Of a DNA stretch of 64,000 bases, positions 1-64,000 are shown in pieces. The stretch is from assembly GCA_963815115.1 (NCBI GenBank), contig CAWFFN010000009.1, positions 1,472,001 through 1,536,000 of the forward strand, written 5' to 3'. The number at the start of each line of letters is the position of its first letter. The stretch's first letter is position 1. The position numbers were made by a program, and so were the translations under genes. Under the pieces are notes generated by a model that ran no database searches, had not been told where the DNA came from, and worked only from the letters and a program-made list of their open reading frames with translations. This stretch comes from an uncultured delta proteobacterium (GTDB lineage: Bacteria > Desulfobacterota > Binatia > DP-6).

Positions 1-1
1 G

Positions 2-496
2 TCGCTCCAGCGCGTCGCCGCGGCGAGCGATCGTGTCACTTCGTTGCCCCTGCACGCAGGACCGGGACTGCGCGATGCGGTCGCGGCGCTCTCGGGCGTC
101 CTCCTGAGCGAGCAGGTCGGCGCGGTCGAGGCGGTGGCGCAGCAGATCGCGGACGACGTGTGCTCCGCCCTCGGTGTGGCCCGCCTCCGGGTGCGCGTCC
201 AGGGCCAGCGGCCCCACGACGCGCGCGGGGAGCTGCACGGCCTCTACCTGCCGGCGAACGGCAGCGGGCGCGATCGGATCACGCTCTGGATGCGCACCGC
301 GAAGCGGGGACAGGTCGTGGCCTATCGCACCTTCCTGCGCACGCTCCTGCACGAGCTCTGCCACCACCTCGACTACACCTATCTGCATCTCCGCGACTCG
401 CTGCACACGCAGGGGTTCTATCAGCGAGAATCCAGCCTCTTCGCGGCGTTGGGCGCAGCGGGCAACGACCGCTCGCCGTCCCGCAGACGCGCCTGA
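2..496 (+). CDS. Hypothetical HExxH zinc-metallopeptidase-like protein (5'-truncated by window edge)
   Basis: Frame is open from position 2 to TGA at 496. Contains LLHELCHHLDY (HExxH) and a downstream H (SLHTQGFY). Confidence 0.6.
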   Translation, partial: SLQRVAAASDRVTSLPLHAGPGLRDAVAALSGVLLSEQVGAVEAVAQQIADDVCSALGVARLRVRVQGQRPHDARGELHGLYLPANGSGRDRITLWMRTAKRGQVVAYRTFLRTLLHELCHHLDYTYLHLRDSLHTQGFYQRESSLFAALGAAGNDRSPSRRRA

Positions 497-556
497 CGCG
501 GTGCCGCTGGGGCGTGCGTCCGGTCGTCGAACAGGATACAAGCGGGGCGCTCGGCA

Positions 557-1537
557 ATGTTCGGGACCCTCGTCACCGCGCGCTCCAACGTCAACGTTGC
601 CCTCGTGAAATACTGGGGGAAGCGCGACGCCTCGCTCAACCTCCCGGCCACGGGCAGCATCTCGCTCACCCTCGACGGCCTGTCGGTCGAGGCCGAGGTC
701 GGCTTCGGCGATGCGTCCACGGACGAGCTGACGATCGACGGCGAGCCCGCGCGAGGTACCGAGCGCGAGCGCCTGGTCGGCTTCCTGGATCTGCTGCGCC
801 ACGAAGCCCGCCGCGTGGATCGCGCACGCGTCTCGACCCGCAGCCGCGTACCGCGCGGTGCCGGCCTGGCGTCGTCGGCGGCGGCGTTCGCGGCGCTGGC
901 GCTCGCCGGCAGCCGGGCGGCGGGCCTGCGGCTCGAGCCGCCGGCGCTCTCCGCGCTCGCGCGGCGCGGCTCGGGCTCGGCTGCACGCTCGATCTTCGGC
1001 GGGTTCGTCGAGTGGCACCGCGGCGAGCGGTACGATGGCACCGACTCGATCGCCGAGCCGCTCCTCGCGCCGAGCGACTGGGACCTGCGCATCGTCGTCG
1101 CGCTCGCCAGCACGGAGGCGAAAGCCGTGTCGTCGCGCGACGGCATGGCGCGCGCCGCGGCGTCGCCGTTCTACCCCGCCTGGGTCGCGGGTGCCGAGCG
1201 CGATCTCGCCGAGGCTCGCGCCGCCGTGCGGACGCGCGATCTGGAAGCGCTCGGCCAGCTGGCGGAGCACAGCGCGCTCAAGATGCACGCGGTCGGCCTG
1301 GCGGCGCGGCCGCCGCTGCTCTACTGGCGCGGCGCCACCGTCGACTGCGTGCAGCGGGTGTGGGCACTGCGTGCCGAGGGCATCCCGGCGTTCGTCACCA
1401 TCGACGCCGGCCCGCAGGTGAAGGTTCTGTGCACGCCGGCCAACGCGGCGAAGGTCGCGCAGGCACTCGGGGACGTCCCGGGCGTGGCGCGCGTGATCAC
1501 CTGTGCGCCGGGCAGCGGCGCCGAGGTGCTCGCGTGA
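557..1537 (+). CDS. mvaD: Diphosphomevalonate decarboxylase
   Basis: NVALVKYWGKRD, GLASSAA GHMP loop, RRGSGSAARS, TIDAGPQVK. Confidence 0.95.
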   Translation: MFGTLVTARSNVNVALVKYWGKRDASLNLPATGSISLTLDGLSVEAEVGFGDASTDELTIDGEPARGTERERLVGFLDLLRHEARRVDRARVSTRSRVPRGAGLASSAAAFAALALAGSRAAGLRLEPPALSALARRGSGSAARSIFGGFVEWHRGERYDGTDSIAEPLLAPSDWDLRIVVALASTEAKAVSSRDGMARAAASPFYPAWVAGAERDLAEARAAVRTRDLEALGQLAEHSALKMHAVGLAARPPLLYWRGATVDCVQRVWALRAEGIPAFVTIDAGPQVKVLCTPANAAKVAQALGDVPGVARVITCAPGSGAEVLA

Positions 1538-2493
1538 GCGTGACGGCACGCGCGCCCGGCAAGCTCTTCATCACCGGCGAGTGGGCCGTGCTGCGCGGCG
1601 CGCCGGCGCTGGTCGCCGCCGTGGACCGTCATGCGTCGGTCACGGTCGAGCCTGGCGGCGACGGGATCGTCGTCGAGTCGGTCGCGGAAGGTCGCAGCGA
1701 TCATCTGGATGGCGCAGGGGACGGCCCGCTGCCCGGTGGTGATGCGGGCGCGGTGCTGGCCGCGCTGCGCCAGCGCCGCGAGCCGCCACGCGCGCTCCGC
1801 ATCGCGGTCGACTCGTGCGCGTTCCTCGTCGGAGAGCGCAAGCTCGGGCTCGGTCGCAGTGCGGCGACGCTGGTGGCTGCGAGCGCGGCGCTGGCGGCGG
1901 GGGAGACCCCCGCGCAGCTCCTCGGTCGCGCACTCGAGGCGAACGCGCTCTTCCAGGCAGGGCAGGGCAGCGGGGCCGACGTGGCCGCGGCGGTGCACGG
2001 TGGCGTCGTGGAGGTCCGGCGCAGCGCGGACGGGCTCGCCGTCGCCTCGCGAACGCTCCCGGCGGGCCTCCATCTCGTCGCCGGCTGGACGGGGACGCCC
2101 GCGCCGACGACGCCGCTGCTGGTGCGCTTCGCCACCTCGCCGACGCCGGCCGCCCTGGCCGACCTCTCGGCGGCCGCCGTCGCGGCAGCCGACGCCGTGA
2201 CACGGGGCGACGCGGCGACGCTGCTCGACGCGGTGGAGCGCTCCGCGGCGCTCCTGGTCCGGCTCGGCGCCGAGCTGGATCTGCCGCTGGTGACGCCGGC
2301 GCTCGCCACGCTGGTGCGTGTCGCGAACCGCGTCGGCGCCGCGGCGAAGCCGTCGGGCGCCGGAGCGGGCGATTGCGGCATCGCCCTGGCCACCTCGCTG
2401 GCGCAGGCGGCGGCGGTGCGGGCCGCGTGGCAGGACGCCGGCATCCTGCCATTGCCGGTACGGGTGGCGGAGCGCGGGGTGAGCGTTGGCTGA
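1534..2493 (+). CDS. Phosphomevalonate kinase (GHMP family)
   Basis: GTGA overlap with the mvaD stop. Motifs APGKLFITGEWAVL, KLGLGRSAA, GSGADVAA, KPSGAGAGDCG. Confidence 0.85.
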   Translation: MSVTARAPGKLFITGEWAVLRGAPALVAAVDRHASVTVEPGGDGIVVESVAEGRSDHLDGAGDGPLPGGDAGAVLAALRQRREPPRALRIAVDSCAFLVGERKLGLGRSAATLVAASAALAAGETPAQLLGRALEANALFQAGQGSGADVAAAVHGGVVEVRRSADGLAVASRTLPAGLHLVAGWTGTPAPTTPLLVRFATSPTPAALADLSAAAVAAADAVTRGDAATLLDAVERSAALLVRLGAELDLPLVTPALATLVRVANRVGAAAKPSGAGAGDCGIALATSLAQAAAVRAAWQDAGILPLPVRVAERGVSVG

Positions 2494-3548
2494 GCCGATC
2501 GCCGAGCGCAAGCGCGCGCACCTCGATCTGTGCGAGCAGGCCGAGGTGGAGTACGCGCGCAAGACGACGCTCTTGGAGGAGGTCGAGCTGGTGCACGACG
2601 CGCTCCCCGAGCTGGCCCTCGCCGAGGTCGACGTCTCGACCGGACTGCTCGGCAAGCGACTGCGTGCGCCCCTGCTCATCACGGGCATGACGGGGGGGAC
2701 GAGCGAGGCGGCCGACATCAACCAGGCGCTGGCGCAGGTCGCCGAGGAGCACGGCATCGCCTTCGGCCTCGGCTCGCAGCGCGCCATGCAGCGGGCGCCG
2801 GAGCTCGAGTACACCTTCGCGGTGCGCACCCACGCGCCGACGGCGCTGGTCCTCGCCAACCTCGGCATGGTGCAGGCGGGCGCGCTACGGTCGTCGGAGG
2901 TCGAGCGCCTGGTGCAGCGGGTCGGCGCCGATGCCGTCTGCATCCATCTCAACCCGGCGCAGGAGCTCATCCAGCCCGGCGGCGACCGCGACTTCCGCGG
3001 CGGTCTCGCCACCTTCGCTCGCCTGGTCCGCGACCTGCCGGTGTCCGTGGTGGCGAAGGAGACCGGCTGCGGCATCTCGCGCGACGTCGCGGCGCGCCTG
3101 CGCGACGTCGGGGTGCGGACCATCGACGTCTCCGGCGCCGGCGGCACGTCATGGGTCAAGGTCGAGACGCTGCGTGCGGACGCCGCGGGGCGCGACCTGG
3201 GCGAGGAGTTTGCCGACTGGGGCATTCCCACGGGCGCGGCGGTGGCCGGGTTGCGTGGCGTCGGCGTGGAGGTCATCGCCAGCGGCGGCATCCGCAGCGG
3301 GCTCGACGTGGCCAAGGCGGTGGCGCTGGGTGCCCGCGGGGCGGGCGTTGCGCTGCCCGTGTTCCGGGCCTATCGCGAGGGTGGCGTGGTCGCGGCGGGG
3401 CGCTTCGTCGAGCGGCTGGTGGACGGACTGCGGACCGCGATGGTGCTCACCGGCTCGCGCGACCTCGAGGCCCTGGGGCGAACGCCGCTTGTGATAGGGC
3501 GTCGCTTGCGAGATTGGCTCACCCGTTGGCCGACCCCGGAGGAGGTGC

Positions 3549-3556
<8 letters not shown>
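2486..3556 (+). CDS. fni: Type 2 isopentenyl-diphosphate delta-isomerase (FMN)
   Basis: RKxxH start, ITGMTGG, GSQR, HLNPAQE, KETGCG, GAGGTSW, SGGIRSG. Confidence 0.95.
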
Positions 3557-4832
<1,276 letters not shown>

Positions 4833-4861
4833 CCCGCGCGGCCCCGGCGGGCCAGGGAGCG

Positions 4862-5767
4862 ATGCACGCCAGCGGGCGCGCGGGAGGCAAGGTGATCCTC
4901 CTGGGCGAGCACGTCGTGGTCTACGGCCGGCCGGCGGTGGCGGCGGGGCTGCCGATCGGGCTCGAGGTCGAGGTGACCGAGGGGCAGGGCCCGGTCATCA
5001 CGAGCGACGATCCCGCGCTGGCGGCCGACCCGCGGCCCCGCGAGCTGATCGTCCAGGCGGCGGCGCTGACCGGCCTCGATCCCACGCGCCTCGTGGTGCG
5101 GGTGCGCTCCGAGCTGCCGCCGGGACGCGGGCTCGGCAGCTCGGCCGCGCTGGCGGTGGCGGTGCTGCGCGCCCTCGCGACGCTCGCCGGCAGACGACTC
5201 GACCGGGCCGCGGAGCTCGACGGTGGCCGCCGGCTGGAAACCGTCTTCCACGGCACGCCGTCGGGCATCGACCCTGCGGCCGCCGCGCTCGGCACCTGCT
5301 TCCGGTTCGTGCGCGGCGAGCCGCCGGTGGTGACGCCGCTGCGGCCGGCAATGCCCCTGCCCATCGTCGTCGCGTTCGGCGATCGACCGCGCAGCACCGG
5401 CGCCGCGGTCGGTGGCCTGCGTGCGCGCTGGGAGGCGGACCAGGCGCGCTACGAGGCGCTCTTCGACGCCGTCGGCGAGGTGGTCGAGCGCGGCGCCGCG
5501 GCGGTGGAGGCCGGCGATCTCGTCACCCTCGGGCGGGCCTTCGACGACAATCAGGCGCTGCTGGAGACGCTCGGCGTCTCCTCGGACGAGATCGCCCGGC
5601 TGGTCGCTGCGGCTCGGCGCGCGGGTGCGCTGGGGGCGAAGCTCACCGGCGGCGGCGCGGGCGGCGCGGTGATCGCGCTCGCGCCCGACCCGGAAGCGGT
5701 GGCGGGACGGCTCGAGCACGAGGGATGGACGGCGCTGGTGACTCGCGTCGGCGAGCAGACGCCCTAG
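4862..5767 (+). CDS. mvk: Mevalonate kinase
   Basis: GKVILLGEHVVVYG, PGRGLGSSAA, HGTPSGID, AKLTGGGAGG. ATG at 4862 follows a GGGAG. Confidence 0.92.
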   Translation: MHASGRAGGKVILLGEHVVVYGRPAVAAGLPIGLEVEVTEGQGPVITSDDPALAADPRPRELIVQAAALTGLDPTRLVVRVRSELPPGRGLGSSAALAVAVLRALATLAGRRLDRAAELDGGRRLETVFHGTPSGIDPAAAALGTCFRFVRGEPPVVTPLRPAMPLPIVVAFGDRPRSTGAAVGGLRARWEADQARYEALFDAVGEVVERGAAAVEAGDLVTLGRAFDDNQALLETLGVSSDEIARLVAAARRAGALGAKLTGGGAGGAVIALAPDPEAVAGRLEHEGWTALVTRVGEQTP

Positions 5768-6969
5768 CTGCCCGCGCGCCTCCGCAGCGCCGTCGACAGC
5801 TCCCCGGCACATTCCCGGCCGAGCCGGTGCCGCGCCGCCGGCTGCCTGGCGAGACGCGCGGCCTGACGCCACGCACGAGCCACCTTCTTGTCGTTGACGC
5901 TCGCGCTCGCGAGCAGCCGGCAGCACCGCCCGACCGCCGCCGTGAGCGCTCGCGGCGCCGGCTCGCCGGTTGGGCACGACGACGTCGCGCGCCGCGGCCA
6001 GCTGCAGCTCGCCCCGACGGTGGCCGATTCGATCGCCGGGGCGGACGTCGTTCGGCCGGCTCCCCAGCGCTCGACGAAGGCGGCGGCGACCGCGGCCGCG
6101 TTGTCTGCCGCGAGCCGGTAGTAGTCGAAGAAGACCCTGAAATCCTCGTTGTCGGAGACCGCGCGGAAGGCGATGAACGGCACGCCGCGCGCACCCGCCT
6201 CGCGGGCCACCGCGGCGGTCTCCATGTCGTTGGCGACGATCGTCTCGCCGGCCTGCGCGGCCGCTGGGGGGGCACCGGCCGCCGCGGTCACGCCCGTCGC
6301 GACGTCGCAGCCGAACACCGGATCACGACCGGGAGTGCACGGGTCGGGCCGGCCGCCGAAGGGATCGTCGCTCTCGCCCGTGCCGCCGACGATCACCGTG
6401 GGCAGGTCGGGCAGGCAGACGATCGGACCCGGCGGATCCGGCGGCACCGCCCCGCAGCGCTCCAGGATGACGTTCGGCGCGATCGCGCTCGCGACCTCCA
6501 GGAGCGAGGGATCGGCCGCGTGCGCCGTGCCGTCGTTCTCGAGCCACGTCGCCGGCACCGTGACGTCACCGATACCGTGGGACGCGGAGCCGGCAACGCC
6601 GGAGACCACGACGGCGGCGACGTCGAAGCGATCGAGCACGAGACGGGTGGTGGCGCCCGCGTTGCCGAGGCCGATGCCGAGGAGCCCGAGCACGACGGGG
6701 ACGCCGCCCAGCGTGCCGACGCGCAGCACGCGATCCCCGACCACGAGCGTCTCGTGGACGGTCGCGTGGGTGAGGACCGATTCCAGCTCCGCCGGGAAGG
6801 CGGAGAAGACGGCGAGCATCGGCGGCGAGCCGCAGGCGCTCTCCTCGATCGCGCACAGGCCGTCGCCGAAGTCGGCAGGCGGTGCCGGGGCGGCGCCCGC
6901 GACCGCGGGGACGAGCGCGACGGCGAGCGTTGCGGCCAGCGCGGCGATGCGCCGGGTCACGGGCTCCAT
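5764..6969 (-). CDS. Secreted MTA/SAH nucleosidase (PNP/UDP phosphorylase family) with Cys-rich insertions
   Basis: Signal peptide (RRIAALAATLAVALVPAVAGA). Motifs SAFPAE, GIGLGNA, SGVAG, IGDV, DMETAAVA, PFIAFRAVSD. Confidence 0.75.
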   Translation of the reverse strand: MEPVTRRIAALAATLAVALVPAVAGAAPAPPADFGDGLCAIEESACGSPPMLAVFSAFPAELESVLTHATVHETLVVGDRVLRVGTLGGVPVVLGLLGIGLGNAGATTRLVLDRFDVAAVVVSGVAGSASHGIGDVTVPATWLENDGTAHAADPSLLEVASAIAPNVILERCGAVPPDPPGPIVCLPDLPTVIVGGTGESDDPFGGRPDPCTPGRDPVFGCDVATGVTAAAGAPPAAAQAGETIVANDMETAAVAREAGARGVPFIAFRAVSDNEDFRVFFDYYRLAADNAAAVAAAFVERWGAGRTTSAPAIESATVGASCSWPRRATSSCPTGEPAPRALTAAVGRCCRLLASASVNDKKVARAWRQAARLARQPAARHRLGRECAGELSTALRRRAGS

Positions 6970-7124
6970 ATGGGGTGACCATACCGTAGACCGGCGCGGC
7001 CGTCGCGGGAAATTCACGGCGCGAGTCGTCGCACCGCATGCGCCATGGCGAGCCCGAGGACGCCTCGCGTCACCGGCCGGGCCCGCGGCGGTGGTGGAGG
7101 GTCGCAGGACCGTGATATCGAGGG

Positions 7125-9086
7125 ATGCCTGTGTCGGGGATGCCGGTGGAGGGTCGCATGGGCGCCAGCGAAGTCGTCGAGCAGCAGGGGCTCGCAGCGC
7201 GTGTCGACGAGAGCATCGCGCGCGCGTCGCGAGCGCTCCTCTCCGTCCAGTGCCCGGCGGGCTACTGGCAGGGTGTCGTCGAGGGGGCGGCCCACCTCGA
7301 GGCCGAGTACGTGTTCGCGAACCGCCTGCTCGGACGCCAGCGTTCCGAGCAGGACCGTCTCATGGCAGAGCGCTTGCTCGCGCTGCAGCAGGACGATGGC
7401 GGATGGGCGCTGGCGCCGGGCCAGCCGGGTCATCTGTCGACGAGCGTCCAGGCCTACCTGGCGCTGAAGCTGGCGGGGCTCGGAACCGGCGAGCCGGCCC
7501 TCGCTCGCGCCCGCGACCTGATCCTCTCGCGCGGCGGCCTGGCCGCGTCGGGCATGTTCACGCGTTTCTGGCTCGCCTGCTTCGGGCAGTTCCCCTGGTC
7601 GGGCGTGCCGCGCGTGCCGGTCGAGATGATGCTCCTGCCCAGCTGGGCGCCGCTGAACATCTACCATCTCGCCAGCTGGACGCGGGCCACGCTGGTGCCG
7701 TTCGCGCTGCTGATGGTCCACCGGCCCGAGGCACGCGTGCCGGCGGAAGCCGACCTCCGCGAGCTGTGGCTGCGCGAGCCCACTCCCGCCGACCTGTCGT
7801 TCGCGCGCTCGCCGTCGCTGATCTCGTGGCGCAACGTGTTCCTGGCGCTCGACCGCGCGATCGCGCTCCTCGGCCGCGTGCCCTGGAAGCCGTTGCGCCG
7901 CCGGGCCGTGGCCCGCGCGATCGAGTGGCTGCTGCGCCACGAGGACGCGGCCGGCCAGTGGGCGGGAGCCCAGCCCGCCACCGTGCGATCCGTGCTCGCG
8001 CTGCATGCCATCGGCTTCGCGGCCGATCATCCGACCATCGTGCGCGGCCTGCAGGGCCTCGACGATCTCCTGGTGCAGCGCGGCGACCAGCTCGCCTACC
8101 AGCCGTGCATGGCTCCGACCTGGGACACCGTGAACGCGATGCGGGCCCTGCTCGACGCCGGTCTCGAGCCGCAGCATCCGGCACTGGCCCGCGCGGGCGA
8201 ATGGCTCGTCGGACGGCAGGCGGTACGGCCGGGGGACTGGGCGGTGCACAATCCGGAGCTCGATCCGGGCGGCTGGGCGGCCGAGCCCGCGAACGACTGG
8301 TATCCCAGCGTCGACGTCTCGGCCCTCGCGGTCTCCGTGCTGCAGCAGCTGCCCATCCGAGCGACGCACGCCGGCAGGCGTGCGCTGGCTCACGGCCTCG
8401 ACTGGACGCTCGGCATGCAGGGACGCGACGGCGGCTGGGCGGCGTTCGACACCGACAACGAGTCGCGGTTCCTGGACGCGGTCCCGTTCCCGGACCTCGA
8501 GGGCGTCACCGACCCGCCCAGCGCCGACACCACCGGGCGCGTGCTGGCAGTCGCCGCCGAGCACGGCTTCGGGCTCGGCCTGGGCCGCATCCGGCGGGGC
8601 GCCGAGTTCCTTCGCCGCACCCAGCACGCGGATGGCAGCTGGTCGGGGCGCTGGGGCGTCAACGCCCTCCACGGCACGTGGCTCGCGCTCGCCGGACTCG
8701 CCGCCGCGGGCGAGGACCCGCGCGCGCCGTACGTGCAGCGCGCGGTCGCGTGGCTCGCCGCACGACAGAACGGCGATGGCGGCTGGGGCGAGAGCGTGGC
8801 CTCCTACGAGGACGACGCGCGGCGAGGGTGCGGCGACAGTACCCCGTCGCAGACGGCATGGGCGCTGATGGGTCTCCTCGCTGCCGCCGGAGCCGACCAT
8901 CCGGCCGTGTCGCGCGGAGTCGAGCACCTGGTACGCAGCCAGGACGCCGACGGCCGCTGGGAAGAGGTCGCGTTCACGGCCACGGCCGTTCCGCGGCGCG
9001 CCTACCTGCGCTACGAGCTGTTCTCGCTGCACTACCCGCTCCGCGCCCTCGGCCAGTACCGGGCTCGCGTCGCCTCCACGGCATGA
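7125..9086 (+). CDS. Squalene-hopene cyclase homologue with divergent active site (start may be ATG 7158)
   Basis: Six QW-type repeats (QQDDGGW, QGRDGGW, QHADGSW, QNGDGGW, QDADGRW and others), PTWDT, GRWGVN, STPSQTAWAL, YLRY. The DXDD motif reads SVDV. Confidence 0.9.
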   Translation: MPVSGMPVEGRMGASEVVEQQGLAARVDESIARASRALLSVQCPAGYWQGVVEGAAHLEAEYVFANRLLGRQRSEQDRLMAERLLALQQDDGGWALAPGQPGHLSTSVQAYLALKLAGLGTGEPALARARDLILSRGGLAASGMFTRFWLACFGQFPWSGVPRVPVEMMLLPSWAPLNIYHLASWTRATLVPFALLMVHRPEARVPAEADLRELWLREPTPADLSFARSPSLISWRNVFLALDRAIALLGRVPWKPLRRRAVARAIEWLLRHEDAAGQWAGAQPATVRSVLALHAIGFAADHPTIVRGLQGLDDLLVQRGDQLAYQPCMAPTWDTVNAMRALLDAGLEPQHPALARAGEWLVGRQAVRPGDWAVHNPELDPGGWAAEPANDWYPSVDVSALAVSVLQQLPIRATHAGRRALAHGLDWTLGMQGRDGGWAAFDTDNESRFLDAVPFPDLEGVTDPPSADTTGRVLAVAAEHGFGLGLGRIRRGAEFLRRTQHADGSWSGRWGVNALHGTWLALAGLAAAGEDPRAPYVQRAVAWLAARQNGDGGWGESVASYEDDARRGCGDSTPSQTAWALMGLLAAAGADHPAVSRGVEHLVRSQDADGRWEEVAFTATAVPRRAYLRYELFSLHYPLRALGQYRARVASTA

Positions 9087-9946
9087 CGGCCGCCGTCGCG
9101 CAGGTCGAGCGGGCGTACGCCGAGTGCGTCCGCATCGCCCGCCACTACGAGAACTTCCCGATCGGCTCCTTCCTCCTGCCACGCAGGCTGCGGCGCGATC
9201 TCGCGGCGGTGTACGCCTTCGCGCGCGGCGGCGACGACCTGGCGGACGAGGGCGACCCCGCCGGCCGGCTCGCGGCGCTGGCCGCGTACGAGGAACGGCT
9301 GGTCGCCTGCGTGGCCGATCCGCCGGCCGTGGACGACCCGGTCTTCCTGGCCCTCGGCCACACCATCGCGAAGCACGATCTCGGCATCGAGCCGTTCCGC
9401 AACCTGCTCACGGCGTTCCGGCGCGACGCGGCCGGCGAGACCCGGACCATGGCGACCTTCGCGGATCTGGTCGAGTACTGCAGCTGCTCGGCCAATCCGG
9501 TCGGCCGCATCGTGCTCGGGCTGTTCGGATATCGCGACCCCGAGCGGCAGGCGCGCTCCGACGAGATCTGCACGGCCCTGCAGTTCACCAACTGCTGGCA
9601 GGACGTGGCCGGGGACCTCGAGCGGGGCCGCGTCTACCTGCCCCAGGAAGACCTCGATCGCTACGCGGGGAGCCGGGATGCCCTCTCCAGCGGCCGCCTG
9701 ACGCCCGGCTTCGCCGCTCTCATGGCGTTCGAGGTGGAGCGCGCGCGGAGCTGGTTCGCACGCGGGCTCGGTCTGGCGACCCTGGTGCACGGCCGGCTGC
9801 GACGCGAGGTCCGGTTGTTCGCTCACGGCGGGCTGGCGGTGCTCGCCCGCATCGAGGCGTCGGGCTACGACGTCTTCACCCGTCGGCCCACCCTCCGCCG
9901 CGCCGACCTGCTGCGGCTCGTGCTGCGCGAGGTGTGGGCCGCCTGA
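9083..9946 (+). CDS. hpnC: Squalene synthase-family HpnC
   Basis: HYENFP, VYAFAR, DDLADE, SANPVGR, LQFTNCWQDV, GRVYLP. ATGA overlap with the cyclase stop. Confidence 0.88.
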   Translation: MTAAVAQVERAYAECVRIARHYENFPIGSFLLPRRLRRDLAAVYAFARGGDDLADEGDPAGRLAALAAYEERLVACVADPPAVDDPVFLALGHTIAKHDLGIEPFRNLLTAFRRDAAGETRTMATFADLVEYCSCSANPVGRIVLGLFGYRDPERQARSDEICTALQFTNCWQDVAGDLERGRVYLPQEDLDRYAGSRDALSSGRLTPGFAALMAFEVERARSWFARGLGLATLVHGRLRREVRLFAHGGLAVLARIEASGYDVFTRRPTLRRADLLRLVLREVWAA

Positions 9947-9972
9947 TCCGATCGTGGCAAGGAGAGTCCCAG

Positions 9973-11226
9973 GTGACACCGATTCCGTCCACTGACCTTC
10001 GCATCGACGACATCCAGCTCGGCTCGGCCGAGCTGTGGGCCCGCCCGGACCGCGACGGCATCTTCGCGAAGCTGCGCGCGGAGCGGCCGGTCTCGTTCCA
10101 CGAGGAGCCGGAGTTCATCGGCTTTCCCAAGGGGCCGGGCTTCTGGTCCGTCGTGCGCCACGACGACGTGCTGCGGGTCTCGCGCGACTCGGAGACCTTC
10201 GTCTCGGGCCGGGGCTCCAACATCGGCGACCTGCCCGTCGAGCTGCTCGAGTTCTTCGGCTCGATGATCAACATGGACGCGCCGCGCCACACCAAGCTGC
10301 GCAAGCTCGTCAGCCGTGGCTTCACGCCCCGCATGGTGGCCGGGCTCGAGACGGCGGTGCGCCAGCAAGCGCGCCACATCGTGCAGACCGTCGCGCCAAA
10401 GGGTCGCTGCGACTTCGTCGAGGAGATCGCCGCCGCGCTCCCGCTGAAGATCATCTGCGACATGATGGGGATCCCCGAGGCCGACACGCGGCGCATGTTC
10501 GAGCTGTCGAACATCATCCTCGGCGTCGGCGACCCGGAGTACGGCACGACCATGGAGACGCTGATGGCCGCCGCGGTCGAGCTGTCGCAGTACGCGCAGG
10601 CGCTGGGCGAGGAGCGCGCCCAGACGCCGCGCGGCGACATCACCAGCGTGCTCATGCAGGCCGACGTCGACGGCGATCGGCTGACGACGGCCGAGTTCGC
10701 GTCGTTCTTCATCCTGCTCGTGGTGGCGGGCAACGAGACCACGCGCAATGCCATCAGCCATGGCATGAAGGCGCTCACCGACTTCCCCGAGCAGCGCCGC
10801 GCCTGGATGAGCGACTTCGAGGGCGTGGCCCCGGCGGCGGTGGAGGAGATCGTGCGCTGGGCGACGCCGGTGATCCACTTCCGGCGAACGGCGACGCGCG
10901 ACGTCGAGATCGCGGGCCAGAGCATCCCTGCCGGCGACAAGATCGTCATGTGGTACAGCTCGGCGAACCGGGACGAGCGCGCCTTCGACGATCCCTACCG
11001 CTTCGACGTGCGCCGGGAGCCGAACGAGCACGTCGGCTTCGGCGGGGGCGGCGCGCATTTCTGTCTGGGCGCCAACCTGGCCCGGCGCGAGATCAAGGTG
11101 ATGTTCGAGGAGCTTTTCCGCACGCTGCCCGACATCCACGTCGTGGGCGAGCCCGACCGCCTCTTCTCGGCGTTCATCCACGGCATCAAGCGCATGCGCG
11201 TGGAGTGGACGCCGCCCCGCGGCTGA
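9973..11226 (+). CDS. Cytochrome P450, CYP124-like (methyl-branched lipid/isoprenoid omega-hydroxylase type)
   Basis: AGNETT I-helix, EEIVR, SANRDE, heme motif GFGGGGAHFCLGANLARREI. Confidence 0.9.
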   Translation: MTPIPSTDLRIDDIQLGSAELWARPDRDGIFAKLRAERPVSFHEEPEFIGFPKGPGFWSVVRHDDVLRVSRDSETFVSGRGSNIGDLPVELLEFFGSMINMDAPRHTKLRKLVSRGFTPRMVAGLETAVRQQARHIVQTVAPKGRCDFVEEIAAALPLKIICDMMGIPEADTRRMFELSNIILGVGDPEYGTTMETLMAAAVELSQYAQALGEERAQTPRGDITSVLMQADVDGDRLTTAEFASFFILLVVAGNETTRNAISHGMKALTDFPEQRRAWMSDFEGVAPAAVEEIVRWATPVIHFRRTATRDVEIAGQSIPAGDKIVMWYSSANRDERAFDDPYRFDVRREPNEHVGFGGGGAHFCLGANLARREIKVMFEELFRTLPDIHVVGEPDRLFSAFIHGIKRMRVEWTPPRG

Positions 11227-11244
11227 CGGCAAGGAGGACGCGGC

Positions 11245-11877
11245 ATGGACTTTCGCGAGGTCATCGAGACGACGCCGACCTGCCGCTTCTACCGGCCGGA
11301 TCCGGTGCCGGACGACGTGCTGCGCCGGGTGCTCGATGCCGCCCGCTGGGCGCCGACGGGCGGCAACCGCCAGGGCGTGCGCTTCATCGTGGTGCGCGAC
11401 CCCGGCCGGCGGCGGCAGCTGAAGGCATGGTACCTTCCGCTGTGGGAGCAGTACGTGTCGCGCGCGACCTCGCGTGACGGTGCACCGATGCCGCGGCTGC
11501 TCGCGAACGCCGACCACTTCGCGCACCATCTCGACGAGGTGCCGGTGCTGATCGTGGTGTGCGCGCAGCTCGGCGACCTGATGGCGACCGACCGCCATCT
11601 CGACCGCCTCTCGCTCGTCGGCGGCGCGTCGGTCTATCCCGCGGTGCAGAACCTGCTGCTGGCGGCGCGGGCCGAGGGCCTCGGGACCGCGCTCACCACG
11701 CTGCTCTGCGCCCTCGAGCCACAGGTGAAGGAGCTGCTCCAAATTCCCGACGGCATCGCGACGGCGGCCACGGTCGCCCTCGGCCATCCCGCCCGCGGCT
11801 TCCCGAAGCGGCTGGCACGCCGGCCGCTCGAGGAATTCTGCTTCGCGGACGCCTACGGAGCGCCGCTCTTCGCCTGA
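11245..11877 (+). CDS. Nitroreductase family protein
   Basis: APTGGNRQ, GASVYPAVQNLLLAARAEGLG. Strong AAGGAGG RBS. Confidence 0.88.
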   Translation: MDFREVIETTPTCRFYRPDPVPDDVLRRVLDAARWAPTGGNRQGVRFIVVRDPGRRRQLKAWYLPLWEQYVSRATSRDGAPMPRLLANADHFAHHLDEVPVLIVVCAQLGDLMATDRHLDRLSLVGGASVYPAVQNLLLAARAEGLGTALTTLLCALEPQVKELLQIPDGIATAATVALGHPARGFPKRLARRPLEEFCFADAYGAPLFA

Positions 11878-13229
11878 GCATCCTGCGCCGGTGAAACGGT
11901 GCGGGCCCGGAGCCACGCCGCGAGCTCGGTGCGCGGCACCCGGGTGCTCTGGCGGCTACTCAGATCGCGCACCTCGAGCACGCCTGTGCGCAGCGCGTCG
12001 GGATCGGCGACGACCGCGAAGGCGATACCCTTGCGCTGCCCCAGCTCGAACTGGGGTCCGAGCTTGCCGGCGTGCGGAAAGCCGTCCACCGCCAGCCCGG
12101 CGTCGCGCAGCTCGACGCCGAGGCGGAGCGCGTCGCCTGCCGCGGCGTCGGCCGTCAAGGCGATCAGCACGTCGGCCGCGCGGGCGTCGGCCCCGAACAT
12201 GCCGCGCTCCTCCATGAGCGTGAACACGCGCTCGAAGCCGATCGAGAAGCCGCACGCCGGTACGGACGCGCCGGCGAGGCGCTCGACCAGCTCGTCGAAG
12301 CGGCCTCCACCGGCCAGGCTGAACGGGACTCCAGCGGCGGCGATCTCGAAGATCGGACCGGTGTAGTAGTCCATGCCGCGCGCGAGGAACGGATCGAAGA
12401 CGAGCCGGCCGGACGGCAGCGGCGGGGTGAGGCCGAGGACCTGCCGCATCTGCGCCACGTAGGGCGCTCCCGCGGCGCCCACGCGCTCCTCGATCTCGCG
12501 CAGCCGATCCGCATCGGCCGCCGCACGCGAGCGGGCGTGCAGCTCGAGGAGCGTCGCCGCGGCGGCCTGCGGCACGCCCTTGCCGTCGAGCTCGGCGGCC
12601 ACCGCGTCCGGGGTCTCCTTGTCGAGCTTGTCGATGCCGATGACGGCGGCGCCGAGGTGCTCCTCGGGCACGCCGCAGCCGCGCACGAGCAGCGCGAGCA
12701 GCGGGCGCGCGTTCAACCGCACCACCAGCTCCGCGAACCCGAGGCGTGCCAGCGCCGTCGCGGTGGCGAGGATCACCTCCGCTTCCACGGCCATCGACGG
12801 GGAGCCGAGCACGTCGACGTCGCACTGGACGAACTCCCGATAGCGACCGTGCTGGGCGCGCTCGGCGCGCCACACGGGACCGATCTGGTAGCGCTTGAAG
12901 ACGGTGGGGAGCTCGCCGCGGTGCGTGGCGTAGTAGCGCGCCAGCGGGACGGTCAGGTCGAAGCGCAGCGCCATGTCGGCGAGCTCTCCGCCGCCCGACC
13001 GGGCCCGCTCCAGCTCCGCGCCGCGCCTGAGCACCCGGAACATCAGCTTCTCGTTCTCGGCTCCGCCCTTGCCGAGGAACACCGCGAGCGCCTCCATGGC
13101 GGGCGTGTCCATGCCTTCGAAGCCGAAGGACTCGTAGCTCTCGCAGATGCGGCGAATGAGCTCCTGGCGCCTGCGGTACTGCGCCGGGAGGAAGTCACGG
13201 AAGCCGCTGGGCGCGGCGGGTTTTGCCAT
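11853..13229 (-). CDS. hisS: Histidine--tRNA ligase
   Basis: GFRDFLP, LRFDLTVPLAR, WRAERAQHGRYREFVQCDVD, RGMDYYTG, GGGRFD, GFSIGFER. Confidence 0.95.
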   Translation of the reverse strand: MAKPAAPSGFRDFLPAQYRRRQELIRRICESYESFGFEGMDTPAMEALAVFLGKGGAENEKLMFRVLRRGAELERARSGGGELADMALRFDLTVPLARYYATHRGELPTVFKRYQIGPVWRAERAQHGRYREFVQCDVDVLGSPSMAVEAEVILATATALARLGFAELVVRLNARPLLALLVRGCGVPEEHLGAAVIGIDKLDKETPDAVAAELDGKGVPQAAAATLLELHARSRAAADADRLREIEERVGAAGAPYVAQMRQVLGLTPPLPSGRLVFDPFLARGMDYYTGPIFEIAAAGVPFSLAGGGRFDELVERLAGASVPACGFSIGFERVFTLMEERGMFGADARAADVLIALTADAAAGDALRLGVELRDAGLAVDGFPHAGKLGPQFELGQRKGIAFAVVADPDALRTGVLEVRDLSSRQSTRVPRTELAAWLRARTVSPAQDAQAKSGAP

Positions 13230-13606
13230 GAGGCTCTTTCTCTGCCCTGGACGGGCGAGACAGTCCACCCGCGGCTGACCGGCCGGCCGCGGATCGGTGG
13301 CGGCCCGCCGTACGACCGCCGTCAGCCCGTCCGATCCACCCGGGGCGCTGGTCTTCCTGGTGGGCCTGGCCGCGGGCGTCCCGTTCGGCCTGCTGCTGCC
13401 CGGCGCCGGCGCCGTCCCCCCGAGGCGCACGCGTTTCCGGGAGGGTCACCCCGATCGGCCGCGCGCCACCGGAGCGAGCCGACGCTGGCGGTGTCCGGCG
13501 ACGGGACGCGGATATTCCCACACCGACAGGAGGGCGGGCACGAGGTCGTCTCGTGAGCGAGCTTGCTTCGCCGGCTGAACGGTAGCCGTGCCATCGCGGC
13601 AGCGGC

Positions 13607-16600
13607 GTGATACTGCACGGACGGCGTGTGGAAGCGATGAGACGGTTCGCGCTTCTCGAGTGTACGCGGGTGCGTGCGGCGACACGGTCAGGGGGCTCAG
13701 GGGGCCGCTCGAAGAAGAGGATCGTGGAAAGGCCTGTAGCACGGGCTGGCCGAGTGCGCGCCGCCGGAGCAGCTGCTCGGCGTGCGATGTCCGCGAGAGG
13801 CGCCCAGGGAGCCCCCGGCCAGGTGACCCCCGCGATCGTGGGTCTGGGTTCTTCGGCAGGAGGTCTCGACGCCCTCAAGCGGTTCTTCAACAGCATGCCA
13901 TCCGACAGCGGCATGGCCTTCGTGCTGGTGCAGCACCTGGACCCGACGCACCCGAGCCTGATCGCGGAGCTGCTCGGCAGGTGCACCGCGATGTCCGTGG
14001 TGCAGGTGGACGCCGACACGCCGGTCGAGGCCGATCACGTCTATTGCATGCCGCCGGGCCGATACCTGAGCATCAGCGGACGGACGTTGCGGCTGACCGG
14101 GCCGGTCGAGACCGGCAGCGTCCGCATGCCGATCGACTTCTTCCTGCGCTCCCTGGGCGCGGACGTGCAGGAGCGGGGGATCGGGATCGTTCTCTCCGGA
14201 ACCGGAACCGACGGCACGCTCGGCCTGCGAGCGATCAAGGCGGCTGGAGGGTTGGCCATCGCGCAGGATCCCGTGACCGCCGAGCACGATGGCATGCCGC
14301 GCAGCGCGATCGCTGACGGAGCGATCGACCATGTCCTGTCCCCCGAGCAGATGCCTGACGTCCTGGCCGAGTTCCTGCGGCACCCCTATGCCCGAGGTCC
14401 GAGCGGCCTCCCCGCGGCAGAAGACATCGGCCGCGATCGTCTGGATGACGTCCTGGGGGTCCTGCTCGATCGGACGGACCTCGACTTCCGCAGCTACAAG
14501 CGAAGCACGCTCGAGCGTCGCATCGGCCGCCGCATGGGCTTGAAGCACATCGAGCGCACGGTCGACTACGTGCGACTCCTGACGCGTGACCCCGCGGAGG
14601 CCGCGGCGCTGCGCGACGATCTTCTGATCAGCGTCACGAGCTTCTTCCGCGACCCCGAGGCATGGCGGGTTCTGCAGGAGCAGGTGCTTCGTCCAATGAT
14701 TGCACGCACTGACGTCCATGCGGCGCTCCGCGTGTGGGTGCCCGGCTGCGCAACCGGGGAGGAGGCATACTCCATCGCCATGCTCCTCATCGAGGAGCGG
14801 GAAGCCGCGGCGAAGAGCTGCCCCATCCAGATCTTCGCCTCGGACGTGGATGCGGGCGCGCTCGAGGTGGGCCGGGCTGGTCTCTACCCGGGGAGCATCG
14901 TCGCCGACGTGCCGGCGCACCGGCGCCGCCGGTTCTTCATAGACGAGAGGCACGGCGCTCGGGTCGGCAAGGGGCTGCGCGAGTCGGTGGTGTTCGCCCG
15001 GCAGAACCTCCTGGCGGACCCGCCGTTCTCCAAGCTCGACCTCGTCACCTGCCGCAACCTCCTCATGTACCTCGAGCCGGAGGCCCAGCGGAGGATCCTC
15101 TCGCTGCTGCACTTCGCACTCGTCGAGGGGGGGCACCTGCTTCTGGGGACCGCGGAGACGATCGGCCAGCAGGAAGACCTGTTCGCGGTGGTCTCGAAGC
15201 ACTGGCGCATCTACCGACGGATCGGACCGCCGCGGTACGACAAGGTACGGTTCCCGGTCATGGATGAATTCGCAGTCGGGCGGCGGATCGATCCGTCACC
15301 CGGCCACCCGGGCGTCGGGCGGCTCGGGGCGCTGGCCCAGCAGGCGCTGCTCGAGCGCTTCGTCCCGGCGTCCGTGCTGATCAACCGCAGGTACGAGATC
15401 GTGTACTTCGCGGGACCGACCGAGGACTATCTGGTCCAGCCGACCGGCGTCCCCACCCAGGACCTGATGTCCCGGCTGCGCGAGGGCCTGCCGACCAAGC
15501 TGCGCGGCGCCATCCGCAGGGCGATCCGCGAGGGCGAGCGTCCGGTCGTCATTGCCGTCCGAGTCCGGCGCGGAGACGCGTGGCAGCGGGTGAAGGTGAC
15601 GGTCGAACCCCTCGCGGGAATCGGCGAGATGGAGGGGTTGCTGCTGATTTCCTTCGTGGACGGACCCCGGGCGGCGCCTCCGGCGCTCCATTCCGCGAAT
15701 GCCGCAGGCGAGCACGACGAACCGGTCACCCGAGCGCTCGAGGACGAGCTCAAGGCCACACGGGAGGAGCTGCAGGGCAGCGTCGGCGACCTGGAGAGCT
15801 CCAATGAAGAGCTGAAGGTCGTCAACGAAGAAGTGATGTCGGTCAACGAGGAGCTGCGCTCCTCCAACGAGGAGCTCGAGACCTCCAAGGAGGAGCTCCA
15901 GTCGCTCAACGAGGAGCTGAGCACCGTCAACACGCAGCTCGAGGACAAGGTCAACGAGCTGGAGCAGGCGAACAACGACCTGGACAATCTGCTGACCAGC
16001 ACCAACATCGCAACGATTTTCCTCGACACCAGCTTCCACGTACGGCGCTTCACGCCGGCCGCGGCCAGGCTGTTCCACATGACGCCCGCGGACGTCGGGC
16101 GGCAGTTGGGCGACGTCGTCGGGCGGGGTATCGACCCCGATCTCCCGCAGGACAGCGAGGCCGTGCTCGCTCGCCTGGGGTCGATCAGCAAGGAGGTGCA
16201 GGGGGCGGACGGCCGGTCGTACGTCCGGCAGGTGCTACCCTATCGCACGCGCGACGACCGGATCGAGGGCGTGGTGATCACCTTCTCGGACGTCGCGGCA
16301 GAGGCGCTCCAGGAGGCACGGCTCTACGCCGAGGCCATCGTGAACACGGTCCGGGAACCCCTGCTGGTGCTCGACTCCGAATTGTGCGTCCTGTCGGCGA
16401 ATCGGTCTTTCTATCATACCTTCCGGCTGTCGCCGGAAGAGACCGTCAACCGTGCGCTCTACGAGCTGAACGATCGCGAGCTGGACGTCCCGAGGCTCCG
16501 AGCGCTGCTCGGCGTGATTCTGCCGGACCGGGGTGGCCTGACCGACTTCGAACTCGAGCACGACTTTGCGAGGATCGGGCGACGGATCATGCTGCTGAAC

Positions 16601-17824
16601 GCGCGCATCCTGGCGCGGGGCGGCGACCGCCCGGACCTGATTCTTCTCGCCATGGAGGACATCACCGAGCGCAAGCGTGCCGAGCACGCGCTGCGCGAGA
16701 GCGAGGCCATGACGCGGGCCGGCATCGAGGCCGCCGTGGACGGCGTCGTCGCGACGGACGAACGCGGTACCGTCCTCTCCTTCAACCCGGCCGCCGAGCT
16801 CATCTTCGGCTACTCCGGCGGAGAGGTGATCGGGCAGAACGTCGGGATGCTGGTGCCACCATCCTACCTGGACGAGTACCAGCGGTCCGTGGCGGCCTTC
16901 CTCGAGACGCCAGACCGTCACGTCATCGGCATCGCGCAGGAGGTCCACGGCCGGCACAAGAACGGCACCACCTTCCCGATGGACCTGAACCTCAGCGAGT
17001 TCGACGACGGCTCAGGTCGCCGGTTCGTCGCAACGATCCGCGACATCACCGAGCGCAAGTGGGCGGAGGAAGAGGTCCGGAGGCGCCAGGCCGAGCTGGC
17101 CCACGTGCTCCGGATCGCCACCATCGAGCGACTGGCAGCCTCCCTGGCGCACGAGCTCAACCAGCCTCTCACCGCGATCGCCAACGAGGTGGAAGCGTGT
17201 GCGACCTACGTCCGGTCGGGCAAGCGCGAGCCCCGCCGCCTGCTGTCGTTGCTCGAGCGCGCGGGAGCGGAGGCGCTGCGCGCCGGCGAGATCGTGCACC
17301 ACCTGCGAGACTTCGTGCTGCGGAGCGAGCCGCGGATCGAATCGGCTGACCTCTGCGAGGTGATCCGCAATGCGACCCGCTGGCTGGCGCGTGAGATGGA
17401 GGACGAGCGGATCACGCTGCGGCTCGATCTGGCACCGCAGGGGCTGCTGGTTCACGCCGATCGCATCCAGATCGAGCAGGTGTTCGTGAATCTCGTGCAG
17501 AACGCCATCGACGCGATCCGCGACGGGGGGAGCGAGACGAGAGAGATCCGCGTACGGACGTCGCGGGGCGAGGACGGCACGGCCGAGGTGCTCGTCGACG
17601 ATACCGGCATCGGCTTTGCCGCCGGGGCCACCGCGCGATTGTACGAACCCTTCTTCACCACCAAGCCGCAAGGTATGGGAATGGGCCTGGCGATCAGCCG
17701 CACCATCGTGGAGCTGCACCGCGGCCGGCTCTCGGTCGAGCCCCGGGAGTCGGGGCTCGGTACCACGGTGCGACTGGTCCTGCCCGCCGGCGCCGTGTCG
17801 GCAGCGGGCGAGAGATCGGGATGA
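13607..17824 (+). CDS. CheB-CheR-coiled-coil-3xPAS-histidine kinase fusion (true start probably later, e.g. ~13787)
   Basis: CheB: GSSAGG, QHL, SGTGTDG. CheR: VTSFFRD, WVPGCATGEEAYS, CRNLLMY. SNEEL coiled coil. PAS ends DITERK twice. HELNQPL, NLVQNA, PFFTTK, GMGMGL. Confidence 0.9.
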   Translation: MILHGRRVEAMRRFALLECTRVRAATRSGGSGGRSKKRIVERPVARAGRVRAAGAAARRAMSARGAQGAPGQVTPAIVGLGSSAGGLDALKRFFNSMPSDSGMAFVLVQHLDPTHPSLIAELLGRCTAMSVVQVDADTPVEADHVYCMPPGRYLSISGRTLRLTGPVETGSVRMPIDFFLRSLGADVQERGIGIVLSGTGTDGTLGLRAIKAAGGLAIAQDPVTAEHDGMPRSAIADGAIDHVLSPEQMPDVLAEFLRHPYARGPSGLPAAEDIGRDRLDDVLGVLLDRTDLDFRSYKRSTLERRIGRRMGLKHIERTVDYVRLLTRDPAEAAALRDDLLISVTSFFRDPEAWRVLQEQVLRPMIARTDVHAALRVWVPGCATGEEAYSIAMLLIEEREAAAKSCPIQIFASDVDAGALEVGRAGLYPGSIVADVPAHRRRRFFIDERHGARVGKGLRESVVFARQNLLADPPFSKLDLVTCRNLLMYLEPEAQRRILSLLHFALVEGGHLLLGTAETIGQQEDLFAVVSKHWRIYRRIGPPRYDKVRFPVMDEFAVGRRIDPSPGHPGVGRLGALAQQALLERFVPASVLINRRYEIVYFAGPTEDYLVQPTGVPTQDLMSRLREGLPTKLRGAIRRAIREGERPVVIAVRVRRGDAWQRVKVTVEPLAGIGEMEGLLLISFVDGPRAAPPALHSANAAGEHDEPVTRALEDELKATREELQGSVGDLESSNEELKVVNEEVMSVNEELRSSNEELETSKEELQSLNEELSTVNTQLEDKVNELEQANNDLDNLLTSTNIATIFLDTSFHVRRFTPAAARLFHMTPADVGRQLGDVVGRGIDPDLPQDSEAVLARLGSISKEVQGADGRSYVRQVLPYRTRDDRIEGVVITFSDVAAEALQEARLYAEAIVNTVREPLLVLDSELCVLSANRSFYHTFRLSPEETVNRALYELNDRELDVPRLRALLGVILPDRGGLTDFELEHDFARIGRRIMLLNARILARGGDRPDLILLAMEDITERKRAEHALRESEAMTRAGIEAAVDGVVATDERGTVLSFNPAAELIFGYSGGEVIGQNVGMLVPPSYLDEYQRSVAAFLETPDRHVIGIAQEVHGRHKNGTTFPMDLNLSEFDDGSGRRFVATIRDITERKWAEEEVRRRQAELAHVLRIATIERLAASLAHELNQPLTAIANEVEACATYVRSGKREPRRLLSLLERAGAEALRAGEIVHHLRDFVLRSEPRIESADLCEVIRNATRWLAREMEDERITLRLDLAPQGLLVHADRIQIEQVFVNLVQNAIDAIRDGGSETREIRVRTSRGEDGTAEVLVDDTGIGFAAGATARLYEPFFTTKPQGMGMGLAISRTIVELHRGRLSVEPRESGLGTTVRLVLPAGAVSAAGERSG

Positions 17825-18432
17825 CGGCAGTTCCGACGGTCTTCGTGGTCGACGACAATCCGGGCGTCCGCAAGTCGCTGCAGGCGCTCGTCGAGGCGGA
17901 GGGTCTGGCGGTCGCCACGTACGCGTCCGCCGCGGAATTCCTCGAGGCCTGGGACGTACAGCGACCTGGCTGCCTCGTCCTCGACGTCCGTCTTCGGGGG
18001 GATAGCGGTCTGAATCTGCAGGACGAGCTTCGCAGGCGGAACGCCACGCTGCCGATCATCGTGATGACCGGGTATGCCGACGTTCCCACCTCCGTGCGTG
18101 CGCTCAAGGGCGGTGCCATCGACTTCCTCCGGAAGCCCGTGCCCCCGAAGCAGTTGATTGCACGGATTCGCGAGGCCATCGACGTCGATCGGCGCACTCG
18201 TGACGCGGGAGCGCAACGCGCCGCCGTGACGGATCGAATCGCCCAGCTCACACCGCGCGAGCGCGAGGTCATGGAGCTGCTGGCCGTGGGGAACAGTTCC
18301 AAGGCAATCGCCGTGGCGCTAGACATCAGCGTGCGCACGGTGGAGAGCCATCGCCGGACCGTGCTCCGGAAGCTGGGGGTCTCCTCGGCGGCGCAGCTGG
18401 CGCGTGCCGTCGCTCGGAGCCAGCTGCCGTAG
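17821..18432 (+). CDS. FixJ-type response regulator (REC + LuxR HTH)
   Basis: VVDD, CLVLDV, MTG, DFLRKP, LTPREREV...ISVRTVESHR. Confidence 0.92.
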   Translation: MTAVPTVFVVDDNPGVRKSLQALVEAEGLAVATYASAAEFLEAWDVQRPGCLVLDVRLRGDSGLNLQDELRRRNATLPIIVMTGYADVPTSVRALKGGAIDFLRKPVPPKQLIARIREAIDVDRRTRDAGAQRAAVTDRIAQLTPREREVMELLAVGNSSKAIAVALDISVRTVESHRRTVLRKLGVSSAAQLARAVARSQLP

Positions 18433-18581
18433 AAGAACCGCCTGGGGTGGCACTGCTGGGGTAGGCCGACCGGATCGCTCCCCCTTCAGGCTGCCCCTCG
18501 CCACACAGCCGCCAAGAGGCGTACGTCTCGCTGCTGCTGGCGGACGCCGCTTGCGCGGCTGAGGGCCCGATCCTTCGGCGC

Positions 18582-18998
18582 TCAATAGGCGATCGGGGCG
18601 TGCGCAGGCTTCTCTGTCAGTCCCATCACCTCGACTTTGGTCTCGAAGTGCCCGTCGCCTCGCGTGGGCAGGGCGGTCGTACGCTGTACCGTGAAGGGCG
18701 CGATCCCGTTGGGTGGGATCTCCTGCGCCAGCGTGTACGTCCCTGTCTGGCTCGGGTCGTTGCTCCCGGGGTGGAGCTCGTTGGTCCACAGGAACGTGTC
18801 GCTGACCGAGAGCTTCAGGTTGGACACCGTTCCGTCACTCAGGTTGACGAGGCGCCCGCTCACGCTGGCCGCGTCCCCCGTCACGTCTCGCACCTCGACC
18901 AAGCTGGTGATGTGGGTCTGGGGTACGAGCTCGGACGACGCGGGAGCGGCCAGGAACAGTCCCAGAACCGCGGTCATGAGAAATCCCATTGCTCGCAT
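18582..18998 (-). CDS. Hypothetical secreted beta-sandwich protein
   Basis: AGGAGG RBS, signal peptide ending PASS, VSGRLVN. Confidence 0.6.
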   Translation of the reverse strand: MRAMGFLMTAVLGLFLAAPASSELVPQTHITSLVEVRDVTGDAASVSGRLVNLSDGTVSNLKLSVSDTFLWTNELHPGSNDPSQTGTYTLAQEIPPNGIAPFTVQRTTALPTRGDGHFETKVEVMGLTEKPAHAPIAY

Positions 18999-19157
18999 TG
19001 GTAGACTCCCTCCTGTTGCGTCCATGGCCAAGAGTGGTCGTCCCAATGCATACTATCAGGGGAATCCACCACGGAGATGGGTCGTCTGAAGCGCCGACAG
19101 AGCGGTCCATGACACTTGCCCGAATTCCCGGCGCTCAGCAACGCCGGGTACGAGGAG

Positions 19158-19232
19158 CTAGAGCCGACCCGTCAACAGCATGACGACGAGAACCGGCAGG
19201 ATGATGCCACCGAGTCCGTATCCGAAGTACAT
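19158..19232 (-). CDS. 24-aa membrane micropeptide, DUF3309-like
   Basis: MYFGYGLGGIILPVLVVMLLTGRL preceded by purine-rich AAGGAAAG. Too short for the ORF track. Confidence 0.6.
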   Translation of the reverse strand: MYFGYGLGGIILPVLVVMLLTGRL

Positions 19233-19550
19233 TGCGCTTTCCTTTCCCTTTCCTCTAGGTCTTATCTAGCACGCGGCGTGGCGAGCTGCACACGCGCATA
19301 GCTACCGGCGTACACGTACGTACGCAGTTACCGCGAGGGTGGGTGCACGCTGATCCTGTTACGTCCTCGTCTGCGCGACCGTATCGAGGAGCTGGCCGAC
19401 GAGATGCACACGAAGATCATGCTCAGCGCGTAGAGAGTCGCGGTGGGTTCTCGGGCGCCGCCGCGCGGGCGGGCCATGTTCGCTGCGCGGTGTCTCCTCG
19501 GCACCCCGGATCATGCGTGCCGCTGCCTGTCTCCGACCACCGTAGAACTG

Positions 19551-19570
19551 CGTACGTGGTTCCACGTACG
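19551..19570. promoter_or_regulatory. Inverted repeat CGTACGTGG-TT-CCACGTACG upstream of csbD
   Basis: Perfect 9-bp arms in intergenic DNA. Confidence 0.5.
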
Positions 19571-19699
19571 GAAGATAACCTTCTAGTGGTCGGCCCACCG
19601 TGCTGCTACTCCTCAGCACGCGACGGTGGCTCACTTCCCGTGGGTTCCGCATCGCAGCCGTGCCACCGCGGGGTTGGCGGGAAAGACAGAAGCAACGAC

Positions 19700-19873
19700 A
19701 TGGGTGGAACCACCGACAAGGCCAAGGGGCGATTCAAAGAGGCCGCCGGCGCTCTCACGGGCAACGACAAGCTGCGCCAGGAGGGGAAGCGCGATCAGGC
19801 AGCGGGCAAGGTGAAGGTCGCGGCCGAGAAGGTCGTCGACAAGGTGCGTGACGCGGCAAAAGGCCGAGGCTGA
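19700..19873 (+). CDS. csbD: CsbD family general stress protein
   Basis: DKAKGRFKEAAGALTGNDKLRQEGKRDQAAGKVK. Confidence 0.9.
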   Translation: MGGTTDKAKGRFKEAAGALTGNDKLRQEGKRDQAAGKVKVAAEKVVDKVRDAAKGRG

Positions 19874-19972
19874 TCGCCGTCGTCGTGGGATGCTCCCGAT
19901 GGTGGAGGAGCCCTGGCGAGGAGAGGAGTCTCGAATTCCAGTGTCAGATGGATGCGAGGGTCAAGGAGTCCG

Positions 19973-20413
19973 ATGGCCGTTTCCCAGGTGAGTCGAGCGA
20001 CGCAACAATCCACGGACGGGGCGGTCGCGGGGCTGTACGAGACACACGCCATCCTCCCGGTGCAGTTCTTCCTCCAGTCAGCGACCGTGAGGACGGGGGA
20101 GCAGCGGCTCATGGCGGCGGTCCTGGAGGACGCGATCGGGCTGTATCTCAAGCGGCCTCCGCCAAGCACAGCGAAGCTGCGGCAGAAGTTCCAGCAGGCA
20201 CTGCAGCAGACGGAGTACTGGCTACTGAGCAACGATCGCGCCTCGCCGTTCGACTTCCTGCGGATCTGCGACGCCTTGAACCTGGACCCGCAGTATCTCC
20301 GCCGCGGCCTGCGTCAGCTTCATGGGCGCGGGGGTCATCGACGCACCACATTTACCGATGTGGATGGACATCGGCGCCGGGATGCGAGCGGAAGCCGCGC
20401 GGCTGCGAGTTGA
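19973..20413 (+). CDS. Hypothetical protein (ExRLxxAVL...SND.xPFxF.xCxxLxxD family), paralogue of 38238..38543
   Basis: AAGGAG RBS before ATG 19973. Motifs shared with the ORF at 38238..38543. Confidence 0.7.
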   Translation: MAVSQVSRATQQSTDGAVAGLYETHAILPVQFFLQSATVRTGEQRLMAAVLEDAIGLYLKRPPPSTAKLRQKFQQALQQTEYWLLSNDRASPFDFLRICDALNLDPQYLRRGLRQLHGRGGHRRTTFTDVDGHRRRDASGSRAAAS

Positions 20414-20420
20414 GAAAGGC

Positions 20421-20760
20421 ATGACCGGCCACTCGCAAGGCGCGGCGATCGGCGATCGTCCCCCGACGGTGAGTGGCGCGATCGACCGCGCTGCCGACGC
20501 CGCCCAGAGCCTGGTGGAGGATCGGATCGGACTGGCCCGCCTCCGACCTGGAGTCATTGCTCAGGACGGCATCGCTCGGGATCCTCGGAGGCTGCCTCAT
20601 CCTGGGAGGCTGGATGATCCTGCTGGTCGCAGCATACCACGTGCTGGCCCCGCATCTCGAAGCGGTGCCGACCCTTGGAGCGCTCGCCGGCCTGAACTTT
20701 GCGCTGGGCGCGGGAGCGCTGCTGGTGGCGCGACGAGGCCCGGAGGGTTCGGATGGCTAG
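20421..20760 (+). pseudogene. YqjE/phage-holin-like two-TM protein, frameshifted
   Basis: N-half (...LVEDRIGLARL) and C-half (DLESLL...two TM helices) join if one extra C near 20544 is removed. Confidence 0.6.
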
Positions 20761-20952
20761 CCGGGAGCAGCGTGAGACGACCACCAGTCGATCGAGTTTC
20801 ACAAGGGGGAGCTGCGGCTTGCGATCGACGAGCTTCGGCTAGCGGCGCGGCCCTTGACGCCGCTGAGCGAGGCCATTCGTACACGACCCTTGTCCTGGCT
20901 TCTGGCAGGAGGGGCGGTCGGTTGCTGGCTCGGGATGCGAGGACGGAGGTGA
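20753..20952 (+). pseudogene. YqjK-like small membrane-anchored protein, frameshifted
   Basis: ATG 20753 to TGA 20952 is 200 nt. The frame QSIEFHKGELRLAIDEL...RPLSWLLAGGAVGCWLG needs one base restored near 20783. Confidence 0.45.
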
Positions 20953-20957
20953 ATCAC

Positions 20958-21152
20958 ATGGAAGAGGAAACTGGGACGGCGAACGGCTATCCCGGCGCGG
21001 AGCTGACCGGGGACGCAAGCCAGCGCCTCGCGGAGGCGCGCGAGGAAATCAATCATCGCGCACGGCGGTTCATTCAGGAGCGTCCGCTGGTGGCGGTCCT
21101 CGCCGCCGTGGCCGGAGGCTACCTGGTGGCGCGCCTCGCCAACCGACTGTGA
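20958..21152 (+). CDS. ElaB/YqjD (DUF883)-like tail-anchored protein
   Basis: GGAGG RBS. C-terminus FIQERPLVAVLAAVAGGYLVARL. Confidence 0.7.
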   Translation: MEEETGTANGYPGAELTGDASQRLAEAREEINHRARRFIQERPLVAVLAAVAGGYLVARLANRL

Positions 21153-21171
21153 GAAGGAGCGACTCCTGACG

Positions 21172-21501
21172 ATGAACAGGCAGCAGGAAGGCGGCCCGAG
21201 GATGACGGGACGGACGCAGGGGCAGGGCGCGGCGTCCAACAACGGGCTCGCCCCCAGATCGGCCGACATGTTCGCGGCCGTCGAGCAGCGAACTCAGGCA
21301 GTCGCCAACTACGTGCGCGAGAAGGCGCAGGACCAGCCTTTTCTCACCATAGCCACGGGCGCTGCTGCCGGCTACGTGCTCGGTGGGGGGCTCACCCTGC
21401 GACTGACACGCTTCGTGCTCACGAATGTGGGCCGTGCGGTAGCCGGCAACCTGGTCGCTGCGACAATACACGGCGCCAGGTCCTCCTGGAGGACCCCATG
21501 A
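21172..21501 (+). CDS. Second DUF883-like membrane-anchored protein
   Basis: AAGGAG RBS. YVREKAQDQPFLTIATGAAAGYVLGGGL. Confidence 0.65.
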   Translation: MNRQQEGGPRMTGRTQGQGAASNNGLAPRSADMFAAVEQRTQAVANYVREKAQDQPFLTIATGAAAGYVLGGGLTLRLTRFVLTNVGRAVAGNLVAATIHGARSSWRTP

Positions 21502-21794
21502 GTCTGAAGGAGCTGACGCAAAAGCTCGCCGCGACGCTACCGACTTCCGACAGTCTGTTGAAAGCGATCGGCCTGCAAGAGCAGCGGCCCGTCACCGAGG
21601 GGTCGGCCGCCATGCTCGGGGTGTTGGGCCTCGGCATTCTGGTCGGTGTCGGCATGGCGTTGCTCTTCGCGCCCCGGGCTGGCCGAGAGCTTCGCGAGAA
21701 CCTGGGACAGCGCATCGACGATGCGACTACCGCCCTGACGAGACGATTCGGCCGCCCGGGCGACCATACCTCCCGGGCGCAGTCGCACGAGTGA
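21498..21794 (+). CDS. YtxH-domain protein
   Basis: GILVGVGMALLFAPRAGRELR is the YtxH signature. ATGA coupling to the upstream gene. Confidence 0.8.
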   Translation: MSLKELTQKLAATLPTSDSLLKAIGLQEQRPVTEGSAAMLGVLGLGILVGVGMALLFAPRAGRELRENLGQRIDDATTALTRRFGRPGDHTSRAQSHE

Positions 21795-22420
21795 CCGCTA
21801 GTCGAGCGCCCGATCCAAGAGACCGTCGCCGATGCGGCCGTTCAAGCGACGCGGTGCCGAGCTCGCGCTGTCTCTCCACGATGTGTTCGACCCCTTCGCA
21901 CAGTCCGCCGTACTCGATTGCGCGCAAGGTGGGATGAGTATGGGCTCGCCGTGTGTGCGGCTGAACCAAGGATGGGCACAGAGCAGTCAGTCGTGTTCGT
22001 GAGCGGAGAGTCCCGAATCGTCGGCTAGCACGAAGCGCTTCGCCACGGCGCCGCCGCGCACGGCATGGCGGCTTGGCCGTCGCAAAGTCACGCGAGGAGC
22101 GCGTACAACTACGCGCGTAATTTCCGGAGCTTCCGGGCACGCTGTGGCGCCTGTATTCGGCTATGCAGTTTCGAAGGAGCAGGAACATGCAGCGGCGGAT
22201 GTGGCCGGTCTCTGCTGAGGACCCCAGGAGATCGGCGCGATGACCTGCGACGCATGCACGGAGCACGTCGATCTACACCGAGCAAGCTCCCCGTACACCG
22301 ATCCGTAGGCGAACACGTTGGAAAGCAAGAGGATGAGGCGTTGAAGAAGCTGATCGAGTCTCACGTTGAGGAGGAAGAGAGTCCCAATGGCGAAACCGTT
22401 CGCCTTCTGCCGGGAGACTG

Positions 22421-23056
22421 GTGCCCCGCTCGTCGTGGCCCATCCCGGGCTTTCGCGAACGCGGCGGTGGCAGGTTGAGGGGGCAGCCGGAAGTTCTTCT
22501 CGGTATCCTCCGTTCTGCGTATTCGACGACGCCGGATCCGCGCCTCGGGCCGGTGCTCGAGGACTTTCGCAAACGCTGGCTCGTCCTTGGCGGTCAGCGC
22601 TATCCGCAGCTCCGCGATGATCTGGAGGACGCGGTCCAGAGCGCGCTCCTGAAGCTCGTCTGCAGCGACAAGCTCGACACCCTGCGCGAGGCCGAGCGGC
22701 TCGAGGCGTGGGCCCGGAGCCTCTTCGTGCATACCGTGCTCGACCTGGCCCGCAAGGGGCGGCGGCACAACAGCCGCAGGACCTACGTCGGCACACCCGA
22801 GGACGACCCGGAGCACGCCCTGCGCGACACGTTGCCCGATTGGAGGCCGTCGCCCGAAGACCTGGCCTCCCACCGGGAGCGCCTCGCCATCGTGGCACGC
22901 ACGGTGTCACGACTGGAGGTCGCGCAGCTCAGGTTCGTCGAGGACCTCCCGGAAAAGGCGATTGCCACGCGCCAGGGCCTGACTCGCTTCGCTGTCGCTG
23001 GACAGCTGCAGCGCATGCGGAGGGCACTGCGGCAGGCGCTCGACGATTCGGAGTAG
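22421..23056 (+). CDS. ECF-type sigma-70 factor (start uncertain)
   Basis: Region 2-like DDLEDAVQSALLKL...EAWARSLFVHTVLDLARK. Region 4-like RFVEDLPEKAIATRQGLT. Confidence 0.7.
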   Translation: MPRSSWPIPGFRERGGGRLRGQPEVLLGILRSAYSTTPDPRLGPVLEDFRKRWLVLGGQRYPQLRDDLEDAVQSALLKLVCSDKLDTLREAERLEAWARSLFVHTVLDLARKGRRHNSRRTYVGTPEDDPEHALRDTLPDWRPSPEDLASHRERLAIVARTVSRLEVAQLRFVEDLPEKAIATRQGLTRFAVAGQLQRMRRALRQALDDSE

Positions 23057-23318
23057 GACGAGGGTGATCGTGATAGCAGCGGGTGGGAAGTCTGGAGCTA
23101 CCCTGACGCCGGCCGTCGGCGCCGAAAGCGCAGCGAGCCCGTGCCGAAATGGCGTGGCCGCTGCGATCAGCGTGCGGGGGTGTCTCTGCTGGATCGGAGA
23201 GCCCTGCCGTAGCCGACAGCGTGGGGCTTCTCCCACGCTGTCGGCGAGGCCGCTCGGGGTGGGGGTGGGGTGCGGTTCGCTGTTGACAGCAGCCTGAGCC
23301 CGACTGCGAGGCGCAGCA

Positions 23319-23519
23319 TCAGCGTAGAGCCAACGTCCGCGCGAGCCACCTCGAGATGATGAGGGTGCCGCGATCGCCGGCCTTGGTGAGATCGGTCCCA
23401 TAGCGGATCTCGGTGAGCGGGACCCAGACCTTCTTGCGCTCGACCAAGCAGAGGAATGCCGTGCCGACATCGCGAATGACGTCGACACTTCGAAAGATCG
23501 CCCTCGCGTGACCTGACAT
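23319..23519 (-). CDS. Small hypothetical protein, paralogue of 39836..40147
   Basis: GGAGG RBS. VIRxxxxAxLC...VWxP...I...GDRGxLxIxRWxAR is shared with 39836..40147. Confidence 0.7.
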   Translation of the reverse strand: MSGHARAIFRSVDVIRDVGTAFLCLVERKKVWVPLTEIRYGTDLTKAGDRGTLIISRWLARTLALR

Positions 23520-23592
23520 GACGCCTCCCGCGCTGTTCGCTACATCCGTGCCGCCGAGCCGTATAGCGCGTGGGCGGCGACCCGAGGAAGCC

Positions 23593-23632
23593 CGGGATAC
23601 TACGTACGCCTAGCTACGTACGTAGTATCCCG
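23593..23632. repeat. Perfect 16-bp inverted repeat CGGGATACTACGTACG-N8-CGTACGTAGTATCCCG
   Basis: Arms at 23593-23608 and 23617-23632, at the right edge of the island and upstream of the 23519 gene. Confidence 0.85.
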
Positions 23633-23750
23633 CGGCGTGGATCACGCCAGCGTGCGCGGCTGCGTCCGTCGTGACGGGGTCGCGAGCTCGACCACGCAGT
23701 CGTTCTGCGGACTCGCGGACGGCAGCGCCTTGGCCGGCTTCTCGATCACA

Positions 23751-25574
23751 TCAATCGGGCCAGGGGAACTCGTCGAACGGATAGTCCGCGCAGCCTCGTG
23801 CCCCGGCGCTGGCGTACTGCTCGCGGGTGAATCCGCGCGACCACGTCGCGAGGGAGCGGAAGACGCGGCACTTGTCGCGCTGGGTCGGCAAGCGCGGATC
23901 GGCGTCGATGGCCGCGATCACCGACTCGCGAGTGACGCCGTCCGACGACAGCCGCGAGCCGCCGCCGGCCGGCGTGTCGAGGACCAGGTAGCGCGCGCCG
24001 TCCCGCCACGGCAGCCACGCGGGATCGGCGCCGTCGCGCCCCCGACCGGGATCGCCGGTCCGGGCGAACGCTGCCCAGTAGCCCATCATCTGGGCGGAGA
24101 GCGCTTCCCGTCCGGCCTTGTTGTCGTCCGTGAAGAGGCGATTGATGTCACGGCCGAGGTCGAAGTGTCCGAAGACGAAGGGCACGTCGAAGAAGTGCGC
24201 GGCGCCGATCATCCGCGAGAAATCGGACCCCAGGAGGGTGGGCTCCTCGTCCCAGTCGAAGCGATAGACGAAGACGGGCTCGCGCTGCGACGTGCTGAGC
24301 GCCTGCGCAGGCTCGTCCGCACCCGTCGCCTTCCACCATCGCGCGTGGTAGTCGGCGAAGATCTCGTACGCGGCGGGATCGCGCAATCGCGGCACGAGGC
24401 CGAACCACCACCGGACCAGGGCCGGATCGCCGAACATGAAGAGCTTGTTCTCGTCGCGCGTCGTGCCGAGCATCACCGGCACGTGCTGGTGAGACTCTCC
24501 GCGGCGGAGCGCCGCGAGGCCGTCGCCAGCCGGTAGCACGACCCCGTCGGCGAACACCTGGGGCAAGTCGATCATCTCCGAGTTGTAGTCGGGCGGGAAC
24601 GCGCGCAGCACGTCGATCGCCGGCCGCGCCCGCAGGTAGCGTGCGACCTCCTCGGGGGACATCGCCGCCAGCCGCGCCTTGGCCGCGGCCCGGTCGCTCG
24701 CCGTGCCATCGGCCATCAGCATGTGGACGAGCGCCTCGCCCGACGCGTGCGGCTCGCTCGGCACGGGGTCGTCGACGAAGCCCTCGGCGGTCGCCGGCGC
24801 GTCGAGCTCGACGCCGCCGCTCTGGACGATGGCGCGGTGGAAGAGCCCGCGTGCCGGGCGGGCGACGAGGAGCGCCACCACGTCGCGGCCGCCCGCCGAC
24901 TCGCCGAACACCGTGACGTTGCCCGGATCGCCGCCGAAGACGGCGATGTCGTCGCGCACCCATTCGAGGGCGCGGATCTGGTCGAGGGTCCCGAAGTTGC
25001 CCGAGCGGTCGAGGTCGGTGGCGCCGTCGCCGCGCAGCGCCGCGTGCCGCAGCCAGCCGAAGGGGCCCAGCCGGTAGTTGATCGTCACGACGACGACGTT
25101 CTCGCGCTCCGCGAGGTTGCCCCCGTCGTAGGTGCCTGCGTGCCCGACGGAGTTGCCGCCGCCGTGGATCCAGACCATCACGGGAAGCCGGCTGGCCGGC
25201 GTCGCCGCGCGCGGCGCGTAGACGTTCAGGAAGAGGCAATCCTCGCTGCCGGCCGGCTCGAGACGCCTGACGTCGGTGATCCCTCCGAGCGGCCCGGCGT
25301 ACTGCACGCAGGGGGACCCGGCGGCCAGCGCCTCGCGGACGCCGTCCCAGCGCGGCGGCGGCCCGGGCGCGCGCCAGCGCAACGCGCCGACCGGCGGCGC
25401 CGCGTACGGGATGCCGAGCCAGGTCGCGTTGCCGTAGCGACCGACGAAGCCGACGACCTCACCACTGGTGGTCGTGCGACGGAGCGACTGGTCGGGTGTC
25501 GGGCGCTCGGTGGCACGCGATCCACACGCGGCGAGGAGCGCCAGCGACACGAGGACGGCGGCGAGCGAGCGCAT
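23751..25574 (-). CDS. Carboxylesterase type B lipoprotein (para-nitrobenzyl esterase family)
   Basis: Lipobox LAAC. GIPYAAPP, SEDCLFLNVY, WIHGGG, FGESAGG (Ser), GTTRDE, AAHFFD. Confidence 0.9.
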   Translation of the reverse strand: MRSLAAVLVSLALLAACGSRATERPTPDQSLRRTTTSGEVVGFVGRYGNATWLGIPYAAPPVGALRWRAPGPPPRWDGVREALAAGSPCVQYAGPLGGITDVRRLEPAGSEDCLFLNVYAPRAATPASRLPVMVWIHGGGNSVGHAGTYDGGNLAERENVVVVTINYRLGPFGWLRHAALRGDGATDLDRSGNFGTLDQIRALEWVRDDIAVFGGDPGNVTVFGESAGGRDVVALLVARPARGLFHRAIVQSGGVELDAPATAEGFVDDPVPSEPHASGEALVHMLMADGTASDRAAAKARLAAMSPEEVARYLRARPAIDVLRAFPPDYNSEMIDLPQVFADGVVLPAGDGLAALRRGESHQHVPVMLGTTRDENKLFMFGDPALVRWWFGLVPRLRDPAAYEIFADYHARWWKATGADEPAQALSTSQREPVFVYRFDWDEEPTLLGSDFSRMIGAAHFFDVPFVFGHFDLGRDINRLFTDDNKAGREALSAQMMGYWAAFARTGDPGRGRDGADPAWLPWRDGARYLVLDTPAGGGSRLSSDGVTRESVIAAIDADPRLPTQRDKCRVFRSLATWSRGFTREQYASAGARGCADYPFDEFPWPD

Positions 25575-25597
25575 GCGACGGGATGGCGTGCGGCGGC

Positions 25598-28500
25598 CTA
25601 GCTGCCGCCCACCCCCGCGACCGCCGTTGCCTCCGGCTCGCCTGCCGGCGGCTCCGTCTCCGCGGTTTCCTTGCCGCCCCCACGCAGGTGCTCGACGACG
25701 TAGAACGAGACCGGGATGATGAAGATTGCGATGAAGGTGGCGGCGAGCATGCCGCCCATCACCCCCGTGCCGAGGATCCGGCGCGAGACGGCGCCGGCTC
25801 CCTGGGCGGTCACCAGCGGCACCACGCCGAGGATGAACGCGAACGCGGTCATCAAGATGGGGCGCAAGCGCAGCCGCGCCGCGCTCAGCGCGGCGTCGAC
25901 GACCGACTTTCCCTTGTCGTACTCGTCCTTGGCGAACTCGACGATCAGGATGGCGTTCTTGGCGGCGAGGCCGATCAGCATCACCAGGCCGATCTGCGCG
26001 AAGACGTCGTTGTCGAGCCGTCGCAGCCAGAGCGCCGCGAAGGCGCCGAAGACGGCGATCGGCGTACCGAGCAGCACGCTGAAGGGGAGCGACCAGCTCT
26101 CGTACTGCGCCGCCAGGATCAGGAACACGGCGAGCAACGAGAGCCCGAACACCACGGAAGACGGGACGCCCTGCGAAGCCACCTTCTCCTGGTACGACAT
26201 GCCGAAGTAGTCGAATCCCATCTCGGACGGCATCGTCTGGTGGAACACCTCCTCGAGGGCCGCCATGCCCTGGCCGGTGCTGTATCCGGGCTTCATGCTG
26301 ACGTTCAGGAAGACGCTCCGGTACTCGTTGTAGCGCACCGTGAACTCGGGACCGTAGGTCGGCTCCATGTCGACGAGCGAGGACAGGGGCACCGGATCGC
26401 CCTTCTGGTTGCGCACGTAGAACAGACCGATGTCCGACGCCTGCGTCCGGTAGTCCCCTTCCGCCTGTACGTACACCTGCCAGGTACGTCCGAAGCGATT
26501 GAAGTAGTTCACGAAGGCGCCACCCATGAACGCCTGGAGGGTCTTGTAGACCGTGGTCAGATCGACGCCCTGCTTGAGCACCTTGTCGCGGTTCACCCGG
26601 GCGAAGTACTGCGGCGTCGCGGCGATGAAGGGGGTGAAGACCGATGCGAACTCGGGGCGCTGGCGAACCGCGGCGATGAACTTGTTGCTCTGCTCGGCGA
26701 GGAACGGCACGTCGGCGCCGCTGCGGTCGGAGAGGACGAAGCTGATGCCGCCCGCGGTTCCCACGCCCGGGATCGCGGGGGGCGAGAACGAGATGGCGAT
26801 GGCCTCCGGTAGCTCGCGAAGCCGGCCGTTCAGCCGTTGCATGATGACGTCCGCCGTGAGGCCCTCGGGCGTGCGCTCGTGCCACGGCTCGAGCGTGACG
26901 AAGTAGAAGGTGCTGTAGGTCGTGTAGACCAGGCTCAGCAGGCTGAAACCGACCACCGTGTTGAAGCTCTTCACTCCCGGGGTTTCTTTCAGGATGCCCT
27001 CGATCTGCTTCGCGACCACGTCGGTGCGCTGCATCGACGCCGCCTCGGGGAGCTGCACGTTCATGTAGAAGTAGCCCTGGTCCTCCTCGGGCACGAAGCT
27101 GGTCGGCAGCCGCGAGCCGAAGAACCCCGCCAGCGCGGCGATGACCGCGAGCAGCACCATCGACAATCCGGCCTTGCGGATCAGGTGGTGACACCAGGCG
27201 ACGTAGCCGTCGGTCGCGCGTCCGAACACGCGGTTGAACCAGCGATAGAACGCGCCGAGCGGTCCGCGGGTCTCCGACTTGGGCTTCAGCAGGAGGGCGG
27301 AGAGCGCCGGGCTCAGCGTGAGGGCGTTGAAGGCCGAGATCACGACCGACACCGCGATGGTGACCGCAAATTGCTGGTAGAGGCGCCCCGTGATGCCGGG
27401 GATGAAGGCGGTCGGGACGAAGACGGCGGCCAGGATGATCGCGATCGCGATGACCGGCGACGAGACCTGCTCCATCGCCTTGAAGGCCGCGTCCTTCGGC
27501 GACAGCCCTTCCTCGATGTGGTGCTCCACCGCCTCGACGACGACGATGGCGTCGTCGACCACCAGCCCGATCGCGAGCACCAGGCCGAAGAGCGACAGCG
27601 TGTTGATGGAGAAGCCGAGCAGCGGGAAGACGGCGAAGGTGCCGACCAGCGACACCGGCACGGCGAGCAGCGGGATCAGGGTGGCGCGCCAGCCCTGCAG
27701 GAAGACGAAGACGACGATGATGACGAGGACCAGGGCCTCGAAGAGGGTCTTGACGATCTCCTGGATGCCCTCGCTCACCGCCAGGGTGGTGTCGAGCGAG
27801 GTGACGTACTCGACGTCGGACGGAAAGCGCCGCTTGGCCGCTTCCATGAGCGCCTTGGCGCGCTTCACGGTGTCGATCGCGTTCGACCCCGGCGACTGGT
27901 AGATGGCGATGACGGCCGCCTCGTCGCCGTTGTAGCGCCCCTTGCGGTAGTAGTACTGGGCGCCGAGCTCGATCCGTCCGACGTCCGACATGCGCACGAT
28001 CGAGCCGTCCGGGTTGGCGCGCACGACGATGGCGGCGAACTCCTCCGGCGTGACGAGCCGCCCCTGCGCCCGGACCGTGTAGGTGAACTCCTGCCCCGGC
28101 GGAGCGGGCTCCGCCCCGATCTGCCCCGCCGGGTTCACGGTGTTCTGCTTGTCGATCGCAGCCAGGATCTCGGAGATCGTGATGTTCAGCTTGGAGAGGG
28201 TGTCGGGCCTTACCCAGAAGCGGAGCGCGTACTGACCGGCGCCGAAGATCGTCACCTGCCCGACGCCCGGCACACGCGTCATCGGATCGTTCAGGTTGAT
28301 GTAGGCGTAGTTCGAGAGCCACTGGGAGTCGTAGGTGTGTTTCGGGGAGAAGACGGAGAAGAGCGCCAGCGGGCTCGTCGTGCTCTGCAGGATGGTGACG
28401 CCCTGCGCCCGCACGTCCTGGGGCAGCTGCGACTCCGCCTGCGAGTAGCGCATGTACGACAGGACCTGGTCGATGTATGCATCCGACGTGACGTCGAAGT

Positions 28501-28777
28501 CGATGCGCAGCGTGCAGGAGCCGTTGCTGGCGTTCGTCGAGTACATGTAGATCATCCCCGGCACGCCGCTCATCTGCTGCTCGATGGGCGCGGACACCGC
28601 CTGCTCGCAGGTGAGCGCGTCGGCGCCGGGGTAGGTGGCGGAGAGCTGGATCTCGGGCGGTGCGATGTTGGGGTAGAGCGAGATCGGCAGGGACAGCATC
28701 GAGACGATGCCGATCAGCGTCATGAGGATCGCGATCACCATGGCGACGATCGGCCGGTTGATGAAGAAGCGGGACAT
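25598..28777 (-). CDS. RND efflux permease (HAE1/AcrB family)
   Basis: MSRFFINRPIVA, GLVVDDAIVVVE, AKNAILIVEFA, RLRPILMT. Confidence 0.95.
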   Translation of the reverse strand: MSRFFINRPIVAMVIAILMTLIGIVSMLSLPISLYPNIAPPEIQLSATYPGADALTCEQAVSAPIEQQMSGVPGMIYMYSTNASNGSCTLRIDFDVTSDAYIDQVLSYMRYSQAESQLPQDVRAQGVTILQSTTSPLALFSVFSPKHTYDSQWLSNYAYINLNDPMTRVPGVGQVTIFGAGQYALRFWVRPDTLSKLNITISEILAAIDKQNTVNPAGQIGAEPAPPGQEFTYTVRAQGRLVTPEEFAAIVVRANPDGSIVRMSDVGRIELGAQYYYRKGRYNGDEAAVIAIYQSPGSNAIDTVKRAKALMEAAKRRFPSDVEYVTSLDTTLAVSEGIQEIVKTLFEALVLVIIVVFVFLQGWRATLIPLLAVPVSLVGTFAVFPLLGFSINTLSLFGLVLAIGLVVDDAIVVVEAVEHHIEEGLSPKDAAFKAMEQVSSPVIAIAIILAAVFVPTAFIPGITGRLYQQFAVTIAVSVVISAFNALTLSPALSALLLKPKSETRGPLGAFYRWFNRVFGRATDGYVAWCHHLIRKAGLSMVLLAVIAALAGFFGSRLPTSFVPEEDQGYFYMNVQLPEAASMQRTDVVAKQIEGILKETPGVKSFNTVVGFSLLSLVYTTYSTFYFVTLEPWHERTPEGLTADVIMQRLNGRLRELPEAIAISFSPPAIPGVGTAGGISFVLSDRSGADVPFLAEQSNKFIAAVRQRPEFASVFTPFIAATPQYFARVNRDKVLKQGVDLTTVYKTLQAFMGGAFVNYFNRFGRTWQVYVQAEGDYRTQASDIGLFYVRNQKGDPVPLSSLVDMEPTYGPEFTVRYNEYRSVFLNVSMKPGYSTGQGMAALEEVFHQTMPSEMGFDYFGMSYQEKVASQGVPSSVVFGLSLLAVFLILAAQYESWSLPFSVLLGTPIAVFGAFAALWLRRLDNDVFAQIGLVMLIGLAAKNAILIVEFAKDEYDKGKSVVDAALSAARLRLRPILMTAFAFILGVVPLVTAQGAGAVSRRILGTGVMGGMLAATFIAIFIIPVSFYVVEHLRGGGKETAETEPPAGEPEATAVAGVGGS

Positions 28778-28794
28778 GGGATCGCGGTTCCGCG

Positions 28795-30021
28795 CTATCC
28801 GGACGTCGGCGCGGCCGGCGCGGCCGGCTTGCCGGCGGCGTCTTCGACGTAGGGTTTCGCCTGCACCTTCACCCCGTCGCGCACTTTCTGGAGGCCCTCC
28901 ACGATCACCCGCTCGCCGGCCTTGACGCCGTCGGTGATCACCCAGAGCGCCTCGTATCGCGGCCCCACCTTGACGCCACGGATCTGGACGGTGTCGTCTG
29001 GCTTCACGACGGCGAGCTGGTAGCTCCCCTGCACCTCCTGCACCGCTCGCTGGGGAACCACGAGGGCGCCCGTGAGGGTCTCGGTCACCGCCCTGATGCG
29101 GGCGAACTGTCCCGGCCGGAGCAGGTTGTCGGGGTTGTCGAACAGGGACTCGACCTGGATGGCGCCGGTCTGGGTCTCGACCTGCCGGTTCACGGCCGAT
29201 GGCTTGCCCTGCCGCGGATAGACGTCGCCGTTGGCGAGGATCAGCTCGAGCACGGGCGCGGTGCTGGCGTCGCCGGTCCGGCGGAAGCGCTCGATGCCGT
29301 CGGCGAACTTCAGGTACTCCTGCTCGCTGATCGGGAAGTAGACCTTGATCGGGTTCACCTGCGACACCGTGGTCATGACCGTCGCCGGCGAGATCAGATC
29401 GCCGATCTGGGCCTGGGTGATCCCGGCGACTCCCTCCACGGGCGAGTTGATCGTCGTCCACTCGAGGTTCAGCCTGGCGGCGGCCACCGCGCCCTTCGCG
29501 GCTTCCACGGCTGCCTCGTTGGCGCGCACCTCCTGGACGGTGTCGTCGTACTCGCGCCGGCTGACGGCGCCGACCGCCACCAGCGGCTGGTACTTGGCCT
29601 CGTTCAGCTGACTTCTCGCCAGGTTGGCCTTCGCCTGCGCCAGGTCGCCCAGGGCCTTGTCGAGGTCGGCCTGATACTGGCGCGGGTCGAGCTTGTAGAG
29701 GAGCTGACCCGCCTTGACCGTGGACCCCTCGCGATAGCCCTTGGTGAGCAGGTAGCCCTGCACCTTGGCCCGGATCTGCGCGTTGATGTAGCCGTCGGTG
29801 GTCCCGACCCACTCGGAGTGGACGGGAACGTCCTGCTTGCCGACCTCGATGACCCGGACGTCGACCGCCGGCGGCGCGGGCGGAGCCGCCTTGGTGCATC
29901 CCGAGGACCCGAGCGCACAGGCGAGCGCGAGCGCAGCGGCCAGCCCCGAGCTCTGGGGTCGACGCGTTCGCGGCCGGCGCCTCCCTGCTGCCAGCCCAGC
30001 CCGAAGGCGCCTTCCCGCCAT
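28795..30021 (-). CDS. RND periplasmic adaptor (MFP) lipoprotein
   Basis: Lipobox SSGC. IRAKVQG, EGSTVKAGQLL, INSPVEG, LRPGQF, VPQRAV. Confidence 0.92.
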   Translation of the reverse strand: MAGRRLRAGLAAGRRRPRTRRPQSSGLAAALALACALGSSGCTKAAPPAPPAVDVRVIEVGKQDVPVHSEWVGTTDGYINAQIRAKVQGYLLTKGYREGSTVKAGQLLYKLDPRQYQADLDKALGDLAQAKANLARSQLNEAKYQPLVAVGAVSRREYDDTVQEVRANEAAVEAAKGAVAAARLNLEWTTINSPVEGVAGITQAQIGDLISPATVMTTVSQVNPIKVYFPISEQEYLKFADGIERFRRTGDASTAPVLELILANGDVYPRQGKPSAVNRQVETQTGAIQVESLFDNPDNLLRPGQFARIRAVTETLTGALVVPQRAVQEVQGSYQLAVVKPDDTVQIRGVKVGPRYEALWVITDGVKAGERVIVEGLQKVRDGVKVQAKPYVEDAAGKPAAPAAPTSG

Positions 30022-30293
30022 CTGCTGAATCTAGCAGCAAAAGCTCGCCGCGGACAAATTCAGGACGCTCGTCCGATGGGCTGGGTCGCAGCCGACTCCT
30101 CATCGTCGGCTCGAGGGCGCCGGCGCTACGTGTCTGCAACGAAGGCAACCTCTGACGTTCCCATTCCCGCCCGTCTCCCCCCAAGATCGATTTTTCGCTT
30201 GACACTTTACCATCGTTTGTCGGAGTCAAACTGGACACGGATACGGGGGCAGGCCGTCCAACCGCTCCGCGAGGAGCGACCATCGGAGGGGAC

Positions 30294-31370
30294 ATGAGAG
30301 ATCATCGGAAGCTGTTCGTCGCCGCCACCTTCGCCGCCGCGATCGTGCTGCCGGCGGCGCGCCTGCTGCTGACCCGCGTCGTGACGGGCGTGGCCGGGCC
30401 CCGGGTCGCCTGGGCCGTCCTCGCGTGCGGCAACGGCACCATCGAGGCGGGAGAGGAGTGCGATCCGCCGGGCAGCGTCACCTGCCCGCCGGGATCACCC
30501 GCCATGGCCTTTCTCGCGTGCACGGGCAACTGTACCTGTCCGACGACGACCACGACGACGACCAGCACGACCACCACGACCCTCCCGCCGCTCGACCACT
30601 TCGAGTGCTACGAGATCAAGCCCGGGTTCTTCGTGAACCAGCAGGTGACGGTGCAGGACCAGTTCGGCACGATCAGCGAGCTGCTCCGGTTCCCTCACCG
30701 TCTCTGCAACCCGACCAACAAGAACAACGAGGGCGTCCACGACCTGGCGGATCACCTGGCTGGCTACGTGATGAAGGCGCCCAAGTTCACGAGGATCGCC
30801 AACCAGACCATCACGAACCAGTTCGGGACGACGCTGATCGACGTCGTGCGTCCCGATCTCTTGATGGTGCCGACCTCGAAGGACGGCGTGCCGATCAGTC
30901 CCCCGCCGGTTGACCACTTCCAGTGCTACAAGGTGAAGCGCTCGAAGGGCGCGCCGAAGTTCACCAAGCGGACGGTGAGCATCGCGAACCAGTTCGAGAC
31001 CATGACCGTGACCGTCGTGAAGCCGGTCAGGCTGTGCGCGCCCGCCAACAAGAACGGCGAGGATCCGACCGCGCCGAGCCACACGGAGCACCTCCTGTGC
31101 TACAAGACGAAGGGGGCGCCGTTCGGCCAGTCGATCCACACGATCGACAACCAGTTCGGCCACGACACCGTGAAGGTGATTCACCGCCGCGAGCTGTGCG
31201 TCCCGTCGCTCAAGAATCCGCCGACCACGACGACGACGACACACACCACCACCACCACCACGAGCTCGACGTCCACGACCTCGACCACCGCCAGCACCAC
31301 GACCACGACGACCATGTACGGCTCTCCCAGCCGGGCCTTCCTCGAGGAGGTTCCGTCGCTGCTCGAATGA
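30294..31370 (+). CDS. Secreted Cys/Thr-rich repeat protein
   Basis: N-terminal hydrophobic segment, CGNG..E.GEECD module, poly-Thr linkers, two tandem DHF.CY domains, C-terminal GSPSRAFLE. Confidence 0.8.
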   Translation: MRDHRKLFVAATFAAAIVLPAARLLLTRVVTGVAGPRVAWAVLACGNGTIEAGEECDPPGSVTCPPGSPAMAFLACTGNCTCPTTTTTTTSTTTTTLPPLDHFECYEIKPGFFVNQQVTVQDQFGTISELLRFPHRLCNPTNKNNEGVHDLADHLAGYVMKAPKFTRIANQTITNQFGTTLIDVVRPDLLMVPTSKDGVPISPPPVDHFQCYKVKRSKGAPKFTKRTVSIANQFETMTVTVVKPVRLCAPANKNGEDPTAPSHTEHLLCYKTKGAPFGQSIHTIDNQFGHDTVKVIHRRELCVPSLKNPPTTTTTTHTTTTTTSSTSTTSTTASTTTTTTMYGSPSRAFLEEVPSLLE

Positions 31371-31381
31371 GCTGACCGCCG

Positions 31382-31421
31382 GGCGCGCCCGGGGCCTCCC
31401 GAGGGGAGCCCCGGGCGCGCC
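31382..31421. terminator. GC-rich 14-bp hairpin after the secreted protein gene
   Basis: GGCGCGCCCGGGGC / GCCCCGGGCGCGCC. No clear U-tract. Confidence 0.45.
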
Positions 31422-31468
31422 GGGTCCGCGGTTGACACGCGCGGCGCCGGCCGGTGTAACCGCGGCCG

Positions 31469-31966
31469 ATGACCGAGGCGACGCGCTATCGCGTGGAGGT
31501 GTCTTCCGATCACCTTCGCTTCGCGGCGGCTCACTTCATTGCCTACCCGGGCTTCCGCGAGCCGCTGCACGGCCACAACTATCAGGTGTCGGTGCGCATC
31601 GAGGCTGCGCTCGGCCCGGACGGCTACGTGCTCGACTTCGGGCTCGTGAAGCGGCTCGCCGAAGGCCTGTGCAGGGAGCTGACGGAGCGCACCATCCTCC
31701 CCACCCGCAGCGACTGCCTCGAGGTGACGAAGCACGGCGAGAGCGTGCACGTGGTCACCGCCGACGGCGGGCGGTTCGAGTTCCCCGCCGCCGACTGCGT
31801 CCTGCTGCCGATCGTGCACAGCTCGGCCGAGGAGATCGCGGCCTACGTGCTCGGGCGATTGCGGCAGGCGCTCGCCGCCGAGGTGGCGGCGCGTGGCGTG
31901 CGCGCGATCGTGGTCGGGGTGGCCGAGGCGCCGGGACAGACGGCGTACTGCGAGGAGACGCTCTGA
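31469..31966 (+). CDS. 6-pyruvoyl-tetrahydropterin synthase family (PTPS-III-type ExxHGH motif)
   Basis: FAAAHF, EPLHGHNY, GYVLDF, SSAEEIA. Confidence 0.85.
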   Translation: MTEATRYRVEVSSDHLRFAAAHFIAYPGFREPLHGHNYQVSVRIEAALGPDGYVLDFGLVKRLAEGLCRELTERTILPTRSDCLEVTKHGESVHVVTADGGRFEFPAADCVLLPIVHSSAEEIAAYVLGRLRQALAAEVAARGVRAIVVGVAEAPGQTAYCEETL

Positions 31967-32241
31967 GACCGGCGCTCCTGCTGGCGCTGGTCGCTCTCGT
32001 CCTCGGCGCCGGCTGTGGCGGCTCGCTTCCCGAACCCGAGTCACCGGGAGCGCGGGTGCTCGCCGGCCGTTGTGGCGGCTGCCATCGCGTCTATGCGCCC
32101 GGGACCATGACCCTCGAGATGTGGAAGATGCAGATCGGACGCATGCAGACGCTCTTCGCCGAGCGCGGCATCCCCTGGCTCTCGCCCGGCGACGAGCGCG
32201 TGCTGCTCGACTACCTCGCTGCCCACGCCGGCACCTCGTGA
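31963..32241 (+). CDS. Small monoheme c-type cytochrome lipoprotein (probable CTG start)
   Basis: Lipobox GAGC, CGGCH heme motif, W..RM...LDYL. GAGGAG RBS precedes a CTGA overlap. Confidence 0.7.
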   Translation: MRPALLLALVALVLGAGCGGSLPEPESPGARVLAGRCGGCHRVYAPGTMTLEMWKMQIGRMQTLFAERGIPWLSPGDERVLLDYLAAHAGTS

Positions 32242-32291
32242 GACCGCCGCCCCTTGCGCCGCTCCGGCGCGGCGCGGGATAAGCGCCGGCG

Positions 32292-33980
32292 ATGGATCAC
32301 CCGTTCGCGCCCCTGCCTGCCATCGAGCCCGACAGCGAGGCGTGGTGGACCGCGTGTCGCGAGGGGCGGCTCGAGATGACGCGATGCCGCGCGTGTCGAT
32401 GGTTCGTGCATCCGGCCCGCCCGGTGTGCTCGCGCTGCCGCAGCCGGGACCTGGCGCCCGAGGCCCTCTCCGGGCTCGCGACCGTCGTCACCTACACGGT
32501 CAACCACCAGCGCTGGATGCCGGGGCTCGAGGTGCCGTACGTGATCGCGATCGTCGAGCTGGTCGAGCAGCGGAATCTCCGCTTGACGACCAACATCGTC
32601 GGCTGCCCGCCCGACGCCGTCCGCATCGGCATGCCGGTGAAGGTGACGTTTCACGAGGCGAGCGACGAGATCGCGCTGCCGCTCTTCGAGCCCGACGCTG
32701 CGCCGCGCCCGGACGTCTCGGCGCTGCGCACGACGCCCGACACGCCGCCCAAGGCCACCGACACGGCCGAGGTCCTGGCGCGGCCGGTACGACGTGTGGC
32801 GCCGGAGGAGCGGCTCGAGCGCCGGGCGATCCTCTCCGGCGTGGGACAGTCGGCGATCGGGCGCCGGCTCTTCCGCACCGACATGGACCTGACCGCCGAG
32901 GCCGCGCTGCGCGCCATCGCCGATGCCGGGCTCACGCCGGACGACATCGACGGCATCGCGTCGTATCCCGGCGCGATGGGTGCGGCGCCGGCAGGGTTTG
33001 CCGGGCCCGGCATCGTCGAGGTGCAGGATGCCCTCGGGCTCTCGGTGGACTGGCATCTCGCGGGTGTGGAGGTGCCAGGGCAGATCGGCCCGGTGATCGC
33101 CGCCACGATGGCGGTGGCCGCGGGTCTCGCGCGTCACGTGCTGGTCTACCGCACCGTGAGCGAGGCGACGGCGGCCGCGAACACGGGAAGGCTCGGGATC
33201 GGCGCCGGCTCGCGCTCGATCGGTGGCTTCGGCGCGTACCTGATCCCGTACGGCGCCATGTCGGCGGCCAACTGGCTCGCCTGCCATGCGCGGCGCCACA
33301 TGCACGAGTACGGCACGACGCGCGAGCACCTGGCGGCCGTCGCGCTCGCCGGACGCCGGCACGCGGCCTTCAACCCGGCGGCGATCTACCGCGAGCCCAT
33401 GACCCTGGACGACTATCTGAGCGCGCGCATGGTGAGCCATCCCTTCGGGCTCTACGACTGCGATGCGCCCTGCGACGGCTCGACGGCCGTCATCGTGTCG
33501 CATGGCGACGTCGCGCGCGACCTGCCGCACGCCGCGGCGCGGGTGAACGCCGTCGGCACCGCCATGCGATCGCGCCCGAGCTGGGATCAGTGGGAGGATC
33601 TCACCACCATGGCGTCGCGGGACGCGGGCGCGCAGCTCTGGTCGCGCACCGACCTGACACCGTCCGACGTCGACACGGCACAGCTCTACGACGGCTTCAG
33701 CTTCCTGGCGCTCGCGTGGCTGGAAGCGCTCGGCTTCTGCGGCAAGGGCGAGAGCGGTCCCTTCGTCGAGGGAGGTCGTATCGAGCTCGGCGGCGCGCTG
33801 CCGACGAACACCTGGGGCGGCCAGCTCTCCGGTGGCCGGCTGCACGGATTCGGCTTCCTCGCCGAGGCCATCCGCCAGCTGCGGCACGAATGCGGCGAGC
33901 GCCAGGTGCCGGACTGCGAGGTGGCGGTGGTCGCGAACGGAGGCGGCCCGGTGGCGGGCTGCATGCTGCTCACGCGCTGA
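32292..33980 (+). CDS. DUF35 (Zn-ribbon/OB-fold) fused to SCP2-type thiolase-like domain
   Basis: CRAC...CSRC and OB-fold (PYVIAIVEL), then thiolase-like GVGQS, LYDC...DG, QLYDGF, NTWGGQLS. Confidence 0.85.
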   Translation: MDHPFAPLPAIEPDSEAWWTACREGRLEMTRCRACRWFVHPARPVCSRCRSRDLAPEALSGLATVVTYTVNHQRWMPGLEVPYVIAIVELVEQRNLRLTTNIVGCPPDAVRIGMPVKVTFHEASDEIALPLFEPDAAPRPDVSALRTTPDTPPKATDTAEVLARPVRRVAPEERLERRAILSGVGQSAIGRRLFRTDMDLTAEAALRAIADAGLTPDDIDGIASYPGAMGAAPAGFAGPGIVEVQDALGLSVDWHLAGVEVPGQIGPVIAATMAVAAGLARHVLVYRTVSEATAAANTGRLGIGAGSRSIGGFGAYLIPYGAMSAANWLACHARRHMHEYGTTREHLAAVALAGRRHAAFNPAAIYREPMTLDDYLSARMVSHPFGLYDCDAPCDGSTAVIVSHGDVARDLPHAAARVNAVGTAMRSRPSWDQWEDLTTMASRDAGAQLWSRTDLTPSDVDTAQLYDGFSFLALAWLEALGFCGKGESGPFVEGGRIELGGALPTNTWGGQLSGGRLHGFGFLAEAIRQLRHECGERQVPDCEVAVVANGGGPVAGCMLLTR

Positions 33981-34009
33981 CCTTGCGGCGCACGGACCGT
34001 TCGACCACC

Positions 34010-35392
34010 ATGCCCGCCATGCGCGCGCGCCGGAAGGCAGACCGTCTCGACAGCCTCGACCGGGCGCATCTGATCCACGGCTTCGGCTCGCCCGCGGTCG
34101 CGGAGGCCGAGGGCACGCTGCGGCTGGTGCGCGGCCGCGGCGTGTACGTGTGGGACAGCGAGGGCCGGCGCTACCTGGACGGGCTGTCGTCGCTCTGGAA
34201 CGTGGCGGTCGGCCACGGCCGGGGCGAGATCGCGCGCGCCGTCGCCGCGCAGATCCGCGCGCTCGAGTACGCGCCCACGCTCCTCGGCTTCTCGACCGAG
34301 CCGGCCATCCGCCTCGCCGCTCGCATCGCGCGCCTCGCTCCGAAGGGCCTGCGCCACGTGATGTTCACCTCGGGCGGCTCCGAGTCCAACGAGAGCGTGA
34401 TCCGCCTGGTGCGGCTCTACTGGCGGCTGCGCGGCCGGCCCGACAAGATCGGCATCGTGGCGCTGCGGGGCGCCTACCACGGCACCTCGAGCGGGGCCGC
34501 GAGCCTGACCGGGCTCGCGACGTTCCACGGACCCTACGGGCCGCAGCTCCCGGAGGTGTCGCGCATGCCGCGTCCCTACTGCTACCGCTGCGAGCTGGGG
34601 AAGACGCACCCGTCATGCGGGCTCGCCTGCGCCGACGAGCTGGAGGCGGTGGTGGCGCGCGAGGGCGCGGACCGCGTCGGTGCCGTCATCGCCGAGCCGG
34701 TGCAGGGGGTGGGCGGCGTGGTCGTCCCGCCGCCCGGGTGGTTCGAGCGCGTGCGTGCCATCTGCGATCGCCACGACCTGCTGCTGGCCGTCGACGAGGT
34801 GATCACGGGCTTCGGCCGGCTCGGCACCGCGTTCGGCATCCAGCGCTCCGGCGTCACGCCGGATCTGATGACGTTCGCCAAGGCCGTGACCAGCGGCTAC
34901 CAGCCGCTCGGCGGCGTCATCCTGCACGAGCGCGTGTATCGCGCGCTGGTCGAGGCGGGCCCCGAGTTCACCCTCCACCACGGCTACACCTACTCGGGCC
35001 ATCCGGTCGCCTGTGCCGCGGGTCTGGCCAACCTCGACATCATCGAGCGCGAGGACCTGATCCGGGGCACGCGCCGCAAGGCACCGTACTTCAAGCGGCG
35101 GATGGAGAGCCTGGCCGCGCTGCCGATCGTCGGCGAGGTGCGCGCCGCCGGGCTCATGGCTGCGGTCGAGCTGGTGCGGGACAAGGAGGCGCGCGAGCCC
35201 TTCCCCCCGGAGGTCAAGGCGGCGTGGCGGGTCCGCCAGGCTGCGCTGCGCCGCGGCGTCATCCTGCGCCCCGGCGCCGATCTGATCGTGGTCTGCCCGC
35301 CGCTGATCGTGACGCGCGAGCAGATCGACGTCATCGTCCGCGTGCTGGGCGAGGCGATCGCGGAGGTGGCCGCCGAGCTGGCCGGGCAATGA
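34010..35392 (+). CDS. Class III PLP aminotransferase (omega-amine type)
   Basis: YLDGLSSLWN, SGGSES, AYHG, EPVQGVGG, DEVITGFGR, TFAKAVTSGY, GYTYSGHP. Confidence 0.92.
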   Translation: MPAMRARRKADRLDSLDRAHLIHGFGSPAVAEAEGTLRLVRGRGVYVWDSEGRRYLDGLSSLWNVAVGHGRGEIARAVAAQIRALEYAPTLLGFSTEPAIRLAARIARLAPKGLRHVMFTSGGSESNESVIRLVRLYWRLRGRPDKIGIVALRGAYHGTSSGAASLTGLATFHGPYGPQLPEVSRMPRPYCYRCELGKTHPSCGLACADELEAVVAREGADRVGAVIAEPVQGVGGVVVPPPGWFERVRAICDRHDLLLAVDEVITGFGRLGTAFGIQRSGVTPDLMTFAKAVTSGYQPLGGVILHERVYRALVEAGPEFTLHHGYTYSGHPVACAAGLANLDIIEREDLIRGTRRKAPYFKRRMESLAALPIVGEVRAAGLMAAVELVRDKEAREPFPPEVKAAWRVRQAALRRGVILRPGADLIVVCPPLIVTREQIDVIVRVLGEAIAEVAAELAGQ

Positions 35393-36399
35393 CCAGGAAG
35401 AAGGAGCACACGGACCACGCCGGCCACCGCCTGATCGTCGAGCCGGACGACGGCGTCGAGCCGGTGCTCGGTCTCATCGCCTCGGCGCGGCGCTCGCTCC
35501 GGACGGTCCAGTTCACGCTCGACGACCCGCGCTTCGTGGCGGCGGTGGTCGACGCCCACCGGCGCAAGGTGGCGGTGCACGTGCTCCTCAATCCACAGAA
35601 ATCGTCCGGCGAGCGCGCCAACGACGGCACCTACCGCCACCTCGAGCATGCCGGCGTGGCGGTCGAGTGGACGCACCCGCGCTTCCCGGTGACGCACCAG
35701 AAGGCGATCGTGATCGACGACGAGCGCGCGCTGATCGCCACGTTCAACCTGAGCGCCAAGTACTTCGGCGAGACCCGCGACCACGGCCTGGTGACCGACG
35801 AGCCGGCGCAGGTGCAGGCGATCGTCCAGGCCTTCGAGGCGGACTGGCGGCGAAAGCCGTTCCACCCCGACGACGACAGCGGGCTCGTATGGAGCCCGGA
35901 CAACTCGCGGCGCCTGATCGCGACCTTCATCGACGAGGCTCGCCACACGCTCGACGTGCAGCACCCCAAGTTCGTGGATGCCACCGTCATCGACCGCCTG
36001 TCGGCGGCCCAGCGCCGCGGCGTGCGCGTCCGCGTTCTCTGTGGCGGGAAGCACGGCCTGAGCCCGTGGGACATGCACGACACCTTCGCCTCGCTGCGCA
36101 TTCTCGGACGCGGCGACGTGAAGGTGCGCCGCCAGAAGCATCTGAAGGTCCACGCGAAGCTCCTCGTCGTCGACGGTGAGCGCGCGCTGATGGGATCCAT
36201 GAACCTGGATCGCAGCGCCTTCGACCTGCGGCGGGAGCTGGGCGCGGTGGTGCAGGCGCCCGCGATCGTCGAGCGGCTGCAAGAGCTCTTCGACCACGAC
36301 TGGCACAAGGCGGAGCACTGGGAGGCGCCCGACCCGCTCGCCTTCGACACGCACGAGATCGGGGAGCTGCCGCACGATCCGCACTTCGCCCATGAATGA
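35389..36399 (+). CDS. Phospholipase D superfamily protein (two HKD motifs)
   Basis: HQKAIVID and HAKLLVVD...GSMN. Confidence 0.88.
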   Translation: MTRKKEHTDHAGHRLIVEPDDGVEPVLGLIASARRSLRTVQFTLDDPRFVAAVVDAHRRKVAVHVLLNPQKSSGERANDGTYRHLEHAGVAVEWTHPRFPVTHQKAIVIDDERALIATFNLSAKYFGETRDHGLVTDEPAQVQAIVQAFEADWRRKPFHPDDDSGLVWSPDNSRRLIATFIDEARHTLDVQHPKFVDATVIDRLSAAQRRGVRVRVLCGGKHGLSPWDMHDTFASLRILGRGDVKVRRQKHLKVHAKLLVVDGERALMGSMNLDRSAFDLRRELGAVVQAPAIVERLQELFDHDWHKAEHWEAPDPLAFDTHEIGELPHDPHFAHE

Positions 36400-36958
36400 C
36401 CAGGCGCCGCACCCGACCCCGGGTGCGCTCGCGCTCGCGTTCCTCACCGTCGCCCTGGCCAGCTTCGGCGGCGGCCTCTCCGCGTGGGCCCAGCGCGTCC
36501 TCGTCGAGCGAAGGCGGTGGCTCGATGACGACGAGTTCCTGAGCGCGCTCACCCTGTGCCGGCTCATGCCCGGCCCCAACCAGGTGAACATGGCGGTGTA
36601 CGTGGGCGCGCGACTCGCGGGTTTGCCCGGCGTGCTCGGCGCGGTCGGCGGTCTCGTCGTCGTCCCCACCGCGATCCTGCTGGGACTCGGGGCCGCCTAC
36701 TTCCGCTACCGGCACCTTCCGGCGCTGGACGCCGCGCTGCGCGGGGCGGTGGGGGCGGCGGCCGCCATGACGCTGGCCATGGGACTGAAGGTGGGTGCTC
36801 CGCTGCTACGGGACCACGGCGGGCTCGTGCTGGCAGTGGCGGCGTTCGTCGCGGTGCACGTGCTCGGCCTGCCGCTCGTCGCGGTCGTGGCGGTGCTGGG
36901 ACCCCTCGGGGTGATCTGGGCGTGGCCCCGGGGGAGCGCCGACGGAGAGACGGCGTGA
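36392..36958 (+). CDS. Chromate transporter (short-chain CHR, N-half)
   Basis: SFGGG, WLDDDEF, MPGPN. Confidence 0.88.
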   Translation: MNDQAPHPTPGALALAFLTVALASFGGGLSAWAQRVLVERRRWLDDDEFLSALTLCRLMPGPNQVNMAVYVGARLAGLPGVLGAVGGLVVVPTAILLGLGAAYFRYRHLPALDAALRGAVGAAAAMTLAMGLKVGAPLLRDHGGLVLAVAAFVAVHVLGLPLVAVVAVLGPLGVIWAWPRGSADGETA

Positions 36959-37482
36959 GCGACGGGCCGCTCGCCCGCCTCGCGGTGCTCTTCGGATCGC
37001 TCTCGCTGGTCTCCTTCGGTGGCGGCAACACCGTCATCCCCGCGATGCATCGGGAGGCCGTCAGCAGCCAGCACTGGCTGACCGACCGGCAGTTCGCCGA
37101 CCTGTTCGCGCTGGCCCAGGCGGCGCCCGGCCCGAGCTCGCTCATCGTCAGCCTGATCGGCTTCGCGGCCGCGGGAATCACGGGGGCCGTCGTGGCGACC
37201 GTCGCCATGCTGGGCCCGAGCTGCGCGCTGATGTACGCGGCGTACCGCGCGTGGGCCCGGCTGCGCGGCACGAAGTGGCAGGTCGCCATCCAGCGCGGGC
37301 TCGCGCCGGTCACGGTCGGCCTCGTCTTCGCCAGCGCGCTCACCATCACGCGCGCCGCGGACCACGGGCCGGCAGGCTATCTGCTCACGGCCGTGGCGAC
37401 GCTCCTCCTGGTGCGCACGAGCGTGAACCCGCTGATCGTCATGGCGGCGGCCGCCGCCCTGGGCGTGCTCGGCGTCGTGTGA
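36955..37482 (+). CDS. Chromate transporter (short-chain CHR, C-half)
   Basis: SFGGGN, WLTDRQF, AQAAPGP. GTGA overlap. Confidence 0.88.
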   Translation: MSDGPLARLAVLFGSLSLVSFGGGNTVIPAMHREAVSSQHWLTDRQFADLFALAQAAPGPSSLIVSLIGFAAAGITGAVVATVAMLGPSCALMYAAYRAWARLRGTKWQVAIQRGLAPVTVGLVFASALTITRAADHGPAGYLLTAVATLLLVRTSVNPLIVMAAAAALGVLGVV

Positions 37483-38034
37483 CGCGGGCTGCTGGCCGAC
37501 CTCCATCGCGCGCCCTGGGTCCGGCGCCACCGCACTGCACCACGGCACAATGCTGCAGCCGGAACGCACGCCTCGCACGCGGGCCGGGCGGGGGTGCTGG
37601 CGTGCAAAGTGCGGGCTGAGACCGTTGCAGGATGCGTGGCGCGGGGCCGCTGAGAACAGAAAGACCATGGATCGGCGCCTTCTGAGCACTGGCACGGAGC
37701 CTGCTCGACGTGGACGTGCTGCCGATCGTCGGCATGTTCCGGGGCTCGGTCGCGTCCACCCGCGCGTGTCTGGGGACGGTTAGGGTGGTGAGGCATGGGG
37801 TCTCGGGCAGGGACGGTGGGTGGCTTCGACGTCCGCGGGCGTTCGGCTCTGCCGCTTGAATGCGCGAAGCCGGCGCCCGCGGGCGCGAGGACGCCGGTCG
37901 AGGAGGTCGTCGAACGGCCGGTGAAGGTCGCCCACCTGCGTCAGCGCGCAGCCACCAGGTCTGAGGACCGTCATGGTTGCGAGCGGTGGCCGCGACGAGG
38001 GTGGTCTAGTCACGCCCCACGGCGCGCCGGAACG

Positions 38035-38241
38035 TCAGCGGGCCGCGGTGATCAGCCGCGTGCCGCAGTAGACGCAGAAGGTGCGGCCCTGGCGCCGTGC
38101 CACGGCGTGCTTGGCGTCGTCGCAGGAGGTGGCCGGCAACCCGGCGTTCACCACCCCGCCGCACTCCGGACAGTGGCTCACCGGCGCATCCCGCCGCCGG
38201 TGGTTCATGTTCTCGCAGCCGGGGCTCGAGCGCTGTATCAC
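38035..38241 (-). CDS. Small zinc-finger-like protein
   Basis: GTGA overlap with the upstream gene and GGAGG RBS. C..NH, CPECG, C...H, CVYCG. Confidence 0.6.
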   Translation of the reverse strand: MIQRSSPGCENMNHRRRDAPVSHCPECGGVVNAGLPATSCDDAKHAVARRQGRTFCVYCGTRLITAAR

Positions 38242-38543
38242 GCTGCCTCCACTTCTCCCCGCGCGATCCGTCTGCGCAGGGAGTCCGCGTCCACCCCGAT
38301 CGTCTCGCACAGGTTCTCGAAGCTATAGGGCCAGCTGCGGTCGTTGCTCGCCACGTAGGCGAGGGCCAGCTCGTAGGCGCGCTGGTTCCGCGCCCGTGCG
38401 CGGCCATCGACACTCTCGGCCGCACCGGCGCGGCAGTCGTACATGACCGTCTGGAGCACGGCGAGCGCCAGGCGCTTCTCGGGTTCGGCGAGGCGGGCCC
38501 CGGCGTGCCGGAGGTACTGCTCTGGCAGCATGACGTGAATCAT
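38238..38543 (-). CDS. Hypothetical protein, paralogue of 19973..20413
   Basis: EKRLALAVL...ASNDRSWPYSFENLCETIGVDADSLR. Confidence 0.7.
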   Translation of the reverse strand: MIHVMLPEQYLRHAGARLAEPEKRLALAVLQTVMYDCRAGAAESVDGRARARNQRAYELALAYVASNDRSWPYSFENLCETIGVDADSLRRRIARGEVEAA

Positions 38544-38547
38544 GGGC

Positions 38548-38910
38548 TCAGCGCCGGCCGCGGCCGCCGCTCCTCCTGAAGCTACCGTGGTTCCTCACGC
38601 CCGGATCGGCCAGCGGAGCGATGTCCGCCCGTGGTCGTGACGGTGGAGGGCGAAAGAGCATCCGGTCGCGCGCGCTCTTGATGCGCAACCGCAGCGCGTC
38701 GCGCGCCGTCAGATCAGCCGCGGCCTCCTGGAGCAGGGCATAGGGGATGTCCAGGCGGCTGCTCTTGCCACGCTCCTGGAGCGTGACGCCGATGTTGAGG
38801 CTCTCGGGGCGGCCCCGCTTCTCGAACTCGGCCTCGAGGCGGGTCGAGATGCGTCCCGAGAGTTCGGCGAGTAGGCGGCGCTGCTCTACCGTGGCGGTGT
38901 CGAGGTGCAC
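38548..38910 (-). CDS. Hypothetical basic protein with RG-rich tail
   Basis: Fills the operon gap exactly. C-terminus SFRRSGGRGRR. Confidence 0.55.
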   Translation of the reverse strand: MHLDTATVEQRRLLAELSGRISTRLEAEFEKRGRPESLNIGVTLQERGKSSRLDIPYALLQEAAADLTARDALRLRIKSARDRMLFRPPPSRPRADIAPLADPGVRNHGSFRRSGGRGRR

Positions 38911-38919
38911 GCGCCGCCG

Positions 38920-39219
38920 TCAGTAGGGGCGGCGTCCGGAGAAATTGCGCCCGCCCCCACCCCCACGGTCGGAGCGCTCTTTGGCCTCGCTCACGTTGAG
39001 CTGCCGCCCCTGGACGTCCCGGCCGTTCAGGGCCGCGATCGCCTTCTGGGCCTCGTCGTTCGATGCCATCTCGACGAAGCCGAAGCCGCGCGAGCGCCCG
39101 CTGTCGCGGTCGGTGATGACCGAAGCAGACTCGCAGGTCCCGACCTCGGTGAACAGGGCCTCCAGATCCGCGCTCGTCGTCTGAAAGGACAGGTTGCCTA
39201 CAAACAGCTTCTTACCCAT
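38920..39219 (-). CDS. RRM RNA-binding protein with Gly/Arg tail
   Basis: RNP2 LFVGNL, RNP1 RGFGFVEM. AAGGAG RBS. Confidence 0.95.
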   Translation of the reverse strand: MGKKLFVGNLSFQTTSADLEALFTEVGTCESASVITDRDSGRSRGFGFVEMASNDEAQKAIAALNGRDVQGRQLNVSEAKERSDRGGGGGRNFSGRRPY

Positions 39220-39338
39220 GGTCTCGCTCCTTGTCCCCCTCCTGAGGGGGCGTATCGATCTCGCCACAATTGTAAGAGCGAGAGGCCGACGCCGAGGACG
39301 ACGCAGCGGAGTCGCGCACCGACAAAGGGACTGTGACC

Positions 39339-39367
39339 TTCATATGTCGAATCGCCTCCGGGCGCCA
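39339..39367 (-). promoter_or_regulatory. Putative sigma-70 promoter TGGCGC-17-TATGAA for the RRM gene
   Basis: Spacing is 17 nt and the sequence resembles the candidate promoter at 40247-40275. Confidence 0.3.
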
Positions 39368-39413
39368 GTGCGGCTCCGGGCGGCTTCTGCGGAGCGAGGG
39401 CCAGGTCGCATCG

Positions 39414-39605
39414 CTATCCCTCGGGGACGCGGGGCCGAACCAATGCGGCCTTGTGGGCCTCCGCCTCGCGCTGTCCTTCGCGCAGCTCGGCCCAGAAACG
39501 GGCGCGCGCCACGGCCCGCGGGCCGCCGTCCGCATCCCGTTGGTGCTTCACGGAGACGCCGAGGGGCCGTCCCCGCAGCCAGCTCCAAAGGCGAGCCCAG
39601 CTCAT
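39414..39605 (-). CDS. Small hypothetical protein
   Basis: 63 aa. ATG directly follows the upstream stop. Amphipathic N-terminus, RARFWAELREGQREA. Confidence 0.5.
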   Translation of the reverse strand: MSWARLWSWLRGRPLGVSVKHQRDADGGPRAVARARFWAELREGQREAEAHKAALVRPRVPEG

Positions 39606-39606
39606 T

Positions 39607-39801
39607 CTAGTTCATCCACACAAAGTCGGGCGGCCGCCACCCGGCGTCGTGGCAAGCGGTACAGGTCGGGAACACCGTCTTTTGCCCGCCACGGCAGCCG
39701 ACGAGTCCCCAGGTCTCGCGTCGGAGGTTCTCGTCCAGCGGATGCGCATGCCCGACTTCCGTCGGGATGGACTTCCCGCAATGCGCGCAGATGGTTCGCA
39801 A
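39607..39801 (-). CDS. Small CxxC...CxxC zinc-ribbon protein (start uncertain, TTG 39801)
   Basis: CAHCG ... CTACH..GWRPP. Confidence 0.55.
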   Translation of the reverse strand: MRTICAHCGKSIPTEVGHAHPLDENLRRETWGLVGCRGGQKTVFPTCTACHDAGWRPPDFVWMN

Positions 39802-39835
39802 CGTCGGGTTGCCCTCTGCGCGCGAGGCACTGCCC

Positions 39836-40147
39836 TTAGTTGGCAAGGTGCGGGTACCGATCTCGTCGCACAAGGTGCAGGCGCCCCGCTGCTTGCAGCC
39901 GCGGGATTGACGGCGCCAGCGGTGCCATCGCCAACCCGTCTGGAGCGATCAGCTGGCGGTCGCGAGCGACCCAGCGCCGGATGAGCAGCTTGCCGCGATC
40001 ACCGGTGCACCAGAGCCGGCCGCTGATGTGCACGCGCGGAAGCCAGACGCTCCTGTCCCCGATCCGACAGAGCAGGGCTGAAGCGGTCGCCCTGATGACC
40101 CTGACGGCCTGGAACAGCACGAGGGCATCGGCGTCGTCCACGGCCAT
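39836..40147 (-). CDS. Small hypothetical protein, paralogue of 23319..23519
   Basis: VIRATASALLCRIGDRSVWLP..HI...GDRGKLLIRRWVAR. GGAAGGAAG RBS. Confidence 0.7.
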   Translation of the reverse strand: MAVDDADALVLFQAVRVIRATASALLCRIGDRSVWLPRVHISGRLWCTGDRGKLLIRRWVARDRQLIAPDGLAMAPLAPSIPRLQAAGRLHLVRRDRYPHLAN

Positions 40148-40246
40148 GGCACGTTCTTCCTTCCGGAGTCCGCGCCGAGCACACGTGGGTAGGAGTGAAG
40201 CCCCTGCGCAGGTCGCGTTGCGGGGCTCTGAACGGGCTCGGACCAC

Positions 40247-40275
40247 ACAATATGAGAGTCCTGCTGGCGGCGCAA
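40247..40275 (-). promoter_or_regulatory. Putative sigma-70 promoter TTGCGC-17-TATTGT heading the small-protein cluster
   Basis: Near-consensus boxes with a 17-nt spacer. Confidence 0.4.
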
Positions 40276-40449
40276 GCGGAGGTCAGCTCTCACGTTCTTG
40301 GCGCGCTCGTGAATTGACGGGCCGACGGGTTGAGACTAGGCTCGCTGTGTCGTCTCCGCTGACCTCAACGGAGAGTTCCGAGACTGCCTCGCGCTCAAAG
40401 GCCTCCGCGCGGTTGGTTCGTATCCAGGCCGGCCATCGAAGGAGGCACA

Positions 40450-40845
40450 GTGGGATCGTTTCAGACGTGGTTTCGCCCGGCGTCGCCCGGCCGGAGGCAG
40501 GGTTCCGTCTTCGCGGTCGGCCGGCGGGTATACGTGGCGTGCTCGGGAGGCCATCCGGCAGACGTGACGTTGACGGATGCTGCCGGCGCCGAGGCGCTGA
40601 CCCGCCTCGCCGACGGCACCGAAGTCGAGATCCTTGCCTGGCGGCCGCGCGGGTCCGACGGGACTCGCTACTGCGTCCGGGCGACACACAACGGCGTCGT
40701 GGGGTGGCTCCCGGTCGACAACCTCCGGAACACACCGATTGCCGTCCCGGCATCCGCCAAGGACCCGTCAGCCACGGGGCGTGACTCGTCGCCCACTGTC
40801 GAACCCCAGGATGGCCCGCGGCGGTTCGGCCAGCGTGCGGGCTGA
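40450..40845 (+). CDS. SH3-like domain hypothetical protein
   Basis: AAGGAGG RBS. LADGTEVEIL...YCVR...GWLPVDNL is an SH3b-like pattern. No signal peptide. Confidence 0.6.
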   Translation: MGSFQTWFRPASPGRRQGSVFAVGRRVYVACSGGHPADVTLTDAAGAEALTRLADGTEVEILAWRPRGSDGTRYCVRATHNGVVGWLPVDNLRNTPIAVPASAKDPSATGRDSSPTVEPQDGPRRFGQRAG

Positions 40846-40857
40846 GAGGCGACGCCC

Positions 40858-41037
40858 ATGACAGCGGCGACGGACGAGAAGCCCAGGAGCGAGCGCGAGC
40901 GCGCCGAGGAGAAGGTGAGGGCCATCGTGGAGGAGCTCGATCGCCCGACCTTGGCCCTGCTCTACAAGACGCTCCACGACGGGTTGGGAATTCGCCTCGA
41001 GACCGCGGACATCGCCATCGGCAAGCTGCGCCGGTAG
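40858..41037 (+). CDS. 59-aa hypothetical helical protein
   Basis: GAGAGG RBS and typical codon usage. MTAATDEKPRSERERAEEKVRAIVEELDRPTLALLYKTLHDGLGIRLETADIAIGKLRR. Confidence 0.6.
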   Translation: MTAATDEKPRSERERAEEKVRAIVEELDRPTLALLYKTLHDGLGIRLETADIAIGKLRR

Positions 41038-41136
41038 TCCGACGGCCGGCGGCTCGAGCGTCGGCCACGGTCCAGTGCGCGTCCACCCAAACGAACGTTT
41101 GACGGGCGCGCGCGGGCCGGCGTATCCCTTCCGGCC

Positions 41137-42309
41137 GTGTTCATCGACCTGACTCCCGAGCACCGCGCGCTGCAGCAGCAGATCCGGGCGTATTTCCGCG
41201 ACATCGTCACGCCGGCGTACGAGGCCGAGCTCGCCGTCACCGAGGGCGGCGGGCCGGAGTACATGAGGGCGCTCAAGAAGATGGGCGCCGACGGCTGGCT
41301 CGGCGTGGGATGGCCCACGAAGTACGGCGGCCAGGGGCGCACGCCGATCGAGCAGTTCATCTTCTTCGACGAAGCCTGGCGGGCGGGCGTGCTGCTCCCG
41401 ACGCTCACCATCATGTCGGTGAGCCCGATGATCATGCAGCACGGTACCGAGGAGCAGAAGCAGTTCTTCCTGCCGAAGGCGCTGCGTGGCGAGGTCCACT
41501 TCGCGATCGGGTACACCGAGGCGGGCGCGGGCACCGATCTCGCGTCGCTCCGGACCCGCGCGGTCCGCGACGGCGACCAGTGGGTCATCAACGGCAGCAA
41601 GCTCTTCACCAGCCAGGCGCAGTATGCCGACTACATCTGGCTCGCCGCGCGCACCGATCCCGACGCCAAGAAGCACGACGGCATCTCGATCTTCATGGTG
41701 CCGACGTCGTCTCCCGGCTACAAGATCACGCCGCTGCCCACCATGGGCGACGTCACCACCAACGCGACCTACTACGAGGACGTGCGGGTGCCGTCGAACG
41801 CGATGGTCGGGCCGGAGAACGGCGGCTGGTGGCTCATCGTCGGCCAGCTGAACCACGAGCGCGTGTCGCTGATTCCCGTGGGCCCCACGGAGCGCTTCTA
41901 CGAGGAGACCCGGGACTGGGCACGCGAGACGCGCCTGCCGGACGGTCGCTCGCTGCTCGATCTGCCCTGGGTGCAGCACAACCTGGCGCGCGTGCGCGCG
42001 GGCGTCGAGGTGCTGAAGCTGCTCAACTGGCGCCAGGCATGGAGCATGGCGCGCGGCGAGATGAACTACGCCGAGTCGTCGACCGTGAAGGTCTATGGCA
42101 GCGAGTTCTACGTCGAGGCCTACCGCCTGCTGCTCGAGGTGCTCGGGCAGGCCGGCTACGTGAAGGCCGGCTCGCCCGCGGCCGTGCTCAAGGGACGCCT
42201 GGAGCGCATGTACCGCGCCACCCTCATCATGACCTTCGGCGCCGGCACCAACGAGGTGCAGCGCGAGATCATCGCCATGGGCGGCCTCGGCATGCCCCGA
42301 TCCCGCTAG
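41137..42309 (+). CDS. Acyl-CoA dehydrogenase (FadE26/29-like subunit)
   Basis: GWPTKYGG, IGYTEAGAGTDLA, INGSKLFTS, LNHER, TFGAGTNEVQREII. Confidence 0.92.
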   Translation: MFIDLTPEHRALQQQIRAYFRDIVTPAYEAELAVTEGGGPEYMRALKKMGADGWLGVGWPTKYGGQGRTPIEQFIFFDEAWRAGVLLPTLTIMSVSPMIMQHGTEEQKQFFLPKALRGEVHFAIGYTEAGAGTDLASLRTRAVRDGDQWVINGSKLFTSQAQYADYIWLAARTDPDAKKHDGISIFMVPTSSPGYKITPLPTMGDVTTNATYYEDVRVPSNAMVGPENGGWWLIVGQLNHERVSLIPVGPTERFYEETRDWARETRLPDGRSLLDLPWVQHNLARVRAGVEVLKLLNWRQAWSMARGEMNYAESSTVKVYGSEFYVEAYRLLLEVLGQAGYVKAGSPAAVLKGRLERMYRATLIMTFGAGTNEVQREIIAMGGLGMPRSR

Positions 42310-42319
42310 GAGCGACCCG

Positions 42320-43441
42320 ATGGACTTCGCATTCACCCCGGAGCAGGAGGCGCTGCGCGAGCTGGCGCGCACCATCTGCCAGGACCACGCGACGCAGGAG
42401 CGGTTGAAGGCGACCGAGAGCGATCCGGACTGGTTCGACCGCGCGCTGTGGGCGGCGCTGGCAAAGGCGAACCTGCTCGGCGTCGCGCTCCCCGAGGAGG
42501 TCGGTGGCAGCGGTCTCGGGCTCGAGGAGCTCTGCTTGCTGCTCGAGCAGGTGGGCGCCGCCGTGGCGCCGGTCCCCGCGTGGCCGACGCTCGTCCTGGG
42601 TGCGCTTCCCGTCGCGGCGTTCGGCAGCGCCGCGCAACGCGAACGGTGGCTCGCTCCGGTGGCGAGCGGACAGAGCATTCTCACGGCGGCGCTCGTCGAG
42701 CTGCCGGCCGAGGAGCCGTCGGCGCCGCAGACGCGAGCCGTGCGCGACGGCACGGGATGGCGTCTCGACGGTACCAAGGATTGCGTCCCCGCCGCGCACC
42801 TCGCCGCCGCCATCGTCGTTCCGGCGTCCACCGGTGACGGTCGGGTCGGCGTCTTCATGGTCGATCCCTCCGCACCGGGCGTGACGCTCGAGCGCCAGGT
42901 GGCGACCAACAAGGAGCCGCAGGCGCGGCTCACGCTCGCCGGCGCGCGCGTCCCCGCCGCCGACGTCCTGGGCGATCCGGCGCGCGGTCGCGACATCGCC
43001 GAGTGGCTGCTCGACCGCGCGCTGCTCGGCGTGTGTGCGCTCGAGCTGGGCGTGGTCGAGCGCGCGCTGCGCATCACCGCGCAGTACACGGCCGAGCGCC
43101 GGCAGTTCGACCGGCCGATCGCGAGCTTCCAGGCCGTGCAGCAGCGCGCGGCCGACGCCTGGATCGACGTCGAAGCGATCCGCCTGACGACGTGGCAGGC
43201 GGCCTGGCGTCTCGACCAGGGCCTGCCGGCCCGCGAGGAGCTGCTGGTGGCGAAGTTCTGGGCGGCGGAGGCGGGCCACCGCATCACCTACGCCGCGCAA
43301 CACCTGCACGGCGGCATCGGAGTGGACGTCGACTACCCGCTCCACCGCTACTACCTCTGGTCGAAGACCCTCGAGCTGACGCTCGGCTCGGGCGCCCGGC
43401 AGCTGGCCCGGCTCGGCGAGGCGATCGCGGCGGCGCGCTAG
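42320..43441 (+). CDS. Acyl-CoA dehydrogenase (FadE27/28-like partner subunit)
   Basis: MDFAFTPEQE, RRQFDRPIASFQAVQ, AKFWA, HLHGGIG. Confidence 0.9.
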   Translation: MDFAFTPEQEALRELARTICQDHATQERLKATESDPDWFDRALWAALAKANLLGVALPEEVGGSGLGLEELCLLLEQVGAAVAPVPAWPTLVLGALPVAAFGSAAQRERWLAPVASGQSILTAALVELPAEEPSAPQTRAVRDGTGWRLDGTKDCVPAAHLAAAIVVPASTGDGRVGVFMVDPSAPGVTLERQVATNKEPQARLTLAGARVPAADVLGDPARGRDIAEWLLDRALLGVCALELGVVERALRITAQYTAERRQFDRPIASFQAVQQRAADAWIDVEAIRLTTWQAAWRLDQGLPAREELLVAKFWAAEAGHRITYAAQHLHGGIGVDVDYPLHRYYLWSKTLELTLGSGARQLARLGEAIAAAR

Positions 43442-43493
43442 CCCCCGGCGGTGGGCGCTGTCAGGTTCCCAAACCGATCTCCACGGAGGCGCG

Positions 43494-44309
43494 ATGTCCT
43501 CTCTCGCGGAGCTGACCCGGCGAGCCGTCGCGGTCGATGGCGCATTTCTCGCGCTCGGACACGAGACGTTCGAGGCCGACGGCGCGCGCTTCGTGCGCAA
43601 TCGTGGCTTGCCCGCGATCCACGATGCCAACTTCATCACCGGCGTCACGGCAGCCACACCCGAGGCCGTCGAGCGTCTGCTGGCGCGTGTCGAGCGCGAG
43701 TTCCCTCACGCCAGGCATCGACAGTTCCTGCTCGATGCCGCGACGCCGCCGGCTGTCGAGGCGACGCTGGTCCTGCGCGGCTACCGGCACTCGGCGTCCC
43801 TCGTGCTCGTGCTCGAGGGGGAACTGCACGGCGCGCCACCGGCACACGACGTGCGGCCGCTGGACGACGAAGCCGGCTGGACCGCCTACGGCCGGATGAA
43901 GCAGCGCGACTGGGACGAGCGGGCGCAGCGTCTCGGGCTGCGCGACCTGGGCTGGCTCGGCCCTGAGCTCGTGCGTCATCACCGGGCCAAGGCGCCGCCC
44001 GCGCGCTACTGGCTCGTGTGGCTCGACGGTGCTGCGCGAGGCTTCGTCGGCTCGTGGGAGGGCGTCGCGGGAGTGGGGCAGGTCGAGGACCTCTACGTCG
44101 AGCCCGAGGTGCGGCAGCGCGGTCTCGCGACGGCGCTCATCCATCGTGGCGTCGCCGACTGCCGGCTGCACGGCGCCGGGCCGATCGTTATCGTCGCGGA
44201 TCCCGACGACACGCCGAAGCACCTGTACGCCGCGATGGGATTCCGTCCCTTCGCCGTGGTGCACAAGTACCTGCTGACGCTCGACGAGCGAGCTTCGAGT
44301 GGGTCTTGA
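43494..44309 (+). CDS. GNAT family N-acetyltransferase
   Basis: VEDLYVEPEVRQRGLATAL, LYAAMGF. Confidence 0.85.
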   Translation: MSSLAELTRRAVAVDGAFLALGHETFEADGARFVRNRGLPAIHDANFITGVTAATPEAVERLLARVEREFPHARHRQFLLDAATPPAVEATLVLRGYRHSASLVLVLEGELHGAPPAHDVRPLDDEAGWTAYGRMKQRDWDERAQRLGLRDLGWLGPELVRHHRAKAPPARYWLVWLDGAARGFVGSWEGVAGVGQVEDLYVEPEVRQRGLATALIHRGVADCRLHGAGPIVIVADPDDTPKHLYAAMGFRPFAVVHKYLLTLDERASSGS

Positions 44310-44314
44310 TCAAC

Positions 44315-44341
44315 ATGGCCCTATATGGTCATGTCATGGTC
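44315..44341 (+). promoter_or_regulatory. Putative TA operator: three ATGG(C/T)C direct repeats
   Basis: Repeats at 44315, 44325 and 44336, just downstream of TTGATC and overlapping the antitoxin start. Confidence 0.4.
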
Positions 44342-44599
44342 ATGAAGCGCGCCAAGGTCTCGGAACTGAAGGCCCGTCTCAGCGACTACCTGGCGGGTGT
44401 ACGGGCGGGCGACTCGGTGGTGGTCTGTGACCGGAGCACTCCGATCGCACGGATCGTTCCGTACGACGAGCGTGACGACGGCTTCGTGGTCCACGAAGCG
44501 CAGCGTCCGGCTAGAGAGGCGCGCGCCGTACGGGGCGTGAAGCCGCGAAGGCGGATCGACGTCGTCCGCATGCTCCGCGACGATCGCGAGCAGCGGTGA
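44342..44599 (+). CDS. Phd/YefM family antitoxin
   Basis: KVSELKARLSDYLAGVRAGDSVVVCDRSTPIARIVP. Confidence 0.88.
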   Translation: MKRAKVSELKARLSDYLAGVRAGDSVVVCDRSTPIARIVPYDERDDGFVVHEAQRPAREARAVRGVKPRRRIDVVRMLRDDREQR

Positions 44600-45018
44600 C
44601 GGTCTACCTGGATGCGAGCGCGGTCCTCCGGGTGCTGCTGCGGCAGCCGAAGCCGCTCGCCAGTTGGGGACGATGGGAGGCGGCGTACTCGAGCGAGCTG
44701 CTCGGGGTCGAGGCGCGTCGCGTCATCGATCGCCTGCGCCTGGAAGCGGCGCTCGACGACGACGGCCTGGCCGACGCCCACCACGATTTGGCGCGGATCG
44801 AGCGCGCGATCGGTACGATTCGGCTGACCCGACCGGTGCTGCACCGCGCTGCCCTTCCGATGCCCGCCGTCGTGAAAACCCTCGATGCGATCCACCTCGC
44901 CAGCGCGCTGCTGCTGCGCGAGCGCCGGGCGCCCTCGCTGACGTTCGCCACGCATGATCCGCAGCAGGCGCGAGCGGCCCGGACGCTCGGCTTCGAGTGT
45001 ATCGGGGTGGGTCCCTGA
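44596..45018 (+). CDS. vapC: VapC PIN-domain toxin
   Basis: VYLDASA, E, KTLDAIHLASA, THD. Confidence 0.88.
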   Translation: MTVYLDASAVLRVLLRQPKPLASWGRWEAAYSSELLGVEARRVIDRLRLEAALDDDGLADAHHDLARIERAIGTIRLTRPVLHRAALPMPAVVKTLDAIHLASALLLRERRAPSLTFATHDPQQARAARTLGFECIGVGP

Positions 45019-45102
45019 TCGAGGGCAGCTCTGCAATTCAAAGCGGGCTTCCGTCCGGCCGTCACCGGCGGTCGGGCGACGACGGAGATGCGGCGGGCGG
45101 CT

Positions 45103-46827
45103 TCAGATCTGCTCGGGCGCGGCGATGCCCAGGAGGTCGAGCCCGCGTGCCAGCACGCGCGCGGTCAGCGCGCAGAGTGCCAGCCGCGAGCTTCGCACCG
45201 GCTCGTCGGCGCGCAGCACGGGGCAGCGCTCGTAGAAGGTCGTGAAGGCGGCCGCCATCTCGTAGAGATGTCCGCAGATACGATGCGGCTGGAGCGTCTC
45301 CGCCGTTCGGGCGAGCGTGCCGGGGAACTCCAGCAGCGCGAGCGCGAGCGCCCGCTCCTCGGGCGTCTCCACGCGAATCGCGCCCGGCGCGGCCACGTCG
45401 CCGCCGGCCTTGCGCAGGATCGAGCGGATGCGAGCGTGCGCGTACATGAGGTACGGCGCCGTGTTGCCGTCGAGCGCGAGCATCCGGCTCCAGTCGAAGA
45501 CGTAGTCCTTGATGCGGTCGTTCGCCAGGTCGGCGTACTTGACGGCGCCGATTCCCACCGCCGCGGCGATGCGCGCCTTCGCGGCGGCGTCGAGGTGCGG
45601 TGATTTCTCCTCGACCACGCGTGCCGCGCGCTCGACGGCTTCGTCGAGCAGGGCGGCCAGGCTGATCGAGTCGCCCGCTCGCGTCTTCAGCATCTTGCGA
45701 TCCGGTCCCAGCACCGACCCGAAGGCGACGTGCTCGAGCCTGACCGTGTCGTCGACCCAGCCGGCGAGCCGCGCGGTCTGGAACACCATCGCCAGGTGCT
45801 GCGTCTGGGGCGTGCCGACGACGTAGATCACGCGGCGGGCGCCGAGCGCCCGCACGCGGTGACGGAGCGCCGCGAGGTCCGTCGTGGCGTACGTGTAGCC
45901 GCCGTCCTGCTTGCGCACGATCAGCGGCAGCGGGGCGCCGTCGCGGGTGGTGAAGCCGGGGAGAAAGACGCACAGCGCGCCTTCGCTCTCGCGCGCGAGT
46001 CCGGCGCGCTCGAGCTCGGCGGCGACGTCGGACAGCTCGGCGCTGTAGCGACTCTCGCCCGCGACGTCGTCGGGACGCAGGCTCACCCCGAGCCGCTCGT
46101 AGACCTCGGAGAAGTGGGCAACCGACACGTCGATCAGGCGGAGCCAGAGCGCCAGCGTCTCGGCGTCGCCGCTCTGCAGGAGCACGACCCGCCGGCGCGC
46201 GCGCCCGGCGAAGGCCGGGTCCGCGTCGAACTTGGCGCGCGCCGCCTGGTAGAACGCGACCAGCTCGCGCACGCCGGCTTCGTGTCCGGTCGCCCGCTCG
46301 TCCAGCAGGTGCTCGATGAGCATGCCGAACGGCGTGCCCCAGTCGCCGACGTGGTTCTGGCGCACGACCCGGTGCCCCTCGAAGTCGAGCAGGCGCACGA
46401 TGGCATCGCCGATGATCGTGCTGCGGAGGTGGCCGACGTGCATCTCCTTGGCCACGTTGGGAGCCGAGTAGTCGACCACCACCGTCTCGGGCGGCGCGGC
46501 TGCGGGAACCGCGAGGCGCTCGTCGGCCAGCATGCGGTCGAGGCCATGGCCGAGGTGCTCGGCGCGGATCGTCAGGTTCAAGAACCCCGGGCCCGACACC
46601 ACCGCGTCGGCCACGACGTCGTCGGCCGGAAGATGCGCGAGCAGCGCGGTCGCCACGTCGCGCGGGCTGCGCTCGAGCGGCCGCGCCAGCGCCAGCGCGA
46701 CGTCCGCCTGGTAGTCGGCATGGGCCGAGCGGTGGACCGCCGGATCGGCGGAAGCGGCCTCGGCGCCGAAGGCGGCTCGCACCGCCGCGGCGACGCGCTC
46801 GCGTAGCGCGGGGACCAGGTCGACCAT
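45103..46827 (-). CDS. argS: Arginine--tRNA ligase
   Basis: GPGFLN, DYSAPNVAKEMHVGHLRSTIIGD, NHVGDWGT, KTRAG, GNTAPYLMYAHAR. Confidence 0.96.
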   Translation of the reverse strand: MVDLVPALRERVAAAVRAAFGAEAASADPAVHRSAHADYQADVALALARPLERSPRDVATALLAHLPADDVVADAVVSGPGFLNLTIRAEHLGHGLDRMLADERLAVPAAAPPETVVVDYSAPNVAKEMHVGHLRSTIIGDAIVRLLDFEGHRVVRQNHVGDWGTPFGMLIEHLLDERATGHEAGVRELVAFYQAARAKFDADPAFAGRARRRVVLLQSGDAETLALWLRLIDVSVAHFSEVYERLGVSLRPDDVAGESRYSAELSDVAAELERAGLARESEGALCVFLPGFTTRDGAPLPLIVRKQDGGYTYATTDLAALRHRVRALGARRVIYVVGTPQTQHLAMVFQTARLAGWVDDTVRLEHVAFGSVLGPDRKMLKTRAGDSISLAALLDEAVERAARVVEEKSPHLDAAAKARIAAAVGIGAVKYADLANDRIKDYVFDWSRMLALDGNTAPYLMYAHARIRSILRKAGGDVAAPGAIRVETPEERALALALLEFPGTLARTAETLQPHRICGHLYEMAAAFTTFYERCPVLRADEPVRSSRLALCALTARVLARGLDLLGIAAPEQI

Positions 46828-46902
46828 CGTCCAGGGGGCATGCCACATCCCCCTCTGGCGGTCGAGGACGGTGACCTGCTAGCGGTCTCCACGGAGGCGT
46901 CG

Positions 46903-47274
46903 ATGGTCAAGCTCCTCTTCTGCTGCCGGCGGCTGGCGCATCTCTCGCGCGCGGAGTTCCAGCGCTACTGGCGGGGCACGCACGGGCCGCTCGTCGCGCG
47001 ACATGCCGGCGTGCTGCGGATCAAGCGCTACGTCCAGACGCACACCCTCGACGATCCCACGAACGCCGTGCTCGCCGCGAGCCGCGGCGCTCCCGAGGAG
47101 TTCGACGGCGTCGCGGAGCTGTGGTGGGAGAGCGTCGCCGACCTCGCCGCCGCGACGGGGACCGCCGAGGGCCGGGCCGCAGCGCAGGCCCTCTACGAGG
47201 ACGAGCGCCGTTTCATCGATCATGCACGCTCGCCCATCTGGCTGGCCGAGGAGCATCCGGTCGTGGAGGGGTGA
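46903..47274 (+). CDS. EthD domain protein
   Basis: SRAEFQRYWRGTHGPLV, YVQTH, FDGVAELWW, DERRFID. Confidence 0.85.
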   Translation: MVKLLFCCRRLAHLSRAEFQRYWRGTHGPLVARHAGVLRIKRYVQTHTLDDPTNAVLAASRGAPEEFDGVAELWWESVADLAAATGTAEGRAAAQALYEDERRFIDHARSPIWLAEEHPVVEG

Positions 47275-47900
47275 TGACCGCACCCGTCCGGCTGATCGTC
47301 AATTCCGACTACCTCTGCCCCTGGTGCTACCTGGCCGCCGTGCGCCTCCACCGGGTGGCCGAGGAGTTCGGCGACCGCGTCGCGATCGAGTGGCGCAGCT
47401 TCCTCCTGCGGCCGTACCCCGATGCCTCGCGGACGCTCGAGAAGTTCCGGGCCTACACCCGGTCGTGGGAGCGGCCCGCGGCCGAGCCCGACGCGCCGGT
47501 GTTCCGCGTGTGGGAGAGCGATGCGGGGCCGCCGTCGCACAGCATGCCGCCGCATCTCGTCGCCAAGGCCGCCGCCACGCTCGGCGCGGATGCCTTCGAG
47601 CGCGTGCACGCGCGCCTGCTCGCCGCCTACTTCGGCGAGAACCGCGACATCACCGATCCGGGGACGCTGGTGCAGCTCTGGGACGAGGTCGGCCTGCCGG
47701 CCGCGGAGTTCACGAGGGCGGGCGACCAGGCGCTGGTGGCAGCCGTGGTCCGCGAGCACAACGAGGCCGTGGCGCTCGGGATGAACGGCGTGCCGGCGGT
47801 GCGCATGATGGGCAACGACGTCCCCCTCGTGGGCGCGCTCCCGCTCGAGAGCTACCGCCGCTGGGTCGAGCGGGCGCTGGCGCGAGGCGGCGTCGCCTGA
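47274..47900 (+). CDS. DsbA/FrnE-like thioredoxin-fold protein
   Basis: SDYLCPWCY, FLLRP, GVPA. Confidence 0.85.
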   Translation: MTAPVRLIVNSDYLCPWCYLAAVRLHRVAEEFGDRVAIEWRSFLLRPYPDASRTLEKFRAYTRSWERPAAEPDAPVFRVWESDAGPPSHSMPPHLVAKAAATLGADAFERVHARLLAAYFGENRDITDPGTLVQLWDEVGLPAAEFTRAGDQALVAAVVREHNEAVALGMNGVPAVRMMGNDVPLVGALPLESYRRWVERALARGGVA

Positions 47901-47912
47901 GCCGCGCCGCGG

Positions 47913-48299
47913 TCAGCGCGACAGCACGGCGAGATAGGCCGTCATGGCGATGCCGATGGCAGCGAGCACGATCGACACGGTGACGCCGAAGATCGCGCCG
48001 GGCTGGAAGAGCCGGCCGCTGGCCAGGCGTCGCACCCGCCACAGGTGCTGCCCCGCCGCGGCCAGGTTCACCACCACGCCGAGCGCGACCAGCACCGCGC
48101 CGATCCACACCGAGAGACCGGTCGAGCGCGTCGCGAAGGCGGGCATGGTGGTGGAGAGCTCGCGCAGGAAGACGCCGAAGCGCGCCACCACGAAGCCGAA
48201 GCCCATCAACGCCAGTCCGGTCCGGATCCAGGCGAGAAGCGTGCGCTCCTCGGCGAGGGCGACGCGCGGATCGCGGGCCAGGGGGTCCGGCTCGGGCAT
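47913..48299 (-). CDS. DUF202 (YidH) membrane protein
   Basis: DPRVALAEERTLLAWIRTGLALMGFG, three TM segments. Confidence 0.85.
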   Translation of the reverse strand: MPEPDPLARDPRVALAEERTLLAWIRTGLALMGFGFVVARFGVFLRELSTTMPAFATRSTGLSVWIGAVLVALGVVVNLAAAGQHLWRVRRLASGRLFQPGAIFGVTVSIVLAAIGIAMTAYLAVLSR

Positions 48300-48350
48300 G
48301 CGACGCGGAGAATCCTCGCAGCGCCCGGCGCGGTCAACCGAGGAGGGGAC

Positions 48351-48770
48351 ATGAGCGCAGACGAGGCCTGGGAGGGTGGATGCTTCTGCGGCGCCGTGCG
48401 CTGGCGTGCGACGGCGACACCCTACCATCTCACGCACTGCCACTGCTCGATGTGCCGCCGCGTCTCCGCCGCGGCATTCGTCACCTGGGCGAGCGTTCCG
48501 AGCGCCGACTTCGCGTTCGTCGCCGGCACGCCCACACGCCTGGAGTCGTCGCCGCGTGCCGTGCGGACCTTCTGCGGTCGCTGCGGCACGCCGCTCACCT
48601 TCCAGCTCCACGCGACTCCGCGGGAGCTCGACGTCACGGTGTGCAGCATGGATCACCCCGAGCGAATCGTCCCCGAGGATCACACCCAGACGCTGACCAG
48701 GCTGCCGTGGATCAAGCTGGCCGACGGGCTGCCACGGCACGAGACCGAGCGCCCGCCGGTGCGCGCCTGA
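48351..48770 (+). CDS. GFA/CENP-V family zinc protein
   Basis: GGCFCGAV, CHCSMCRR, FCGRCGT. Confidence 0.88.
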   Translation: MSADEAWEGGCFCGAVRWRATATPYHLTHCHCSMCRRVSAAAFVTWASVPSADFAFVAGTPTRLESSPRAVRTFCGRCGTPLTFQLHATPRELDVTVCSMDHPERIVPEDHTQTLTRLPWIKLADGLPRHETERPPVRA

Positions 48771-49356
48771 GACGGGTGCGGGCGCCGCCCGCGACGGACG
48801 TGTGGCGGAAGCATCCCACCGTGTGGTCGTTCACCATGCCCGTCGCCTGCATGAAGGCGTAGCAGATCGTGGGGCCGACGAAGCGGAAGCCACGGCGCCG
48901 CAGCGCGCGCGACATCGCCTCGGACGCGGGCGTCGCCGCCGGCACCTCCCGCGGTGCGCGCCAGCGGTTCCGGATCGGCGTGCCTCCGACGAACGACCAG
49001 AGATAGCGGTCGAGGCTGCCGTGCTCGTGCTGGACGGCCAGGACGGCGCGCGCATTCGCGATCGCGGAATCGATCTTCAGGCGGTTGCGAACGAGCCCCG
49101 GATCGGCCAGCAGCCGTGCGACGTCACGGCGTCCGAAGCGCGCCACGCGCCGGGGATCGAAGCCGGCGAACGCCACCCGGTAGCGCTCGCGCTTGCCGAG
49201 GATGGTCCGCCAGCTGAGCCCCGCCTGCGCGCCCTCGAGCACGATGAACTCGAACAGGCGGCGGTCGTCGTGCAGCGGCACGCCCCACTCCTCGTCGTGA
49301 TAGCGGACGTAGAGGGGATCGGTGCCGGCCCAGGCGCAGCGGGTCTTCGACGTCAC
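48712..49356 (-). CDS. tag: DNA-3-methyladenine glycosylase I
   Basis: RCAW, YHDEEWG, LEGAQAGLSW, GFRFVGPT, GMVNDH..C. Confidence 0.93.
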   Translation of the reverse strand: MTSKTRCAWAGTDPLYVRYHDEEWGVPLHDDRRLFEFIVLEGAQAGLSWRTILGKRERYRVAFAGFDPRRVARFGRRDVARLLADPGLVRNRLKIDSAIANARAVLAVQHEHGSLDRYLWSFVGGTPIRNRWRAPREVPAATPASEAMSRALRRRGFRFVGPTICYAFMQATGMVNDHTVGCFRHTSVAGGARTRLRRAPAGARSRAVAARRPA

Positions 49357-49388
49357 GGGCGCGACTGAACCATCCGCCCGCGGCCGAC

Positions 49389-49823
49389 TCAACCGCCGTG
49401 GTCGAACTTGTAGGTGACGAGCGCGCGGGCCACCGCGTGGCCGTCCGCCGTCTCGACGCGGACGTCGCAGACACAGATCGTGCGGCCGCGCTGCACCACG
49501 CACGCCTCGGCGAACAGGTCCTGCCCCCGTGCGGGTGCGAGGAAGTTCAGGCTGAAGCCGATGGTGGTCCCGCGCGGGTTGCGTGCCAGATCCGCGGCGG
49601 TCCACACCGCCGCGGTCGCGGCGACGTCGACCAGGACGGAGATGGCGCCACCGTGCACCAGGTCGCCGACCGTGGTCACCTCGCTCCGGAACGGAAGCCG
49701 GATGCGCGCGCGGTCCCGGTCGATCGCCGCCGTCTCCACGCCGAGCAGCTGGCCGAGCGGCGAGGCCACGATGGCGTGGCGGACGACGTCGTCGTTCGTG
49801 GGCACGGAGAGGTCCGCTAGCAC
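49389..49823 (-). CDS. PaaI family thioesterase
   Basis: VHGGAISVLVD, NFLAP, hotdog fold. Start may be GTG 49805. Confidence 0.85.
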   Translation of the reverse strand: MLADLSVPTNDDVVRHAIVASPLGQLLGVETAAIDRDRARIRLPFRSEVTTVGDLVHGGAISVLVDVAATAAVWTAADLARNPRGTTIGFSLNFLAPARGQDLFAEACVVQRGRTICVCDVRVETADGHAVARALVTYKFDHGG

Positions 49824-49900
49824 AAGCGGCCGCGACGGGGGAGCCAGGTGCGGGCGCCGCTTGAAGAGGCCGACGGGTTCCGGGAATACGTGGCCGCGAG

Positions 49901-51229
49901 GTGACCCCAGCGGCCCGCCGACGCCTGGCCCTCCTCCTCGTGTGGGTCGTCTCGCTCGGGCTCCGCGTGGTGTTCCTCCAGGGGATCGACCCGGGGGAAA
50001 CGCTGCGTGCCGACGCCTACACGTACGGCACGCTCGCCTCGAACCTGGCGAACCACGCCAGGTACTCCATGTCGCCGGCGCCCCCGTTTCAGCCCTACGT
50101 CTACAAGCCGCCGGGATATCCCGTGCTGCTCGCGCCTTTCTTCGCCGGACGCGATCTGCCGTCGGGCGCCGCCGCGGCGATGAAGGCGCAGGTCGTCGTC
50201 GGCTCGCTGCTGCCGCCGCTGGTGGTGGTCCTCGGACGTCGAGTCGTGCCCGGCGCGCTGGCCGTGCTCGCCGGCCTGCTCGCAGCGGCTTGCCCGGTCC
50301 TCGTGACCACGCCCGCCTTCTTGACGACCGAGGCCGTCTTCTCGACCGTGCTCGTCGTGACGTTGCTGCTGTCGGCTTCGCTGCTCGGGCGAGGCACGCG
50401 CCACCGCGCGGTGGCGACGGGGTTGTGCTGGGGGCTGCTGGCGCTGATCCGGAGCGCCGCGATGGCCTTGCCGGTGGGCGTCGCGCTCCACCTGTACTGC
50501 CGTGGACTGGCCGGCGATCGCCGCCGTAACGCGCTCGTCCTCCTTCTCGCCTGCGGGATCGTCGTCGGTCCCTGGTTGATCCGCGATCGTGTCGTCGGAC
50601 GGGACGCCACCTCGCCGGGGTACTTCACCGAGGTGTTCGCCCAGTCGATGTATCCGGATCTGCGCCTCGGGCATGCGGCCCGTGGCTACGCCTGGCTGGC
50701 GGATCCCGCGTACCCGCGGTTCACCACGTCCTTCGGAGCCACCCTCGCGGAGCTCTGGAGTCGTGCACGGCAGGATCCGTGGCTCTACGCGCGCTGGTTC
50801 CTGATCGGCAAGTGGCTGACGCTGTGGGAGTTCGACATGATCCAGAGCCCGGCGGTGCACATCTATCCCGTCGCGCACGGACTCTTCCGGACCGCGCAGC
50901 TGAACCCGGCGGGGGTCGACGAGCCCCTCGCGGGCTTCTACCGCGCCTTCCGTCGCCTGTATCCGATCGTCGTGGCGCTGGTCCTGGTCGGCGGCGTGCT
51001 TGTCCTGCGCCGGCGGCCCCGCGCTGGTGCGGAGCGGGAGCGGACCGTCGAGCTGCTCTACGTCGTGCTCGCGACGAACGTTCTCACCTACGGACTGACG
51101 TTGCCGGAGCCGCGCTTCATGATCCCGATGCGCCCGCTCCTCTATCTGCTGGCGCTCGCTACCCTGTCGCGGCTCCTCCGCTCGCCCGCCGTGGGCTTCC
51201 CACCGACGCGGGCGTCGAGCGGCGGCTGA
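49901..51229 (+). CDS. GT-C-type membrane glycosyltransferase (GT39/ArnT-like)
   Basis: DA..Y...A.NL, PPGYP, TEA, multiple TM segments, PRF..P. Confidence 0.7.
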   Translation: MTPAARRRLALLLVWVVSLGLRVVFLQGIDPGETLRADAYTYGTLASNLANHARYSMSPAPPFQPYVYKPPGYPVLLAPFFAGRDLPSGAAAAMKAQVVVGSLLPPLVVVLGRRVVPGALAVLAGLLAAACPVLVTTPAFLTTEAVFSTVLVVTLLLSASLLGRGTRHRAVATGLCWGLLALIRSAAMALPVGVALHLYCRGLAGDRRRNALVLLLACGIVVGPWLIRDRVVGRDATSPGYFTEVFAQSMYPDLRLGHAARGYAWLADPAYPRFTTSFGATLAELWSRARQDPWLYARWFLIGKWLTLWEFDMIQSPAVHIYPVAHGLFRTAQLNPAGVDEPLAGFYRAFRRLYPIVVALVLVGGVLVLRRRPRAGAERERTVELLYVVLATNVLTYGLTLPEPRFMIPMRPLLYLLALATLSRLLRSPAVGFPPTRASSGG

Positions 51230-51233
51230 GCGG

Positions 51234-52097
51234 CTAGGACACCTTCACGATCAGCTCTCCGAGTCGTTCGAGTCCCTCGGTCAGTCCCTCGGGGTCGAAC
51301 GCCGGCGGCGGGACCATGAAGCGCGAGACGCCGAGATCGCGCAGGCGCTTGACGCTGTCGACGTCGGGGACTCCGCGGCCCGACGTCACCTCGATGGCCG
51401 CCGGATCGCGTCCGACCTTCTGGCACTCCTCCCTCATGATGCCGAGCAGCCAGAGGAGCTTCTCCTCGTCCGTGACCCCGGGGAAGAAGCCGTCGCCGTA
51501 TCGCGCCGCGCGCCGCGCGGCCAGCTCGGTATGCCCTCCGACGACGATCGGAACGCCGGGCTGCTGCACGGGCTTGGGATGGGACTCGAGCTTGCCCCAG
51601 CGGAAGAACTTGCCCTCGAACGGCTCGGGCTCCGGCTTCCACAGCGAGCGCATCGCCCGCACCGTCTCCGCCGTGCGGGCCGCGCGCTCCTTGAACGGGA
51701 TGCCGAGGGCGTCGAACTCCTCCTCGAGCCAGCCGACGCCGATGCCGAGGATCACGCGCCCGCCGGAGAGCACGTCGAGGCTGGCCACCTCCTTGGCGAC
51801 GTAGAGCGGGTGGCGCTGGGGCAGGATCAGGATGCCGGTGGCGAGCCGCAGCCGCTTGGTCACGGCCGCGGCATAGGTGAGCGAGATCAGCGGATCGGGC
51901 AGCGGCAGCTGCTCCGGCGCCGGGATCTTGCCGGACGGGTCGTACGGGTAGGTCGACTGGTAGCCGACGGGGATGACGACGTGCTCGACCGCCCAGATCG
52001 ACTCGACGCCCACGCGCTCCGCCGTGGTGGCGAGGTGGGTGAGCGTCTCCGCGAAGGCGAACGGTCCGGCGTTCGCATACATCAGTCCGAATTTCAT
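51234..52097 (-). CDS. LLM-class F420-dependent oxidoreductase
   Basis: WAVEHV, DPLISL, LPQRHP, LSGGR..LGIGVGWLEEEF, PKPVQ. Confidence 0.88.
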   Translation of the reverse strand: MKFGLMYANAGPFAFAETLTHLATTAERVGVESIWAVEHVVIPVGYQSTYPYDPSGKIPAPEQLPLPDPLISLTYAAAVTKRLRLATGILILPQRHPLYVAKEVASLDVLSGGRVILGIGVGWLEEEFDALGIPFKERAARTAETVRAMRSLWKPEPEPFEGKFFRWGKLESHPKPVQQPGVPIVVGGHTELAARRAARYGDGFFPGVTDEEKLLWLLGIMREECQKVGRDPAAIEVTSGRGVPDVDSVKRLRDLGVSRFMVPPPAFDPEGLTEGLERLGELIVKVS

Positions 52098-52177
52098 CGG
52101 GGTGGTGGTACTACCCGGAGGACGACAGTGGAAGGCCCCGGTTGCGACGCCGCCGCAGCCGGGCAATACGGTCGGCC

Positions 52178-53122
52178 ATGGACCTCGTCGAGCTCGCACC
52201 CGCGGTGTACGCCTGCCTGCAAGAGGATCGCGGGCTCGGCACGAGCAACTCCGGTCTCGTCGACCGCGGCGCCGGACTCGTCGTCGACAGCTTCTGGGAC
52301 CTGCCGCACACGCGCGATCTGATCGCGACCTACGCGCGGGTGTGGCGAGGTCCGGCACGCCGGCTCGTCAACACGCACAACAACGGCGACCACTGCTGGG
52401 GCAACCAGCTCTTCTCCGGCGCCGAGATCATCGGCCACCGCCTGTGCGCGGAGAAGTTCGCCACCGAGAGCCCGCGCATGCTGCAGGCGTTGCGCGATGC
52501 CACGGGGAGCAGCGAGCCGGCGATCGCCGATCTCGCCGCGCAGCTCGCCGACTGGGACTTCTCGGGCATCGAGCTGACGCCGCCCACGACCCTGGTCGAC
52601 GAGCGGCTGGAGCTCGATCTGGACGGCATCGCCGTCCATCTCCTCTGGGTCGGCCCCGCGCACACCGCAGGCGACCTCATCGTCCACCTGCCGGGGGAGC
52701 GCGTCGTCTTCACCGGCGACGTGCTCTTCCGGCTGTGCACGCCGATCGGCTGGGAGGGGACGAGCGCGCAGTGGGTCAAAGCGCTGGACACGATCGTGGC
52801 GCTCGAGCCTGCCGTGGTCGTCCCCGGCCACGGCCCGCTGTGTGGCGTGGAGGGGCCGATCGAGATGCGCGAGTACCTCGAGTACGTCCGCCGCGAGGCG
52901 AGGCGCGCGTTCGCCGACGGCCTGTCCGCGCTCGACGCGGCCAAGCGCATCGACCCCGGCCCGTACGCGCGCTGGACGGCGCCCGAGCGCATGCTGTCCA
53001 TCGTCGAGCGCGCCTATCGCGAGCTGCGGGGCGAGCCCATGGACGCGCCGATCGACGTCCCCGGGCTCTTCCGCGGCATGTACGAGCTGCGCCAGGCGCA
53101 GCAGGCGCGGCGATCCGCATGA
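52178..53122 (+). CDS. MBL-fold metallo-hydrolase (cyclase-like subgroup)
   Basis: NTHNNGDHCWGN, AHTAGD, FTGD, PGHG. Confidence 0.88.
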   Translation: MDLVELAPAVYACLQEDRGLGTSNSGLVDRGAGLVVDSFWDLPHTRDLIATYARVWRGPARRLVNTHNNGDHCWGNQLFSGAEIIGHRLCAEKFATESPRMLQALRDATGSSEPAIADLAAQLADWDFSGIELTPPTTLVDERLELDLDGIAVHLLWVGPAHTAGDLIVHLPGERVVFTGDVLFRLCTPIGWEGTSAQWVKALDTIVALEPAVVVPGHGPLCGVEGPIEMREYLEYVRREARRAFADGLSALDAAKRIDPGPYARWTAPERMLSIVERAYRELRGEPMDAPIDVPGLFRGMYELRQAQQARRSA

Positions 53123-53748
53123 GCGCTCCGCAGGGCTCGTCGACGGCGCCGCTCGAGTTCTGGTTCGAGTTCGCGAGTACCTACTCCTATCCCGCCGCCA
53201 TGCGCGTCGAGGATGCGGCGCGCGCGGCCGGCGTGCCGCTCGCGTGGCGGCCGTTCCTCCTCGGTCCGATCTTCGGCGCGCAGGGCTGGAACGACTCGCC
53301 GTTCAACGTCTACCCGGTGAAGGGCCGCTACATGTGGCGCGACCTGGATCGCGTGTGCGCGAAGCAGGGCGTGCCGCTGCGGCGGCCGTCACGCTTCCCG
53401 CGCAACGGTCTGCTCGCGGCGCGCGTCGCGCTGCTCGGCGCCGACGAGCCGTGGGGCCCCGACTTCGTCCGCGGCGTCTACCGCGCCAACTTCGCCGACG
53501 ACCGGGAGATCTCCGACCGGCAGGTGATCGCCTCGCTGCTCGACGAGCTGACCGGAGATGCCACCGGCACCCTCCAGCGTGCCGAGGCGCCCGACAACAA
53601 GGACCGGCTGCGGAAGCAGACCGAGCAGGCCACGGCCCTCGGCATCTTTGGCGCGCCGTCGTTCGTCAGCCGGGGCGAGCTCTTCTGGGGCAACGATCGC
53701 CTCGAGGACGCGCTCACCTGGCACCGCGCGCAGGCTGGCGACGGGTAG
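53119..53748 (+). CDS. 2-hydroxychromene-2-carboxylate isomerase (DsbA-like) family
   Basis: FEFASTYSY, PFLLG, GIFGAPSF, LFWGNDRL. Confidence 0.88.
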   Translation: MSAPQGSSTAPLEFWFEFASTYSYPAAMRVEDAARAAGVPLAWRPFLLGPIFGAQGWNDSPFNVYPVKGRYMWRDLDRVCAKQGVPLRRPSRFPRNGLLAARVALLGADEPWGPDFVRGVYRANFADDREISDRQVIASLLDELTGDATGTLQRAEAPDNKDRLRKQTEQATALGIFGAPSFVSRGELFWGNDRLEDALTWHRAQAGDG

Positions 53749-54087
53749 CTTCCCAACGGCTGAACGGCGGCGTTGGTGCCTAGCCCCCGTGACGACTCGG
53801 ACGTTCTCCCGTTCCCCGGCTTCTGTGGCTTCCGGAGGGAGGGACAAGGATCTCGGACGGTGCACATGATGTCCGACGACCGGGCCTTCACGCTGTCTTC
53901 ATGCGTCGTGTGCAATGCTTCCGTTGGAGGCGGAAACGGGGGGCATCATGGAATTGCCGCTCCCTTGGTCCATGCGGCTGGCCTACGGCCCGGGTGCCTT
54001 CTCGCCGTGGCCTCGTCCGCGAAGCCGAGGGGGTGACCCCGGCATGGCGCCGTTGCGAGCAGGCGGCCAAGAACAGGGAGGAGACAC

Positions 54088-55008
54088 ATGTCGAAGCTCG
54101 GTCGAACGGTCACAGTCGGCGCGCTCGTCGTGGCCAGCATGGCCGGGGCCCGAACGAACGAGAACGCATGCAAGAAGTCCTCGCAGGCGATCTTCGACGC
54201 GTGCATGGCGGGCACGGCCAGCGACCGATCGCTCGCGATCGGCAAATGCTTCAACCTGAGCGACGCCGCGGCACGAAGAGCCTGCACTCAGCAGGCCTCG
54301 AACGACAAGAAGGACGCGTCACAGGAATGCAAGGACGAGCGTCAGTTCCGGCTGGCGACGTGCGCACGGCTCGGCGCTGCGCCGTACATTCCCGCGATCG
54401 ATCCGGCGAACTTCGTCGCCACGATCGACAATCCGTACAATCCCCTGATCCCCGGCACGACCTTCATCTACGAGGGACAGACCGCGCAGGGCCTCGAGCA
54501 CAACGAGGTGTCCGTGACCGCCAACACGAGGGTGATCTTCGGGGTCGCGTGCATCGAGGTCCTCGACACCGTCGAGCTCAACGGCGAGCTCACGGAGCGG
54601 ACGCTCGACTGGTTCGCCCAGGACAAGGATGGGAACGTGTGGTATTTCGGGGAGAATTCGGAGGAGGTGGCCGGCGGCCTCGTCGTCGATCTGGGAGGCT
54701 CCTTCGCCGCCGGCGTCGATGGGGCGCAGCCGGGCATCGTCATGAAGGCGCACCCGGCGGTCGGCGACTTCTACCGCCAGGAGTTCGACCTCGGAAACGC
54801 CGAGGATCTCGGGGAGGTGCTCAGTCTCACCGAATCGGTCACGGTGCCGGCCGGTTCATTCTCGAATTGCCTCCAAACGAAGGAAACCGAAGCGCTGGAT
54901 CCGAGCGCCCTCGAGAACAAATACTATGCGCCCGGGATCGGAAACGTGCTGACGGTCGATCTCGTCACCGGCGAGCGGTTGGAGCTCCGGCAGATCAAGA
55001 CGATGTGA
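54088..55008 (+). CDS. Secreted hypothetical protein (Cys-rich N-terminus + beta-rich domain)
   Basis: GGAGG RBS, signal peptide, spaced Cys, IDNPY, WFAQDKDGNVWYFGE, KYYAPGIG. Confidence 0.75.
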   Translation: MSKLGRTVTVGALVVASMAGARTNENACKKSSQAIFDACMAGTASDRSLAIGKCFNLSDAAARRACTQQASNDKKDASQECKDERQFRLATCARLGAAPYIPAIDPANFVATIDNPYNPLIPGTTFIYEGQTAQGLEHNEVSVTANTRVIFGVACIEVLDTVELNGELTERTLDWFAQDKDGNVWYFGENSEEVAGGLVVDLGGSFAAGVDGAQPGIVMKAHPAVGDFYRQEFDLGNAEDLGEVLSLTESVTVPAGSFSNCLQTKETEALDPSALENKYYAPGIGNVLTVDLVTGERLELRQIKTM

Positions 55009-55071
55009 GGCTGACAGCCGGGACAAGGGACCGAATTCCCGAAGGCTCACCGAACCGGACGCTCACCAGCC

Positions 55072-56388
55072 GTGCTCCGTCGGACGGCCTGCTTCCCTCT
55101 GGCTCTCCTGCTCGTCGGCGTCTTCGTGATGCGAATCTACTACGGGCTGAGTCTGGAGCTGCGGACCGGCGACGACGTCCAGGTCTACCTGCTCGGTCTC
55201 AAATTCTTCACGACCGGGCGGTGGCCGTTCTTCGGTCCCGACGTGTACCACGAGGCCCAGACGCAGCTTCCCGGCGCGCTGCAGGGACTCCTCGTCGGCG
55301 TGCCACTCGTCCTCACGCGGCAACCGGAGGCTCCGCTGATCCTGCTCAACATCCTCTCGTTCACGGGCGTGCTCGTCCTCGCGCTCTACTTCGCGCGGCG
55401 CTTTGCGGTGATGTCGGCGTCGCTCACCTGCGTGTGGCTCCTCACCTCTCCCTGGACGCTCTACTTCGGGACGCACGTGTACAACCCCTCCTACCTGCTG
55501 CTTCCGAGCTGCCTCTTCTTCGTCGCGTTCCTGGAGCTCATGCCGTCATGGGCGGCGAACCTGCTGCCGCCGTCGGCGGCCTTCCTGCTGCTGGGCCTCT
55601 CGCTGGGGGCGGCGTTCCAGCTCCACCTCTCGTGGCCCCTCCTGGTTCCGTTCCTTGTAACGGCGATCGTTGCTCGCGCGCGCGCGGGACTACTGACGCC
55701 TTTGCAGATCGGGTGGCTTCTTCTCGGGGCAGCCGGCCCGCTCGCGCTGCTCGGGCCTACCGTGGTCGCGTACGGCGCTTCCTCGCTGGTCGAAGCGCTC
55801 GGGCGCAACACGCGCGTCCATGGGCCCGGCGTTGCGGATCTCGTCACGATCGCCGCACGCTTTCTGTCGTTCGGCAGCTTCGAGATTCCGCACCTCCTCG
55901 GCCTGAGCGGGCCCGCGGAGAGCGCGTTGCTGCGCCAGAGTCCCTGGCTGGTCCCGCTCGTGGTCGCCTTGGGTCTCCTGGGCCTCGTCCAGCCCATCCT
56001 GCTGCTCGTCATCATGTTCCGCCCCCGCCTGTTCGCGCTTCCGGGCGATCCGTGCCGCGGCGTGCGCGGGCTCCTCGTCGCCACCGTGCTCCTCATCTGG
56101 CTGGCCTTTGTCTTCACGGGACGGCCCCCCACCGCGCGCAACTACTACATCCTCTGTCCCGTCGCGTTCCTCGCGGCGTACGTCGCGTTCGGATCGCTCA
56201 CCGCCGGCCCGAGAGCGCGGCGCTGGGTCTGGGCGATCCTCGCCTGCAACATCGTCCTTCAGATCGGCTTGGCGGCAGCGCGGCTCACGAGCGATCCGTG
56301 GACCGCGCGGCGAGCGACCGTCTCGCGCGCCATCCAGCTGCGCGACTACCGGATCCTGGGAGAGCGGCGGTCTCACGTCCGCTATTAG
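55072..56388 (+). CDS. Polytopic membrane protein, probable GT-C glycosyltransferase
   Basis: About 11 TM segments, WPFFGP..PG, YNPS, FQLHLS. Confidence 0.6.
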   Translation: MLRRTACFPLALLLVGVFVMRIYYGLSLELRTGDDVQVYLLGLKFFTTGRWPFFGPDVYHEAQTQLPGALQGLLVGVPLVLTRQPEAPLILLNILSFTGVLVLALYFARRFAVMSASLTCVWLLTSPWTLYFGTHVYNPSYLLLPSCLFFVAFLELMPSWAANLLPPSAAFLLLGLSLGAAFQLHLSWPLLVPFLVTAIVARARAGLLTPLQIGWLLLGAAGPLALLGPTVVAYGASSLVEALGRNTRVHGPGVADLVTIAARFLSFGSFEIPHLLGLSGPAESALLRQSPWLVPLVVALGLLGLVQPILLLVIMFRPRLFALPGDPCRGVRGLLVATVLLIWLAFVFTGRPPTARNYYILCPVAFLAAYVAFGSLTAGPRARRWVWAILACNIVLQIGLAAARLTSDPWTARRATVSRAIQLRDYRILGERRSHVRY

Positions 56389-56420
56389 GTGCGGCGCGCG
56401 GTGCCGAGTCGGGTTACGCC

Positions 56421-57191
56421 GTGAAAGACGCATCCGTTCTCGGCAAGGTCCCGGCGGTCACGCTCGGGTTCTGGATCATCAAGATTCTTGCAACCACCCT
56501 GGGCGAGACAGGCGGCGACACCGTCACCATGACGTGGAACCTTGGCTATCTCACCGGCACCGTGATCTTTCTCTCAGTGCTCGTCGTCCTCGTCATCTCG
56601 CAGGTCGCGACGAGGAAGTTTCACCCGTTCCTCTACTGGACCACGATCATCGCCTCGACCACGGCCGGCACCACCCTGGCGGATTTCGCCGACCGCTCCC
56701 TCGGCATCGGCTACGGCGGCGGATCGTCGCTGCTGCTCGGGTGCGTGCTCGCCTCGCTGGCGGTCTGGTATTGGGCCGAGGGCTCGGTGTCGGTGAACAC
56801 CGTGAACACGCCGCGGGTGGAAGCCTTCTACTGGACGACCATCACCTTCTCCCAAACCCTGGGAACGGCGTTGGGCGACTGGATCGCGGACGATACCGGC
56901 CTCGGCTATGGGGGCGGCGCGCTCGTATTCTCCGCCGCGCTCGCCATCGTCGCCGGGCTCTATCTCTGGACGCGCGTCTCCCACGTCCTGTTGTTCTGGG
57001 CCGCCTTCATCCTGACGCGGCCGCTCGGTGCCACCGCGGGCGATCTCCTCGACAAGCCGGTGAGCCACGGCGGGCTTGCGCTGAGCCGCCCGCTCGCCTC
57101 GGCGGTGATCGCGGTCATCATCGTCGCCTGCATTCTTCTCCTTCCGCAGCAGCCGGGCAGCCATCCCGTGCGAAGTGGAGGATCGTCCTGA
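56421..57191 (+). CDS. COG4705 / DUF347 membrane protein
   Basis: KVPAVTLGFWIIKILATTLGETGGD, FWAAFILTRPLGA. Confidence 0.88.
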   Translation: MKDASVLGKVPAVTLGFWIIKILATTLGETGGDTVTMTWNLGYLTGTVIFLSVLVVLVISQVATRKFHPFLYWTTIIASTTAGTTLADFADRSLGIGYGGGSSLLLGCVLASLAVWYWAEGSVSVNTVNTPRVEAFYWTTITFSQTLGTALGDWIADDTGLGYGGGALVFSAALAIVAGLYLWTRVSHVLLFWAAFILTRPLGATAGDLLDKPVSHGGLALSRPLASAVIAVIIVACILLLPQQPGSHPVRSGGSS

Positions 57192-57298
57192 GTCGCGGCG
57201 AGCATGCGGCAGATGAGTCGCGCACGACCTCGTTTCTCGATCGCCACGATCCGATCCTGCCCTCCGCTCGCGGGGCCTCGGCTCTCTCTCGAACCGAG

Positions 57299-58923
57299 CT
57301 ACCGCTCCGGCCAGCGATGGCCCGCGAGCCGCTCGCGCAGCTCGCGCTTGGCGAGCTTGCCGACGCTCGTCTTGGGCAGGGTCTCCAAGAAGACCACGTC
57401 GTCGGGGAGCCACCACTTCGCCACCCGTGACGCCAGCCAGGCGAGCACGTCGTCGCGCGTCACGGTCTGTCCGGGCTTCGGCACCACGCAGGCCAGCGGG
57501 CGCTCCTGCCAGCGCTCGTGCGGCAGCCCGATGACCGCCGCCTCGAGCACCTCCGGATGGCCCATGATGGCGTTCTCGAGCTCGACGCTGGAGATCCACT
57601 CGCCGCCGCTCTTGATCACGTCCTTGGCGCGGTCGGTGATCTGCACGTAGCCGCCGGGATCGATCGTGGCGACGTCGCCGGTGCGGAACCAGCCGTCGTG
57701 GAACGCGGCCGCCGGAGCGCGGGTCGTCGTAGTACGCGGCCGCCGACCCACGGGCCGCGCACCTGCGAGCTCGCCGACGCTCGTCGCCGTCCCAGGGCAG
57801 CGGCTGGCCGTTGTCGTCGACGACGCGGATCTCGACGCCGGGCAGCGGGTTGCCCTGCCTGGCGCGCACCGTGCGCAGCCGCTCGGCGCTCCAGTCCGCC
57901 ATGGTGCTGCGCGGACGTGACACCGTCGCCAGCGGCGAGGTCTCGGTCATGCCCCAGGCCTGGATCACCCGCATGCCGAGCGCATCGAAGCGCTCCAGCA
58001 AGCTCTCGGGCACCGCCGATCCGCCGCACGGGACGGCACGCAGGCTCGAGAGATCGAAGGACTCGCGCTCCAGGACGTCGAGCATGCCGAGGAGCACCGT
58101 GGGCACGCCGGCGGTGACGGTCACGCGCAGGTCCTGGATGAGCTGCAGCGAGGTCGCGCGGCGTCGGTTGTGCCCCGGGGTAGACCTGCGATGCGCCCAC
58201 CATGGTGGCGCTGAACGGCAGTCCCCAGGCGTTGGCGTGGAACATCGGGACCACGGACATGACCCGATCGGCCTCGCCGAGCCCGAAGGTGTCCGCCATC
58301 GCCTGCACGAAGCACTGCAGGACGAGCGCACGATGGGTATAGACGACGCCCTTCGGATGCCCGGTGGTGCCGGAGGTGTAGCACATGCCGGCGGCGTCGT
58401 GCTCGTCGAGCGCCGGCCAGTCCACGGTGTCGGAGGCCGCTGCCAGCAGGTCCTCGTAGCGATGAACGGGAGCGAGCCGTGTCGTGGGCAGCGGTCCGTC
58501 GCCCATCACGACGAAGGCGCGCACCGTCCGCAGGGCGTCGGCGTGCGGCTCGAGCTGCGTCACCAGCGAGTCGTCCACGAAGAGCACGGCGTCGGCGGCG
58601 TGGTTCACGATGTAGGTGATCTGGTCCGGGAAGAGCCGGATGTTGACGGTGTGCAGCACGGCACCGCTCGACGGCACGGCGAGGTAGAGCTCGAGGTGAC
58701 GATACGAGTTCCAGGCGAAGGTGCCGACGCGATCGCCGCGTCGCACGCCCAGCGCGTGCAACGCATTTGCCAGCCGGCACGCGCGCCGATGAACATCGCC
58801 GTAGGTGTAGCGGTGCAACCCGCCCGGCGTGCGGGTGACGACCTCCTTCGCGGGGAAGAGGAGCGCCCCCCGCTCGAGGATCGCACGGATGGTGAGGGGG
58901 GCGTCCATCATGAGACCGCGCAT
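57299..58923 (-). pseudogene. Long/medium-chain fatty-acid--CoA ligase interrupted by five 1-bp insertions (likely sequence errors)
   Basis: [44 protein letters not shown] and KTSVGK lie in different frames. Confidence 0.8.
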
Positions 58924-58937
58924 GGCTTTCCTCCGCG

Positions 58938-59795
58938 TCAAGACCCGGCTGCCGCCAGGAACTCGAGGACGGCCCCGGCGAACGCCTCGGGCTGCTCGAG
59001 ATGGGGATGATGGCGGGCGCCGGCGATGGTGGTGCGGCGGGCCCGCAGGATCGCGAGGCGCTCCTCCCGGTCGGCCGGCGCGAGTCGGAGCGGGCTCTCG
59101 CCTCCCTCCAGGTAGAGGACCGGGCAGGTCACGCGGCGCCAGAACGCGGCCGCGCGCGCGCGCGAGAACGGAACCGGCGACGTGGTCTTGTGGAGCGGGT
59201 CGAACTTCCACTGGCGCCCGCCGTTCGTGACGCGCGTCCCGTGCTCGGCCATGTGGCGCGCCACCTCGGGCGAGAAGCGATACGTGCCCTCCTGCAGGCG
59301 GGCCGTCGCCTGCTCGAGGGTGAGGGTGCGGCGCGGCCGTTCGCCGCGGCGCGCGAGGTCGCGAATCCACGCCTGGTAGCGCCGGGGAGCGGACTCGCTC
59401 TCGAGATCGGGCGGCCCGAGCCCGTCGACCAGGACGAGTGCCGGCACGCGTTCCGGCTCGAGCCCGGTGTACGACATCGCGGCCGTCGCGCCCATCGAGT
59501 GTCCGACCAGCGCCGCGCTCCCGCCCAGCGCACGGACCAGGAACGCGAGGTCGGCGGCGTAGTCCGCGAAATGGTAGTAGCCGCCGCTTCCCACCCACTC
59601 CGAGTCGCCGTGCCCGCGCCAGTCGAGGGCGAAGACGTGATGGCCCGCGGCCGCCAGGCGGGGAGCGACGAGGTCCCAGGCGTGCGCGTGCTCGAGGAAG
59701 CCGTGCAGGAGCAGGACGACGGAGCCGCGCTCGCCCCATTCGAGCAGGTGGTGCCGGAGGCGGTTGGCAACCAGGAAGCGCGAGCGGGGCGTCAC
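58938..59795 (-). CDS. Alpha/beta fold hydrolase
   Basis: LLHGF, DWRGHGDS, GHSMG, ARHHPH. Confidence 0.88.
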   Translation of the reverse strand: MTPRSRFLVANRLRHHLLEWGERGSVVLLLHGFLEHAHAWDLVAPRLAAAGHHVFALDWRGHGDSEWVGSGGYYHFADYAADLAFLVRALGGSAALVGHSMGATAAMSYTGLEPERVPALVLVDGLGPPDLESESAPRRYQAWIRDLARRGERPRRTLTLEQATARLQEGTYRFSPEVARHMAEHGTRVTNGGRQWKFDPLHKTTSPVPFSRARAAAFWRRVTCPVLYLEGGESPLRLAPADREERLAILRARRTTIAGARHHPHLEQPEAFAGAVLEFLAAAGS

Positions 59796-60340
59796 GAGAG
59801 GGAGTCGACGACGGCGGTCCCCGCGGGGGGGTCGATGTCGACGGCGGTCGATTCGAGGAGCCGGGCGACCATCATGTAGTAGCCCACGGTGACGAGGAGC
59901 TCGACGATCTCGCGGGGCGGAAAGTGCTTCTCGAGCTCCGCGAAGGTCGCGTCGGACAGCTTCGGGGTTTGCAGCAGCTCGGCTCCCGCCCGGAGCGCGG
60001 CCCGCTCGCGCGCGTCGAAGCAGTCCGCGTCCAGGGTGCCGTGCTCGATGGCCGCGATCTGCGCCTCGCTCACCTCCATGGCGCGCGCGATCGGAACGTG
60101 CTGCGTCCACTCGTACGGCGCGGGCGAGCGTTTGCCGACCAGCAGGATGAGAAGCTCGCGCATCTTGGGGGCGAGGGCGAGGCGACCGAGGATGGCGGTG
60201 CCGAGCTGGAGCAACGGCCGGAAGCAGGTCTCGGCGTTTGCCATCATCCGGAAGACATTCAGCTGGACGGGCAATCGCGCCATGATCTCGCGCACGGACT
60301 CGGGCGCGCCGGCGGGGTCCACGTACGGAAGTCGAGCCAT
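59792..60340 (-). CDS. Carboxymuconolactone decarboxylase/AhpD-like protein
   Basis: RELLIL, YEWTQH, EIVELLVTVGYY. Confidence 0.82.
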   Translation of the reverse strand: MARLPYVDPAGAPESVREIMARLPVQLNVFRMMANAETCFRPLLQLGTAILGRLALAPKMRELLILLVGKRSPAPYEWTQHVPIARAMEVSEAQIAAIEHGTLDADCFDARERAALRAGAELLQTPKLSDATFAELEKHFPPREIVELLVTVGYYMMVARLLESTAVDIDPPAGTAVVDSLS

Positions 60341-60383
60341 GCGCGGTGGTAGCCCAGCCGCGCGCGTGCCTGCAAGCCGCGGA

Positions 60384-60968
60384 TCAGTCGTCGGCGGGTT
60401 CGGGAAGAAGGTCGTCGACGAGGAGCGCCGTGGCGGGGAACGCGACCAGCTCGACCCGCTCGCCGCGATGGGCGACATGCTGCTGCCGGTAGACGCGGGC
60501 GATCGGGTCCGGGTCGGCCAGCACCTCGATCCGGTCGTCCCGCAGGTTGACGATGAGATACTGGGGAACGGCGTCGCCGGCGTAGATGCGGGATTTCGAC
60601 AGCCGGTCCTGCGGCAGCGACGTGTCGGCGACCTCGACCAGGAGCAGCGCCGCCGTGGGATGGCGGTCGGTGTAGCGTCGCTGCTGCCAGGGGACCACGG
60701 CCACGTCGGGCTCGGGGACCGAGTGCGGTCCCGCGACCAGGCACGACTGGATCCGGACCATCGCGCGGTCTGCCACTGCGCGCTGGACCGCGGTCTGTGC
60801 GAGCCAGACGGCTCCGGCGTGGCGAGGATTCGACGGAGACTTGGCGACGATGACACCGTCGAGCAGCTCGACGCGGTCGGCCTCGTTCAGCAGTCCCAGC
60901 TCGACCAGGCCGAGGTACTGCTCGTACGTGTATCCCGCGCCGGAACCGCCCGCGTCCCCCGACGCCAT
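60384..60968 (-). CDS. Uma2 family endonuclease
   Basis: VELLDG, PEPDVAV, LLVEVADTS..DR..K...YA..VPQYLIVNL. Confidence 0.85.
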   Translation of the reverse strand: MASGDAGGSGAGYTYEQYLGLVELGLLNEADRVELLDGVIVAKSPSNPRHAGAVWLAQTAVQRAVADRAMVRIQSCLVAGPHSVPEPDVAVVPWQQRRYTDRHPTAALLLVEVADTSLPQDRLSKSRIYAGDAVPQYLIVNLRDDRIEVLADPDPIARVYRQQHVAHRGERVELVAFPATALLVDDLLPEPADD

Positions 60969-61027
60969 GACCCGAGGATACGCGCACCCGTGCCGGCCGG
61001 CAATGCCTGCCGCCGGAACCCCGTCCG

Positions 61028-61903
61028 CTAGGCGCGCTTCGCGCGCTCGCCGACCGGCCGGATCAGCCCCTCCTGCGCCACGCTCGCCACCAGATGGCCG
61101 TCGCGGGTGAAGAGGTGAGCCATGGTGAAGCCGCGCGCGCCATGGGCTGCGGGACTCTCCTGCGCGTAGAGCAGCCACTCGTCGGCGCGAAAGGTGCGGT
61201 GGAACCACATCGCGTGATCGAGGCTCGCCATGACGTAGTGCGGGTCGTTCCAGGCGATGGCATGGGGCATGGTGGCGGTGTCGAGCAGCGAGAGGTCCGA
61301 GGCGTACGCCACCACGCACTGGTGCAGCAGCAGGTCGTCCGGCAGCTGGCGGCTGGCGCGGATCCACACCAGCTGGCGCGGCGCGCGCCTGGTCGGCTTG
61401 AAGGGGTTGTCCGCTTCCACCGAGCGCACCTCGATGGGCCGATCGCGGGTGGCCCACTCGAGCGCCCCGGCGGGCAGCGAGTCGCGCACCTTGGCGAGGC
61501 GCTCCTCGAAGCTCGGCAGGGTCTCCGGGTCGGGCGCCTCCGGCATCGCGGCCTCGTGCTCCGGTCCCTTCTCCTCGGGCTGGAAGGACGCGGCCAGGTT
61601 GAAGATGGCCTCGCCGTGCTGGATGGCGACCACCCGCCGGGTGGTGAACGAGCGACCGTCGCGGATGCGGTCCACCATGTAGAGGATGGGCTTGGCGGGA
61701 TCGCCCGGGCGCAGGAAGTACGCGTGCAGGGAGTGCACGGCTCCCCGCTCGACCGTGCGGCCCGCGGCGACCAGCGCCTGGCCCGCCACCTGCCCCCCGA
61801 ACACGCGCTGGCGATTCTCCTGCGGGCTGCGGCCGCGGAACACGTTCACCTCGAGCTCCTCGAGATCGAGGATCTCGAGCAGGCCATCGACGGCGTCCGG
61901 CAT
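61028..61903 (-). CDS. tesB: Acyl-CoA thioesterase II
   Basis: RVFGGQVAGQAL, HSLHAYFLRPG, RDGRSF, YASD, SLDHAMWFH, QEGL. Confidence 0.93.
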   Translation of the reverse strand: MPDAVDGLLEILDLEELEVNVFRGRSPQENRQRVFGGQVAGQALVAAGRTVERGAVHSLHAYFLRPGDPAKPILYMVDRIRDGRSFTTRRVVAIQHGEAIFNLAASFQPEEKGPEHEAAMPEAPDPETLPSFEERLAKVRDSLPAGALEWATRDRPIEVRSVEADNPFKPTRRAPRQLVWIRASRQLPDDLLLHQCVVAYASDLSLLDTATMPHAIAWNDPHYVMASLDHAMWFHRTFRADEWLLYAQESPAAHGARGFTMAHLFTRDGHLVASVAQEGLIRPVGERAKRA

Positions 61904-62008
61904 GGTCGCCCTTGTGGCACGGCGACGCGCCCGTTGCACCTGGCGAGGCGGATGCGAGGTGCGGTCGTCCGCTTGCATCGCGGGCGATAGCGGGGAGAGA
62001 TTCGTGGC

Positions 62009-63040
62009 ATGCGCGCCGCCGTGATGCGAAGCTCTCAGCTCGTCGTCGACACCCTGCCCGATCCGGAGCCCGCAACGGGCGAGATGCTGGTGCGCACCCT
62101 CGCCTGCGGCATCTGCGGCTCCGACCTGCACGCGCTCACCCACGCGCACAAGATCGTGGAGGCGGCGCGCGAGGCCGCCGCGCCGTTCGCCATGGACCCC
62201 ACGCGCGACATCGTCATGGGCCACGAGTTCTGCGCCGAGGTGATCGACTACGGCCCGGACACCACGGGCGCTGTCCGGCCGGGTGACCGGATCGTGTCGA
62301 TGCCGCTGCTCTTCCGCGGCTCGAGCATCCAGGCCATCGGGTACTCCAACGACGTGCCCGGCGGCTACGGCGAGCTGATGGTCCTCTCGGCCGCGCTCGC
62401 GCTGCCGGTGCCGAACGGCTTGTCCACCGACCGCGCGGCGCTCACCGAGCCCATGGCGGTCGGGATGCACGCCGTCGAGAAGGCGCACATGGAGCCGCAC
62501 GACGCCGCGCTGGTCGTCGGCTGTGGCCCGGTCGGGCTGGCGGTGATCGCGGCGCTGAAGCTGAAGGGTATCGAGCCGATCGTCGCCGGCGACTTCTCGC
62601 CGATGCGGCGCGCCCTGGCCGAGCGCATGGGCGCGCACGCCGTGGTCGATCCCCGTGCTCGCCCGCTCATCGAGGCCTATCGCGAGGTCGCCGACCTCCG
62701 GCCGGCGGTCGTCTTCGAGTGCGTCGGGATACCGGGCATGCTGCTGGACATCATGCGGCTGGCGCCGCACGGTGCCCGCATCGTGGTGGCCGGAGTCTGC
62801 ATGGACGACGACACCATCCGGCCGATCCTCGCCATCAACAAGGAGCTCAACCTGCAGTTCGTGCTCGGGTACACGCCCTTCGAGTTCCAGGACACGCTCA
62901 CGGCCATCGCCGACGGGCGCATCGACGTGGCGCCGCTGGTGACCGGCACGGTCGGCGTCGAGGGCGTGGCGCAGGCGTTCCGCGATCTCGCCACCCCGGA
63001 GCAGCACGCCAAGATCCTGATCGAGCCGTGGCGCGCGTGA
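62009..63040 (+). CDS. Zinc-binding (MDR) dehydrogenase
   Basis: CGICGSDLH, MGHEF, EP.AV, GCGPVGL. Confidence 0.9.
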   Translation: MRAAVMRSSQLVVDTLPDPEPATGEMLVRTLACGICGSDLHALTHAHKIVEAAREAAAPFAMDPTRDIVMGHEFCAEVIDYGPDTTGAVRPGDRIVSMPLLFRGSSIQAIGYSNDVPGGYGELMVLSAALALPVPNGLSTDRAALTEPMAVGMHAVEKAHMEPHDAALVVGCGPVGLAVIAALKLKGIEPIVAGDFSPMRRALAERMGAHAVVDPRARPLIEAYREVADLRPAVVFECVGIPGMLLDIMRLAPHGARIVVAGVCMDDDTIRPILAINKELNLQFVLGYTPFEFQDTLTAIADGRIDVAPLVTGTVGVEGVAQAFRDLATPEQHAKILIEPWRA

Positions 63041-63313
63041 CGGCGGCGGCGCCGTCCCTCTGAGCGTCGCGCTCCGCGCGCGTCGCGCGAACGGCGCGAT
63101 GCGCAGGTCCTCTTCGCGCGGATCGCAGCCAAGAATACATGGCATGCATCCACCCAGTCATGAGAATCGCTGCGCGTGAAAAATTCGTTGACGCCGTCCG
63201 GCGGCGAGAGGTAGACGCCACGAGGTTTCACGCGTTCGCACGATCGACGGACGCGGGGTCTTCCAGGACGAGCAGCCGATCGCGACGCTGCGGCGTCGGA
63301 GGAGGGTGCCACG

Positions 63314-64000
63314 ATGGTGACGGCAGGCCTGCGCAGGACGATGGCCACGGTCTGGCTGCTGGCGCTGCGCCTCGCCCTCGCCCCGGGTCTCGCCGTCGCC
63401 GAGCCGGTGACCGTCGAGGGCACGCTCGACGTGGTCGTGGAGGACCGGGCAACCGGTGCGACGCTGCTCTACAGCGTGAACGCCGCCGGACGGCGCTATT
63501 TCCTGGACGTTCCCGACGGCGTGCCGATCGGGCAAGCAGGAAGTCGCGTCCGGGTGCGCGGAACGCGCACGGGGCAGCGGGTGGCAGTCGACGAGGTTCT
63601 GCCGCTCGCGAGCGACGAGGCCGCGTCGCGTGCTGCCGGCCCTCTCGCCGCCGCGGCGTCTCCATCCGGTCCCACGGGGCTGCAGCGGACACTCGTCCTG
63701 CTGCTGAACTTCACCGCGTATCCGGACCAGCCGTTCACGACGGCCCAGGTGCGCGACGCGGTCTTCGATGCACCCACCAGCATGAACGCGTTCTACCGGG
63801 AGAACTCCTTCGATCAGGTGCACTTCGCCGGCGACGTCGTCGGCTGGCTCACGCTACCCGGCACACCTCCGAACTGCGACGGCTTTGCTCTGCTGGATGA
63901 CGCTCTGGACGCCGCCGACCCGATGGTCAATTTCACCCAGTACGATCGGCTGATCCTCGTCAGCCCGGCAATCCGCGCCGTGGCCGGCTGCCCCATCGAG
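63314..64000 (+). CDS. Secreted M6/M11-type metalloprotease-like protein (3'-truncated by window edge)
   Basis: GGAGG RBS, signal peptide, TLVLLLNF...FYRENSFDQVHFAGDVVGWLTLP. The frame is open to the window end and the zinc motif is not reached. Confidence 0.55.
   Translation, partial: MVTAGLRRTMATVWLLALRLALAPGLAVAEPVTVEGTLDVVVEDRATGATLLYSVNAAGRRYFLDVPDGVPIGQAGSRVRVRGTRTGQRVAVDEVLPLASDEAASRAAGPLAAAASPSGPTGLQRTLVLLLNFTAYPDQPFTTAQVRDAVFDAPTSMNAFYRENSFDQVHFAGDVVGWLTLPGTPPNCDGFALLDDALDAADPMVNFTQYDRLILVSPAIRAVAGCPIE

Follow-up and report, generated by a model that had tools for sequence, protein, structure and literature searches.

A Binatia squalene-hopene cyclase paralogue with a rebuilt active site is kept under purifying selection and is probably not a hopanoid maker

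Canonical squalene-hopene cyclases (SHCs) are marked by a DxDD(T/S)A proton-donor motif, by QW repeats (Q..G.W pattern) and by a cavity whose ring-templating residues we take to be I261, F365, Y495, F601, F605, Y609, Y612, W169, W312 and W489 (numbered throughout as in the Alicyclobacillus acidocaldarius enzyme, AacSHC or AaSHC). Oxidosqualene cyclases have a lone catalytic Asp (VxDCTA), which is enough for epoxide opening and not for alkene protonation. According to McShea et al. 2025 (PMC12414744), squalene requires the greater acidity of SHC, and there are class II cyclases that lack DxDD, among them the epoxide-opening polyprenyl cyclases, whose motif is [E/D]SA[E/N], and MstE, which has DxD; they show that the SHC fold can act on activated or different substrates when the acid motif is reduced. 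These enzymes, meroterpenoid and diterpenoid cyclases of antibiotic-type clusters, are distantly related and smaller or single-domain. The phylogeny in the same text, the largest for cyclases, excluded DxD-lacking sequences by design. Engineered SHCs also bear on the question: AaSHC D377C converts squalene to the monocyclic 3-deoxyachilleol at strongly decreased activity (Sato and Hoshino 1999, cited in PMC6127371), and weakening of the cation-pi donors F365 and F605 leads to prematurely cyclised products (PMC11467907). A search of the literature outside subscription-only papers returned no paper on the variant clade reported below, on SHC paralogues without DxDD or on hopanoid cyclases from Binatia.

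The gene described here, SHCv, lies in the window (the whole stretch of DNA analysed, 64,000 nucleotides) among the following features. Its host is an uncultured soil bacterium of the class Binatia, with a genome that is 100% complete and has 71% GC.

557 to 5767, + strand: lower mevalonate operon, with MDD (557-1537), PMK (about 1540-2493), type 2 IPP isomerase (2486-3556), HMG-CoA reductase (3549-4832) and mevalonate kinase (about 4880-5767), by frame plot
5764 to 6970, - strand: secreted PNP_UDP_1 nucleosidase-like protein, divergent from SHCv
7125 to 9086, + strand: SHCv, variant squalene-hopene cyclase paralogue (family match, PDB match, clade, GC3 in frame)
8280 to 8282, + strand: A386, at the place of the cation-pi residue F365 of AacSHC (alignment; role of F365 and F605 from PMC11467907)
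8307 to 8324, + strand: SVDVSA replacing DxDDTA (HMMER alignment to AacSHC)
8988 to 9023, + strand: segment V622 to F633, with F601V, H/D604R, F605A, Y609 kept and Y612F (alignment)
9083 to 9946, + strand: hpnC, hydroxysqualene/squalene synthase HpnC (298.8 bits, cut-off 250.45)
9973 to 11226, + strand: CYP124-like cytochrome P450 of the methyl-branched lipid omega-hydroxylase type (6t0f/2wm4, E 1.4e-146)
11245 to 11877, + strand: nitroreductase-family flavoprotein, last gene of the apparent SHCv-hpnC-P450 unit

By overall similarity SHCv belongs to the SHC family. Translation of 7125-9086 gave 653 amino acids with no interruption, as an earlier note on this DNA had reported, with a GC3 of 0.90 in the frame of the ORF, and both SHC Pfam domains were found (PF13249, SQHop_cyclase_N, 353.8 bits; PF13243, SQHop_cyclase_C, 384.7 bits). 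The protein scored 642.5 bits against the SHC equivalog model TIGR01507 (cut-off 431.1) and aligned end to end, without large gaps, to A. acidocaldarius SHC (1gsz, E 2.7e-147), sharing the two-domain fold family and the QW repeats with canonical SHCs (AacSHC 1gsz/2sqc, the Binatia paralogue and the relative at locus L006). Described earlier as intact, the QW repeats number seven, one fewer than the eight of the canonical paralogue in the same genome, the site of the absent repeat reading HEDAAGQW. Against the oxidosqualene cyclase model TIGR03463, SHCv reached only 268.8 bits (cut-off 851), and it is nested among Binatia SHCs, which places it outside that family.

It is in the acid motif and the cavity that SHCv departs from canonical SHCs. 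We took the AacSHC-equivalent residues from the HMMER alignment and indexed them by script: D374, V375, D376, D377, T378 and A379 correspond to S395, V396, D397, V398, S399 and A400, respectively, and the central D397 is the sole Asp left in the motif. Six of the ten cavity residues listed above are replaced as well (I261 by A282, F365 by A386, Y495 by H516, F601 by V622 at nt 8988, F605 by A626 at nt 9000 and Y612 by F633), and the Trp residues W169, W312 and W489 are retained as W185, W333 and W510. The motif, these substitutions and the retained Trp residues had been identified by manual alignment in the earlier note, and all of them held. SHCv further shares D313 and D447 with canonical SHCs, and differs from them in a rebuilt channel loop (430-447). 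Two other changes, Y420F and H451R, were left outside the anomaly because canonical Binatia SHCs carry both. Like the engineered AaSHC D377C/N, SHCv has a neutral residue in place of the third motif Asp and retains D376; those are laboratory point mutants with an otherwise intact cavity, whereas SHCv is natural, has also lost D374 and carries many cavity changes. Its single Asp with non-acidic neighbours (S-V-D-V) likewise recalls oxidosqualene cyclases, a resemblance of mechanism only. Unlike the DxDD-less polyprenyl cyclases and MstE, SHCv is an SHC paralogue of full length, and its genes of context are those of the mevalonate and squalene pathways.

That SHCv still makes hopene or diplopterol is very unlikely, in line with the earlier note. 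It does pass the equivalog model, and D376, W169, W312, W489 and seven QW repeats are in place, but D374, D377, F365, F601, F605, Y495, Y612 and I261 are lost, positions at which all 90 canonical sequences compared are invariant, and in AaSHC cyclisation is already cut short when D377, F365 or F605 alone is changed (PMC6127371 and PMC11467907). Moreover, the second, canonical shc that the earlier note had proposed to look for was found in the same genome ~110 kb away (L001:1477-3408, genome coordinates G000:C9:1590520-1592406; 53% identity to SHCv, no gaps). Across the family the variant occurs in 8 of 25 genomes, in three genera, and all eight hold a second SHC copy, canonical in seven and frameshifted, but with an intact DTDDTA, in the other. 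The position of SHCv, after the mevalonate operon and beside hpnC, is that of the only, canonical SHC in single-copy relatives. SHCv has thus probably either been repurposed as an enzyme or become a non-catalytic relative, and is unlikely to make hopanoids.

Judged by sequence comparison, the substitution pattern is not due to chance. Among 120 sequences compared, 90 carry D[VT]DD[ST][AS] together with an invariant cavity signature and 27, SHCv included, are of the x-V-D-V-S-A type, which comprises at least 27 protein clusters from Binatia. The variants (26-27 in the tree) are monophyletic with an SH-aLRT of 100 and nested within a Binatia SHC clade with operon-linked canonical SHCs such as L006, and so the idea that SxDV and small cavity residues define a conserved clade was borne out. 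Still more widely, of the 150 nearest cluster representatives at 50% identity in the wider family, 23 lack DxDD, a class that is under-described, since the largest phylogeny excluded such sequences (PMC12414744).

Taking columns with at least 95% conservation among 88 canonical relatives, we obtained 17 that are conserved in a new state, with a different residue fixed in 80% or more of the 23 full-length variants, including D377V (22/23), F493A (20/23) and, in all 23, F601V/I, A435P, A439G, V174L, H604R and M619R. Many of these lie around the motif and the 430-447 loop, and several at the initiation site and the channel constriction. D376 is retained in 19 of the 23 variants, with Glu in one more, and D313, D447, W489, Q262, F434 and A419 are each retained in every one; two of the three acidic residues of the motif, the helper Asp, are missing in all variants but one. 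The earlier note had asked whether orthologues show random substitutions, and the answer is divided: the distal cavity positions W312, F365, Y495, Y609 and Y612 do vary freely (with Arg at W312 in 6/23 and at Y609 in 2/23), but the motif, F601, F493 and the 430-447 loop have been fixed anew. In one subclade (P0014-16, including locus L005) D376 has become Gly or Arg, with the longest paths of its group, and the D376-less members and sister lineages carry the motifs NVGVSA, DVRVSA and DVPTSA. Columns of apparent 'gained constraint' were set aside, since with a canonical set so much more diverse than that of the variants they are uninformative.

The selection analysis that the earlier note had suggested revealed purifying selection. 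We calculated dN/dS by NG86, which understates dS in a 71% GC genome, and so only gene-to-gene comparisons within the same genome pairs are interpreted: SHCv gave 0.18-0.23, the mevalonate enzymes 0.10-0.32 and HisS 0.28-0.30. Since its value matches those of the neighbouring mevalonate genes, SHCv is not a pseudogene. Within genome pairs, the ratio of its dN to that of the canonical copy is only 1.0-1.85. The HMGS-like gene beside the variant is truly relaxed, with a dN of 0.26 in the L009-L012 pair versus 0.091 for SHCv. In the P0014-16 subclade, which lost D376, dN/dS is about 0.3-0.5, and in a sister lineage of the DVPTSA type, without Asp, it is 0.21 at 97% identity.

These values largely refute the view that SHCv is a slowly decaying relic, a redundant copy heading for loss whose frame is open only because high-GC genomes hold few stops, and we regard it as quite unlikely. 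The old cluster is indeed eroding around the gene: in genus g6 the adjacent HMGS has diverged strongly, genus g1 has lost it by deletion, and neither HpnD nor HpnE is left at the variant locus; furthermore, one genome (G017) retains as its sole SHC-like ORF a very degenerate one (ETDLTG, W489A, end branch 0.88), and no HpnC, HpnD or CrtB was found in that genome. The variant itself, however, was kept while these redundant neighbours were degraded or deleted: it evolves at the dN/dS of neighbouring essential genes, shows no frameshift or stop in eight genomes or in the at least 27 protein clusters, forms a clade across three genera, has 17 columns conserved in a new state and keeps its GC3 of 0.90 in frame.

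Whether the conserved protein is still a catalyst is a separate matter. SHCv could be a pseudoenzyme, that is, a non-catalytic, membrane-associated protein of the squalene/hopanoid pathway that binds squalene or hopanoids or acts as scaffold or regulator, perhaps in partnership with HpnC or the canonical SHC. We take this possibility seriously, as the main rival of the cyclase reading given below, and hold it to be somewhat doubtful. We compared the entropy at 39 cavity positions with that of the remaining positions: in canonical SHCs it was 0.135 versus 0.970 (p 9e-12), and in the variant clade 0.751 versus 0.812 (p 0.80), with distal cavity positions reaching up to 0.96. The extra cavity conservation typical of canonical SHCs is gone from the variant clade, where cavity positions evolve like average ones, and variability relative to canonical SHCs is highest in precisely the segments of the active site, the remaining scaffold being better conserved. 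The near-universal loss of the helper Asp, the purifying selection that persists in the NVGVSA, DVRVSA and DVPTSA lineages, the second SHC copy in every variant-bearing genome and the overlap of the SHCv stop codon with the hpnC start fit such a role too. It is opposed by the retention of the buried Asp in 19 of 23 variants and of D313 and D447 in all, by the new-state columns, many of them near the motif and the 430-447 loop, which point to a specific ligand or substrate site and not to a vacant pocket, and by the faster evolution of the D376-less subclade, as if something was then lost.

Our tentative preference, which we rate a little short of even, is that SHCv is a class II cyclase that selection has kept for a new role, with a weak acid and either early termination or a shifted substrate. 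For its catalysis, substrate and product we infer from the sequence that it is most likely still an acid-catalysed class II terpenoid cyclase with altered chemistry. In this lineage of Binatia SHCv would originally have been the operon-linked, resident SHC, and it would have been freed from hopene synthesis once the genome held another hopanoid cluster that included a canonical SHC. D397, deprived of the two helper Asp, is a much weaker acid, small or variable residues have taken the place of the aromatics that guide the formation of rings B to E and stabilise them, and the access-channel loop is rebuilt. The enzyme may halt after one or two rings on squalene, by analogy with AaSHC D377C, or it may take a more easily protonated intermediate of the squalene pathway, for example hydroxysqualene from the translationally coupled HpnC.

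Several lines of evidence support this cyclase reading, namely the retention of D376 in most variants, the precedents of D377C and of weakened F365 and F605, the monophyly of the clade, its dN/dS, the new-state columns and the survival of the gene while its neighbours decayed, as well as the ATGA coupling to the sole HpnC, the adjoining mevalonate operon and the recurrent P450. It is weakened by the vanished cavity constraint, by Arg at W312 and Y609, which would be odd in a carbocation chamber, by the persistence under selection of the P0014-16 subclade and of Asp-less sister lineages, and by the fact that loss of D377 alone strongly lowers AaSHC activity (PMC6127371), SHCv having lost D374 too.

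The neighbouring genes bear on the substrate to a limited degree. The ATG of hpnC overlaps the SHCv stop (ATGA), and its product is the single HpnC above cut-off in the whole genome; the gene order of canonical relatives is SHC-HMGS-HpnC-HpnD, and the adjacency, being ancestral synteny, is weaker evidence of substrate. The CYP124-like P450 lies downstream in 6 of 6 loci of SHCv's subclade with downstream sequence, but orthologues (71-73% identity) sit elsewhere in two milder-variant genomes and in one genome without the variant, which weakens the case for a dedicated tailoring enzyme. Neither neighbour proves a functional link to SHCv. Squalene epoxidase (PF08491) had no match in the host's complete genome, which makes 2,3-oxidosqualene less likely as the substrate. 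The PNP_UDP_1 gene, which stands between SHCv and the mevalonate operon in the host's genus, probably lies outside the pathway.

A more specific version of the cyclase reading is unlikely: the clade would comprise natural triterpene cyclases that do not protonate the terminal double bond, the single weak Asp would ionise the allylic alcohol of hydroxysqualene, rings would form from mid-chain in the widened cavity, and the terminal methyl of the resulting non-hopanoid cyclic skeleton would be oxidised by the CYP124-like P450. Such a skeleton would be a new soil biomarker. If active, the clade would be nature's equivalent of the SHCs that have been engineered to truncate cyclisation for biocatalysis, and could supply unknown mono- or bicyclic triterpenoids in soils. 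As SHCv passes the SHC equivalog model, pipelines will name it squalene-hopene cyclase, and gene surveys in which shc stands for hopanoid production will include it. The locus may also serve as a dated natural experiment, in which a resident cyclase became redundant on the arrival of a second cluster and was kept, with a rebuilt site, as its neighbours decayed.

Two smaller observations concern the protein itself. The predicted start of SHCv is likely ATG 7158 rather than ATG 7125, with GGAGGG upstream at 7146-7151, yielding a 642-aa form (P0002). Finally, the change of E93 to Q is unique to SHCv (1/23 variants).

SHCv, the variant squalene-hopene cyclase (SHC) paralogue, and the genes around it in the window (GC 70.8%) are arranged as follows:

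557-5767, + strand: diphosphomevalonate decarboxylase, phosphomevalonate kinase, type 2 IPP isomerase, HMG-CoA reductase and mevalonate kinase, in this order
5764-6970, - strand: secreted PNP_UDP_1 nucleosidase-like gene with an N-terminal signal peptide
7125-9086, + strand: SHCv, 653 aa, translated without internal stop
9083-9946, + strand: hpnC (TIGR03464, 298.8 bits; cut-off 250.45)
9973-11226, + strand: P450; among solved structures, its best matches are CYP124 methyl-branched-lipid omega-hydroxylases (E 1.4e-146)
11245-11877, + strand: nitroreductase-family gene
13607-17824, + strand: 1405-aa fusion of CheB methylesterase, CheR methyltransferase, PAS domains and histidine kinase
17821-18432: LuxR-type response regulator, after the CheB/CheR fusion gene

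The source genome (6.9 Mb, 100%-complete) has as its nearest named relatives MAGs labelled Candidatus Binatia or 'uncultured delta proteobacterium'. Both SHC Pfam domains are present in SHCv, which scored 642.5 bits against the NCBIfam equivalog TIGR01507 (cut-off 431.1) and could be aligned over its full length with the A. acidocaldarius SHC (AaSHC) 1gsz (E 2.7e-147). Residue equivalences were read off this alignment and indexed by script, and they bore out the earlier note's reading of SVDVSA in place of DVDDTA at 8307-8324, its F365A, I261A, Y495H, F601V, F605A and Y612F, each at the coordinate it had been assigned, and its intact W169, W312 and W489. Two more changes, Y420F and H451R, are also common to canonical relatives, and seven of the eight QW repeats match the simple pattern. 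Since a GGAGGG box precedes the ATG at 7158, the 642-aa form starting there is the likelier product. In AaSHC, cyclisation is already cut short by a single change at D377, F365 or F605 (PMC6127371, PMC11467907). Hopene synthesis by SHCv is, by analogy, very unlikely, and we give scarcely any credence to its being an ordinary SHC, despite the equivalog score.

Motifs were compared in 120 rows: SHCv itself, the canonical SHC of the same genome and 118 sequences matched in the database. The pattern x-[V/I/T]-[D/E/G/R]-[V/A]-S-A, together with F601V/I, F605S/A/T and F493A/G, was found in 27 rows, and D[VT]DD[ST][AS] in 90, all sharing one unvarying signature (W I Q P W F ... F Y G F F L Y Y); the remaining three read DVPTSA, SVPGSA and one gapped sequence. 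In two maximum-likelihood trees, both quick searches, the variant rows formed a single clade (SH-aLRT 100) nested in a Binatia SHC group with canonical operon-linked SHCs such as that of locus L006, and the second copies of variant-bearing genomes fell in a different Binatia SHC group, together with those of loci L007 and L011. No account of the variant clade was found in the literature searched. Of the SHC family's 150 nearest cluster representatives at 50% identity (P0122-P0271), 124 carry DxDD, 23 carry other motifs and three are gapped, and thus acid-less SHC homologues, which on these sequences seem common in metagenomes, would constitute a wider, little-studied phenomenon. The 23 include NVHDSA, DVAVTA, DIGNTA and GQLPSG, many with degenerate cavity signatures.

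The genome encodes a second SHC 110 kb from SHCv (742 bits; 53% identity to SHCv), which has DTDDTA and every residue of the canonical cavity signature and lies in a cluster ordered HMG-CoA reductase, SHC, HMG-CoA synthase, HpnD, HpnE and HpnH. The only HpnC over the cut-off in this genome is the copy coupled to SHCv, its ATG overlapping the SHCv stop, and a squalene epoxidase domain was not found in the genome. Canonical single-copy relatives have the order mevalonate genes, SHC, HMG-CoA synthase, HpnC and HpnD; SHCv holds exactly their SHC slot, which makes it, by position, the orthologue of the resident cyclase. The HMG-CoA reductase of the second cluster is 66-69% identical to the L007 and L011 enzymes, as against 56% to the window's own, which suggests that this cluster either was acquired or represents an old paralogous segment. 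The mevalonate and squalene genes are divided over the two clusters (G000:C9:1589-1597 kb, comprising L001, L032, L034 and L042, and window 557-9946): HMG-CoA synthase, HpnD, HpnE and HpnH occur only with the canonical SHC, MDD, PMK, IDI2, MK and HpnC only with SHCv, and HMG-CoA reductase in both.

The adjacency of hpnC is inherited. The P450 follows SHCv in all six loci of the window's subclade having downstream sequence, and its orthologue lies elsewhere in genomes with a milder variant or none; the support that these neighbours lend is weak. The nucleosidase-like gene is an insertion between the mevalonate operon and SHCv that recurs in L003 and L005; it was not found in L004, and the genus g6 loci lack it.

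Constraint was compared at 39 positions of the cavity, channel and initiation site known from the AaSHC literature, which is also the source of the channel-constriction residues. Across 88 canonical relatives, entropy at these positions is one seventh of that elsewhere (0.135 vs 0.970, p 9e-12); among the 23 full-length variants the two sets vary alike (0.751 vs 0.812, p 0.80), with proximal cavity positions at 0.64 and distal ones at 0.96. Cavity positions at least 95% conserved in canonical SHCs were lost in variants in 13 of 33 cases, compared with 39 of 223 other conserved columns (odds ratio 3.1, p 0.009). Among the 256 columns of at least 95% canonical conservation, 39 switched, 17 to a new conserved residue (including D377V, F493A, F601V/I, H604R, M619R, V174L, A435P, A439G, I441T, E446A, L36V, N39A and M42L) and 22 to variable residues (D374, F365, F605, Y609, Y612, W486 and others). 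None of the 23 variants has lost D313, D447, W489, Q262, F434 or A419. At position 376, 19 of them have Asp and two Gly, with Glu and Arg in one each.

We tentatively regard SHCv as a plausible candidate for a protein that is still a cyclase, in which a lone Asp would serve as a weak acid and the cavity would not act as a template, and which would yield partly cyclised products from squalene or take a more easily protonated intermediate as substrate. The retained Asp and its hydrogen-bond partners fit this reading, as do the 17 newly conserved columns around the motif and channel loop and the easing of constraint from proximal to distal cavity positions; engineered AaSHC D377C (PMC6127371) is a fitting precedent. 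That SHCv is instead a putative non-catalytic binding or scaffold protein is possible, if somewhat less likely, and is favoured by the lost cavity constraint in the clade, by Arg residues within the variants' pocket and by acid-less members that persist under selection. The acid-less subclade P0014-16, with locus L005 among its members, no longer has the adjoining hpnC and shows the longest paths in its group; sister lineages without the acid are P0085, L081 and L104 (DVPTSA, the catalytic Asp replaced by Pro) and that of genome G017, and L081 and L104 give a dN/dS of 0.21 at 97% identity. A further independent loss of the acid motif in the same Binatia SHC group is P0098 (SVPGSA).

Slow decay of SHCv is improbable. 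NG86 dN/dS over seven genome pairs was 0.18-0.23 for SHCv, 0.10-0.32 for the mevalonate genes, 0.12-0.22 for HpnC, 0.16-0.24 for the P450 and 0.28-0.30 for HisS, all with dS compressed by codon bias, and dN of SHCv was 1.0-1.85 times that of the canonical copy in the same pairs. An internal control for relaxation was provided in genus g6:

L009:11929-13026, L012:11857-12918 and L014:8234-9295: strongly diverged HMG-CoA synthase homologue after the variant SHC

This homologue scores 27-29 bits in Pfam, compared with 95-101 in L006, and its L009-L012 dN is 0.26, compared with 0.091 for SHCv. As SHCv has the dN/dS of its neighbours and a dN far under that of this relaxed gene, it does not follow the pattern of a decaying gene. 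The homologue has a dN/dS of 0.36 between L009 and L012, a still open frame and 37% identity to the same genome's other HMGS; in genus g1, that of the window, it is gone from beside the variant.

SHC copies were counted in 25 genomes of the GTDB family, our own included, which are related and so are not independent samples. The variant occurs in eight (genera g1, g6 and g13), all with a second SHC, canonical in seven and frameshifted with DTDDTA in one. A single canonical SHC was found in 12 genomes and the canonical copy only in one more (89% complete); no SHC was seen in three, two with at most a weak family match and a third 58% complete and searched by protein query only. The last, G017 (100% complete), carries at the operon position a lone SHC-like gene that is very degenerate (ETDLTG, W312R, W489A), and HpnC, HpnD and CrtB gave no family match there, so this is a cyclase homologue without squalene synthase. 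Its ORF (L172:8854-10665, G017:C53) directly follows the mevalonate operon, with a 12-aa deletion and an end branch of 0.88. Five further Binatia genomes, each with a canonical SHC in the operon, encode no other SHC scoring over the cut-off. The canonical second SHC of one variant-bearing MAG (G001:C1:418690-420544, L057-L059) is broken into six or more frame-shifted pieces, which may reflect an assembly error or a genuine pseudogene.
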